Assembly: GCA_000004695.1 (NCBI GenBank)
Contig: CM000151.3
Coordinates: 3,936,001 to 4,000,000, forward strand
Direction: 5' to 3'
DNA length: 64,000 bases
Source of the DNA: Dictyostelium discoideum
Lineage: Eukaryota
Of this stretch, positions 1-64,000 are shown piece by piece (the stretch's first letter is position 1; each line of letters starts with the position of its first letter). The notes under the pieces are model-generated. The model made no database searches. It was not told where the DNA came from and was given only the letters and a program-made list of their open reading frames with translations. The position numbers were made by a program, and so were the translations under genes.

Positions 1-431
1 AATTAAAAAAAGTAAAGATATACCCCTAAATAATTAATAATTAACAAATCAAACCCCTAAATAATTAATAATAATAATAATCAAAATAAAAACCCTGGAA
101 AAATAAAAAAAAAAATAAAAATAAAAAAAAAAATAAAAAAATCTATTTTTTCACACAACAAATTTTTTTAATTTTTTCAATTTTTTTTTTAATTTTTTTT
201 TTTTTATTTTTTTTTTTTTTTAACAATTTTTTTTTTTTTTTTTTTTTTTTTCCAATTAACATCACAAAAAAAAGCATCAACACTAATATTTTTATTTTTA
301 TAATAATATCTTTTTAGACTAAAAAAAAAAGTAGTAACAAAATTACTTTTTTTCATTTACTATATATTTTTTTTTTTCATTTTCTTAAAAACTTGTATTG
401 ATTGATTGGATTGATCATTTCACAAATTAAA

Positions 432-466
<35 letters not shown>

Positions 467-1051
467 AGATTCATTTTCATTTTTCAATATGTCAAACGCT
501 AAAAAACAACAAAATCCAGGGATTGAAATCACACTTAAAACTATAAATGTAAGGATTATAATTTAAAATTAATTTTTTTCATTTTTTTATTTTTATTTTT
601 AACTACCTCCTAAGAACTGGGGAATGTTTTTAAAAATTAAAAATTAAAAAAATAAAAATAAAAATAAAAATAAAAAAATAAAAATAAAAACAAAAGTAAT
701 CAAAAAGTAGAAATTTTTATTAATATAATTTAAACTTTTATACCTCATTTTTTATTATTTTCATTTTTTTTTTTTTCTCAAAAATTAAATTAAAATTTTC
801 AAATAAATCAATCAAAACACAATCCACTCCGTAACCTTATATATAAAATGTCAAAAAAAAAAAAAAAAAAAATGAAAAAAAATCAATCAAAAAAAAAAAA
901 AAAAAAAATAAAATAAAATAAAATTAAATAAAAAAAATATCAAATCCTTCCTATCTCTCCCCAATTTTCCCAAAATATATTTATGACATCACCAAACATA
1001 TATAAATAAAAAAATAGAACTTAAAAGTAAATTCACCACCATTATTTACAG

Positions 1052-1869
1052 AAGTAATTAAAGCAGCAAATAAATATCAACAACAAGCACAAGCACTTTC
1101 ACAAGCAGGATTAGTTTTAGCAGATACACTTACAAGATTAACAATTCATAATGGAGGTGATTTTGGTGAAGGTTTCAAAAAATTAGCAGATGCAATTAAA
1201 GATTTGGAAAATAGAAGAGATGACGTTGCAAAAGTTTTATTAAATGAATTCATTACTCCAAATAAACAGGCTATTGAAGATGATCAAAAAGCAATTGCTG
1301 TATGTACTTTTTTTTTTTTTTTTTACTTCTTCTCCTCATTAATATCACTCCCACTCTCTCCCCTCCCCCTCTAACTTTCTTTACCTTTTTTTTACCTTTT
1401 TTTTACCTTTTTTAATTTTTTATTTTAGACTTTTGAAAAAAATTATAAAAAAGATAGAGATCAAATGAGACAAGATATTCTCAAATTAGAAGCTAAAACC
1501 AGAAAAGCTGGTAAAAAGACTACTCCAGAAGTTTTAAAACAAGTAAGAAGAAAAAAAAAAAAAAAAAAAATTAAAAACCCCTCCCCAATTCAATACACTA
1601 ATTTAATATTTTTATTATTATTATTTAGCAAATTACAGAGTTAAATGATAAAATCAAAGAATCTGAACAATTAAATGCCAACAAACTTAGAGATGTAGTA
1701 TTAATGGAAAGAAGAAAGCATGCAACATTTTTATCACAATTTAATCAATTTTTAGAAAAAGAAATTGAATTATCAGCTGATACAATGTCAAAATTCTCAA
1801 CAAATTTAAATACACATAGAGATTTAATTAATAGTCAATCACAAGTAGGTGTCTTTTTTTTATAGTACC

Positions 1870-1966
<97 letters not shown>

Positions 1967-2415
1967 GTAATCTAATTTTGTTTTTGCTTTATTTTTTTAT
2001 TTTTTTTTTTTAGTTACCACTTGAAATGGAATCAATGATTAGTAAACAAGAGAGAACATTAGTACAAATTCAACCACAAGGTGACACAGGATCAGATGCA
2101 TATCGTATTTCATATGCACCAGGAACAATTCAAACTACTGGTGGTGGTGATCAATATTATGAATCTTATGAATCCTATGATAATTATGATAATTATGATA
2201 ATTATGATGATGGTGGTAGTGGTGGTCTTGGTGGTAGTGAATTACAAGCTAGAGCATTATACGATTATGAAAGTGCCGAACCTTCTGATTTAAATTTGAA
2301 AGCTGGTGATATCATCTCTGTAATTCAACAAGATGATGGTTCTGGTTGGACTAAAGGTAGAAATTATGAAGGAAATGAAGGTATTTTCCCTTCAACTTAT
2401 ATTGAATACGTATAA
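1052..2415 (+). CDS. ibrA: I-BAR (IMD) domain protein with C-terminal SH3 domain, IRSp53/IBARa-like. Four 3' exons are resolved: 1052..1299, 1429..1542, 1629..1844, 2014..2415. The 5' start exon is unresolved (candidate ATG at 489).
   Basis: Manual translation gives a helical N-terminal region (EVIKAANKYQQQAQALSQAGLVLADTLTRL...KLADAIKDLENRRDD) and a textbook SH3 domain at the C-terminus (ALYDYESAEPSDLNLKAGDIISVIQQDDGSGWTKGRNYEGNEGIFPSTY). Donors are GTATGT/GTAAGA/GTAGGT and acceptors are T-rich+AG. There is a (TAA)n microsatellite in the last intron. An ATG at 489 with donor GTAAGG at 549 is the wrong phase for the 1052 acceptor, so the first exon is uncertain. Confidence 0.6.
1871..1972. repeat. 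(TAA)n microsatellite of about 33 units inside an intron of the I-BAR gene.
   Basis: Perfect ATAATAATA... run is seen directly in the sequence. Confidence 0.95.
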
Positions 2416-2537
2416 AAACAAAACAAAACAAAAACAAAACAAAAAAAAAAACAAAAAAAACAAAAAAACTATCATTTTTAAAAATATCCAAAATTTAATT
2501 AATAATAATAATACTTTTTTTTTTTCCCCTCAAGTCC

Positions 2538-2570
<33 letters not shown>

Positions 2571-2971
2571 CCACCACACACCCACACCTCCAAAATTGTA
2601 CTTATTTATTAACTTACCTAACACATTGCCATGGCAATCATAATCAATCAATCAATAATTAAAAAAAAAAAAAGAAAAATTTAAATAAAAAAAAAATATA
2701 AAAAATATGTTATCAATCTTCTTGTGTAATTGAGTTTTTGGAAATTTTTTTTTTTTTGACCCAAGCATAAATTAAGATATTCCCATCATTTTGGAACACC
2801 AGTTTTGTTTTTTTTTTTTTTTTTAATATGTACGAGTTTTTTTTTATTTTTTGTTTTTGTTTTTTGTTTTTGTTGTTTTTGTTGTTTCTTGTTTTTTTTT
2901 TTTTTATTATTTTCTAATATTACTAAGGTTTATTATATATATATAAATGTTTTTTTCTTTTTACTATTATT

Positions 2972-3599
2972 TTAAAGGTCTCTGAGAAGTGCGGCAGCTC
3001 TCTTTCCAGTTTGTGGTGGCATCCATCTTGTAAAGTATACATTTTGATGTGGTGATGCAAGGAAACTATAATAATAATAATTATAATAATATAGTAGTAA
3101 TTATTTGTTAATAACTAAACTAATTTACCATATGGTTCTCCTCCTCCTCCTCCTCCTCCTCCTATATATTATTTGTTGGGAAAATTTCTGAATAAATAAT
3201 AAATAAATATAAAAATCTATAATCTTACTTAATATCATTCTCTGCTTGTAAAATTGGTAAAATCATTGATAATCTTCTCTTTTCTTCTTCTTCTCTTGCG
3301 CTAAATTTGCAAAAAATAATAAAACAAAGAGTTAGACATATGATCATATGTAGCAATTATAAAAAAAAGAATTTAAATATTATTATTATTTATTATTTAT
3401 TATTGTTATTATTTTATTCTTACTTTCTTTCAACTTTATCTGAAAAGAAAATGTAAGTACCAACAGCCATAATTGAAAAGACACCTGCGAAAATGTAGGC
3501 ACCTGGAATTGGTGAAGTTGAAGTTCTAGCATATTTTAATTTTGGGAAACCTCCAGCTGGTGGTAAATCTTGTACCCATTTTTGTCTATATCCAACCAT
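2972..3599 (-). CDS. ndufa13: NADH dehydrogenase (ubiquinone) 1 alpha subcomplex subunit 13 (GRIM-19/NDUFA13). Three exons: 3424..3599, 3229..3300, 2972..3065.
   Basis: Minus-strand translation gives MVGYRQKWVQDLPPAGGFPKLKYARTSTSPIPGAYIFAGVFSIMAVGTY...REEEEKRRLSMILPILQAENDI...FLASPHQNVYFTRWMPPQTGKRAAALLRDL*. This matches the GRIM-19 PPGG / TM helix / RRRL..LLQAE.D motifs. Splice phases are consistent (2,2). Confidence 0.8.
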
Positions 3600-3967
3600 T
3601 TTTTTATATTATGTAAATGTATGATTCAAATTGTGATTGAAAAAAAAAAAAAAAAAAAAAATTAAAAAATTCAAAAAAATTCAAAAAAAAAAATAAAAAA
3701 AAAAAAAAAAAATATGAGCGACAATGCTCTTTCTCTCTCTCCTCTAGAAAATGAAAATATGAGAAAACAGTATTTACAATTTTTTTATTTTTATTGAATA
3801 TTAAAAAATCCCTTTTTTTTTTGGTGTCATTATTAAATTCATTTTTCGTTTTTCGTTTTTTGTTTTTTTTTTTGTGTGCATCTTAAAAATTTAGATCTTT
3901 CCATTTCTTTTTTTTTTTTTTTTTTTTTTACTTTTTATGATATAGTCAAATTTGGTGAGTTTTTTTT

Positions 3968-4520
3968 TAACAACCATATAATCTTGTGTACATTCTAGCT
4001 AATGAGTCATGACCTTTAACATCACCATTTCTAATTAAATTACCTGCGTCACAATTTAAAGGGCTATCAGCCTCTGGTAATGATAATAATGCTATAATTG
4101 ATCTACAAACTGACTGAAGGGTATAAATTGCTGACCATGATGTTTTTAATAAATCTAAACAAATTTCACCAGTCTAAATATATATATTATTTTTTTAAAA
4201 AAAAAGTGTGTGTGTTAGATATTATTATTCTTTTATTATTTTTATTTATTTCTTTATTTATAGAGATTGAGATTTACCTTAAAATGAATATTTGGATGAA
4301 AAATTTTTGTAACAAATTTAATAGTTGGAGGTTGTAATGGATAGTTTGTAGGAACTGATATATCTAATTCAAATTTACCATTTTCATATGGTGTATCTGG
4401 TGGTCCCTTTATAATTGCTACCCATCTATATAAATCACTTTCATCTCTTGGATATAATAAAATGTCTTCAAATTCTTCATTTTGTAAGACTTTATATTCT
4501 TTCATTAATCTTGCTGCCAT
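3968..4520 (-). CDS. pex4: Peroxisomal ubiquitin-conjugating enzyme E2 (peroxin-4 / Pex4 / Ubc10-like). Two exons: 4278..4520, 3968..4173.
   Basis: Translation gives MAARLMKEYKVLQNEE...TPYENGKFELDISVPTNYPLQPPTIKFVTKIFHPNIHFK | TGEICLDLLKTSWSAIYTLQSVCRSIIALLSLPEADSPLNCDAGNLIRNGD... The UBC fold HPN motif and active-site Cys are present. It resembles yeast Pex4 closely (KEYK, TPYEN.F, SPLD.D.GN.IR.GD). Donor GTAAAT, acceptor TTTAG. Confidence 0.75.
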
Positions 4521-4912
4521 TTTTTATTTTTTTTTTATTTGTTAATTTTATTTATTATTATTATTATTATTATTGTTTTTTTGTATTCTTAAAAAAAAAA
4601 AAAACTTCCTTCTCGTGTTCTTTTGTGTTTTTTTTTTGTGTTGTTAAACGTAACTTCTTTGTGAGTGTGTTTTCTTTTTTTTAATTTAAAAAAAAAATAT
4701 ATTTTTTTTATTTTTTTTATTATTTTTTTTATTTTTTTTTTTTATTTTTTTTTTGCAACCTACTTGAAAAAAGAAAAAAAAAAAAAAAAAAAAAAATTAA
4801 AAAAAAAAAAAAGAAATTAGATAGGTTTTTTTTTTTTTTTTTTTATTAATACGTTATCACATTCACAATTTTAATTTTACTTATTTATTTTATTTATTTA
4901 TTTATTTATTTT

Positions 4913-4945
<33 letters not shown>

Positions 4946-5345
4946 CAAAACCACATTTCCCCAATCACAACAATAAACCACCTTTAAAAAAAAAAACAAA
5001 AAACAAAAAACAAAATTTTTTATTTTTAAACCATCTATCTTTTTTTTTTTTTTCCATCCATTAAAATAATAATATTATTATTTATTTTTAAACAATTTAT
5101 TAGCAATATTTATTTTTTTTATCCATTTTAATTTTTATACATATAAAAAAACAATAAACATAATTAATTTACACATTAAAATAAAATATATATTTTCTTT
5201 TTTAATTAAAAAACAAATCGATAATAATTTATAAAAATATACTATATAACAAAATAAAATAAAATAAAATAAAATAAAATAAAATAAAATAAAAAAAAAC
5301 AATAATTTGCCTTTTTTTTTTTAATTTTACCCTATTCATTTTTAA
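4521..5345. promoter_or_regulatory. Divergent AT-rich promoter region shared by pex4 (minus strand) and the DHHC gene (plus strand). It contains (AAAAT)n at 5252-5290.
   Basis: Head-to-head ATGs at 4520 and 5346 with an 825-bp AT/homopolymer-rich spacer. Inference from gene arrangement only. Confidence 0.4.
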
Positions 5346-6811
5346 ATGAACCTATACAACAATAGTAATAGTAGTGGTAGTAGTAATAGTAGTAGCAGCA
5401 GTAACAATAAAACTAATATTGACTATAATGATATAAATAATAATGATATCTTAACTCCCAAAGGATATCACACAAGTATATATATAGACGATAATGATTT
5501 AAATAATAATCAAATTATCAACAAAAATAATAACAACAACCATAATCGCAATAATAATAATAATAATAATAATAACAATAACCATAATAACCCGAAGAAA
5601 ATGGTAATAAATTTAAATCCATCTGGAATATTTATACCTTTAATGAATGATTTTGATGATGATGATGATGACGAACAAGAAAGTTTAATAAAAAATAATA
5701 AAATTACAATACCAACAATAAATTCACAAATAGCGATACCAATATTAAATAATAACGATAATAATAATAATAGTAATAATAAAACTGAACAAACAACAAC
5801 AACAACAACAATAATAAAGAATACAACGATTTTTAATAATAAAACTATTTCATTTGGTAGAATTGGATTTAGGTCAATTGTAATATTTTTAATATTAGTA
5901 CCATATATTTATATATTGAATTTTGCAATATTTCCATGGACAGTTAATTATGAAACAGAAAGAAAGGGTAAAATTCATAGTTTCATATCTATGGCATTGG
6001 TGATTCAAATGTTATGTAATTATTATTTATGTTCAACTACTGATCCTGGTAGTTTCAAAGACACCATATCACCATCATACTATCTATTACATCCAATCTC
6101 TTCAACCGATTCAAATGATCATAAGAAATGGTGTAACAAATGTAATCATCAAAAACCAGAACGAGCTCATCATTGTAGATATTGTAATAGATGTGTACTA
6201 AGAATGGATCATCATTGTCAATGGTTACAAAATTGTATTGGTTTATTTAATCAAAAATATTTTGTACTCTTTTTATTCTATACTTCAATATCAATTATTT
6301 ATTTCTTTACTTTATTAATTAAAAGATCAATTGAATTAGTAACAAAATATACAATGGTAATTATTATTATAATAATTATTATTATAATAATAATTATAAT
6401 AATAATAATAATATATTAGGATTAATTTAGAAATTATAATTTATTAACTTAATTTATTATTATTATTATTTTATAAAATAGGAAAAAACATTACCAAGTT
6501 TTGATTTATTACATTTATTTTTATTAGGAATTTTAATTATTATTTTAATTATAGCTGGTATTTCAATAATGGCATTGCTTTGGACTCAAATAGCATTAAT
6601 TAGTAAAGGTTTAACAACGATTGAACATGAAGATAAAAAAAGAAAATATCAACAACCAAATTATTTAAATTTATATAAAAAGTATGATAAAGGTTCAATA
6701 ATTTCAAATTTCTCAATTGTATTTGGAAATTTATCTTTTTTATGGTTATTACCAACCATACCAAATAATTTAAAAATAACTTCAAAAAAAGGTGACATTT
6801 TTATAGTTTAA
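5346..6811 (+). CDS. DHHC-type zinc-finger protein S-palmitoyltransferase. Two exons: 5346..6356, 6482..6811.
   Basis: DHHC-CRD signature CNKCNHQKPERAHHCRYCNRCVLRMDHHCQWLQNCIGLFNQKYF is flanked by four predicted TM helices. The N-terminus is N-rich low complexity. An in-frame intron (GTAATT...ATAG) removes the poly-I run at the end of ORF 5346..6419. Confidence 0.85.
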
Positions 6812-6971
6812 TATATTAATATATTAAAAATAAAATAAAATAAAAAATTTATAAATTTTATATATATATATATATATATATGTATATAAAATATAAAATT
6901 TTAAAATCAAAAATTTAAAATTGTTTTTCTTTTTTTTTTTATAATATTATACAATTATTTTATTTGAATAT

Positions 6972-7006
<35 letters not shown>

Positions 7007-7085
7007 AAAGGAAATATATGTATATTAAAGATGTGATTTATTAATTCTATTATTACTATAGTTATTATTATTATTATTATTATTA

Positions 7086-7974
7086 TTATTGTTCGTCATC
7101 TGATAAATTTGCATTTAAATCTCTAACAACTTTAAATTCATTATAATGTGCTTTTCTTAAATTATCGAATTTCTTTTTATTTTCTTTCTTTTCTTCAGTT
7201 TCATCTTCATCTTCATCTTCATTATCATCATTATCATCGCTGTCACTTCTCATATGAATTTTTAAATTCTTTTTCTTTTTCTTTTTATCTTTTTCTTTTT
7301 CTTTTTCTTGTTGTTGTTCATCATTATCTGAATCCCATTCACTCTTTTCTTGTTGTTTATCTAAAGCATTTTGAAGTTCTAAAAATTTATTTTCTAAATA
7401 TTTTTTACTTTCGTCTAATAATAATAAATAATAATAATAAAAAAAAAAAAGAGAACAACAATTAATATTAAAGAGAGAGAGAGAGTAAATAAAATTTATA
7501 AATTATTAATAATTTACCTGTTTCTTCTTCAGATTCATAATAATGATAAGGTGTTTTTGGTTCATCAATTTTCATTGTTGAAGATTTATTCATATCATTA
7601 ATTGTTAAATTTTCTTCATCCCAAACTATCCTATTCTTTTTTGGTGGTGGTTGTGATTTATTCTTTAAGATACCTTTGGTTGGAGTATTACCTTTTAATG
7701 TACTATATGGTATGATTTTGAATTCACCATTACTTGAACTTTTTGTTAAATTTCGTTTCTTTTTATAAAGAAACTTTTGATTTTGTTTTTCATCTTCACT
7801 ACTTTCTTCATCTTCTGCTTCATCATCATCATCATCATCATTAGTTTCACCATCTATATTATACATATCATCATCTAAATCAGATTCTTCTTCTTCTCCT
7901 TGTTCCTCTTCTCCTTCAATTGCATCATCATCTTTATAATGATGTTCTTCTAAAAATTCTTCATCTTTATTCAT
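7086..7974 (-). CDS. dpiA: Protein phosphatase 1 inhibitor-2 (IPP-2) homolog. Two exons: 7518..7974, 7086..7414.
   Basis: Conserved I-2 motifs are present: KKNRIVWDEENL (KxxxWDEMN), KIDEPKTPYH (KIDEPSTPYH), and C-terminal KKKFDNLRKAHYNEFK (KRQFEMKRKLHYNEG). Acidic D/E/S-rich stretches are typical of I-2. Phase-1 intron, GTAAAT...TTAG. Confidence 0.7.
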
Positions 7975-8330
7975 TATTTAAATTATTTTTATATTGGTTT
8001 TTTTTTATTTTATTTTTTTTTTTTTAAATTATGCTTATTAAAATAATTTATATTATTATTATTATTATAAGAATTATTATTATAATTATTATTATAATTA
8101 TTATTACTTTTTTATTTAAAATTTAAAATTATTTATTATTTATTTATTTAATTATTTATTTAATTAATTATTTTAAAAAATGTGTCTGTTGGTAGAATTA
8201 TTGTAAAATGAAATTAAAAAAAAAAAAAAAAAAAAAAATAAAGATTTTTTTTTTTTTAAACAAAATAAATTGTGAATTGGAAAAAAAAAAAAATTAAATG
8301 AAATTAAAAAAAAAAGAAAAACAAAAATTG

Positions 8331-8334
<4 letters not shown>

Positions 8335-8405
<71 letters not shown>
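8335..8405. repeat. Poly(dA) homopolymer tract of about 71 nt.
   Basis: Seen directly in the sequence. It lies in the intergenic region between the I-2 gene start and the 3' end of the next minus-strand gene. Confidence 0.95.
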
Positions 8406-8409
<4 letters not shown>

Positions 8410-8534
8410 TGTTTGGAAGGGGGTGAGATATTTTTAAAATCTGGAAATTTTTTTTATTAATAAATTAAAATTTGTTAAAGTATGTGTTGTATGTTTGTGT
8501 GTGAGAGGGGATGAATGGATTTCATTTAATTCCT

Positions 8535-9071
8535 TTATTCTGAAGGGAGTTTTGAATTTTCACTTTGGTAAACATATTCACTAACAATCTTTGGAGAGAT
8601 GGTTGTTGAAGTTGAAGATGATGGTGCTGATGTTTCTTTAATAATTGTTGGAATGATTATATTCTTTTCAGCAGGTTGAGTTTGAGGGTTTTCATAAAAA
8701 GTAGTTGATGTTGAAGTTGAAGTTGATAAATCACCAGCATTGGTTGTGTTACTAGAGACATAAGTTGACTTTTGTTGAATTGGACTATTAGTTTCACTAA
8801 CACTTAATCTCTTGAAAGATGATGATGTACCTTCATCCATTTTTAAATCATCAATTTTTGTACCTTTTGGAACTTCATAAGTTGTTGTGGTAGTTGTTGT
8901 TGTAGTTTCTTCAATGGTTTGTTCACTTTCTTTATCATCATTAGATGATGCATCATCTTTTTCATCAAAAATAATTGAACCATGTGGTACTGGATAATTA
9001 TGATCTTTTGGAATCCAATTTGAATGATATTTTTCATAAGTTGGTGGTAACTATTTTTAAAAAAAATTTTT

Positions 9072-9102
<31 letters not shown>

Positions 9103-9105
9103 TGT

Positions 9106-9138
<33 letters not shown>

Positions 9139-9986
9139 AGTAATAATAAAACAAACATACAGATTGATCAATTAAACCAAATCTTGAATGTAATTTTTCT
9201 TTAACTGGTTTTTGGTCCAAACTTAATCTAAAACTATGAACTACTTCATAACCATGATTAAAGAAACTTTGTAAATCAAATAACAATTGTCTTGAGAAAT
9301 GAAGATTATCGACACTCTTGAATTCCAAATCTCTAATATCATGTTGATATTTACGATAACTATCATCATAGATAATTGTAGCTTTTTCAGCAACAGCTTC
9401 TTTCTATAAAATTAAAAAAAAAAAAAAAATAGATTTATTAATAATTATTATTATAATTAGTTTTTTAAAATAATTATTTTTACAAAAAATTAATTTTAAT
9501 TACCTTTTTTAAAGTTGTTGGATTGGTTTTAGATTTTGATCTATATTTATCCAATTTATGAGTAGCATGATCGGCACGAACTCTATTGTTTTCCATTTGG
9601 TGGTTTTGTTTCTTTAATTTTTCAACAGAATGATGAGAGATGATTTCAGCATTATCATGAATTCCAATTTTAGTGGTTTTGAGAATTGGAAACATAAGAT
9701 TTTGAAGTCTATGGAAACCTTCGGATAATTCATGAATTCTTGAATTATCAATATAGAGACCACCACCGAAACTGTTAATGGTATTGGCTAATACCTCCCA
9801 TTTGGTTTGCATATCTTGAACTGAATCCATCCATGATTCAGAATGGTCTGCCAATAATTGATAATCGGATCTAATTATTTTACTCTCTGATTTTAATGAT
9901 TTTGGATGATTACCATCTTGAACTGAATGATCCTGATGATGAACATGTTCTTGAGTTTTATAAATTCTATTTTTAACTGATTCCAT
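8535..9986 (-). CDS. Coiled-coil, probably BAR-domain-like, protein with a Thr/Ser-rich C-terminus; function unknown. Three exons: 9504..9986, 9161..9403, 8535..9050.
   Basis: Three in-phase exons join ORFs 9480..9986, part of 8843..9328 and 8535..8840. Helical segments (ELSEGFHRLQNLMFPILK..., VEKLKKQNHQMENNRVRADHATHKLDKYRSK) resemble BAR/amphipathic helices, but no family is assigned with confidence. The C-terminal half is poly-T/S low complexity. Confidence 0.45.
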
Positions 9987-9991
9987 AATTT

Positions 9992-10029
<38 letters not shown>

Positions 10030-10317
10030 ATTATATAAGTTTTGTAATTTTATAAAGATAATATTATTATTTAAAGTGTTGGTATATTTTATTTTTTATT
10101 TAATTTTATTTAATATAGATAATAATATATTATTTATAAATTATATAAAATTGTTTAATTTTTTTAATTTTTGAAAATGAATGACAAAACAAAATTTTAC
10201 ATTTTATACAATACTTTTAGATTTGAAAAAAAAATATCAAGATCATTAATTATCCAATTTTGGTAAAATAAAAATTTAATTTTTTTTTTTTGTTTTTTTA
10301 AATTTAAAATTTCTAAA

Positions 10318-10585
10318 AAAAGAATTTTTTGTGGTTTACTAATTTTTTATCCTTGGAATTAATTTTATTTTTTTTATTTTTTTTTTTTTATTTTTTTATT
10401 TTTTTATTTTTTTATTTTTTTTTATAGTAAAAACTTTTTTATTATTTTTTTTATTTTTTTTATTTTTTTTTTGTAAAACCACAAGATTTACAAAAATTAA
10501 ATTAAATAAAATAAAAATAAATTAAAAAAAAAAGTTTTTACTAAAAAAAAGAATTTTTTGTGGTTTACTAATTTTTTATATTCGG
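10318..10585. repeat. Pair of direct repeats of about 40 bp, 230 bp apart, each containing TTTTGTGGTTTAC, with inverted-repeat partners between them.
   Basis: AAAAAAAGAATTTTTTGTGGTTTACTAATTTTTTAT occurs at 10318-10352 and again at 10546-10581. Inverted partners are GTAAAAACTTTTTT (10429) versus AAAAAGTTTTTAC (10531), and AAACCACAAG (10478) versus the TTGTGGTTT units. Confidence 0.6.
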
Positions 10586-10870
10586 TATTATTTTTTTTAT
10601 TTTTTTTTTTATTTTTCTATTTTTTATTTTATTTTATTTTATTTTTATTTTATAACCTGGGTATTAAATAAATTATTTTAAAATAAAATTTAAATTTATA
10701 TAACTTTTTTTTTTTTTTTTTTTTTTTTATTATTAGAATTTTAATATGAAGTTGGAGTATTAATATGGTTATTATAACTATCATTTTCTAAATTTAAAGA
10801 TTTATTAAATAAATTATTTTAAAATAAGATTTAAATTTAGTAATTTTTTTTTTTGTTTCTAATAAATATT

Positions 10871-12811
<1,941 letters not shown>

Positions 12812-13603
12812 TATATTTTTATTTTTTTTAAATAAAACAATAGATGTGGACGTCGATTTTTAATTATTTATTTTTAAACGTTTTTTGTTTTTAATTTTTT
12901 AATTTTTAATTTTTAAATTGTTTTTTTTTTTTTTTTTTTTTTTTATCAATAGGAATAATCTTTGTTTTGGATAATACTATGGAAATGTTTTGGATAAAAA
13001 GTTAAAATACTAATACAAAAAAAGTTATTGTTTACAGGGTTGGCCGGATTTAAAAATTTAGCATTAAAGTGGTGAAAAGTAATATTTTATGCGGCGTAGG
13101 TGAGTTTATAACTCCTTTTTTTTTTTTTTTTTTACTTTTATTTTTTTTTATTTACTTTTATTTCTGCAGCTCCCCTTATTGTTTAAATCACACACACACA
13201 TTTTTTAAAAAAAATTATTTTTAATTTAATTTTTTTTTATAAAGAAAAAAAAAAAAATATTAATAAAAAAAATTAAAGAAGATCGAAATTTCAAGAAGTG
13301 AATAGTAATAATAATATTTTTATCTTTCAATCATTATTCTTTGGAAAAAAAAAAAATAAAAAAATAAAAATAAAAAAAAAAAAAATAAAAATTAATCACA
13401 ATAGCGATTTTCGTTTTTTCCAAAGTTTCACTTTTTTTTTTTTTAAAATTTTTTTTTTTTTTATTAATTAAAAAAAGAAATTCAATTTTTTTTTTTTTTT
13501 TTTTTTTGGCAGATCCCAATTTTATTTGCAAAAAAAAAAAAAAAAAAAATTAAATTGTGATTGTCACATAAAAAAAAAAAAAAAAATAAATAAATAAAAT
13601 AAA
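12812..13603. promoter_or_regulatory. Divergent promoter region between the MFS transporter (minus strand) and mppA (plus strand). It contains an unusually GC-rich 60-bp core at 13036-13095.
   Basis: Head-to-head gene starts. GGTTGGCCGGATTT...ATGCGGCGTAGGTGAGTTT stands out from the surrounding sequence, which is more than 85 percent AT. Confidence 0.35.
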
Positions 13604-15568
13604 ATGAATATTATTTTTTTAAAAGTCCCCTCAATTTTTAAAAAATTAAATGTGGGAAATATTAAAATTTTAAATGTAAATCAAAATAGCCCATCTATAA
13701 TAGTAAATAGTAATAATACAAAGAGTATTAAAAATCATAATTATTCATCTTTTACAAATAATAACAATAATAATAATAAAAATCAAGTAAATTTAGTTCA
13801 AAATAAATCAATATTATCATCATCATCATCATATAAAGGGAATAATAATAATAATAATAAATTATCATACACAACATCATCAAATAATAATAATAATAAT
13901 AAAATTGAAGAAATTGTTAAATCAACAACAGTTTCACCATTTACACCATTAAATATTTTACATCCAAAATTAGTTGGTGAAAAACTTTATAGTAATGATA
14001 ATGAAGCAAATAATAATCAAAAAGAGTTTAAAGCAGAGATATCAACATTACCAAATGGGATTAGAGTAGTTTCAAAACAAACTCATGAAGGTGTTTGTGC
14101 AATTGGGTTATATATAAATGCAGGTACAAAATATGAGTCACCCCAAGATAGAGGTGTATTTAATTTATTAGAGAAAATGACATTTAAAGAAACAAAAAAC
14201 AATTCCACCTCAGAGATTATTAAAGAGTTGGAAGAGATCTCAATGAATGCAATGGCATCCTCAAGTAGGGAGATGATTAATGTTTCATTGGAAGTGTTAA
14301 GAAAAGATTTAGAATTCGTATTGAGTATCCTATCAGACCAAATTAAATCACCAACCTATTCAGAGGAGGAGCTTAGGGAGCAAATCGAAGTTTGTATTAG
14401 AAACTATGAAATGATTACAAATTCATCATCTGATCAATTAATGACAGAGATTTTAATGGGTGTTGCATTTGGTGATGCCGGTTTAGGCAATTTAGTGATT
14501 GCAACACCTGAACAATACCAAAACATCACTCGTGAGAAACTATTTGATGCATTAAGAAAATATTATGTTGGTAAGAATATAGTTATCAGTGTCACTGGTG
14601 CTGAACATTCACAAGTAATCGAATTGGTTGATAAATATTTCGGTGATATTCCATTCACTCAAAAAGATACCCCATCTGAAGATTCAATAGATAGTACTAT
14701 CACCTATAAAGGTGGTACAGATGCTTGTGTCGCTGGTTTAATTCATAAAAATCATTTAAAATCTCAATTACAATTTTTAATTGAAAAACAACAAAAATTA
14801 AAACAACAACAACAACAACAACAACCACAACCACAAAATTCAAATATAGATGATAATGATAATGAAGAAGAATTATTAAATTTAGAAATTGAACAAACTA
14901 AAATTTCAATTGAACAATTAGAATTACAACAAGTTAAAGAATCATCTTGGATTATTGCATTCCCACATAGTGGTTTATCAACAGTTGCAGAGAATAAAGA
15001 TATTATTAATGGATTGGTATTACAGTCATTGTTGGGTGGTGGCAGTTCTTATTCTACTGGTGGTCCAGGTAAGGGTATGCAAAGTAGATTGAATTTGAAT
15101 GTAGTTTATTCTTCACATAGGGTAAAGAATTGTCATGCATTTTTATTCGTTTTTAATAAAGTTAGTTTATTTGGAATTAGTTTAACAACTCAATCAGGTT
15201 TTCTTCAAGACGGTATCGAATTGGTACTTCAAGAATTGTTAATGTTAAGATCATCAATGACTCAACAAGAATTGGAACGTGCTAAACGTTCTCAAAAATC
15301 ACAAATCCTTCAAAATTTAGAAATGAGAAGTGTTCAATGTGATGATATGGCTAGACATATCCTATCTTTTGGCTCCTATAAATCACCTGAACAAATTTGT
15401 AAACTCATTGATTCCGTCACTTTGGATGATATTAAAAAATTAATTTCAAAACTAGCTCAATCAAATCCTTCCGTAGTTTCAATAGTTGCAAATGAAAATG
15501 AACCAATCTTAACTGCTGAACAATATAATCAAATTGTTAAACAAAATTCTTCAACTTTATTTAAATAA
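13604..15568 (+). CDS. mppA: Mitochondrial processing peptidase alpha subunit (M16 family, non-catalytic), with an N-rich N-terminal extension.
   Basis: Single ORF of 654 aa. It has an M16 fold with a glycine-rich loop (LLGGGSSYSTGGPGKGMQSRL) characteristic of alpha-MPP and no HxxEH zinc motif. N-terminal mitochondrial-presequence-like basic/hydrophobic start MNIIFLKVPSIFKKLN. Confidence 0.8.
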   Translation: MNIIFLKVPSIFKKLNVGNIKILNVNQNSPSIIVNSNNTKSIKNHNYSSFTNNNNNNNKNQVNLVQNKSILSSSSSYKGNNNNNNKLSYTTSSNNNNNNKIEEIVKSTTVSPFTPLNILHPKLVGEKLYSNDNEANNNQKEFKAEISTLPNGIRVVSKQTHEGVCAIGLYINAGTKYESPQDRGVFNLLEKMTFKETKNNSTSEIIKELEEISMNAMASSSREMINVSLEVLRKDLEFVLSILSDQIKSPTYSEEELREQIEVCIRNYEMITNSSSDQLMTEILMGVAFGDAGLGNLVIATPEQYQNITREKLFDALRKYYVGKNIVISVTGAEHSQVIELVDKYFGDIPFTQKDTPSEDSIDSTITYKGGTDACVAGLIHKNHLKSQLQFLIEKQQKLKQQQQQQQPQPQNSNIDDNDNEEELLNLEIEQTKISIEQLELQQVKESSWIIAFPHSGLSTVAENKDIINGLVLQSLLGGGSSYSTGGPGKGMQSRLNLNVVYSSHRVKNCHAFLFVFNKVSLFGISLTTQSGFLQDGIELVLQELLMLRSSMTQQELERAKRSQKSQILQNLEMRSVQCDDMARHILSFGSYKSPEQICKLIDSVTLDDIKKLISKLAQSNPSVVSIVANENEPILTAEQYNQIVKQNSSTLFK

Positions 15569-16987
15569 ATTAGAATAGTAATAAATAATTAATAATTAAT
15601 AAATAAAAATAAAAATAAAAATTAATAAAAATTTCATTACTAGTAGTTAGTATTTTTATTTATTATATTTGAATGATATCTATTAAATAAATACAAATAA
15701 TATTTATAATAATAATATAAACAATTCCCTTTATTATTATTTTTATTTTTTTTGAAATTTATTTTTAATTTATTATTTATTAATCTAAACAATTGAATTA
15801 TTGGGTTTTATTGGTTTTGAATGAAATAAAATAAAAAATAAGATATAATTTAAGATACAAAACACAGAATTTCATATTGGATAAATTTAAATCAGATTTA
15901 AATTGTTTTGTTTTTTTGGGGGATACTTTGAATATAAATATATCTTTTGATCAAGACATCAGTTTTTTTTTTTAAAAAACTCTCCTTACACACCCCACTT
16001 CAATTTATTATTTTAAGTTTATTTTTTTTTTTTTTTTTTTTTTATAATTATTTTTTTTTTTTTTTGGCTAAATAAATTATTCTGTTTTAAATTATTAAAA
16101 TATTAATAATGATAAACTAATTAAATAAAAAATAAACGTTAAAATTGTGAGCAGAAATTATGAATTTGGTTTGAAAATATAAAAAATATTAGAATAAATG
16201 CAATTATTAGACATCTTCAAAGTGAAAGAAAAAGAGATTAAAATATTTCAGATTTCAACAGATAATAAAATTTTTTTTATATTGACTTTCATTTAAAAAA
16301 AAGTTATTATCAATAACAAAAAATGAATATTATTTGAAAAGGTTAAACAATTAATTTATTATTTAAAAAAAATGTTAAATAAAATGGGTTTCTAAAAATT
16401 AGAAAATTGAACTGAAGATATCCAAATGAATATCAGCATTCAATAAACCAAGTACTTGATTACATACATTTAATAAAAAGCAAATTTTAAATTATAAGCA
16501 ATAATTTATAATTTATAAATTATTTAATTTAATAAATGTTATTGGAAAAAAGATAAAAAATAAATTTAAAAAATTAATTTAATTTAACCTCTTTATTTTA
16601 AAAAAAAAATATATAAATAATTAAAAAAAAATTCTATAGAAACTATAATCAATTTATTGATTTTATATGATTATAGTTTATAAATTGGCAAATTTACTTT
16701 TTTAATTTTTTAAAAGTAAAGATTTATAATTTTTCTTGGTAAAAAAAAAAGTAAAAATAAAAATAAAAAAATTTAAAAAACGTTAATGTATTTATCTCCA
16801 TTTATTTATTTATTTGAGTGAGTGGTTATTTTTACTTGGTTCATCAAAAAATAAATTAATTAAAAAAATATAAAAAAAAAACTAATTAAACACAAAAAAA
16901 CAAAAAAATAAAAAAAAAAAAATTAAAAATAATTTTAACAGTTTTTTTAATTAAGTTTATTTATCTATATTTTTTTAAATAATTAAA

Positions 16988-17791
16988 ATGATAACAAAAG
17001 TGGAATATTTAATAAACCCAGATACCCAATTTAAAAATGGACCCATTTCAATTATTCTTGGTTATGCAGGAAGTACACTCAGAGTATTAAAAAATTATGC
17101 AAAAATTTGGCATGACAGAGGATTTAATGCTATTTTATTACCACATTCAATGTATGTAAAAAAAAATTAATAATATTATAAATTGGAAAAATTAAAATAA
17201 AGAATTCTAATTCTTTATTTTTTTTTTTTTTTTTTTTTTTTAAAAAGTGATACTTCTTGTGTATTTAATGAAGAAATGGAATTAATTATTTTTAAATATT
17301 TAGAAGATTATTTTAAAAATAAAAACAACAAAAGAATGATTTGTTTTCATGTACTATCAGCTGGATCAATGTTTTTAGGAAAATTACTTGAATCTATGAA
17401 AAAAAAAAATGAATTTAATTATTTATTTAGTTTAATAAAAGGAGTGGTTTATGATAGTGCACCATTGTTAGATGAAAATGATTCATTATGTGGTACATTA
17501 TTAGCTGCTGGTGTAAATATTTTTAATATTGATGAAAATTTCGTACAAACTAAAATTGATAAATTATTTTTAGAATCATTTTTTCATATATGGAAAAAAA
17601 TGACAACGATCTATTATTCCCAATTAATTTCACCATTAAATAAATGGCCACATTTAATTATATATTCACCAAATGATTTCGTTATTTTATCAATTTATGA
17701 TTTTATTGATCAAATTAAATTAATTCCGGGAATGAAAGAATTTAAAGATTTTAAGAATAACAATGAAAATAATTATAATAATAATAATATT

Positions 17792-17863
<72 letters not shown>

Positions 17864-18022
17864 TTTTTAAATAGTTTATACATTATTGAAAAAGTTTTCC
17901 AAAGTGAACATTGTAAACACCTCCTAAAAAATCCAAAAGAATATATTGAATCAGTTAATCAATTAATTGATTTAGCATTTTTAAATGAAAAAAATCAATT
18001 ACAATCATTAATTAAATTATAA
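16988..18022 (+). CDS. TMEM53/DUF829-family alpha/beta-hydrolase-like protein. Two exons: 16988..17151, 17248..18022.
   Basis: N-terminal PISIILGYAGSTLRVLKNYAKIWHDRGFNAILLPHS matches the DUF829 start (LVLLLGWGG..KYS..Y...G). Phase-2 intron with donor GTATGT. C-terminal poly-N tract. Confidence 0.5.
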
Positions 18023-18132
18023 TTTAAAAAATAAAAAAATAAGCCTAGAAAAAAAGAAATTATAATTTAATTTGAAATTAATTAATAATTTAATTTGAAA
18101 AACAAGTCCCAACTTTTTTTGCTTGTAATCCC

Positions 18133-18163
<31 letters not shown>

Positions 18164-18677
18164 CAATTATTTCAAGTCATCGGGAAAAATAAAAAAAAAA
18201 AATAAAAAAAAAAAAAATAAAAAAAAAAAAAAAATGAAAAGGTTTATTTACGAAAATAAATGCCGAAACTGGCGAAACGTTTTTTATAATTATTTTTTAA
18301 AATTTTTTTTTTATTAGTATCGCATAAAATAAAATTAAAAAAAAAAAAAAAAAAAATTAATAATAATATCAATTTTTAACATTTATCATACTCTCTCTCT
18401 CTGTTACTTCATATATTATAAAAAAAGAATATTTTTTTTTTTTGTAAAATTTTTAAACTCAATTTAAATCACACTTCATCTCATTTTACCCCTTTACATT
18501 TTTACACTTTTTTCAAAAAAATTTTTTTTTTTATTTTTAATTAAAAAAAAAAAAATAAAAATAAAAATAAAAACAAAAATAAAAAACAAAAAATAAAAAT
18601 AATAATAATAATTTAAAATAAAGTAAACAAATAAATAATAAATAAAATAAAATAAATATAATAAAAAAAAAAAAAAA

Positions 18678-20243
18678 ATGGAAAATAATAATAATAATTT
18701 TATTGAAGAAGAAGAAGAATTAAGTGAACCAAAAGAAAAATGTGGAGTTTTTGCAATTTATGCACCAGAATTAGATGTTAGTAGAATTGCATTTTTTGGA
18801 TTAGTAGCATTACAACATAGAGGACAAGAATCATGTGGTATAGCAACCTATGATGAATTTCAAAGTGTACATGTAGAGACAGGTATGGGATTGGTGAATC
18901 AAGTTTTCAATGAAACTAATTTGAAGCCATTGAAGGGTAAGATGGCAATTGGACATACACGTTATTCAACAGCAGGAAAGAGTACATTGGTCAATGCACA
19001 ACCAGTGATTGTGCAAACATTGCATGGTCAAATTGGTATTGTACAAAATGGTAACCTCACCACTGCAAAGAGTTTAAGAAAAGAGTTGATGCAAAAGGGT
19101 GTTGGTTTCTTTATAGATAGTGATGTCGAAGTAATTACACAATTGTTATCCAACAATCCAGAGGGTTGCGATCCACATAAACCAAATTGGGAGAATAGAA
19201 TCGCCCATTTCATGAGCAAAGCAGAGGCTGCCTACGCATTGTGTTTGATGACACCCAACGGTATCTACGGTGTGCGTGACTCGTTGGGAATGCGTCCATT
19301 ATGCTTGGGCTCGTTGGAGGTGCCATGCAAGGACGACCCAACCAAGACCATCACTCGTTACGTGTTGACCTCAGAGTCTTGTGCCATCGGCACCATTGGC
19401 GCAAAGTTTATACGTGACGTTCGTCCAGGTGAAATCGTACACATCAACGAGAATGGTATCACCTCCTTCATTGGCCGTTCGCCATCGGATAATCCAGCAT
19501 TATGTGTTTTCGAATATGTTTATTTCTCACGTCCAGATTCATCAATGGAGGGCCAACTAATCCATATCGTCCGTCAACGTATGGGCGAGACATTGGCTCG
19601 TGAGTCACCACCACCACAAACCTGCTCCAACAATGACACCATTGTTATAGGTGTCCCCGACTCCTCATTACCCGCTGCCATTGGGTATGCCAAACAATCG
19701 GGTATCCCATTCACAGAGGGTTTAACAAAGAATCGTTACATTCATCGTACTTTTATTCAACCATCCGATCATTTACGTCAACAAGGTATAAAATTGAAAT
19801 TCAATCCACTCACAGAGAATATTCAAGGTAAGAAAGTGATACTCGTAGATGACAGTATCGTTAGAGCAAACACTATCAAAGCTTTAATTAAATTGATTAG
19901 AGGAGCTGGTGCCACTGAAATTCATGTCAGAATCTCCTCTCCACCAGTTTTACATCCATGTCACATGGGTATCGATATGGCAACATACGACCAACTCATT
20001 GGTCACAATAGAACAGTCGAAGAAATTCGTGAATATATAGGCGCTGAAAGTTTACAATATCTAACCCTAGAAGGTTTAATGAAATCTGTCAATATTGGTA
20101 TTAAACCACAAGCTGAAACTAATTCAACTCCATGTTTTTCAACTTCATCCCCAACTACAACCAAAATTAAAATTAATGAAAATAATCAAAAACATTGTGT
20201 TGCTTGTTTCACTGGTGATTATCCTTGCAGTTTAGATTTTTAA
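18678..20243 (+). CDS. purF: Amidophosphoribosyltransferase (glutamine PRPP amidotransferase, purine biosynthesis step 1).
   Basis: N-terminal nucleophile Cys just after the short propeptide ([10 protein letters not shown]), Ntn glutaminase domain, PRTase domain ([13 protein letters not shown]), and C-terminal Cys cluster (4Fe-4S type). Single exon of 521 aa. Confidence 0.9.
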
Positions 20244-20332
20244 AAATAAAATAAAATAAAATAAAATAAAATAAAATAAATAATTTTTTTAAAAAAAATA
20301 CAATTTTATTTTTTTTTTTTATTTTTTTTTTT

Positions 20333-21257
20333 TTATATCATTTGTAATGGACCAAAGGTTGCATTCATTTCTTCTTTTAATTCATTGATTTCATCCTCTG
20401 GTAAAGTAGATTCAATTTTTTCAATTAAAAAACTAATTTTATGAATGATTTCTTTAGATTTGTCGAGATTACCTTTAACTTTATCCATTACTTCTTTAAT
20501 ACCAAATTGAGCATGTGTTGCATCACTAGTTTTAATTTGCATAATATTAGTGATTTTCTTTGCTTGTTTAGTTTCAACATCTCGTATTTTTTGAAGGATT
20601 TCATTTTGTTTCTCATGAATATAACCTGTTGAATTCTTTAAATAATTTTGAATATCTATACATAAATTTAAATAACCACGATGATCCATTTCTGGTATTG
20701 ATATATGATGTTTCTTTTTTAAATATTTTATAAACTTTTCTTCATCTCCTAATATATCATCACCATTACCAACACTTTGATCTTGATCAAATTCATCATC
20801 ATCATCATCATCAATACTTAATAATGGATAAAACTATAATTAAATAAATAGATAGTTAGTCATTTATTTTAAAATACATTCTCAATCCTCAAATGACATA
20901 AAAAATAATAATAATTACAATTGGTGTATTAAATAATATATTTAATTCTGGTTCGTATTCTTCTTTTTTCTCTAATTGATTAATTGTTATAATTTCATTG
21001 GTACTAGTACTTTTACTTATTGATCCACTACCACTACTACCACCAGTAACACCACCAGTACTATTGTTTAATTGTTGTTTATTATCTGTATTATTATTAT
21101 TATTAAAGTGTGTATATTCATTTGGTATTATCTTTTGATTACTATTGTTAATTGTTCCATATTTTTGACTTTTATTATCTATATTTCCACCAACATATTC
21201 ACTAAAATTATTATTATTATTATTATTATTTTTATTTGGGCTTTCTGTTTGTCCCAT
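20333..21257 (-). CDS. BORC complex subunit 5 (myrlysin/LOH12CR1) homolog, N-myristoylated. Two exons: 20919..21257, 20333..20833.
   Basis: Starts MGQTES (N-myristoylation consensus MGxxxS). The C-terminal domain LNLCIDIQNYLK...EILQKIRDVE...LIEKIESTLPEDEINEL parallels human BORCS5 (LQLCLRYQDHLH...LVKRIKEMD...LLDRLNSMLPEGERLE). In-phase intron GTAATT...TATAG. Confidence 0.55.
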
Positions 21258-21279
21258 TACTTTTTTTTTTTTTTTATTG

Positions 21280-21320
<41 letters not shown>

Positions 21321-21547
21321 AAATTAAAATTAAAATAAAAATAAATTAAATTAAAAAAAAATTAAAAATAAAACAAAAAATTAAAAAAAATTAAAAATAA
21401 AAAATTAAAAAAAAAAAAATATTTTTTAAAAAGCCGACGTTTAGACGAAAAAAAAAAAAAACTTTTTATTTTTTTTCTTTTTTTTTTTTTTTTTTTTTCA
21501 TTTTGTAATCATTTATACCTTGTATCTGATTTATATACAAATAAATT

Positions 21548-23667
21548 ATGGATAATAGTATATTTTATAGTCTTGGAAATGGAATTAAATTTAATAAAAA
21601 TAAATATAAAAAAGAAATTGGAATTTTCAATGGTATAACATCTCATGAATTAGATAAACAAACTAAAACCAATAATAAAGTTCACTTTTTTAAAAATACA
21701 ACACCATCAACACCTGTAATTTCAAAAAAAGATAATATAAAACAAAAAAAAGAAGAAGAAGAAGATAATGATAATGATAATGAAGAATCAAAAGAAGATG
21801 ATGATTTTGTAGAAGATGATGATAATGATGATGATGATGATGATGATGATGAGGATGAAGAAAATGAAGAACCAAAAGAAAAAGAATTTATAAAACATCA
21901 AGTCAATAATGATGAGGAAGAAGAAGATATTACATTATTTAATAAATCAAATGAAAATGAAAATTCAGATGATTCAGATGATTCAGATGATTCTGGAAAA
22001 AATAAAAATAAAAATAAAAATAAAAAAGTTTCAAAAGAAACACAAGAGGATAAACATAAAAGAGAGATTGCAACATTTAGAAATAAACATAGAATTAAAG
22101 TTGATGGTACAGATATACCAGATCCAATGACAGAATTTTCACAATTAGAGAATAGATTCAAAGTTAGAAAATATCTTTTAAATAATATTAATGAGATTGG
22201 TTATAAAGAACCATCACCAATTCAAATGCAAGTTATACCAATTCTTTTAAAAGAAAGAGAAGTCGTTGCAATTGCACCAACTGGTTCTGGTAAAACTGCA
22301 TCTTTCTCCATTCCAATACTTCAAGCATTATATGAACCAAAAAAGGAGGGTTTTCGTTCAGTTATCATTGCACCAACTCGTGAACTTGCTCAACAAATTT
22401 ATCGTAATTTTAGATTACTCTCTAAAGGTAAACCATTTAGAATTTGTGTTTTATCTAAAAATTTACATAATCAATCAACAAATGAAAATTTAATTAAAAA
22501 TTATGGTAAAGTATTTAAAATCTAAAATCTAAAAAAAAAAAAAGTGGGGGTGAAATTATAATTTTAAAAAATTAAAATATCTAACTTTTTTTTTTTTGTA
22601 TTTTTTTATTTTTTTCAGATATTTTAATTACAACACCATTAAGATTAGTTTATTTAATTAAAGAAAATTTATTATCATTAAATAAAGTTGAATATTTAGT
22701 ATTTGATGAAGCAGATAAATTATTTGATAAGAATTTCCAAGAACAAGTTGATATTGTTGTAACAGCATGTCAAAATCCAAAATTAAAGATTTGTTTATTC
22801 AGTGCCACTATGAATCAACAAGTTGAGGAATTGGGTCATTCAATTATGAAAAATCCAATAAAGATTATAATTGGTGAACAAAATGCTGCAGCAATTACAG
22901 TTGATCAAAAATTAATTTATGTTGGTAAAGAGGAGGGAAAGTTATTGGCAGTTAGACAATTGATTCAAAAAGGTTTAGAACCACCCATTTTAATATTCAC
23001 TCAATCTAAAGAGAGAGCACATGATTTATTCCAAGAGTTGATTTTCGATGGTATCAATGTTGATGTAATTCATTCAGAGAGAACTCAATTCCAAAGAGAC
23101 ACAATCGTAAAGAAATTCCGTATGGGTAAGATTTGGGTACTAATTTGCACAGAGTTGATGGCAAGAGGTATGGATTTCAAAGGTGTCAATTTCGTTATTA
23201 ATTTCGATTTCCCTCATACCCTCGCTTCATACATTCACAGAATTGGTAGAACTGGTCGTGCTGGTAGACCTGGTGTAGCATATACCCTCTACACCGATGC
23301 CGATACTCCAATGTTACCAACCATCGTTCATGCTATGAAACAATCTGGTTCTCATGTTCCAGATTGGATGTTAAATCTAAAAGTTCAAGGTAAAAAGAAA
23401 CAACAATATAGATTAAAAGGTGTTGAAAGGGAATCATTTTCAACGATTCCCCTTAGTGAAAGAACTTCTTCAAAATTCAAACTTAGAAAAAATAAAAAAT
23501 CTTTCAATTTACCTGGTGATCAACAAAAATCAAATGAAAATAATAACAATAATAATAATAATAATAATGATAATAAAAAAAGAAAATCTTTTAATAATAA
23601 TGGTGAAAAAAATAATAATCCAGAAAGAAAACAAAAACAAATCAAAAAACCAAAAAAAATAATTTAA
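21548..23667 (+). CDS. ddx52: ATP-dependent DEAD-box RNA helicase DDX52/Rok1 family. Two exons: 21548..22505, 22619..23667.
   Basis: Q-motif (FSQLENRFKVRKYLLNNINEIGYKEPSPIQ), motif I APTGSGKT, and DEAD box (VFDEADKLF) are present. The phase-1 intron reconstitutes DILITTPLRL (motif Ib/SAT region). HRIGRTGRAG follows in exon 2. Acidic N-terminus and basic C-terminus typical of Rok1. Confidence 0.8.
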
Positions 23668-23917
23668 AATAATAATAATAAAAAAAAAAAAAAAAAAAAA
23701 TTTAATTTAAATCTTTTATAATCATTATTTTAAACCCAACCATCAAAACAATATTCAAAAAAAAAAATTCATTCATTTTTTTTTTTTTTTCAAATCATTT
23801 TTATTTGAAAACTGATCCCAATGGTTTATAAGAAAAAAAATTGGATTATTTTTTTATTTTTTATTTTTTATTTTTTTTTATTTTATTTTATTTTTTTTTT
23901 TTTTTCCTTTTGGTAAA

Positions 23918-23962
<45 letters not shown>

Positions 23963-24244
23963 TATAACTTTTTAACAGAAAAGAATAAATAATAAGATTT
24001 TTTTTTTTATTTTTAAATCTTTATTTTTAAATTAACCAAACAAAATAAAAAATAAAAAAATATAAAAATAAAAATTAATAAAAAGTAGAAAAGTCAAAAA
24101 ATATCTTGAAAAAAAAAAAAAAAAAAAAATATCTTTTTTTTTTTTTCTAAATTGAATTTTGATCAATTAAAAATTATAGATAATAATAATAATAAATAAC
24201 TTTTTAATAATAAAAATAATAAAAATAATAATAACAATAATAAA

Positions 24245-26822
24245 ATGTTTCGTTTATTTTCATCAGGTGTTGATGATTTAGTTTTAGTTTCAAATCCAAG
24301 TAATGGTGAGGTAACAAGTCAAATTGGTGCTAGATTTGATAGAGAATTAATTTATACAAATATTGGTGAAGTATTAATTGCTGTTAACCCTTATAAAGCA
24401 TTACCAATTACTGGTCCTGAATTTATTAAAGTAGGTTTTTTTTTTTATTATTTATTAAATTAATTTTTTTTTTTTTTATTTTTTTTTTATTTAAAAATTA
24501 TGTTTGGAAAATATTAATATTTATATATATATTTATATAATTTTTTATTTTAGTTGTATCAAAATGCATCAGGATCAGATGCTTCACCACATATTTATGC
24601 ATTAGCAGAAAGAGCATATAGAAGAATGGTTGATGAAAATGAATCACAATGTGTTATTATTTCAGGTGAATCAGGTGCTGGTAAAACAGTCTCTGCAAAA
24701 TTAATTTTACAATATGTTACATCAGTATCACCAAATAATAGTAGCGGTGGTGGCATTGGTGGTAGCGGTGGTGGAAATGGCGGAATTCCACAATATGATG
24801 GTGGTAGTGATGACCGTCCTTCACCACCAATGGGTAGAGGTATGGGTATGCCAGGTATGGTTGGTAGAGGTGGTTTGCCAACTAGAGGGGGTGGTCCACC
24901 ATCAAGAGGTGGAGGTCCACCACCAACTAGAGGTAGAGGTGGTCCACCACCACCAATTCCTCAAAATAGAGGAGCACCACCACCAGTTTCAAATGGAGGA
25001 GCACCACCACCAGTTGCAAGAGGTCCAGTTGCACCACCACCAACCAGAGGAGCACCACCAACAAGAGGGGGAGGTCCAGCAAATAGAGGTGGTAGAGGTG
25101 GTGGTCCACCACCAGTTTCAACATCAAGAGGTGGAGGTGGTTATGGTGGTAGTAGTAAAACAGTTGATGTTGAACATATTAAAAAGGTAATTTTAGATTC
25201 AAATCCATTAATGGAAGCAATTGGTAATGCTAAAACAGTTAGAAATGATAATTCATCACGTTTTGGTAAATATTTAGAGATTCAATTCGATGATAATAAT
25301 GCACCAGTTGGTGGATTAATTTCAACCTTTCTTTTAGAGAAAACAAGAGTAACATTCCAACAAAAGAATGAAAGAAATTTCCATATTTTCTATCAAATGT
25401 TGGGTGGATTAGATCAAACCACTAAATCTGAATGGGGATTAACTCAAGCCACCGATTTCTATTATCTTGCCCAAAGTAAATGTACAACCGTTGAGGATGT
25501 TGATGATGGTAAAGATTTTCATGAAGTTAAAGCAGCAATGGAGACCGTTGGAATTTCAAGAGATGAACAAACTGAAATCTTTAGAATTCTTGCTGCCATT
25601 TTACATGTTGGTAATATTCGTTTCCAAGGTGAAGCACCAGCTTCGGTCATTGATGAAACTCCATTACAATGGGCTGCTTCATTGTTGGGTTGTGATCCAA
25701 CATTCCTTTGTCAATCATTGAATCATAGACAAATTCAAAGTGGTAGTGCAAGACACACTCAATATCAAGTACCACAAAATCCTGATCAATCCGCTGGTCT
25801 TAGAGATGCATTGGCAAAAACCCTATATGAACGTATTTTCGATTTCATTGTAGCTCGTGTTAACAAGGCAATGTCTTTCAGTGGAAATTGCAAGGTCATT
25901 GGTGTTTTGGATATCTATGGTTTCGAAGTATTTGAACGTAACTCTTTTGAACAATTTTGTATCAATTATGTCAATGAACGTCTTCAACAGATCTTTATTG
26001 ATCTTACAGTTCGTGGTGAACAACGTGAGTATCATGAAGAGGGTATGAAATGGAAGGATATCAGTTTCTTTGATAATAAAATTGTAGTAGATCTTATCGA
26101 TGGAAATAAACCACCTGGTATCATGAGAGTTTTAGATGACGTTTGTAAAACGGTTCATGCTGTCGATAGTGCCGCTGCAGATATTAAATTCATGGAGAAA
26201 TTAATTCACTCCATTCAAAGTCATCCCCATTTAGTCATTTCAAATACTGGTTCCTCTGCTGATGAATTCACAATCAAACATTATGCCGGTGAAGTATCTT
26301 ATTCAATAGAAGAGTTTTGTTTCAAAAATAATGATAACCTTTACGCTTCAATCGTTGGTTGTCTTCAAAATTCAACCTATCAATTCATCGTATCTTTGTT
26401 CCCTGAAAATATTCAAGATAATAAACAAGCTCCTACCACTTCAAGTTTCAAAATTCGTCAATCTTCAAGTTATTTAGTAACTCGTTTATCCGCTTGTACT
26501 CCACATTACATTAGATGTATTAAACCAAATGATAAAAAACAACCAATGAATTTCGTCTCGTCAAGAGTTGAACATCAAGTTAAATATTTAGGTATTTTAG
26601 AAAATATTAAAGTTAAAAGATCTGGTTACGCTTATAGACAATTAAAAGATATCTTTTTAAATAGATTTGGTAAAATTATGGATGTTCAACCAAGAAATGT
26701 TCAAGAATTTGTTGAATATATAACTAGAACTCATAAAGATATTAATGCTGATGAATTTGAAGAAGGGTAAATTTATTAATTATAATTAATTTTATTTAAT
26801 TTTATTTTTAAAACTATTACTA

Positions 26823-26855
<33 letters not shown>

Positions 26856-27049
26856 CCTCTCCCCTTTAATAGAAAAACAAAAATCTTTGTAAAAAATCCA
26901 GAAACAATCTTTGTAATGGAAGATTTATTAATGCAAAAGATTGATCCAATTGGTTACAAGAATAGAGTACAAGCATACAAAGAAAATGAAAAATTGGCTC
27001 AAATGAAACAAGGTAAACACTCAATGAAACAAAAATGTCTTATTCAATA
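24245..27049 (+). CDS. myoK: Class I myosin MyoK: motor domain with a long Gly/Pro/Arg-rich insertion in a surface loop, almost no tail, C-terminal CAAX box. Three exons: 24245..24430, 24554..26766, 26873..27049.
   Basis: Myosin head motifs are present: GESGAGKT (P-loop), NDNSSRFGK (switch I), LDIYGFE (switch II). A GGPPPTRGRGGPPPP... insertion of about 150 aa follows the P-loop. The converter is KTKIFVKNPETIFVMEDLL. The protein ends ...KQKCLIQ* (CLIQ = CAAX prenylation motif), as described for Dictyostelium MyoK. Confidence 0.85.
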
Positions 27050-27500
27050 AATTAATTTATTAGAAAAAAAAAAAAAAAAAAAAAAAAAAAACATAAACAT
27101 AAAAATAATAATAATAATAATAATTATAATAATAAAAATAAAAATATCAAATCAACAAATAATGTACTTTAAAAATAAAAAAATAAAAAATAAAATATTT
27201 ATTCCGAAAATTTATATTAAGTTTGTTTATTGTTTTTTTTATTTTTTTTTTAAAATAACTAATTTTCCATAAAACTATTGTCAAATTTTCAATGTGGTTA
27301 ATTACCCACAAACTTTTTTTTTATTTTTTTTATTTTTCAGTAATAATTTAATTTTTGGAGAAGATGTGGAAAATAACAAACCACAACACAAGGCAATTTT
27401 TTTTTTTAAATAATTATTTTAAAACAATATAAATATTTGTGGTTTTTGTTTTAATTTTGTTAAATTTTTTTATAAAAAAAAATAAAATCATATATCAAAT

Positions 27501-28860
27501 ATGAAATTATTTATTTTAATTATAATTTTATCTTTTTTTTTAAAAAATGTTTATTGTAAAAATAATTTCAAAATTGTAGATCCAAAATATGTAAAAGAAA
27601 TTCATTCAAATGAAGCTTCAGTTATTTACATTTTGGATAATAAAAATAATCTCTGGGCAAAAAATACAACTGAAAATTTTGAATCTAAACATCTTATTAA
27701 ATTAATTCCATTGGAAAATCCAAAGATATTAGGATCATTTTTAAATGATACTGTAAGTGTTTCAATTAAATATATATTATAATAAAAATAATTAATTTTA
27801 AATAATAATTAATATTTTAGTTAATATTAAATTAAAAAAATTCAAAATAATATAGTTGTTTATTATTGGTTCAAAATACCAAGAATTATATTATAACTAT
27901 AAAATATTTGACCCTTTATTTAAACCCATATTATTGATTTCAAATTACAATAATTATCACTATTCAATGAATATTCAAGATGGTGGTAAATCTATTAATT
28001 TTTATTCAATGACAACAAAGAGAAATCAAGGTATTGATTATTTTTCAATTTCAATTGAAAATCTTAATATTAAAGATTCAAATTTTGAAAATGTTATCAA
28101 TTTAAATGCTTTAACCAACAATAATAATAAATTATTTATAACTAATATTAGTGTTGATTCAAAATCAATTGAATCTTTCAAGTTTTCTCATGATAAATAT
28201 AATGATATTTATCGTTGTTTAATTAAAGAAAAACAAACCAATAATACATGGATAGTTTCATTGGAAAAAGGATCAATTGGAATGTTTAAGGTTGATATGG
28301 GAGTTGTTAATTTTGATAATATTATATTTGTTTCAAAAGATTTTAAATCTATGATGTTTAGTTATATTGGTAATCATAGTAATTTAATGGCTGTATCCTG
28401 TGATTTAAAAAATAATATAACTAATATTGAAGAAATGGTTTTACAATCACCTAATAATTCCTATCAAATTATTTCAGATGCAAATAAGGAATTTATGTTT
28501 TTATCTTGCAAGACTTTGGCAGAATGCTTTTTACATACATTTTCATCAATTGATTTTTCCTTTATTTCAACAACAAGATTATTTAGATTAAATTTGGATG
28601 GTAATACTCCACTCTCAATTAACTCTGTTTATTATGTTTTCAGAAGAAATAGAATTGAATTAAATGATGAAGATGATACTATACTTATTGCAATCCTAGT
28701 TCCAATATTTACTTTTTCCTTAGTACTTTTAGTTGGCTTATCTTATTATTTTATTGTTGTAAAAAACAAATCACAAAATAAACACAAAGAAAAAAAATTG
28801 GAAAGTGTTGAAATTCCAAAAGATATAATAACAAGTGGTGCTGACTTTGAAATTGATTAA
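27501..28860 (+). CDS. Type I membrane glycoprotein-like hypothetical protein: signal peptide, large N-glycosylation-site-rich ectodomain, one C-terminal TM helix. Two exons: 27501..27752, 27856..28860.
   Basis: N-terminal hydrophobic signal MKLFILIIILSFFLKNVYC. In-phase intron GTAAGT...TATAG. C-terminal TM ILIAILVPIFTFSLVLLVGLSYYFIVV followed by a basic stop-transfer KNKSQNKHKEKK. No recognisable family. Confidence 0.55.
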
Positions 28861-31203
28861 TATTTAAAAAAAATAAAATAAAATAAAATTAATAAAACAA
28901 AAAAAAAATTAATATCCTCTACCATCTAATATATATATATACTGAAATATTTTTTTATTATGTTAATATTTAAAAAAACAAATAACCAAATCAGTTTTAA
29001 GGTGTCACCATTCGGTTCTCTCACCTAGGCACATCAGCCAATTTTAAAATTGTTTTTTTTTTTTTTTTTTTTCCAATTGCAAAAATAAAAAAAAAGTTTT
29101 GATTTGAATCTGGTTTAATAATTGGTTCTAATATTATAATTCCAACTAGTTAAAATTTAACTATTTCAAGTTCATCTAATATTATTTTAAATCAAATTAA
29201 TATTGATGGCATATTTTATTAATATTTCAACATTTCAATTTAATAAATGTTGGGATGTATAATTAAAAAAAAAAAAAATAAAAAAAAAAAAAAAATAAAA
29301 AAATATTATCAAAAAGGATTAAAAATAAAAAAAAAAACCAATTTCTTTTATTTTATATTATTTTTTATTATAAATAACAAGTTTAATTTCTATTTTATTT
29401 TATTTTATTTTATTTAAATTAATTTTATTTTTTATTATAAACAACAAGTTTTGACTTTGTTTTTTTTATTATAAATAACAAAATATTTTAAACCTTGTTT
29501 TTTATATTTAAACTATAATTAAACCTGGGGAAATAACTGGTGATTAAAAGAACTTCAATTTGTTGTTATGTTTTGCTAATTGGGAAAATTAACAAAAAAA
29601 AAAAGATTTTTTTTTTTTCCAAAATCCCGAAAAATTTAAGGAAAAAAAGAAATAAAAATATAATAAGAATTGGAATAATAATAAAAAAAACAAAAAAAAA
29701 AAAGTTGGAGATGAAAATAGATTAATAATTTTAACTTAATAAATAATGAGTAAAAAATTTTTTTTTTTTTTTTTTTTTTCTTTATTATTATAAAAAAAAA
29801 TTCCTCTCCAATGCTAAAAAAAAACAATCATTGCCCCACCATTTTAACCTTTTTTTTTTAAAAAACGACAAGATTTTTTTTTATTTTTTTATTTTATTTT
29901 TATTTTATTTTATTTTTTTATTTTTTACTTTTTTTTTTTTTTAAAATTTTTTTTTTTTTTTCAACAAAGCTACTTTTTTTTTTATTTTTTTTTTTTTTTT
30001 TTTTGTTCACATTCATAGCATAATAATAATTATTGTTGTTATTAAAATTTCAAAAATTATTGTGTTATAGCATTTGAAGTTTTATTTTTTTATATATATT
30101 AATTATATATATATTTTTTTTCAAAAAAAAAAAAATTAAAGTGAAGAAGAGGTAAATACAACTAAAAAAAAAAATTTAAAAAAAAATTAATATATATATA
30201 TATATATATCTATTATATTGTATTTATATATATGTATATATATATATATTGGTTATTTATAAATAGTTGTTTTACCTCTTTTAAATTTTTAATTTTTTTT
30301 TTTTTTTTTTCTAAAATCTTCCTGTTTCCTTTTTTTATTAGATCTTTTTTTTTTTTTTAATTTTTTTTTTATATTTTTTTTTTTATATTTTTTTTTTTTT
30401 ATTTTTAAATTTTATTTATTTTATTTTATTTTATTATTTTTTTTTTTTGAACTAAAAAACTAAAAAACAAAAAACAAAACAAATAAAAAAATATAGAAAA
30501 ATAAATAAATAATAAATAATAAAAAATACATAATAAAACCTTCACCTATGGAATGGCAAATGCTATAAATATATTTTGTAAAAAGAAATAAATATAAAAT
30601 CTATAAAAAAAAAAAAAAAAAAAAAAAAGTAATAATTAAAATTGTTCAAATAATTCAGTTATATCTTTATTTTTATATTTTTAATTTTTATTATTTTTAT
30701 ATTTTTTTTCAAACCCACACACCCCACAGGATAATATTTTTAAAAAAAAAATAAAAAAAAATAATAAAAGAAAGGGGGATTTTGATTATTTATACTGTTA
30801 TTTTTGCCCGATTAGATTCATTATATTTTTTTTTTCTTTTGTCTACTAATTTTTAGGAATAAAAGTATGAAAATCACAATGTAATCAACACCAATTTCCG
30901 AATATTTTTATTATAAAAAAATCTATTTTTTTTTTTATATTTTTTTTTTATATTTTTTTTTTTTTTTATTAATAATTTTTTTTTTTTATTAATAATTTTT
31001 TTTTTTTTTTTTTTTTTATTATCATAAATTATATTGTATATCTATTTTATTTTTTTATATAATGTTTATTATTTATATTAATAAAGAATCATTTCTTTAA
31101 TAGATAATATTTTATTATTTTAATTGTGTGTTGTACTATTCATTTTTTTTTCAAAATCAATTATTATTATTATTTTTTTTTTTTTTGTGTTGCATTAAAA
31201 TTA

Positions 31204-31234
<31 letters not shown>

Positions 31235-31430
31235 CCTTAAATTAATAATAATAATAATAAAAAAAATTACAGGGAATAGAAACCGAATCTGCAAATAATA
31301 TTTTTTTTCAATTTCTTTCCGTCTTTTATACCGATTTAGTACCTACATCCAATAATAATAATAAAAACCAGTTTTTTTTTTTTTTTTTCAAATTCTACTT
31401 ACTTTACCAAAAGCATTACACTATTTCCTA

Positions 31431-34400
31431 ATGATGACAACAACTTTATCAAATTCTCAATTGCCAAAATTATCATCTTCAACACCATCAACATCATCAA
31501 TTAAACAAAGAAAATTACAAAATTCAAATAATAGTCCCAATACTGATAATGCACCACCATCATCATCATCATCATCATCACCACCACCACCATCTTCAAC
31601 AACATTAGCAACACCACCAGCAATTAATAATTTAGTATCTCCTTCAAATAACCCACTTTTGGAACATCCAAATCCAACACAAACATTTCCACATTTTAAT
31701 GATCTAAAAGCTGGTCATGCTTTAAGTAAAGCATATCAAGATCATCATGTTGATAATGGTAGTAATCTCAATAGTTTAAATTCTCATTTACTTCAACTAC
31801 CTGGTATTAAATCAAATCTTAATATTTTTAATAATAATAATAATACCAATAATAATAATAATAATGAAGATAAATTAAGTAATAATAACAATGGCAACAA
31901 TAGCTTAGTAAATAGTAGTGGTAGTGGTATTATTAGTAGCAGTAGTAATAATAACACACCAACAAAGAGAAGTAGTAGTAACACTTTTCAAAGAGTAGTT
32001 GACCCAGATGAAGAACCATTGAATGTTTATTCAATTAGTGGTTTCCTTTCAAAGTCTTTGATATTTTTAATTTCTTTACTTCCATCTCGTTTAGTTGAGA
32101 AATTATTATTATTATTTGCTTGGTTACAATATGAACTTTTAAAAGCAAAAGGTAGAAATCTTGGTGGTACTCAACAAAGTTTTTCAAAATTAAAGGTAAA
32201 TTATAAATTATAAATTATGTAAAATATTAATTTATTTTATGATTTTTTTTTATTAATATATATTGTTGTTTTTTTTTTTTTATATATATATATATTTAAT
32301 AGAAAAAAAGAAAATCACAAAAGAAAAAGAAGAATAAATTATTAACAGCAAGTTTAACACCATCGTCATCGAGTTCAACTGCTGCAATTCTATCATCTAT
32401 TCAAACAACTGGTGGACCAATTCCAGTTGCTCATTCAAAATCTTCACCATTGGTTGCGACAAAACACCAAAGAAGATCATCATTATCGACATCGACACCG
32501 GGATTAAATTCAATTTTAAAAGCCCATACTAAACCACCCATCTTAGGTGGTAGTAATAGTAATAGTAGTAATAATATCGTTGGTTTAGGTTCTTCATCCA
32601 TATCACCATTGAATGGTCATCATGGTACTGGTATTCAACATTTAAATGCTATTAAAGATAAATTAGCTCATCAACAACAAAAGCATTTACAACATAGAAT
32701 TCACTTACATCAACAAGCTCAACAACAAGCACAACAACAACAAGCACACCAACCACAACAAGAATTAAAATTATTCCCAACAACTAGTATTCCTGATCAA
32801 ATTCCAGTTACCGCCACTGGACAACCATCAACACCAACTATTAAATTAACAAGTGTTGATTCAACACCAGAGTTTGAATCACCAATTTCAACTACAATCA
32901 ATGAGAATGATGAAGAAAAATCAACAGAACAACAAGATCATCACCAAGAAGAAGAAGAAGAACAACAACAACAACAACAACAACAACCATTGGCTGATAT
33001 TGATTTCACTAAAATTAACTTTAAACATAGACCATCAATTACTGAATTAGAATCTTCAGATAGTGATACTAGTAATAAGAGTGGTATTACAAATTTAAAA
33101 GTTACTTTCTCTGATAATCTTAATAACCACCTCAACAATAACAACAATAACAATAACAACAACAATGGTAAAATGTTAGATTGGAATACTTATTTAAATC
33201 CAAACGATTATCGTTTAGGTAATCATCAAATGAGTCAAGAGAATTTAATGTTACAACAACATAGTCAACATTTACAAAAACAACAAAAACAATTACAACA
33301 TCATCATAATATGAATCAATCTGATGAGGAGAATTCAAATGAAGATATTCCAACAATGGGTAGACATCGTTCAGATTCAATTTCAGTATTACCATCGTTA
33401 GTAACAAAACCAATTTCTGAAATTCGTAGAGTAAACTCTGAACAAACTTTATTCCAATCGTCAGAGGATACACTTAGATTTGAAGCCAATCAACAAAGTA
33501 AGAAAGAATTTGAAGACTTTTTACGTTCAGTTAAGGATATTAAAGATGTTCATAATTGGTTAAGAAATTTCAGTGGTTCCGCCTCTAAAAAGATTGCCAT
33601 CGTTAAAATCTCTCGTAGAATTTTAGATACTCCATATGGTATTGAAAGTGCTGCCGCCTCTTTATGTTTTATGTACAAGTTTGGTCTATACCCAATTGTA
33701 ATTCATGGTGGTATGAATGATATCTCAAAGTTACCAATTAGTCAAGTGGTTAAAGAACGTAGAATGAGATCTGCCCTCTTGAAAGAAGCAATCAAAAAGA
33801 ATGGTGTAGGTTGTAGTGTTTTGACACCTGATATTTGTGAAATTGAACCATTCATTCAACCAGAGGGCAATGGAAGTGGTGGAGATACTTCATCCGATCT
33901 CTCTGGTGATGAGATTGAGTATGGTCAAAATGATATTCTCCCAAGTGGTGGGTTAAGTATGAAAATCGATTCTTTCGATTACGATATCCTAACTCAAGTT
34001 TTAGATAAAGGTAAAATTCCAGTGTGGGATTCAGTTTGTGAATCGGTCGATGGTGTTGATATCCCTATCAACTCGGATATCACCACTTTTGAATTGGCAA
34101 AACGTATTCAACCTTACAAGATTCTATTCGCTTGCAATGATGGTGGTATTCTAGATAGTGATCATAAGGCCATACCAGTGGTATATATGGATCAAGATTA
34201 TCAAACCTTGATAGAGGCCGACCATACAACCAATCGTCGTAGGGTTCAATTGAAACAAATGAAAAGAATCGTTGATAATTTACCATCATCCACAACGGTT
34301 GTCGTCACTTCCATTGAAAATGTCACACATCAATTGTTGTTCCCTCGTTTAGCCAATGGTACTATCATTAAAAAGTCTGAAGAGAACAAAGTATTAATAT

Positions 34401-34879
34401 TTGATAATACAAATTATCAAAACATCGATATGGATAGACTCAAAGAATTGATTGAAAATAGTTTTGGAAAAATGTTATCCACCGATTATTTCGATTACTT
34501 GAAAGATTCCCTCTATAGATTATATCTTTGTGTTTCATCCGATGGTGAATACAATGGTTGTGCAATCGTAACTTTTAAAGAACCAGATTATATTCCTTAT
34601 CTTTGTAAGTTTTGTGTGAAAAAGAGTGCTCAAGGTTTGGGTTTAGGTGATCTCGTTTGGAGAGCTCTTCAAAGAGATAATGAAAAACTCTATTGGAGAT
34701 CAAGAAATAGTAATCCATTAAATCCTTGGTATTTCCAAAGATGTCAAGGTAGCTTTAGAGCTGATGAATCTTTCACTATCTTTTGGTATGGTGATGATAA
34801 ATTTGAAGATGGTAGTTTCTTGGTTGAAACTGCTTTAAGTAAACCAGTTACAATTATTCCAAATCCAACAGTTTCATAA
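31431..34879 (+). CDS. N-acetylglutamate synthase, vertebrate/fungal type (amino-acid-kinase fold + GNAT N-acetyltransferase domain), with a long low-complexity N-terminal region. Two exons: 31431..32195, 32303..34879.
   Basis: The C-terminal 450 aa contain an AAK-fold signature (KIAIVKISRRIL...YPIVIHGG) and a NAGS-type NAT domain (YLCVSSDGEYNGCAIVTF...KFCVKKSAQGLGLGDLVWRAL...WYFQRCQGSF). Exon 1 (S/P/N-rich) joins in phase 0 via GTAAAT...AATAG. Confidence 0.65.
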
Positions 34880-35712
34880 TAATAATAAAAAATTAAAAAA
34901 AAATTGAACAAATAATAAAACCAAATAATAAATAATAATAAATAATAGTAATAAAATATGAAATTTAAAAATTTAAATAAAAAAAAAAAAAAAAAAAAAA
35001 TAGGTTTTAATGACTAAATTTTAATAATAAAAATCTCACCCAGATCTTTTTTTCTTTTATAAAGGTTGGAATATAAATATTGAATGAAGTTCCATTTTTT
35101 TTTTTTTTTTTTCCTCAAAACTTTGGAACAAAATAATAATAAGAAATTTTGCCAAAAAAAAAAAACAATTCCAATAGAATTAAGATACTTTGACTACCAT
35201 TAATTATCATTTAATGATAAAGAATATTGAAGTGATCGTATTATAAATTGATGGATGATCATGACAAGTCAATGATGATATTAAAAATAAATAATAAATC
35301 ATAATAAAAAAAAATAATAGAATAATAAATTTTTTTTTTTAAGTTGGGGATTGAAAAATAAAAAAATTTTAAAAAAAAAAAAAAAAATAATTTATTAATT
35401 TTTTAAGTTACAAATTCATACATACCAAAAAAACACCTTTTAAAAAAGTTTAGCCGCCTTTTTTTATTTTTTTTTGGTTCAAATTATTTGAAAATAAAAA
35501 ATAAAAAAAAATTTTTTATTTTTTTTTTTTTAATTTTAAGTTTATTTTTTTATTTTTTTTTTCTCCAAGATTCTTTTTATTAAAATTTATTTTGTAATAA
35601 ACTTAAAAAACACTACCACTATATTTTCCCACGCTGTAAAAACAAAAAAACAAAAAACAAAAAAAATAAAAAGAAAAAAAATCTAAGAATCAAATACAAA
35701 ACTTTAAAAACA

Positions 35713-38843
<3,131 letters not shown>

Positions 38844-38976
38844 ATAAACAAAATAAATAAATAAATAATATATAAAATAAATTAAATAAATAAATAATAT
38901 ATTTGTCAATTCTTTTCTTTTTTTTTTTTTATTTTTTTTTTTATTTTTAAATATATACAATTTTATTTTATTTTTA

Positions 38977-39525
38977 TTAACCTGCTTTAAATAAAAGTAC
39001 AGAATGTTTATTAATGTTAAAATAAATAAAATTTTTAGTTTCGTGTGTTACAAATGAACCAAAACTTTTTCCAACTATACAATGCCATGTTGGTGAATAC
39101 TTTTTATCAAATTCTAAAATAAATATTATTAGTAAATTTATAAATATACTTTAATTACTAAACATGTGTTTTTTTTTTTTTTTTTTTTTTTTTTGATACT
39201 TACCTTTTTTAATAATCATAGCTATATCTCTTTCAATATTTGTTTCTTCAAAAGCTTTAATTGTACATTCTGTTGCATCTTGTTGCATAAAATCTATAAA
39301 AATAAATAAATAAAATGTTAATTATTATGTGTAACAAACATTGTGTAATTTTTTTTTTTTATTTTTTTTTTTATTAAGATTTTTTTTTTTTAAAAACGCG
39401 CGAAATATATATATCTCGTGTGTGTTAATTATTTTATTTATTAAAAAAAAAAATATATGTATATATATAATCTTACCTGGCATATCAGCATTTTTAACAT
39501 TTATTATATATTTATTTGAAGACAT
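38977..39525 (-). CDS. Dynein light chain LC8 (DYNLL). Three exons: 39477..39525, 39204..39293, 38977..39113.
   Basis: Assembled protein [16 protein letters not shown]|[30 protein letters not shown]|[45 protein letters not shown] (89 aa) matches LC8 almost residue by residue ([38 protein letters not shown]......LLFK.G). Two phase-1 introns with GTAAGA/GTAAGT donors. Confidence 0.9.
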
Positions 39526-39880
39526 TTTTTTTTTTTTTTTTTTTTTTCCCCTTTTACTTTTATATTATATAAATATAGAATAATATAAAAAAAAAAAATA
39601 AACAAATAAATTAAAAAAAAAAAAATTAAAAAACTAAAAAAAGTGTGTGGACAAAATGAAAAATGATGAAAATTTTTTTTTTTTTTTTTAAATTTACAAA
39701 TTTTCACATTTTTTTTTTTTTTTTTTTTTTTTTCAATTAATTTATTGGAAAAAAAGATTTTTTTAAAAAAATTTTTCCGATAAAAAAAAGGTTGTAAACG
39801 AACCCCCAGTTAAATAATAACAACAACAATAATAATAAAAATAAACACTATATAATATATATATATATATTTATAAAATA

Positions 39881-40547
39881 ATGAAGAAGGGAATAGCTAA
39901 AATATTTTGTGTTATAGGAATTTCTATATTTTTACACACTGTTTATTCTGCACTTCAACGTATGTTTTTTTTTTTTTTTTTTTTTTCTTCAAAAATCCAC
40001 TTTTTTTTTTTTTCCACTTTTGTTTTATATTTTCCAAATATTAATATTAATTTTTTTTTTTTTTTTTAAAATTAAACAAATAGATAGAAAATATTTAAGA
40101 TTAACAGATCAACCATTCGAGGGTGTTCCTTTTGATGTAAGAGTTAAAATTATAATAATTTAAAAAATAATAATAATAATAATTATTTTTTAAATTAAAA
40201 TCTATTAACACTTTATTATTATTATTATTATTATTTTTAAGATTGTGGTCGAGTGTATTATATCTTTATTTTTATTTGCGTGGGGTATTATAAATTCACA
40301 ATTTTTAATACCAATTAAAGCATCAACTCATTTAGCAAAAAAGTATTTTCATTTATTTTTTTTTATTCCACTCCAATTTATTTTTAATTTTACTTTTTTT
40401 TTTTTAAAAAAAAAAAAATTATTAATATTAATATTATTATAATTAATTTTTATTATTTTTAGGAGTTTCGATTCATATGACTATAGACCAAATTTTACAG
40501 TTTTTAATCATAGAGGAAAATATTTAAATGAAATTTTAAATAAATAG
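39881..40547 (+). CDS. Membrane magnesium transporter / ER membrane protein complex subunit 5 (MMGT1/EMC5)-like small membrane protein. Four exons: 39881..39959, 40084..40136, 40242..40342, 40463..40547.
   Basis: Assembled protein [26 protein letters not shown]|[18 protein letters not shown]|[21 protein letters not shown]...HLAKK|[27 protein letters not shown] parallels human MMGT1 (AAQHRSYMRLTEKED..LPIDIVLQTLLAF...[21 protein letters not shown]). Splice phases are consistent (1,0,2). Confidence 0.6.
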
Positions 40548-40616
40548 GATATTGGTTTTTTTGTAAATAAAATAAAAAAAAAAAAGGTACGATATATATA
40601 AAATATATAAATTTTA

Positions 40617-40667
<51 letters not shown>

Positions 40668-41235
40668 AAATGTGTTGGCTTTTTGTTTTTTTAAAGAGAT
40701 TCTTTTTATATATATTCCAAATTTTTTTTTTTTCCATTTTTTTCCTGTGTATTTGGATGATATATTTTTTAAATTTCTTTTTGATATCTTTTAGAAATAA
40801 CATTTAAAAAAAAGATTTTTTTTTTTTTAAGATTTTTTTATTTTCTAAAAATGGTCAATGCAGGTTAAAGTTTTTTTTTATTTTATTTTATTTTTTTTTT
40901 TAGTTTTTTTTTTATTTTTTTTAAAAAAACTTTTTTTTATTTTTTTCCTTTTTTAATTATTTTCTTTTACAACACTCGTGGTTTAAAAACTTATACACTC
41001 ATAAGTTAAAAAAAATAAAAATAAACTAGATACATTTCTTAATACTCTTTTTTTTTAAACAAAAAAAAAAAAAAAAAACCAAAAATAAAAACAAAAAAAG
41101 AAATAGTATAATAGAAATAAAAAAAAAAAATAAAAAAAATAATAAAAAAAAAATAAATAAATAAATAATAAAAAAATATATTTATAAGAAAAAGGAATTG
41201 TTTTAAAATTAAAAAAAAATAAAAAAAAAAAAAAA

Positions 41236-41869
41236 ATGAAAAAAACATTTGTAAAGATACTATCTAAATCATATGTTGAAGGATATCCAGTTGGTTTTTT
41301 TATTGGATTAATCATTTTGGCAATATTTGGTTCAATGGTATGCATATTTTCATTTATGCATTATAGTGAAGAAGAGAATTCCAATATACAAATGGATTTA
41401 GAGAGATCTTCAAAACAAATCATTCATAATATTCAAATGAATGCAATGTATTTATTATCCTCAATTGATACTTTAAAGGTAAGTCAATACTTTAATATTA
41501 ATAATTTACTACTATATATATGGAAAATTTCATAAATAATATACAGGCTATTATTAATAATTGGAATTTTTTTTTTTTTTTTGAAGGCACTATATTATGT
41601 AAATCCAAATTTCGATAGAAATGATTTTAATGTATTTTTAAATACGACATTAAAGAATTCAGAATTTCAATATTTATTTTGGATAAAAAAGATAAATAAT
41701 AATGATAGGAATTGCTTTGAAGAGAAATTTTCAAAAGAAATTAAAGATACTTTTCAAATTTATTCTTTTGATGAAAATACAAATTCAATTCATGTTGCAA
41801 AAAATAAATCCTCTTATTTTCCAATTTTACATGCTTTTCCAGATATTAATAAAGTAATTATTTTTTTAT

Positions 41870-41910
<41 letters not shown>

Positions 41911-43934
41911 TATTAATTAATATTAATTTTTTTTATTATTAAAGGATATAATTGGATTAGATATTAATTCAACAGATTATATGAATGAAACAATAAAGAA
42001 ATCAATATTTAATAAAAAACCAACAGTACATTTAAATAAAAAAGTATTATTAAGTAAAAGAAATATAGATATTTTAATTGTATCACCAATAATAGTGACA
42101 AAAACATTGGAATCAACAAATGAAACTATGGAAGATATGAGTCATATATCAAGTGGGTTATTCCTAATGGAAAAGAATGTTCAAGCATCAAGAATTGAAG
42201 TTGAGAATGGTAATGATTTCACAATATTTCTTTCGACTACAAATGGTGAAATAGTTTATCAAGAGAATTATTTAAACTTTAAAACCCTCTATCAAGTTCA
42301 TGAATCTGGTCTATTTGAAGATAGATTAAAGTATGAATCAAGTTTAAAGATTGCAGATTGTGTATTAAAATTATGGATTTTTACAACGGAAGAGTATGAA
42401 AATAATTCCAAAACCTACTTACCATTACTTGTATCAATAATATCGGCGGTGATTTTAGTGTTGTTAATAACCTATTCGGTGGATCAAAGAAAACAGAAAT
42501 CTTTGATTGCAAAGATAATGAGAGAAAAGAATAATTTAATCAATAAGATTCTACCATTGGAAGTTTCTGTTAAATTAGAGAATGGTGAAGATGTCGTGGC
42601 GGAGCGTTCAAATAATGCTTGTGTCTTCTTTTTAGATATCGCTGGTTTCACAAGATTCTCTTCAATTCATTCTCCGGAACAAGTTATACAAGTTTTAATT
42701 AAAATTTTCAATTCAATGGATTTACTTTGTGCAAAACATGGTATTGAAAAAATTAAAACCATAGGTGATGCTTATATGGCCACTTGTGGTATCTTTCCGA
42801 AATGTGATGATATTCGTCATAATACTTATAAAATGTTGGGTTTTGCAATGGACGTTTTGGAATTCATACCAAAAGAGATGTCCTTTCATTTGGGTCTACA
42901 GGTTCGTGTAGGCATTCATTGTGGTCCAGTTATATCGGGTGTCATTTCAGGTTATGCAAAGCCACATTTCGATGTTTGGGGTGACACTGTCAATGTCGCC
43001 TCTAGAATGGAGTCTACGGGTATAGCTGGTCAAATCCATGTTTCCGATCGTGTCTATCAATTGGGTAAAGAGGATTTCAATTTCTCTGAACGTTGTGATA
43101 TCATTCATGTCAAAGGTAAAGGTAGAATGAAAACTTGGTATCTCATGGGTAAGAAATCAAGTGATTTCAGTTTGAAAAAGGATTTCTCAAGATCACGTGT
43201 TCAACCATCTCTATTCAATCGTAAACAATCCCATGTTCATTGTATTTATCCTGAATTTCCAAGTGGTCTTCAAGCATTAAACATTGAAAACAATCTAAAC
43301 AATACTGATGCAGGTTGTGAAAATTGTTCAAAAATTTTAAAGAAAACTTATGCTTACTCACCCGATCATTCAACTAGTAACTACTATTATCATGGTGATG
43401 ATAATTCTCCACCACCACCATCACTAAATTCAAATGATCTAATAGATGGTAGTGAATACCATGATGATCCATTTCCAAGTGATTCAAATGTTGGTTATCA
43501 TGATACTTCAAAAGATATTAAAGAAGATGAAAATGAACAAAATGAAACTTTATTATTTAATCAAGAACAATTAAAAAAGAAACAAATTGAAAATATTCAA
43601 AGAGATTTATCATTAAATGATTCAATTGAAGCAATTAAAATTTTAAATAATAATAATAATAATAATATAAATGATAATAATATTAATAATACTAATTTAA
43701 ATAATAATAATAATGATATTAATATAAATAATAGTGATAATGTTAATAATTATGAAAATAATAATAATTTTTCTGATAAAATAGAAAATAATGATGGTGA
43801 TAATAATAATATAAATGATAATAATTATAAATCAACAAATGAAAATAATATAAAATCAAAAACTCTTTTTAAAGATTCAAAATCGCTTATTAATGATATT
43901 AAAATGGCAAAAGAAAATTGTGATAATAATGATG

Positions 43935-43980
<46 letters not shown>

Positions 43981-44011
43981 CGAAAATGTAGAATCAAAAA
44001 AAAATAAATAA
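41236..44011 (+). CDS. acgA: Adenylyl cyclase, germination-specific (ACG): extracellular CHASE sensor domain, single TM helix, class III cyclase catalytic domain. Three exons: 41236..41478, 41587..41853, 41945..44011.
   Basis: Signal/TM start, CHASE-like ectodomain across exons 1-3, TM helix (LPLLVSIISAVILVLLITY), and the class III cyclase core (FFLDIAGFTRFSS...IKTIGDAYMATCG...VGIHCGPVISGVISG...FDVWGDTVNVASRMESTG). N/D-rich C-terminal tail. Two in-phase introns (GTAAGT, GTAATT). Confidence 0.85.
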
Positions 44012-44091
44012 ATATGTATATATGTATATAATCTATATTAAATTGTATATACAATAAAATTGTTTTTTTTTTTTTTTTATTAATTGTTTAA

Positions 44092-45225
44092 TTAATGATA
44101 TAAACCAACTATATCTTTAATTATATTTAAATTTTTATTTGCAATTTTATTTGCTTTTTCAGATCCTTGTAATAAAATATCTCTAACTAATTTCGGATTT
44201 GATTGATAATAATTAATTTTTTCACGAATTGGTGATATATTTTTAATGATTGAATTTGAAAGAAATTCTTTAAAGATTGCGTTTGATTTATCTTTAAATT
44301 CAGATTGTAAATCAGTGATTGGTATACCAGAGGTTTCAGATGCAATTGATAATAGATTTGAAATATCAGGACGATTAATTGGATCATAGGTTATACCAAT
44401 GATTGTATCAGTTTTTGATTTTTTAATTTTTAATTTAATTTGATCATCAGTATCTGTTAATGAAATTCTTGAAATCTCTAATGGATCAGATTTACTCATT
44501 TTCAAACGACCATCTTGTAAACTCATAATTCTTTTAGATTGCTCAGAAGTTATAATTGAGGGATATGGAAAGAATTTACTCTTGAAATTACTGTGAAATG
44601 CTTGTGCGATATCTCTGGTGAATTCTAAATGCTGAGTTTGGTCCTCGCCTACTGGTACATGTGTGGCTTTATACAATAAAATATCGGCAGCCATTAAAAC
44701 TGGATATGATAAAAGTCCATTTGAAACTGATGCTTCGTTTGATGATTTAGTTTTCTCTTTAAATTGAATCATATTACTTAGCTTTGAAAATGAGGTAATA
44801 CAATTTAAAATCCAAGTTAACTCTGAATGTGCTGGTACCATTGATTGATTAAATAAAATCACCTTTTCTGGATCAATTCCACATGCTAAATAATTTATTG
44901 CAACTGAAATAGTATTTGATTGTAATTCTTTTGGTGATAATGATTTAGTTGATGTTAATGAATGTAAATCAACAATTGAAAATATTAATTTATGTTTTTC
45001 ATTTATTTTTGTAGATTGTGATGATGATGATGATGATGATGATTCTGATAAATTTAATAATTCCTCTTCTTCTTTATTATTTTTTGTAACTAAATCTTGA
45101 ATTTTTAACCAATTACCCATTGCACCTAAATAATTACCTAAATGTAATGCTGAACTTGTTGGTTGCATACCACTAAATACTGTAACTTTAGTTTTATCTT
45201 TAAAATTAACTTCATCAATTTTCAT
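44092..45225 (-). CDS. Tryptophanyl-tRNA synthetase, bacterial/mitochondrial type (class I aaRS).
   Basis: Single ORF of 377 aa with the HIGH-equivalent (QPTSSALHLGNYLGA) and KMSKS motifs, overall bacterial TrpRS architecture, and a poly-S insertion. The upstream in-frame sequence is closed by a stop without another ATG. Confidence 0.85.
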   Translation of the reverse strand: MKIDEVNFKDKTKVTVFSGMQPTSSALHLGNYLGAMGNWLKIQDLVTKNNKEEEELLNLSESSSSSSSSQSTKINEKHKLIFSIVDLHSLTSTKSLSPKELQSNTISVAINYLACGIDPEKVILFNQSMVPAHSELTWILNCITSFSKLSNMIQFKEKTKSSNEASVSNGLLSYPVLMAADILLYKATHVPVGEDQTQHLEFTRDIAQAFHSNFKSKFFPYPSIITSEQSKRIMSLQDGRLKMSKSDPLEISRISLTDTDDQIKLKIKKSKTDTIIGITYDPINRPDISNLLSIASETSGIPITDLQSEFKDKSNAIFKEFLSNSIIKNISPIREKINYYQSNPKLVRDILLQGSEKANKIANKNLNIIKDIVGLYH

Positions 45226-45594
45226 AATATTCGGTTTTGTTATAGTTGATGAATTTGTTGTTATTGTTGTTGTTGTTGTTGTTGTTGTATAATTTTTTAT
45301 TGATAATACATTTTTACCAACTCTTTTACATGAGTTATCATATAATAATTTATTCCTTATTTATTTTAATATATCTCTTTTTATTTGAAAATGAAAAATC
45401 CAAAAAAAAAAAAAAAAAAAAAAATGAAAATAAAAATAAAAAACTCGTTGTGATTGTTTTTTTTTTTTTATTTTTTGTTTAAATTAAATTTTTTTTATTT
45501 TTATTTTTTTATTTTTATTTTATTATTATATTTAATATGTTTTTTCAATTTTAATTATAATAATAATAAATTAATAAATTAATAAATAACTTTT

Positions 45595-46107
45595 CTACCA
45601 ATCAGAAGCTTTTTTACATATTTCTTCTTTTTTTTCATTGCAAACACAAGGTGGATTTTGAGGATTAAAAGGTATTTTTGAATGAACTCCATCACAAAAT
45701 GGTGGTCTACCAGTATATCTACAACCACAAAGTAATTGAATAGTTTGTTTCTTTTTTAATTGAAATGGTGTTGGTGTAAATTTTGTACCTATACATGATT
45801 TTTGATCACATAATGGTTGTTGACCTTTTGTTAAACCACAAGTACAATAATAATAGGTTTCACCTGGTTCTAAACCTCTAATTGAGTATGGTCCATATAA
45901 TGGTATCTTATCTGGTACGTATTTACATAATCCACAATCATCACATTGACTACTTTCTTTTTCTTCTTCATTGTTATTGTTGTTATTGTTGTTGTTGTTG
46001 TTGTTGTTATTACCACCACAACAAGTTATTTTTTCTGTTGTTTCGCCTTTATCTTGAATTTCAGTATTATCTTTACATTCTTCCTTTTGTTCTTTTTCCA
46101 TATTCAC
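45595..46107 (-). CDS. CDGSH iron-sulfur domain protein (CISD3/MiNT-like, two tandem CDGSH-type repeats).
   Basis: Two repeats with C-x-C-x(9-10)-C-D-x-x-H/C spacing: CTCGLTKGQQPLCDQKSC (degenerate) and CGCRYTGRPPFCDGVH (canonical CDGSH). A poly-N tract precedes them. Confidence 0.55.
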   Translation of the reverse strand: MNMEKEQKEECKDNTEIQDKGETTEKITCCGGNNNNNNNNNNNNNNEEEKESSQCDDCGLCKYVPDKIPLYGPYSIRGLEPGETYYYCTCGLTKGQQPLCDQKSCIGTKFTPTPFQLKKKQTIQLLCGCRYTGRPPFCDGVHSKIPFNPQNPPCVCNEKKEEICKKASDW

Positions 46108-46535
46108 AAATTTATTTTATTTGTTTTTTTTATTTTATTTTTTTTTATACTGCTTTAAATATGTTTAAAGATAACAATAATAAAATAAAAAAAAATTTGA
46201 AAAAAAAGTGTTAAAAAATTACAAAAAAAAAAATAAAAATAAAAAAATAAAAAATAAAAAAAAGATATTTCCCCAAACGCCATTATAATGTCATATCTGA
46301 TTAAAATGAAATTTAAAAAAAATAAAAAAAATAAAAAAAATAAAAAAAATAAAAAAAATAAAAAAAAAAGGATAAATCAATATTTTAATTAAATATTTGA
46401 TGTATTAATTTTTTTTTTTTTTATTATTATTATTTTATTCTCTCTATCTTTCTCTAACTCTCTCTCTCTCCTTAATCCCTATCTATCAATCTATTATTTC
46501 TATTTTTTTTTTTTTTTTTTTCTTTATCTATCTAT

Positions 46536-48480
46536 TTATAATTTATTAACCAATGATTGATATTCAGAATAAATTGAAATTAAAGCTTGTTTAAATTGAT
46601 CTTCAGATGGTTTGTTTGTTAATTTAATAGATGGATTTGAAATTTTAATTGAATAAAAGATTTCATCTCTTTTCTCTTCAGAGATTTTAATTAAAGAGAT
46701 AATATTTCCAGTGGTGTTATTGATATAAGTGGTTTGAGATTTTGAGAAACTTTTAGTTTTATAGAAATCGGTTGGGAATACTAAAGAGTTGGCATTTTTA
46801 TCTTTGGTAGTTTGTTCTAAGAAAGAGCTAAAGTTTTTAGGGATTGAATCTTTATCAAAGTTTTTACTCTTTGAAATTGAAATTCTACAACCAACTTTAG
46901 AATTTGATTGTTGATTGCCACTTCCTGGATAAACAGTATCGAGTGTTACAACTCTTTCATCCAATTGAGAGATACCTTTAATTGTTAAACTATTATTATT
47001 ATTATCTTGAGCAGTGGTGGTAGATGGTACTAATCTAACTTTATAGTTACCAATGAAAACACGATAGATTGAAGCATCGGTTTCCTTTACTTTGTAAGTT
47101 GTACTTTCATTATCTTTAATGAATTTAGCGATAGCATTGAAATCGGATTCTTTAATGAGATTATCTTGTTTTGAACGGAAATCTTTATAAGTTTCCATTG
47201 AATTTAATTGATCCTTTGTGAATGATGGAAGGAATGCAGTGGAACTGAGTTGATAGAAAATTGAATTACCAAATTTGAGTGAACATTTAATCTTTTTATC
47301 ATTACCGCTACCAACCAATGATTGATTTGCTTCCATTAATGGTGAAATTAATGAATTGATAATTGTATCTTTTGATGATTCTTCATCATTACAAACTGAA
47401 ATTTTATTATTATTATTAGTGGTGGTGGTTGCAGTTGATGATTTCTCTTGTTCACATTGAACTAAAGTACAAGTAATTTGTTTAACATCTTTTGCATCCT
47501 TTTCAAATAATTGATATGGTACATTAATTGAATCAAAACTTGGAATCATTGATTTAAATGTAAAGTTTTCACTATTTGATACGACAAAAGTTGATACTTT
47601 GGTTGGATAGTTATATGGTACAAAATTGGCAACTTGTTTTTCAATCCATTTTGCAATATCACTACAATCTTCTGGATTCTTTGCTTTAATTGTTAAAATG
47701 GTTTTAATAACTAATGTTTTAACTTTAGTTTTTTTAATATCATCTTGGAATTCTAAAATAAATAAAAATAAAATAAAAAATAAAAAAATATATTAATAAT
47801 TGATTTATTTATTTTTAGAAAAAATAAAATAAAATAAAATAAAATAAAATAAAATAAAATAAAATAAAATGAAATAAATACATACCTTGGAAAGCTTTAC
47901 CAGTAATTTTTGAAGATTTTGAAATTTCATAGACTGTGTTTGATAATTTAACAAATGGTTTATATTTTTCAATGATTTCTTTAATGATATCATATTCAGC
48001 AACTTTAATAATACATAATGTATTGAATGTAACTTGAGCTCTTTCTGAGAAATCTATTAAAATTTTTAAAAAAAAAAAAAAAGAAATATTTTGTATTAGT
48101 ATTTTTTTTTTTTTTTTTTTTTTTATGATTGGTTGACTGATTGATTGAAAAAAAGGTACTTTACCATTATCTTTGATTAATTTACCAATTGGGTAATAAT
48201 CTGGAATATCCATGGTTGAGATAAAACCACCACTGAATGGACGTGGGGTTGGATCGGCTTCATTGGTTAAAGTAGTTTGTGCGCTACCAGTGGCAGCGGC
48301 GGTGGTGGTGGTGGTGGTAACAGTTGGTTGTTGTGGTTGTTGTTTGGCAACATTAAGATTATTAGTGGCATTGACAACTTCTTCTACTTGATCATCATCA
48401 CTATCATCAAATGCAAGATTATTGTAAACACTTTTCTTTGCTTCAACTTTTTTGTTTTGTTGATTGTTATTTCTTTTCAT
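46536..48480 (-). CDS. Hypothetical protein of about 566 aa, function unknown. Three exons: 48165..48480, 47886..48053, 46536..47752.
   Basis: ORFs 47815..48480 and 46536..47549 are joined through a 56-codon middle exon (DFSERAQVTFNTLCIIKVAEYDIIKEIIEKYKPFVKLSNTVYEISKSSKITGKAFQ). Both introns are phase-1, with GTAAAG and GTATGT donors; the second intron carries an (AAAAT)n repeat. No family recognised by eye. Confidence 0.5.
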
Positions 48481-48975
48481 CTTTTAATTGGATTGATTGT
48501 TTTTCTGATATCTTTTATTTTTTTGATCACACAATGAGAAACACGAAATCGAAAAAAAAAAAAAAAAAAAAAAAAAATGAAATTTAAAAAAAATAAAAAA
48601 TAAAAAAAAAAATTCAAAAAAAAAAAATTCAAAAAAAAGTGAATTTCTATTTTTGTTCATTTAAGATATATCCCCTTTTTTTTTTTTTTTTTTTTTTTTT
48701 TCGTTTTATATTATTTCTATTTTTGTATTCATATGATAAAATTAAATAATACATATAAGGGTTGTTAATTTTTAAATTTAAATAATTTTAAATTTTTCCT
48801 GTGGATTGCACAATAGAAATGACCATTTTCGATCCCAACACCATCGCTATTTTCCTTAAAATAAAAAAAAAAAAACAGTATTTTTATTGAAATTAAAGGA
48901 AAATTTTATTTATAAAATACCTAAAATATTTTGGGTTGTTTTTTAATTCCTTATTTGAATCTTTTTTCTTTTTTT

Positions 48976-49012
<37 letters not shown>

Positions 49013-49804
49013 CCCAAATCGAATTAAATAATCAAAATTCATTTCAATATAAATTAAACTTTAATCATATAAATAATATCAAAAAATTATGAAGTATGTG
49101 TGTGTATATTATTGTGTTAGATCACATTTTATTAACCGTTTCAGTTAATTAAAACACACACATTAAAAAAAAAAAAAAAAAAAAAAATTATTATTATTTT
49201 CAATGTTATTTCTCACACCACACCTCCCCACTTATATATTTTCTCACAATCCACACACACATTTTTTTTTTTAATATTAAATAATCGCCATAAAAAATAA
49301 TACACCAATACATATAAATATGGCAAAAATTGCTGTGTTAGTGGTAGGTTTATCTATTTTTATATTATTTTTATTTTTTTATTTTTTTTTTTTTATAATA
49401 ATTTTATCACAATTAAAATAATTTTTTTTTTTTTAATTTTTTTTTTTTTTTATATCAAATCAAAGTTGTTTATTAAATTAATTTTTTTAATTTTTATTGT
49501 ATTTATTAAACTCATCATTAGTATTTTTACTATTTTTTTTTTTTTTTGTATCCATACAAATATTTATAGTTACCCTTTTAATTCAACATTCATCAAATTT
49601 TATAATAATTCAATTTTAATTTTTTTTTTTTTTTTTTAAATTATTTTTATTATTTATTTAATTTATTATTATTATTTTTTTAAATTCATTTCAATATCAA
49701 TTTAAATAATCCACTAAATTTTCAATAAATAAAGTGTATATATAAAACAAATAAAAAAAAAAAAAAAAATAAAAAAAGTGATTTATAAAATAAAATAAAA
49801 AAAA

Positions 49805-51046
49805 ATGAAGATATTATTTTATTTTTGTTTAATTTTATTTTGTATTAAAAGTATAAATGGTGCATGTACACAATATCAATGTTTAAATAGTGGAGATGGT
49901 TGTACTAGAAAAGGTACATATTGCCCACCAGGTACATACTGTGAAATTACTTTCGATAATCCATTATGTACAGAATCAAAGAAAATTTTTGATTCTTGTT
50001 CATATCAAGCTCAATGTGATTCAGGTTTAGTTTGTTATAATGAAGGTGATGATCAATATTGTGCAAATATTAAATATAAAGGGTAAATTTTTTTTTTTTT
50101 TTTCTAAATTTTTATTAATATTTTTTTAAATTATGAATAAAATAAATATTTATTATTTATTAATATTTTTTTTTAAAATGTATATATAGACAAGGTGAAA
50201 GTTGTAAAAAAGATATAGAATGTTCAGATTCAATGAGTTGTACAAATAAAACATGTACATATAGTGGAACCTCATGTAAAGCTTATACATGTAAAACAGG
50301 ACAATTTTGTAATTCCCAAAAAACATGTCAATCATTTTTTGCCGATGGTACTCAATGTACAAAAGATTTAGAATGTAAACCAAATAGTAGATGTATAGTT
50401 ACTTCCAATGCTAAAATATCAAAATGTACATCAATTAATTCATTAGGTGCTGGTTTACCTTGTAATTCCGCTGATTCATGTGATATTGGTTTAAATTTAG
50501 TTGTATGTTTAAAAAATTAATTATTTATTGTTGTACATTTTATTTTTTATTTATTTATTTATTTATTAATTGTTTTTTTTTTTTTTAAATTCATTTTTTT
50601 TATTTTTTTTTTATTATATTTAGTGTTTCCAAGGTTATTGTTCAGAATATAAATCAGCATTTGATAGTAATTCAACATGTAGTGATAATACACAATGTAT
50701 ATCAGATAAAGCGCAATGTATTTGTGATTCAGTTAAAGTTCCAACAGGTCCTGGTACATGTCAAGAAATCTATTCAATTGGATCAACTTGTAAAAAAGAT
50801 AAATTAAATTATTACAATTGTATAGCAGAATCAAATTGCCCATTACAAGTTACAAATAAAAATAGTAATGAAACTTGTATTTCCAAAAAATGTGGTGATC
50901 TTAAATGTAAATATGAAGTATCTTGTGTAAACTCTGATTATCAATGTGGTAAAGGTCCAGTTTGTAGTGATTCTTCATTTTTAAAACATTCTTCATTATT
51001 ATTTTTATTATCATTAATTATTTCAATGGTAGTAATATTAATTTAA
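49805..51046 (+). CDS. Secreted cysteine-rich repeat protein with a C-terminal hydrophobic (GPI-anchor-like) tail, Dictyostelium extracellular Cys-repeat type. Three exons: 49805..50082, 50190..50502, 50624..51046.
   Basis: Signal peptide MKILFYFCLILFCIKSING, then about 40 Cys in repeated C-x-x-x-x-C / GxxC spacing across the three exons. It ends in SSLLFLLSLIISMVVILI*. Introns are phase-2 GTAAAT and phase-0 GTATGT. Confidence 0.6.
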
Positions 51047-51187
51047 AAAAAAAAAAAAATAAAAAAAAAAAAAGAGTTTAAATAAATATACAAATATATA
51101 TATATAATATTTTTAAAAAAAGTTATTATTTATTTGTACAAAATTAGAAAAATCATTTTATTATTATTATTATTTTTTTTTTTTCAT

Positions 51188-52660
<1,473 letters not shown>

Positions 52661-53395
52661 TCTTTATTTAATTATTTAATTATTTAATTTTTTAATTTTT
52701 TTTCTTTTTTTTTCTTTTTTTTTCTTTTTTTTTTTTTTTTTTTTTTTTTTTTGAGAAAATAGAAATAAAAATAAATAATAATAACAAAAATAAGGAAAAT
52801 AAAAACAAATAAAAAAAAAAATAATAATAAATAAAAATAATAATAAAAAATAATAATAAAAATAAAAAAAAAAAAACTTAAAATTTTTCAAAGATTATTT
52901 TTAAGAAAAAAGAAAAAAAAAAAAAAAAACAAAAAAAAAAAAATTAAATTTCAATTTTGATAAGAATAAAAAAAGAATTATTTTTGTTGAAAATTGTTTT
53001 GTTTAGATATTTGAAAAAAAAAAAAAAAAAAAAACAAGAGTTAAATAAGGTTAAACAGATACATTGTTTTTAAAATGATTCTTTTTATAAAAAAAAAATT
53101 AAAATTAAAAAAATAAAAACAATTTTCTTTTTTTTTTTTCTAATAATTATGCATCATAATTTGGTTTTTTTTTGTTTTTTTTTTTTTTAAACATTTAAAC
53201 ATTTCATTACCACTGACACCAATACTATGATCTTTAATATGAGATATTGAACCATTGGATTAAGAAAGTGAAAATGAAGAAGATTAAGAAATGGAATAAA
53301 AAAAAAAAAAATAAAAAAAAAAAAGGATTTTAAGTTTACTAAAAAAAGATAATAACACGGTAATATAATTTGGTTTATTTTGTATTTTAATCCAT

Positions 53396-54691
<1,296 letters not shown>

Positions 54692-54734
54692 TGAGCTAAA
54701 TGGGAAAATGAATTTAAAATTATTACAAACTCCA

Positions 54735-55848
54735 TTAAAATATTGGGAAATTCCAATTCAAGCCATATAAAAACAAATTCACCAACTCCAATGGTGTATA
54801 AAGTTCATCAGTATAAGAATTCATTTCTAATTGATTTTTTAAACCTAGATATATATCACCACTTATGTTTGCAGTTAAAATTGAGTTTAATCTTAATAAA
54901 TGCTTTGGTTTTTGAATGTTTGGAATGTTTTTAACCCAAAATGGGTGTGACGGTTTAAGGAATTTTGAAATTAATTCTTTCATTGAATTATCTGTATCAA
55001 TTACTAAACCTTCACAAACTAATTGAACACAACCATCTTTTTTTATAAATTTAGGATTAGTTTGTGATTTTCCAACCGAACTTGCATAATACCTTAATGC
55101 TGATACTGCTCTATTTTTATATTGTTCTACTTCTTCATTTTCACTTACCAATACATTATAAACATTTAATTTCTTAAAAATTAATTCATTTTCATTTTCA
55201 ATTTCATTTTCATTTTCATTTTCATTTTCATTTTCATTTTCATTTTCATTTTCATTTTGAATTTCATTTCCAATTTCATTTTCAATTTTATTTTTAAAAT
55301 TATTTTTATTTTCAATTTTATATTCAGAAAATCTAATGAATTGTTCAATTTTATTTGATAATTTAAATTTGTTTAAACCAGTTGGTGCTGGTAATTTTGT
55401 AAAAAAAATTTTTTCTTCTTTTGAATTACTTAAAATTAAATCTCTTAATAGTTTATAATTGTATTCACCAGTTTCTTCATTATAAAGTGGTTTTGTAAAT
55501 TCTGATAAAGTTTTAGTTTCTTTATTGAAATTTATATTTTCATTGATGAATGAAATATACCCTGAAATTAAATTTTCTACTGTGCAACCACTAACTTTTA
55601 CAAAATGATCAGTACCACCTAAAATCCAAAGATTTGCAAAATCTACTAAAATTTGTCTACCAACACCATTTTGAAAATTAAGATCTTTAAAATCAATTTC
55701 TTTAGAAATGGTTTCACCAATTATAAATCTTTGAATAGATTCTTTAAGTTTATCAACATCAGTTATTAAATCTGATTCCTTATTCCAAATATTAATTGAT
55801 TTATTTTTTGCTAATATTGAAAATAAAATTACATCTGAATCACTTTTT

Positions 55849-55879
<31 letters not shown>

Positions 55880-56659
55880 TTAATTATTAATAATTTAAAT
55901 TATAATAATAATAATTATTATAATATTTACCTTGAATAAATTAAAATTGGTTCTCTAGGTTTAATATTATCACTATTAATCATTTCAAAAATTTTCCATT
56001 CACCTTCACCATAACGATCATGTGGTGAAATATAAACATTTTCTAAATCTTCGAAATAACCTTTCCACTTAAAATTTTTAGTAATTGAATATAAAATTGC
56101 TTTTACATAACCCATAGTATCTGTACCTGATGTAAATGAATCTGATGTATAACATTTATCTTCAACTATTGATGATTGATCAAACCAACTATCTTCAACA
56201 AGTTGAAGATCTGATTTATTTTCATCTCCCTCTTGTAAATTTAATTTTTTAGTATTAAGTTTATGTAAAAAATTTGGTAATGCATCATTCTAAAAAATAT
56301 TTTTTGAAAAAAAAAAATTATTAATATTATGAAGAAAATAAAAAAATAAAAAAAATAATAATTACTTTAAATCTTCTATCTTTTTGCTCACTAAATTTTG
56401 ATATTGGACCTGGACCATCAACTGCAAAGAAAATTGATTTTTCAACATCAACCTTATCAAAAAGTGAATAGATTTGTAAATTTACAATATCAAATAAAGT
56501 TCTATCTGGTTTTGTTTTAGAATATTTGTATTTTCTATACAATAAATTATTTACATCAACGAATAAATGATCAACCTTTATTTTTCCATTACCCCTTTCT
56601 TTAATACATGTACCTTGGAATTTTGAATTTATAAATCCAGATAAACCTGGCACTGTCAT
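54735..56659 (-). CDS. Divergent XRN-family 5'-3' exoribonuclease-like protein (XRN_N domain). Three exons: 56366..56659, 55931..56289, 54735..55842.
   Basis: XRN N-terminal hallmarks: MTVPGLSGFI (XRN: MGVPKFF), KIKVDHLFVDVNNLLY (LYLDMNGIIH), IFFAVDGPGPISKFSEQKDRRFK ([23 protein letters not shown]), VYISPHDRYGEGEWKIFEMIN (GEGEHKI), PILIYSSDSDVILFSILA (YGLDADLIML). Introns are phase 0 and phase 2 with GTAATT/GTAAAT donors. Several otherwise invariant residues are substituted. Confidence 0.55.
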
Positions 56660-56773
56660 TTTTTTATTTTTTTTATTTTAATTATCTTTTTTTATTTTTT
56701 TTTATTTTATTTTTAGATTTTAATTTTGGTTGTTATTGGTTAAATAAATAAATAAAAATAAAATACAATTTTC

Positions 56774-56813
<40 letters not shown>

Positions 56814-56926
56814 GTTTGCAATAAAAAAAATGAGTGTAATAAAAAAAAAACAAATGTAAAAAAAAAAAAACGAGTGTAATAAAAAAAAACGAACAAAACG
56901 AACAAAAAAAAAAATGAAAATGAAAA

Positions 56927-56966
<40 letters not shown>

Positions 56967-56985
56967 GAAAATGAAAAAATCTAAT

Positions 56986-58203
56986 TTAATTTATTTTAAT
57001 AAAATTATTATTATTAAAATCTTTTAAAATTGAATAAAATATAAATGATTTTTTAAAAACTATTGGATTAATTTGATTCTTTTGATTAATATAATGGTTA
57101 TATAATTTCTCTAAAAATTTCTTTATAAATTCATTGTTATTATTATTAATATTATTAATATTATTATTATCATCAATGAAATTATTATTAATTGTAATTA
57201 AAATGAATAAAATGTTCAAAAATGATATTTGTACTCTCCAATGTTGATTTAAATCAATCATATTAATCATTACACTTTCATTACAATTATCAATTAAAGA
57301 TAGTGATAAAATAGGTTGCTGTTTAATTATTCTATAAAATGCTGAACTTGATGAAATTTTTATATTATTATTTAATTCATCTTCTAAATTATTATCATCC
57401 TTTATATATTTTAAAAATTGATTCAATAATTGTTTACTTTTAATTGAAAAATATTTTATATAAATTGGACGTGTTATTAATAGATTATCAAATGTTTTAA
57501 TTAAATATAATAATATAGTTTTATCAATTGCTTTATTTGTTGTTATTATTGAACTAAGTGAAATTTGTGGAAATAATGATGGATTTGGTATTGATGATAA
57601 TAATGATGGTGAAGTAGATGATGGCGATGATGGCGACGATGACGATGATGACGATGATGGTGGTGGTGATGAAGATGGTGATGATGAATCATTTATTAAA
57701 AATAAATTTAACAATGTGTTTATATATTTCTCTAATGAAAGTATACCCCATTTAGTTGAAAGTGTAATTTCATCCAATGTTGAAAAATAAAATAAAATTT
57801 CACCAAATGTTGATACTAATTTCCTTTTTAATGATAATTGTATATTATTATTATTATTAAAAGATGATATTTCATTATTTAAGTATTCTAATAATTGTAT
57901 TATTGAATCTTTTGAATTTATTGATAGGTTATTTGACTTTCCAATAATTATACCTAATAAATGAATAATTTTTACTTTTATAATTGTATCATTTGAAATT
58001 TTAATTTGTTGTACTAATTGTTTTATTAATATCGTATGTTCATTTATTATTATTAATAATTTTTCAATAATTGATGAATATTGATTATTTGATAATAATA
58101 ATAAATCTATTAAATAATTTAATAATGTTAATTTCGTAATAATTGTAGTTTTAGTTTTAATAAATTTTGATATAAAATTAAAATATTCAATAATTTCTTG
58201 ATA

Positions 58204-58281
<78 letters not shown>

Positions 58282-58607
58282 TAACAATTGTAAATCTTTA
58301 ATTGTTTTATTAAAAATTATTGGAACTGAAGAAGAAGAAGAGGAAGAACAAGATGATAAAGATGATAAAGGTGGTGATGATGGTCTATTTGGAGATATAA
58401 TTGGAGAAGCTTCAAAATCAATTGAATGATCGAATTCACTAATTAATCTTGTAAAATTATTATTTTCAATTAAATTTGAAAAATCATTTAAACTATTTGT
58501 TTGTGAAATATTTAATGGTGGAATTTTCACTTTATTTAACCTAATAACTTGATTTTCTAAATTTGGTGATGATATATTATTTGGTTGTTGTTGTTGTTGA
58601 AATGATA

Positions 58608-58680
<73 letters not shown>

Positions 58681-59145
58681 ATTTAAAAGTTGTAAAGTTG
58701 TATTTGAAGATTTATTTATAATTTCATTTACTTGTTGAGTTTGTTGATTTTTGAAAAATGGATGAATAAATAATTTTGGCCATGTTATTCTTTTTTGAGG
58801 ATTTTTCTCTAAAATTTTTGAAATTAAGTCATTGAAATGTTGTTGTTGTATTAAATCATTATTATCAGATGGTAATCTAATGATTGGATCTAAATAATTG
58901 TCGTATATTATTGACTCTATTAATTTGGTTGCATCATTAGAGTAGAATGGATAATATCCAGTTATACATTTAAATAGTAATACACCAAATGACCAAATAT
59001 CTGATGAAAAACTATATGTATATCCTTTTAAAACCTCTGGTGATAAATAATAAATTGATTCATTTATATTATTATTATTATCATTATCAATATTATTATT
59101 ATATAAATTAAATATTTGTTGTCTTGATGTTATCATTATTTGTTG

Positions 59146-59214
<69 letters not shown>

Positions 59215-59919
59215 TTCAATTAAAATTGAATTATTTATTGAATTTAATTTAAATATTCCTTTTGAATCAATTAAAATATTTGATGGTTTTAAATCAGCAT
59301 ATATAATATTATTAGAGTGTAAATAGTATAAAGCATTCATTATATTTTTTGAGAATATAATTGAAGTATCAATTGATAAATATTGATCAGAATTTAAAAA
59401 TTCTTTAAATGAATATTCAAATGATATTCTTTTAACTAAATAATAAGTACTTAAATTTTCTTTAACATTTTCATCAACATAATTTATTTGATCTTGATTT
59501 TGATTTTGATGATCTGATTTTATTCTTTTAAATGATTCTTTTATTGGCATATATTTTCATTTTTTAATTTTAAATTTTTATAAATCTCGATCTATTTTAA
59601 TTATTTTTTTGTCATAAAAAAAAAATTAAAAAAAAAAAAAGTGAAAAAAAAAAAAATTAAAAAAAATAAAAAAAAAAAGGAAAATGGACTGGTTAAAAAA
59701 TTTATCTACTTTTTTTTTTTTTTGTCGAGATAAAAAAAAAAAAAAAAAATTAATATTTACCTCTTTTTTATAATTATTATCGTTTTTTGGTCTACCAATT
59801 ATTAAATAATAATTAAAAGAATTTTGTTTTCTTGCTTTTGCAACATAATTTATATTATTAATAAGATTCTCCTCTGAAATATCGAAATCTTCAACAATAT
59901 AATAATTTGAAATCTTCAT
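56986..59919 (-). CDS. ULK4/Fused-family pseudokinase with C-terminal HEAT/ARM-like repeats. The main exon is 56986..59537/59550. The 5' exon is about 59761/59796..59919, with an uncertain junction.
   Basis: The large exon has kinase subdomains VI-XI with degenerate catalytic motifs (ALYYLHSNNIIYADLKPSNILI instead of HRDLKPxN; KLNSINNS instead of DFG), then APE-like YLSPEV, then Leu-rich helical repeats to the C-terminus. The upstream exon MKISNYYIVEDFDISEENLINNINYVAKARKQNSFNYYLII aligns with the ULK4 N-lobe ([33 protein letters not shown]) and lacks the GxGxxG loop. Confidence 0.55.
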
Positions 59920-59946
59920 TTTGGCATTGTATTTTATACTATATCT

Positions 59947-59982
<36 letters not shown>

Positions 59983-60442
59983 TAATTTAATATGTATTAA
60001 ATATATTGAAAAACAAAAAAAAAAAAAATAAAAAAAATAAAAAATTTTAATGATAATATAATAATAATAAAAATATAAGGATATATATATAAATAAAAAA
60101 AACTATAATCAAACCACAAAAGAATGAGATTATAAGAAGTGTCCAAATTACAAAATAAAAAATAAAAAATAAAAAAAAAAAAAAAAAAAAATAATTCAAA
60201 AAAAAAAAAAATGGTTTTTGTGCAAAGATTTTAAAAGTGTGAAAAAAAAATAAAAAAAATAAAAATAAAAAAAAAAATAAAAAAAATAAAATTAAAAATA
60301 AAAATAAAAACACTTGTGATGATTGAACTTTAATTATCTTTGATGAACCCCCACCCAAAAACAAAATTTTAAAAATAACAAAAATGTTTTAAAAATAACA
60401 AAAAATAAAATTTTAAAAAAAATTATTTATTTATTTATTTAA

Positions 60443-61344
60443 TTATTGTGATGGTTGTGAAGATTTTTTATAAAAGAATAATGAATTTGCATTTTTAAAT
60501 TCTTTATCATGAATTAAATTTACATCAATTAAATCATCAGTCCAAGCAGCAGTGAAATCTATGGATAGTTCATTGATTAGGTTATCATAACGTTTGAAGA
60601 TGCAATCAAAGCCTTTTGGAGTTACGTTCTTTGCCTCGACACTACATCTATGTTGACCATTAATATTCGAGTAATCCAATGATTTTATACCTAACGATAT
60701 TTTTGGAATTCCGATAAACTCTTTTTCAAATTGAACTTTACGGGTATACTCTAGAGGTGATTTCTCATTTCCCAAAGTTTTATCGCCAATTGATATAGTA
60801 CCCATTTGAATCTGTGGTGAAAGTTCTTCAAACTCTTTTGTATAAAGTTCCCAACGTAATCCGATATCGTTCTTCCACTGTACTGGATGTATTGAAATTG
60901 ATCTTGCTATAATTGGTGGATCCAACGTCTGACTTACAATAGACTCATTATCAGTATTTCCTTTAAAAATTTCACCATTCTTATATTCATACCATTTCTT
61001 ATTATTTAAACTATATCTAATTATATAACTTGTTACAAATGATTCTGAATTACCTGATCCTTTTTATTTTTTAAAAAAAAAAAAAAAAATTAATAAAAAT
61101 TAATAATAAAATTATTAATAATAAGTAATAAAAATTATTTTACCTTGTAAATCCAATTTAACAAATTTCATTGGAATCATTGATGATGCAATAATAAATT
61201 GATTTCTATCACTAATTGATGGTTTCCATCCTTCACCTCCTTTACCCATACCTTTTCTATCATATTTAAAATTTAGAATACCTGATTTTATTAAATTAAA
61301 AAAAATAAAAGATTAGTTTTTAGGAAATGTTTAAAAATAAAATT

Positions 61345-61388
<44 letters not shown>

Positions 61389-61500
61389 TACTTTACCTTG
61401 TTTTACACCATGGTCTGCATCAAAATCACTTGAAGATCTTAAATTTAAGCATGCAAATGCAAAACATGGAACTAAATCTTGATTACTAAAATCTGTCATT
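60443..61500 (-). pseudogene. Discoidin-family lectin gene (N-terminal F5/8 type C discoidin domain + C-terminal H-type lectin domain) with an apparent +1 frameshift in the first coding segment. Exons: 61397..61500 (frameshifted), 61144..61281, 60443..61059.
   Basis: Exons 2-3 translate to GILNFKYDRKGM...KLDLQGSGNSESFVTSYIIRYSLNNKKWYEYKNGEIFKGNTDNESIVSQTLDPPIIARSISIHPVQWKNDIGLRWELYTKE... plus an H-type lectin tail, closely paralleling discoidin I ([23 protein letters not shown]...[27 protein letters not shown]). The 5' segment reads MTDFSNQDLVPCFAFACLNL in one frame and RSSSDFDADHGVKQ| in the +1 frame; both halves are discoidin-like. The switch occurs at TTTAAAG (61441-61447), and an in-frame TGA follows in the ATG frame. 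Confidence 0.6.
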
Positions 61501-61809
61501 TTTTTTATTGTTTTAAACTGGAAGTTATTCTATTTAAAAAAAATAAAAAAAAATAAAAAAAAACTATACGATTTATAAAGTTTATCACAAAAAATAAAAT
61601 TAATTTATTGAACTGCAAAACACACAAATGAATATAAAAAAAAATAAACAAATAAACAAAAATTAAAAAATATTGATAATTATGTGTGTGTGTTTGAATT
61701 TCAAATGGTGGAAAATGTATAAAAAATAAAATAATAATAGTAATAAAAATAAAAAAAAGTAAATTTACTAAATTGTTTTTACCCCCTTTTGGGTTGGATT
61801 ACAAATTTC

Positions 61810-61846
<37 letters not shown>

Positions 61847-62158
61847 AATTAAAAAACAAATAAAAAAACATTATTAATTATAACAAGATTTTATTTTTTT
61901 TTTTAATTTTTTATTATTTTTTTTTTTTTTTTACAATATATTATATAATATAATATAATAACAATGAGTTAAAGTGGGTACAAAATGTATGAACACACGC
62001 ACACACACACGCACACAATGTTATTTGTAACTTGATAGTGCTACAATAAATTAAATAATAATAAAAATAATAGTTAAATTGTGTAAAGATTTTTTTTTTT
62101 TTTTTTTTTTTTTTCTAACATTACATTTATTCATAATAATTATTAGTTGAACATAAGT

Positions 62159-62254
62159 TTATTGAGCTAATTTTTGGAGATGGTTGATGATTTTAGTTTT
62201 TATCCATTCTTTGTTGTATGGTGTGTAAGCGTTGATATGAGATGTGTATCTGTA

Positions 62255-62288
<34 letters not shown>

Positions 62289-62708
62289 AATTATTAATAA
62301 ATATTGATATTACTACAAATATAAAATACTATATCATATTATATTTTGAAAATCCATTGATTCTATTTAAAAAAATTCAATGAAAAAAAAAAAAAAAACT
62401 TTACACCAAACATGATAAATCGGCTAAACTATCTATAAATTTAAATAATTGAGAAATGTCATAGGTAATATTTTTCTGATTTGGACGTTCTTGTTTAAGT
62501 CTTTGTTCATACATATTACAAATACCTAAATTTTATAAAATTAAAATGAGTGAATGATTGAATCCCATTTTAAAAAAAAAAGGAAGAGAGAGTTAAAATT
62601 TATATTAAAAAAAAAAAAAAAAAAAATGAAATGTAAATAAATAAACTCACCTTCAATAGCTTGGTTTACAGATTCGTAATCCATAAAGGTACGACTTGAT
62701 TTTCCCAT
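62159..62708 (-). CDS. erh: Enhancer of rudimentary homolog (ERH). Three exons: 62651..62708, 62405..62525, 62159..62249.
   Basis: Assembled protein [89 protein letters not shown] matches ERH ([74 protein letters not shown]). Introns are phase 1 (GTGAGT) and phase 2 (GTAAAG). Confidence 0.85.
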
Positions 62709-62789
62709 GGTGGTTTGTAATAAAACGATTGTGTGAGACTAAAATTTTTAATTTGAAAATATTGAAAAGGTAAAAAAAAATATATAAAA

Positions 62790-62821
<32 letters not shown>

Positions 62822-63004
62822 TAATAAGTTAATAAAAATAAATAAAAAAATTAACTAATAATAAGTTGTTTTTAACTAAATTAGGAAATAAAACCATACC
62901 ATTTTATTTTTTTATTTTTGTTTTTTTTTTATATATTAATTCTTTTGGTAATTTAAAAATGATCAAATGAAAAAAAAAATTTTTAGAAAAATGAAAAAAT
63001 TAAA

Positions 63005-63037
<33 letters not shown>

Positions 63038-63204
63038 TAAAAATAAAAAAATGAATTTGGAACTCCAAGCATAATTTTATTTATATATTTTTTTTTTTTT
63101 AAATTTTACCCTTTCTTTGTTTTTAAATACCTTTTTTAAAAAAATGATTTTTTGTATTTTTTCAAATAAAAAATAAAAAAATTAAAAAAAAATTTATAAT
63201 TTTT

Positions 63205-63237
<33 letters not shown>

Positions 63238-63703
63238 AAATAAAATAAAGTAATAAATATAGAATTATTAATAAAAAATAAAAAAAAATTAATAATTATT
63301 AATAAAAACTTACATAAAAAAAATATTAAAAATAATAATTATAAAATTTTAAAACAATTTATAAATAAAAAGTAATTTTAATAACCAACCAAAAACATTA
63401 TTCTTTTTCTTTTTCTTTTTCTTTTTTTTTTTTTTTTAGATCCTGTTCGTTTATTTTTTTTTTTTTTTTTTTTTTTTTTCTCTTTGTTTTTAAATTTGAA
63501 TTTTTCAAAAAAAAAAAAAATAAAAAAAAAATAAAATAAAAAACCTTTTTTTTTTTTTTTTACTCTCATTACATTTATTTAATATCTTTAACATTTTTTT
63601 TTTATATATATATATATAAAACTATCTTTTAAAAAAAAATTTCTTTTTTTTTTTTTTTTTATTATAATATAGATATAAAGATCTTTTCTCAAATATTCAA
63701 AAA

Positions 63704-63878
63704 ATGAGCAATGGAGGTATTTTAGCAGCAATGCTTGGAAGTAGCAGTAATAATAGTGGAAGTGGTAGTGGAAGTAGTAGTAGCAGTAATAGTGGCTATA
63801 GAGCATCATCTTCATCACCATCATCTTCATCAAAAATTAAATTAGATTCATCATCGTCTTCATTATCTAATTCAGATT
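63704..63878 (+). CDS. First exon (Ser-rich) of a gene that continues beyond the window end; product unknown.
   Basis: ATG-initiated ORF MSNGGILAAMLGSSSNNSGSGSG...SDC followed by a strong GTAAGT donor at 63879. The rest of the gene lies outside the window. Confidence 0.3.
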
Positions 63879-63921
63879 GTAAGTATAATATATCTTAATT
63901 TTTAAATATTAATACGAGAAG

Positions 63922-63972
<51 letters not shown>

Positions 63973-64000
63973 GGGATCTAAAAAAATAATAACTAACCAA

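What the first reader, a model, noticed from the sequence alone, without database searches (positions are those of the whole stretch)
56986..59919. ULK4/Fused-like pseudokinase with HEAT repeats and a splice junction that cannot be drawn with canonical in-phase sites
The large exon encodes a kinase C-lobe with degenerate HRD (YAD) and DFG (NSI) motifs followed by about 500 aa of Leu-rich helical repeats. This is the ULK4 pseudokinase architecture; the active Fused homolog is a different gene (my recollection of its Dictyostelium symbol is unreliable). The upstream exon (59919 downward) encodes an N-lobe-like segment lacking GxGxxG. An in-frame TGA sits 9 nt upstream of the ATG at 59550, and the first AG downstream of it requires a phase-1 acceptor at 59537. 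That pairs only with a weak donor GTAGAC at 59795, not with the strong GTAAAT at 59760, which is phase 0. Either a non-canonical splice, an extra micro-exon, or independent initiation at 59550 is involved. Pseudokinase scaffolds of this type are poorly characterised in amoebozoa.
Basis: partly seen in the sequence, partly recalled or inferred. Interest (0 to 1): 0.5.

Follow-up and report, generated by a model that had tools for sequence, protein, structure and literature searches.

The report
ULK4-like pseudokinase gene, one-base frameshift
This is a known Dictyostelium "borderline kinase" gene (DDB0230007) that turns out to be a ULK4-like dead kinase with a helical-repeat tail. Its puzzling splice junction is caused by one missing base in this copy of the sequence, not by unusual splicing.

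Summary
In the window, the ATG-59919 exon joins the 854-aa ORF only through the weak donor GTAGAC (59795).

The cause is ordinary. That gives a 169-nt, phase-0 intron. Exon 2 then reads IEIYKNLKLKNENIC, which aligns with the kinase αC-β4 segment. One base later it falls out of frame with the big ORF.

A second public assembly (GCA_054883475.1, 99.7% identical over 21.5 kb) has one extra A between C59547 and C59546. With it, the canonical intron gives an uninterrupted 921-aa protein, the length annotated there. So the window carries a 1-nt deletion. It may be a reference error or a strain-specific frameshift; these tools cannot tell which.

The 854-aa ORF is DDB0230007 of the 2006 Dictyostelium kinome ("Other-Unique", inactive, borderline).

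The ULK4 reading is largely supported:
- Human ULK4 is the best PDB match (100 bits; next 73).
- The C-terminus aligns colinearly with ULK4-like HEAT regions (hhalign 44; shuffles 17±2.8).
- The C-terminus models as an ARM/HEAT solenoid.
- It fails Pfam HEAT_ULK4.

A role as a Fused/TsuA scaffold is inference only. Interest is modest.

The parts
59761..59919 (-). Exon 1. ATG at 59919-59917, 53 codons (MKISNYY...NDNNYKKE). It encodes a degenerate N-lobe with no GxGxxG and ends on the putative αC Glu (E53).
   Evidence: The gene called in L001 starts at the same ATG. MAFFT with TsuA, Atg1 and Fused aligns KKE with the αC 'RQE'.
59592..59760 (-). The single intron: GTAAAT...AAAATAG, 169 nt, phase 0, 11.2% GC, homopolymer-rich.
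   Evidence: Size and GC fit the criteria for Dictyostelium introns given in PMC1420674 (<15% GC, 60-250 nt). L001 gene span 2935 nt minus 169 nt equals 922 codons, matching the annotated 921-aa product.
56986..59591 (-). Exon 2, running to the TAA stop at 56988-56986. In the window it is split by the frameshift into a 15-codon stretch (IEIYKNLKLKNENIC, then Q and a stop) and the 854-aa ORF.
59546..59547 (-). Frameshift site. The window reads TGCCAAT. The second assembly reads TGCACAAT, with an extra A between C59547 and C59546. That restores ...NENICTIKESFKRIK... in one frame.
59541..59543 (-). TAA that ends the exon1+exon2 frame in the window. It would give a 69-aa product, MKIS...NENICQ.
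59557..59559 (-). TGA in the frame of the 854-aa ORF, 9 nt upstream of ATG 59550.
58747..59919 (-). Pseudokinase domain (intron included in these coordinates), ending at HPFFKN.
   Evidence: Pfam Pkinase scores 99.2 bits for the ORF alone. It scores 114.5 bits when the exon-1 and frame-A residues are added. Best PDB match is ULK4.
59278..59301 (-). Catalytic loop YADLKPSN. HRD has become YAD. The Asp, Lys and Asn are retained.
   Evidence: The same string is recorded for DDB0230007 in the kinome table.
59233..59241 (-). DFG-equivalent S-I-N. The Mg-binding Asp is lost.
   Evidence: Spacing of 18 residues from the YAD Asp, and alignment to TsuA CDFG and ULK4 SNFC.
59035..59232 (-). Extended activation segment of about 66 residues from SIN to SPE. 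It includes a run of 23 Asn (59214-59146).
58204..58746 (-). Low-complexity linker containing poly-Ser (58677-58609) and poly-Asn (58278-58204).
56989..58203 (-). C-terminal all-helical ARM/HEAT-like region (405 aa). A Ser/Pro-rich insert lies at 57690-57604. Conserved motifs are LKRKLVSTFGEILFYFST (57831-57778), the W in STKWGIL (57759-57739) and LIKTFDN (57504-57484).
59916..59927 (-). Three-codon upstream ORF ATGCCAAAATGA. Its stop overlaps the main ATG.
   Evidence: direct reading.

Best explanation
The locus is one two-exon gene on the minus strand, D. discoideum DDB0230007.

Gene structure. Exon 1 (59919-59761) is joined to exon 2 (59591-56986) by an ordinary 169-nt GT-AG intron in phase 0. 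In this window, exon 2 lacks one A between C59547 and C59546. The reading frame from ATG 59919 therefore stops at TAA 59543, and the rest of the gene appears as a separate 854-aa ORF starting at ATG 59550. With the base present, as in a second assembly, the gene encodes a 921-aa protein. I lean towards a base-calling error in the window sequence, at about 60%. A genuine frameshift allele of the sequenced strain is about 35-40%. These tools cannot decide between the two.

The protein has three parts:
1. An N-terminal ULK-family pseudokinase domain closest to ULK4. It has no Gly-rich loop, and no β3 Lys in the favoured alignment register. HRD has become YAD and DFG has become SIN. The αC Glu and the catalytic-loop Asp, Lys and Asn are retained. 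The activation segment is about 66 residues and Asn-rich.
2. A poly-Ser and poly-Asn linker.
3. About 400 aa of ARM/HEAT-type helical repeats, homologous to the start of the ULK4 repeat region.

Inferred mechanism, not shown. The protein is a non-catalytic scaffold. By analogy with ULK4-STK36 in mammals and Leishmania, the pseudokinase domain would bind the Fused orthologue TsuA. The helical repeats would recruit microtubule-associated partners or substrates.
For: Gene structure
- Three-frame translation shows IEIYKNLKLKNENIC directly after the ATAG acceptor.
- MAFFT aligns 'YKKE|IEIYKNLKLKNENICTIKESF' with the αC-β4 segment of TsuA ([23 protein letters not shown]), Atg1 and Anopheles Fused.
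- Adding these residues raises the Pfam Pkinase score from 99.2 to 114.5 bits.
- Locus L001 (NCBI GCA_054883475.1) is 99.68% identical to the window over 21.5 kb. Across the gene it differs only by the one extra A.
- With that A, the canonical intron gives 2766 nt, which is 921 aa plus stop. This equals the product length annotated for L001 2762-5696.
- The restored Thr in 'NICTIKE' matches human ULK4 'NIVTFHE'.
- An indel can repair the frame only in about 14 nt, between TGA 59557 and TAA 59543. One of about a dozen indels in 21.5 kb landing there by chance has odds of about 1e-3 per indel.

Identity
- Table S2 of PMC1420674 lists this exact ORF as DDB0230007, starting MPIKESF.

Family
- PDB phmmer: ULK4 100 bits, next chain 73.
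- Local phmmer: ULK4 C-lobe 90.8, TsuA 74.6, Atg1 50.2 bits.
- hhalign against 15 ULK4-like proteins carrying Pfam HEAT_ULK4: kinase part Prob 99.2. A colinear 324-column C-terminal hit has P 1.2e-4.
- The C-terminus alone scores 44.0. The 140 shuffles average 17 with sd 2.8 and a maximum of 28.7.
- That ULK4-like family itself hits ULK4 best in the PDB.

Mechanism by analogy
- Ulk4 binds Stk36 through its pseudokinase region and bridges it to substrate (PMC10721220).
- ULK4 pseudokinase-specific BioID partners include STK36.
- ULK4-Fused is described as an ancient partnership, and TsuA is microtubule-associated (PMC10295485).
Against: - There is no transcript evidence for the 59761|59591 junction.
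- Only one comparison assembly was available, and its organism or strain is not named by the tool.
- The window and L001 differ by 16 substitutions, so they may be different strains and the deletion could be a true polymorphism.
- The N-lobe alone has no significant match: nothing in the PDB, and hhalign P = 0.047.
- Its register is ambiguous. 'YVAK28' could be a β3 motif that retains the Lys.
- The C-terminus fails Pfam HEAT_ULK4 and every other Pfam model.
- The C-terminus finds nothing in an exhaustive phmmer search of 1.84 billion representatives.
- hhalign probability for the C-terminus is only 46-63%.
- The Dictyostelium repeat region covers only about the first third of the ULK4 repeat region.
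- No dictyostelid orthologue was retrievable.
- The TsuA-scaffold function is pure analogy.
Confidence: 0.75

Rival explanations
1. The deletion is real in the sequenced laboratory strain. The gene there is a frameshift allele. ATG 59919 yields only a 69-aa peptide. At best, an N-lobe-less 854-aa protein is made by initiation at ATG 59550, which is the old dictyBase/kinome model.
For: - The kinome paper's DDB0230007 sequence starts at MPIKESF, so the reference used in 2006 had the same frame break.
- The window and L001 differ by 16 substitutions in 21.5 kb, mostly in non-coding AT-rich DNA. That looks like strain polymorphism.
- The indel is not in a homopolymer run.
Against: - A second frame-breaking 1-nt difference lies 4.8 kb away in the XRN-like gene. 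It too is intact in L001. Two loss-of-function indels in 9 genes is more than expected for true alleles, and reference errors in kinase genes are documented.
- ATG 59550 has a poor context (T at -3).
- ATG 59550 lies upstream of the stop of the preceding frame.
Confidence: 0.37
2. One reading: a weak, non-consensus splice (GTAGAC 59795 to AG 59538, 258 nt, phase 1), or another non-canonical splice or micro-exon, joins the exons to give an 891-aa protein.
For: It is the only GT-AG combination that keeps one frame in the window as given.
Against: - It would remove GRPKNDNNYKKE and IEIYKNLKLKNENI, which align with the β3-αC-β4 elements of ULK-family kinases.
- It ignores a consensus donor and acceptor pair in phase with each other.
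- The 891-aa product is not in the protein collection.
- The second assembly needs no such splice.
Confidence: 0.03
3. The protein is a lineage-specific, kinase-motif-containing orphan, 'Other-Unique' as in the 2006 kinome. Its resemblance to ULK4 is generic ULK-family similarity plus compositional similarity of AT-rich helical tails.
For: - Goldberg et al. classed it Other-Unique and a borderline kinome member.
- Pfam HEAT_ULK4 is not matched.
- The exhaustive search of the C-terminus found nothing.
- The comparison family comes from AT-rich ciliate-like metagenome contigs. The ciliate origin is my inference.
Against: - There is a 27-bit margin for ULK4 over every other PDB kinase.
- Composition-preserving global and local shuffles never exceed 28.7, against the real score of 44.
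- The motif series is colinear: LLNY, RK..ST.GE.LF..T, W, LKT.(E/D)N, YF.
- The domain order is the same.
Confidence: 0.15

Closest known systems
ULK4 (Unc-51-like kinase 4) / plant RUNKEL family; human ULK4 pseudokinase structures 6TSZ and 6U5L
   Same: - Both have an N-terminal ULK-type kinase fold that has lost the Gly-rich loop function, the β3 Lys and the DFG Asp while keeping the HRD Asp.
- Both have an extended activation segment.
- The C-terminal signature PQKR(I/L)TW..L..H.F is shared.
- Both have a C-terminal ARM/HEAT solenoid, with colinear motifs at its start.
- ULK4 is the best PDB match.
   Different: - The Dictyostelium protein is much shorter: 921 aa, against about 1260 aa for the ULK4-like family compared here.
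- Only about the first third of the repeat region is present.
- It does not reach Pfam HEAT_ULK4.
- Its catalytic loop is more canonical (DLKPSN, against DISPRK in human ULK4).
- Its N-lobe is more degenerate, and W64 and E66 of the ULK4-specific network are not conserved.
- It has long poly-N and poly-S tracts.
- The organism has no cilia.
Fused/STK36 family; Dictyostelium tsunami (TsuA, DDB0229382)
   Same: Same ULK family. TsuA is the second-best local match at 74.6 bits. It has a similar C-lobe and HPF(F/V)K ending, and an N-terminal kinase followed by a long tail.
   Different: TsuA has intact VACK, HRD and DFG motifs and is predicted active. It is a separate gene and the likely partner rather than the identity of this protein.
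Kinome entry DDB0230007 (Goldberg et al. 2006, PMC1420674)
   Same: Its sequence matches the window's 854-aa ORF over the roughly 470 residues shown before the table entry is cut off. It is predicted inactive, with 'YADLKPSN' recorded.
   Different: That model lacks the N-lobe, and the entry is classed Other-Unique, 'kmc', a borderline kinase. The 921-aa model and the ULK4 affinity are not in that paper.
Masked frameshifts in Dictyostelium kinase gene models (PMC1420674, pseudogene section)
   Same: [quoted passage not shown] Automated models hide it by truncating the ORF or inventing introns. This locus shows exactly that pattern.
   Different: This gene was not among the 15 pseudogenes or the 'corrected DNA' models listed there.

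Membership tests
Eukaryotic protein kinase fold (Pfam PF00069) | Significant match to the Pkinase profile above the gathering score. | tested here: met
   99.2 bits for the 854-aa ORF and 114.5 bits with the upstream residues added. The cutoff is 31.7.
Pseudokinase (catalytically dead ePK) | Loss of the DFG Asp (PKA D184). | tested here: met
   S-I-N occupies the DFG position, 18 residues after the YAD Asp. There are no gaps against TsuA or ULK4.
Pseudokinase (catalytically dead ePK) | Loss of the β3 (VAIK) Lys (PKA K72). | tested here: inconclusive
   The favoured register puts I41 of 'YYLII' there (MAFFT; hhalign to the ULK4-like family). A BLOSUM global alignment to human ULK4 instead matches 'INYVA' to 'INFVA', which leaves K28 adjacent to the site. 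The N-lobe alone is not significantly alignable.
Pseudokinase (catalytically dead ePK) | Loss of the GxGxxG loop, and HRD Arg. | tested here: met
   No Gly occurs in residues 1-41 of the N-lobe. HRD is replaced by YAD.
ULK4 / RUNKEL | Kinase domain closer to ULK4 than to ULK1-3, STK36 or other kinases. | tested here: met
   In the PDB search: ULK4 100.1 bits, ULK1 64.6, ULK3 64, ULK2 61.7, best non-ULK 72.8. Locally: ULK4 C-lobe 90.8, TsuA 74.6, Atg1 50.2. No full phylogeny was done.
ULK4 / RUNKEL | C-terminal HEAT repeats matching Pfam HEAT_ULK4 (PF23606). | tested here: not met
   There is no hit at E <= 1 for the whole ORF, nor at E <= 10 for the C-terminus in three pieces. The Pfam domain maps to P0141 residues 908-1014. 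That lies beyond the part of the repeat region (about 520-770) to which the Dictyostelium tail aligns.
ULK4 / RUNKEL | Homology of the post-kinase region to the ULK4 repeat region, in the same order. | tested here: met
   hhalign gives 324 colinear columns, P 1.2e-4. The score is 44 against 17±2.8 for 140 shuffles. Probability is only 46-63%, so support is moderate.
ULK4 / RUNKEL | ULK4-specific N-lobe residues (R22, R23, K24, I27, F29; F61, W64, E66, L71 of human ULK4; Preuss et al. 2020). | tested here: inconclusive
   By my reading of register 1 (after the alignments): R23 stays R, K24 stays K, I27 becomes F, F29 becomes Y, and R22 becomes A. In the BLOSUM alignment: F61 becomes I, W64 becomes S, E66 becomes K.
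ARM/HEAT α-solenoid | Stacked helical-hairpin repeat fold. | tested here: met
ULK4-Fused scaffold pair | Physical interaction with the Fused orthologue, and microtubule or centrosome association. | not testable with these tools
   Known for mammals and Leishmania. There are no data for Dictyostelium.

The most novel reading that the evidence does not exclude
Dictyostelium, an organism without cilia, keeps a ULK4-type pseudokinase. It has independently lost its active-site residues and has a very long activation segment. Preuss et al. reported that combination as characteristic of metazoan ULK4. They found that protist and plant orthologues mostly retain canonical residues. In addition, the standard laboratory reference strain may genuinely carry a frameshift that removes the N-lobe, the part that binds Fused/STK36 in mammals. 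The model strain would then be a natural hypomorph for the partner of the polarity kinase TsuA.
Probability: 0.3. Interest if true: 0.5.

Novelty: new member of a known kind. Interest (0 to 1): 0.3.

Why it matters
Practical value: the gene model for DDB0230007 should be a 921-aa, two-exon protein with a complete, though dead, kinase fold. The truncated 854-aa 'borderline kinase' model should be replaced. The reference base at 59546/59547 needs checking, as does a second frame-breaking base at 54745 in the neighbouring XRN-like gene.

Biological value: reclassifying an 'Other-Unique' orphan as ULK4-like gives Dictyostelium both halves of the ULK4-Fused pair. That pair acts on microtubule structures in animals and kinetoplastids, and has been proposed to do so in plants. 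Dictyostelium would then be a tractable, cilium-free system for asking what the pair does outside cilia. TsuA already has a chemotaxis and polarity phenotype.

None of this changes general understanding. It is an annotation correction plus a plausible family assignment.

Tried and rejected
- Exact-sequence look-ups of the 854-aa ORF, the 891-aa weak-donor model and the 921-aa corrected model in the 15-billion-protein collection: none is present.
- Two word-indexed homology searches, one with the raw ORF and one with a low-complexity-trimmed full-length query. They returned only generic kinases (RSK, AKT, CDPK-like) and no dictyostelid orthologue. The raw query was swamped by poly-N and poly-S words.
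- Exhaustive phmmer of the C-terminal 405 aa against 1.84 billion representatives: zero hits.
- Pfam on the C-terminus, whole and in halves, at E <= 10: nothing relevant.
- Single-sequence AF2 of the C-terminus: pLDDT 48.6. Foldseek against the PDB gave no significant hit.
- The afdb50 fold library was unavailable.
- The N-lobe alone against the PDB: no kinase hit.
- The look-up of encoding contigs found no record for the 854-aa ORF, the 97-aa exon-1 ORF or four other window ORFs. Only one comparison assembly could therefore be obtained.
- Programmed frameshifting was considered and rejected. A -1/+2 shift would be needed, there is no slippery heptamer, and the other assembly simply has the base.
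- A tiny second intron was rejected. No GT lies between 59591 and the TAA at 59543, and Dictyostelium introns are at least about 60 nt.
- GC content does not separate exon from intron well here, because the whole gene is only 18% GC.
Full report
**Observation**

The minus strand between 59919 and 56986 was read directly and its ORFs listed.
- An 854-aa ORF runs from ATG 59550 to the stop at 56988-56986.
- An upstream ORF contains ATG 59919 in the same genomic frame.
- A TGA sits at 59559-59557, 9 nt before ATG 59550.
- The first downstream AG is at 59539/59538, which forces a phase-1 acceptor.

I enumerated every GT..AG pair that joins the ATG-59919 frame to the big ORF without a stop. Only two donors work. 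GTAGAC at 59795 pairs with six alternative acceptors, the first starting the exon at 59537. GTCCAT at 59689 reads through poly-T intron-like sequence. The consensus donor GTAAAT at 59760 is phase 0 and finds no partner.

The same three-frame translation shows a good acceptor, AAAATAG|A, at 59593/59592. It is in phase with GTAAAT 59760. The frame behind it reads IEIYKNLKLKNENICQ and then stops at TAA 59543-59541.

This is not random sequence. In a MAFFT alignment with Dictyostelium TsuA and Atg1 and an Anopheles Fused, 'YKKE|IEIYKNLKLKNENIC.IKESF' lines up with the αC helix and β4 strand: TsuA [23 protein letters not shown]. The match runs across both the intron position and the point where the frame is lost. 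Adding these residues raises the Pfam Pkinase score from 99.2 to 114.5 bits, and the match then begins at profile position 40.

The intron so defined (59760-59592) is 169 nt and 11.2% GC. That is within the range quoted for Dictyostelium introns in PMC1420674. The two coding stretches are offset by exactly one base.

**Resolution by a second assembly**

A neighbouring single-exon RING/ZZ protein (51188-52660, minus strand) was found by exact look-up on one contig of NCBI assembly GCA_054883475.1. That gave locus L001.

L001 is 99.68% identical to the window over 21.5 kb, with 16 substitutions and 12 gap openings. Nine of the twelve are length differences in A or T runs.

A gene is called in L001 at 2762-5696 with a 921-residue product. 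It starts at the equivalent of ATG 59919 and ends at the same stop. Across the gene itself the two sequences differ at a single position. The window has TATGCCAATAAAAG and L001 has TATGCACAATAAAAG, an extra A between C59547 and C59546.

With that base, exon 1 plus the canonical 169-nt intron plus exon 2 gives 2766 nt. That is 921 codons plus a stop, and it reads ...NDNNYKKE|IEIYKNLKLKNENICTIKESFKRIKSDHQ... with no internal stop. The length equals the annotated product. The restored Thr in NICTIKE matches NIVTFHE of human ULK4.

The frame can be repaired only by an indel between TGA 59557 and TAA 59543, about 14 nt. Chance placement of an assembly error in L001 at exactly that spot is therefore very unlikely. 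L001 shows the functional state, and the window carries a 1-nt deletion.

**Error or allele?**

This cannot be settled here.

Points favouring a reference error:
- A second frame-breaking 1-nt difference lies 4.8 kb away. The window has CCC at 54745 and L001 has CC. It cuts the neighbouring XRN_N-containing gene in the window (...GLNWNFPIF*), while L001 reads through.
- Two such lesions in nine genes is a lot for true alleles.
- The kinome paper documents models that needed 'corrected genomic DNA'.

Points favouring a real allele:
- The substitutions between the two assemblies look like strain polymorphism.
- The indel is not in a homopolymer.
- The 2006 model already began at MPIKESF.

I put error at about 60% and a real allele at about 35-40%.

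**Identity**

Table S2 of Goldberg et al. 2006 (PMC1420674) contains this ORF as DDB0230007, starting MPIKESFKRIKSDHQ... It is classed Other / Other-Unique, quality 'kmc' (kinase motif-containing). The main text names it among seven 'borderline members of the kinome'. This identifies the window as D. discoideum. In that paper the ULK family has only Atg1 and tsunami.

**Family: kinase domain**

phmmer of the corrected kinase region against all PDB sequences puts human ULK4 pseudokinase (6TSZ, 6U5L) first at 1.9e-27 and 100 bits. The next chain scores 73 bits, and ULK1, ULK2 and ULK3 score 62-65. The alignment covers the C-lobe and the unusually long activation segment.

Against a small local set, the ULK4 C-lobe scores 90.8 bits, TsuA 74.6 and Atg1 50.2.

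Motifs:
- No GxGxxG.
- YAD in place of HRD, with the Asp, Lys and Asn of the catalytic loop kept (DLKPSN).
- S-I-N in place of DFG, at the exact canonical spacing.
- SPE in place of APE.
- αC Glu present as E53, the last codon of exon 1.

The β3 Lys is absent in the register favoured by MAFFT and by hhalign to ULK4-like proteins: 'ARKQNSFNYYLII' against 'TRKxQxIxYIAVK'. A BLOSUM alignment to human ULK4 instead pairs INYVA with INFVA and leaves K28 next to the site. The N-lobe alone has no significant match anywhere. I therefore mark the VAIK test inconclusive.

The activation segment from SIN to SPE is about 66 residues, including 23 Asn.

**Family: C-terminus**

Sequence searches were negative. 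Pfam gives nothing, including HEAT_ULK4. An exhaustive phmmer search of 1.84 billion representatives gives nothing.

One weak hit from the second homology search, P0141, carries Pfam HEAT_ULK4. Using it as a query retrieved a large family of about 1260-aa proteins from metagenome contigs. These combine a degenerate kinase (HCN, DFK) with HEAT_ULK4. Fifteen of them were aligned as A1. The best PDB match of that profile is also ULK4, at 121 bits.

hhalign of A1 against the Dictyostelium C-terminus gives:
- Score 42-44, P 7e-5 to 2e-4, over 140 columns. The motif LNRKAIATLGEYLFFVATQ matches LKRKLVSTFGEILFYFSTL.
- Against the full 921-aa protein, the kinase hit has Prob 99.2. A second, colinear hit of 324 columns aligns family positions 410-741 with Dictyostelium residues 395-823, P 1.2e-4.
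- In the shuffle control, seventy global and seventy 20-residue-window shuffles of the C-terminus score 17±2.8, with a maximum of 28.7. The reversed sequence scores 14.6. The similarity is therefore not compositional.

MAFFT independently lines up LLNY, the T.GE..F motif, an invariant Trp, LKT.(E/D)N and YF.

The Dictyostelium tail corresponds only to about the first third of the ULK4 repeat region. It stops before the part covered by the Pfam model, which explains the Pfam miss.

**Mechanism**

Shown:
- The gene structure.
- The frame break and its repair in the second assembly.
- The kinase fold, and loss of the DFG Asp and the Gly loop.
- ULK4 as the closest solved relative.
- A solenoid-type tail homologous to ULK4-like proteins.

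Inferred: the protein is a non-catalytic scaffold. In mammals, Ulk4 binds Stk36 through its pseudokinase region and bridges it to substrate through its regulatory region (PMC10721220). BioID assigns STK36 to the ULK4 pseudokinase domain and microtubule or centrosome proteins to the ARM region (Preuss et al.). In Leishmania, ULK4 and Fused interact. That paper describes the pairing as an ancient partnership and notes that the Dictyostelium Fused orthologue tsunami is microtubule-associated (PMC10295485).

The natural hypothesis is that DDB0230007 partners TsuA. I give this about 35%. If the N-lobe is truly missing in AX4, that interaction would probably be lost there.

**Comparison with what is known**

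Neither the Leishmania paper nor the Tetrahymena paper mentions a Dictyostelium ULK4.

[quoted passage not shown] The Dictyostelium protein, and the metagenomic family used here, would be non-metazoan examples of degeneration. That is mildly interesting.

**Verdict**

- The splice puzzle is explained by a one-base deletion, not by unusual splicing.
- The ULK4-like interpretation is largely supported, with one formal membership criterion (Pfam HEAT_ULK4) not met.
- This is a new member of a known family and a gene-model correction for a known locus.
- Interest is about 0.3.

Noticed in passing
window 54745 (minus-strand gene spanning about 53396-56659); L001:7923: A second frame-breaking single-base difference. 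The window has CCC where the other assembly has CC. This splits the neighbouring XRN_N-containing gene (exon 1 at 56327-56659, Pfam XRN_N 69.5 bits). The window reads ...GLNWNFPIF* followed by a separate ORF starting MNRYFFELV. L001 reads straight through and is annotated as one 1032-aa product.
   Followed up: partly
window 59916-59927 (minus strand): A three-codon upstream ORF, ATG CCA AAA TGA. Its stop codon overlaps the main start codon (ATGA arrangement) of the pseudokinase gene.
   Followed up: no
window about 60443-61490 (minus strand); L001:1194-2242: The upstream neighbour is a three-exon discoidin-like lectin gene of 285 aa (Pfam F5_F8_type_C + H_lectin in the L001 annotation). Between the assemblies it differs only in the length of an intronic poly-T run.
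   Followed up: partly
window 41174-62697 compared with L001: The two assemblies differ by 16 substitutions, almost all in AT-rich non-coding DNA. Nine indels are in A/T homopolymer runs of 3-8 nt. This pattern is compatible with different strains, or with homopolymer length uncertainty in one assembly.
   Followed up: partly
window 53396-54691 (minus strand): The 3' part of the XRN-like gene encodes several hundred residues that are almost entirely Asn, with periodic INNS and KNNN units. It is an extreme low-complexity tail even by Dictyostelium standards.
   Followed up: no
proteins P0141 and P0185-P0303 (metagenome contigs, about 4 kb each): A large, well-conserved family of about 1260-aa ULK4-like proteins from ENA and JGI metagenomes. 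They have HCN in place of HRD, DFK in place of DFG, no Gly-rich loop, a retained β3 Lys (IAVK) and a short β3-αC spacing. They are probably ciliate genes. They form another non-metazoan ULK4 lineage with a partly degraded active site.
   Followed up: partly
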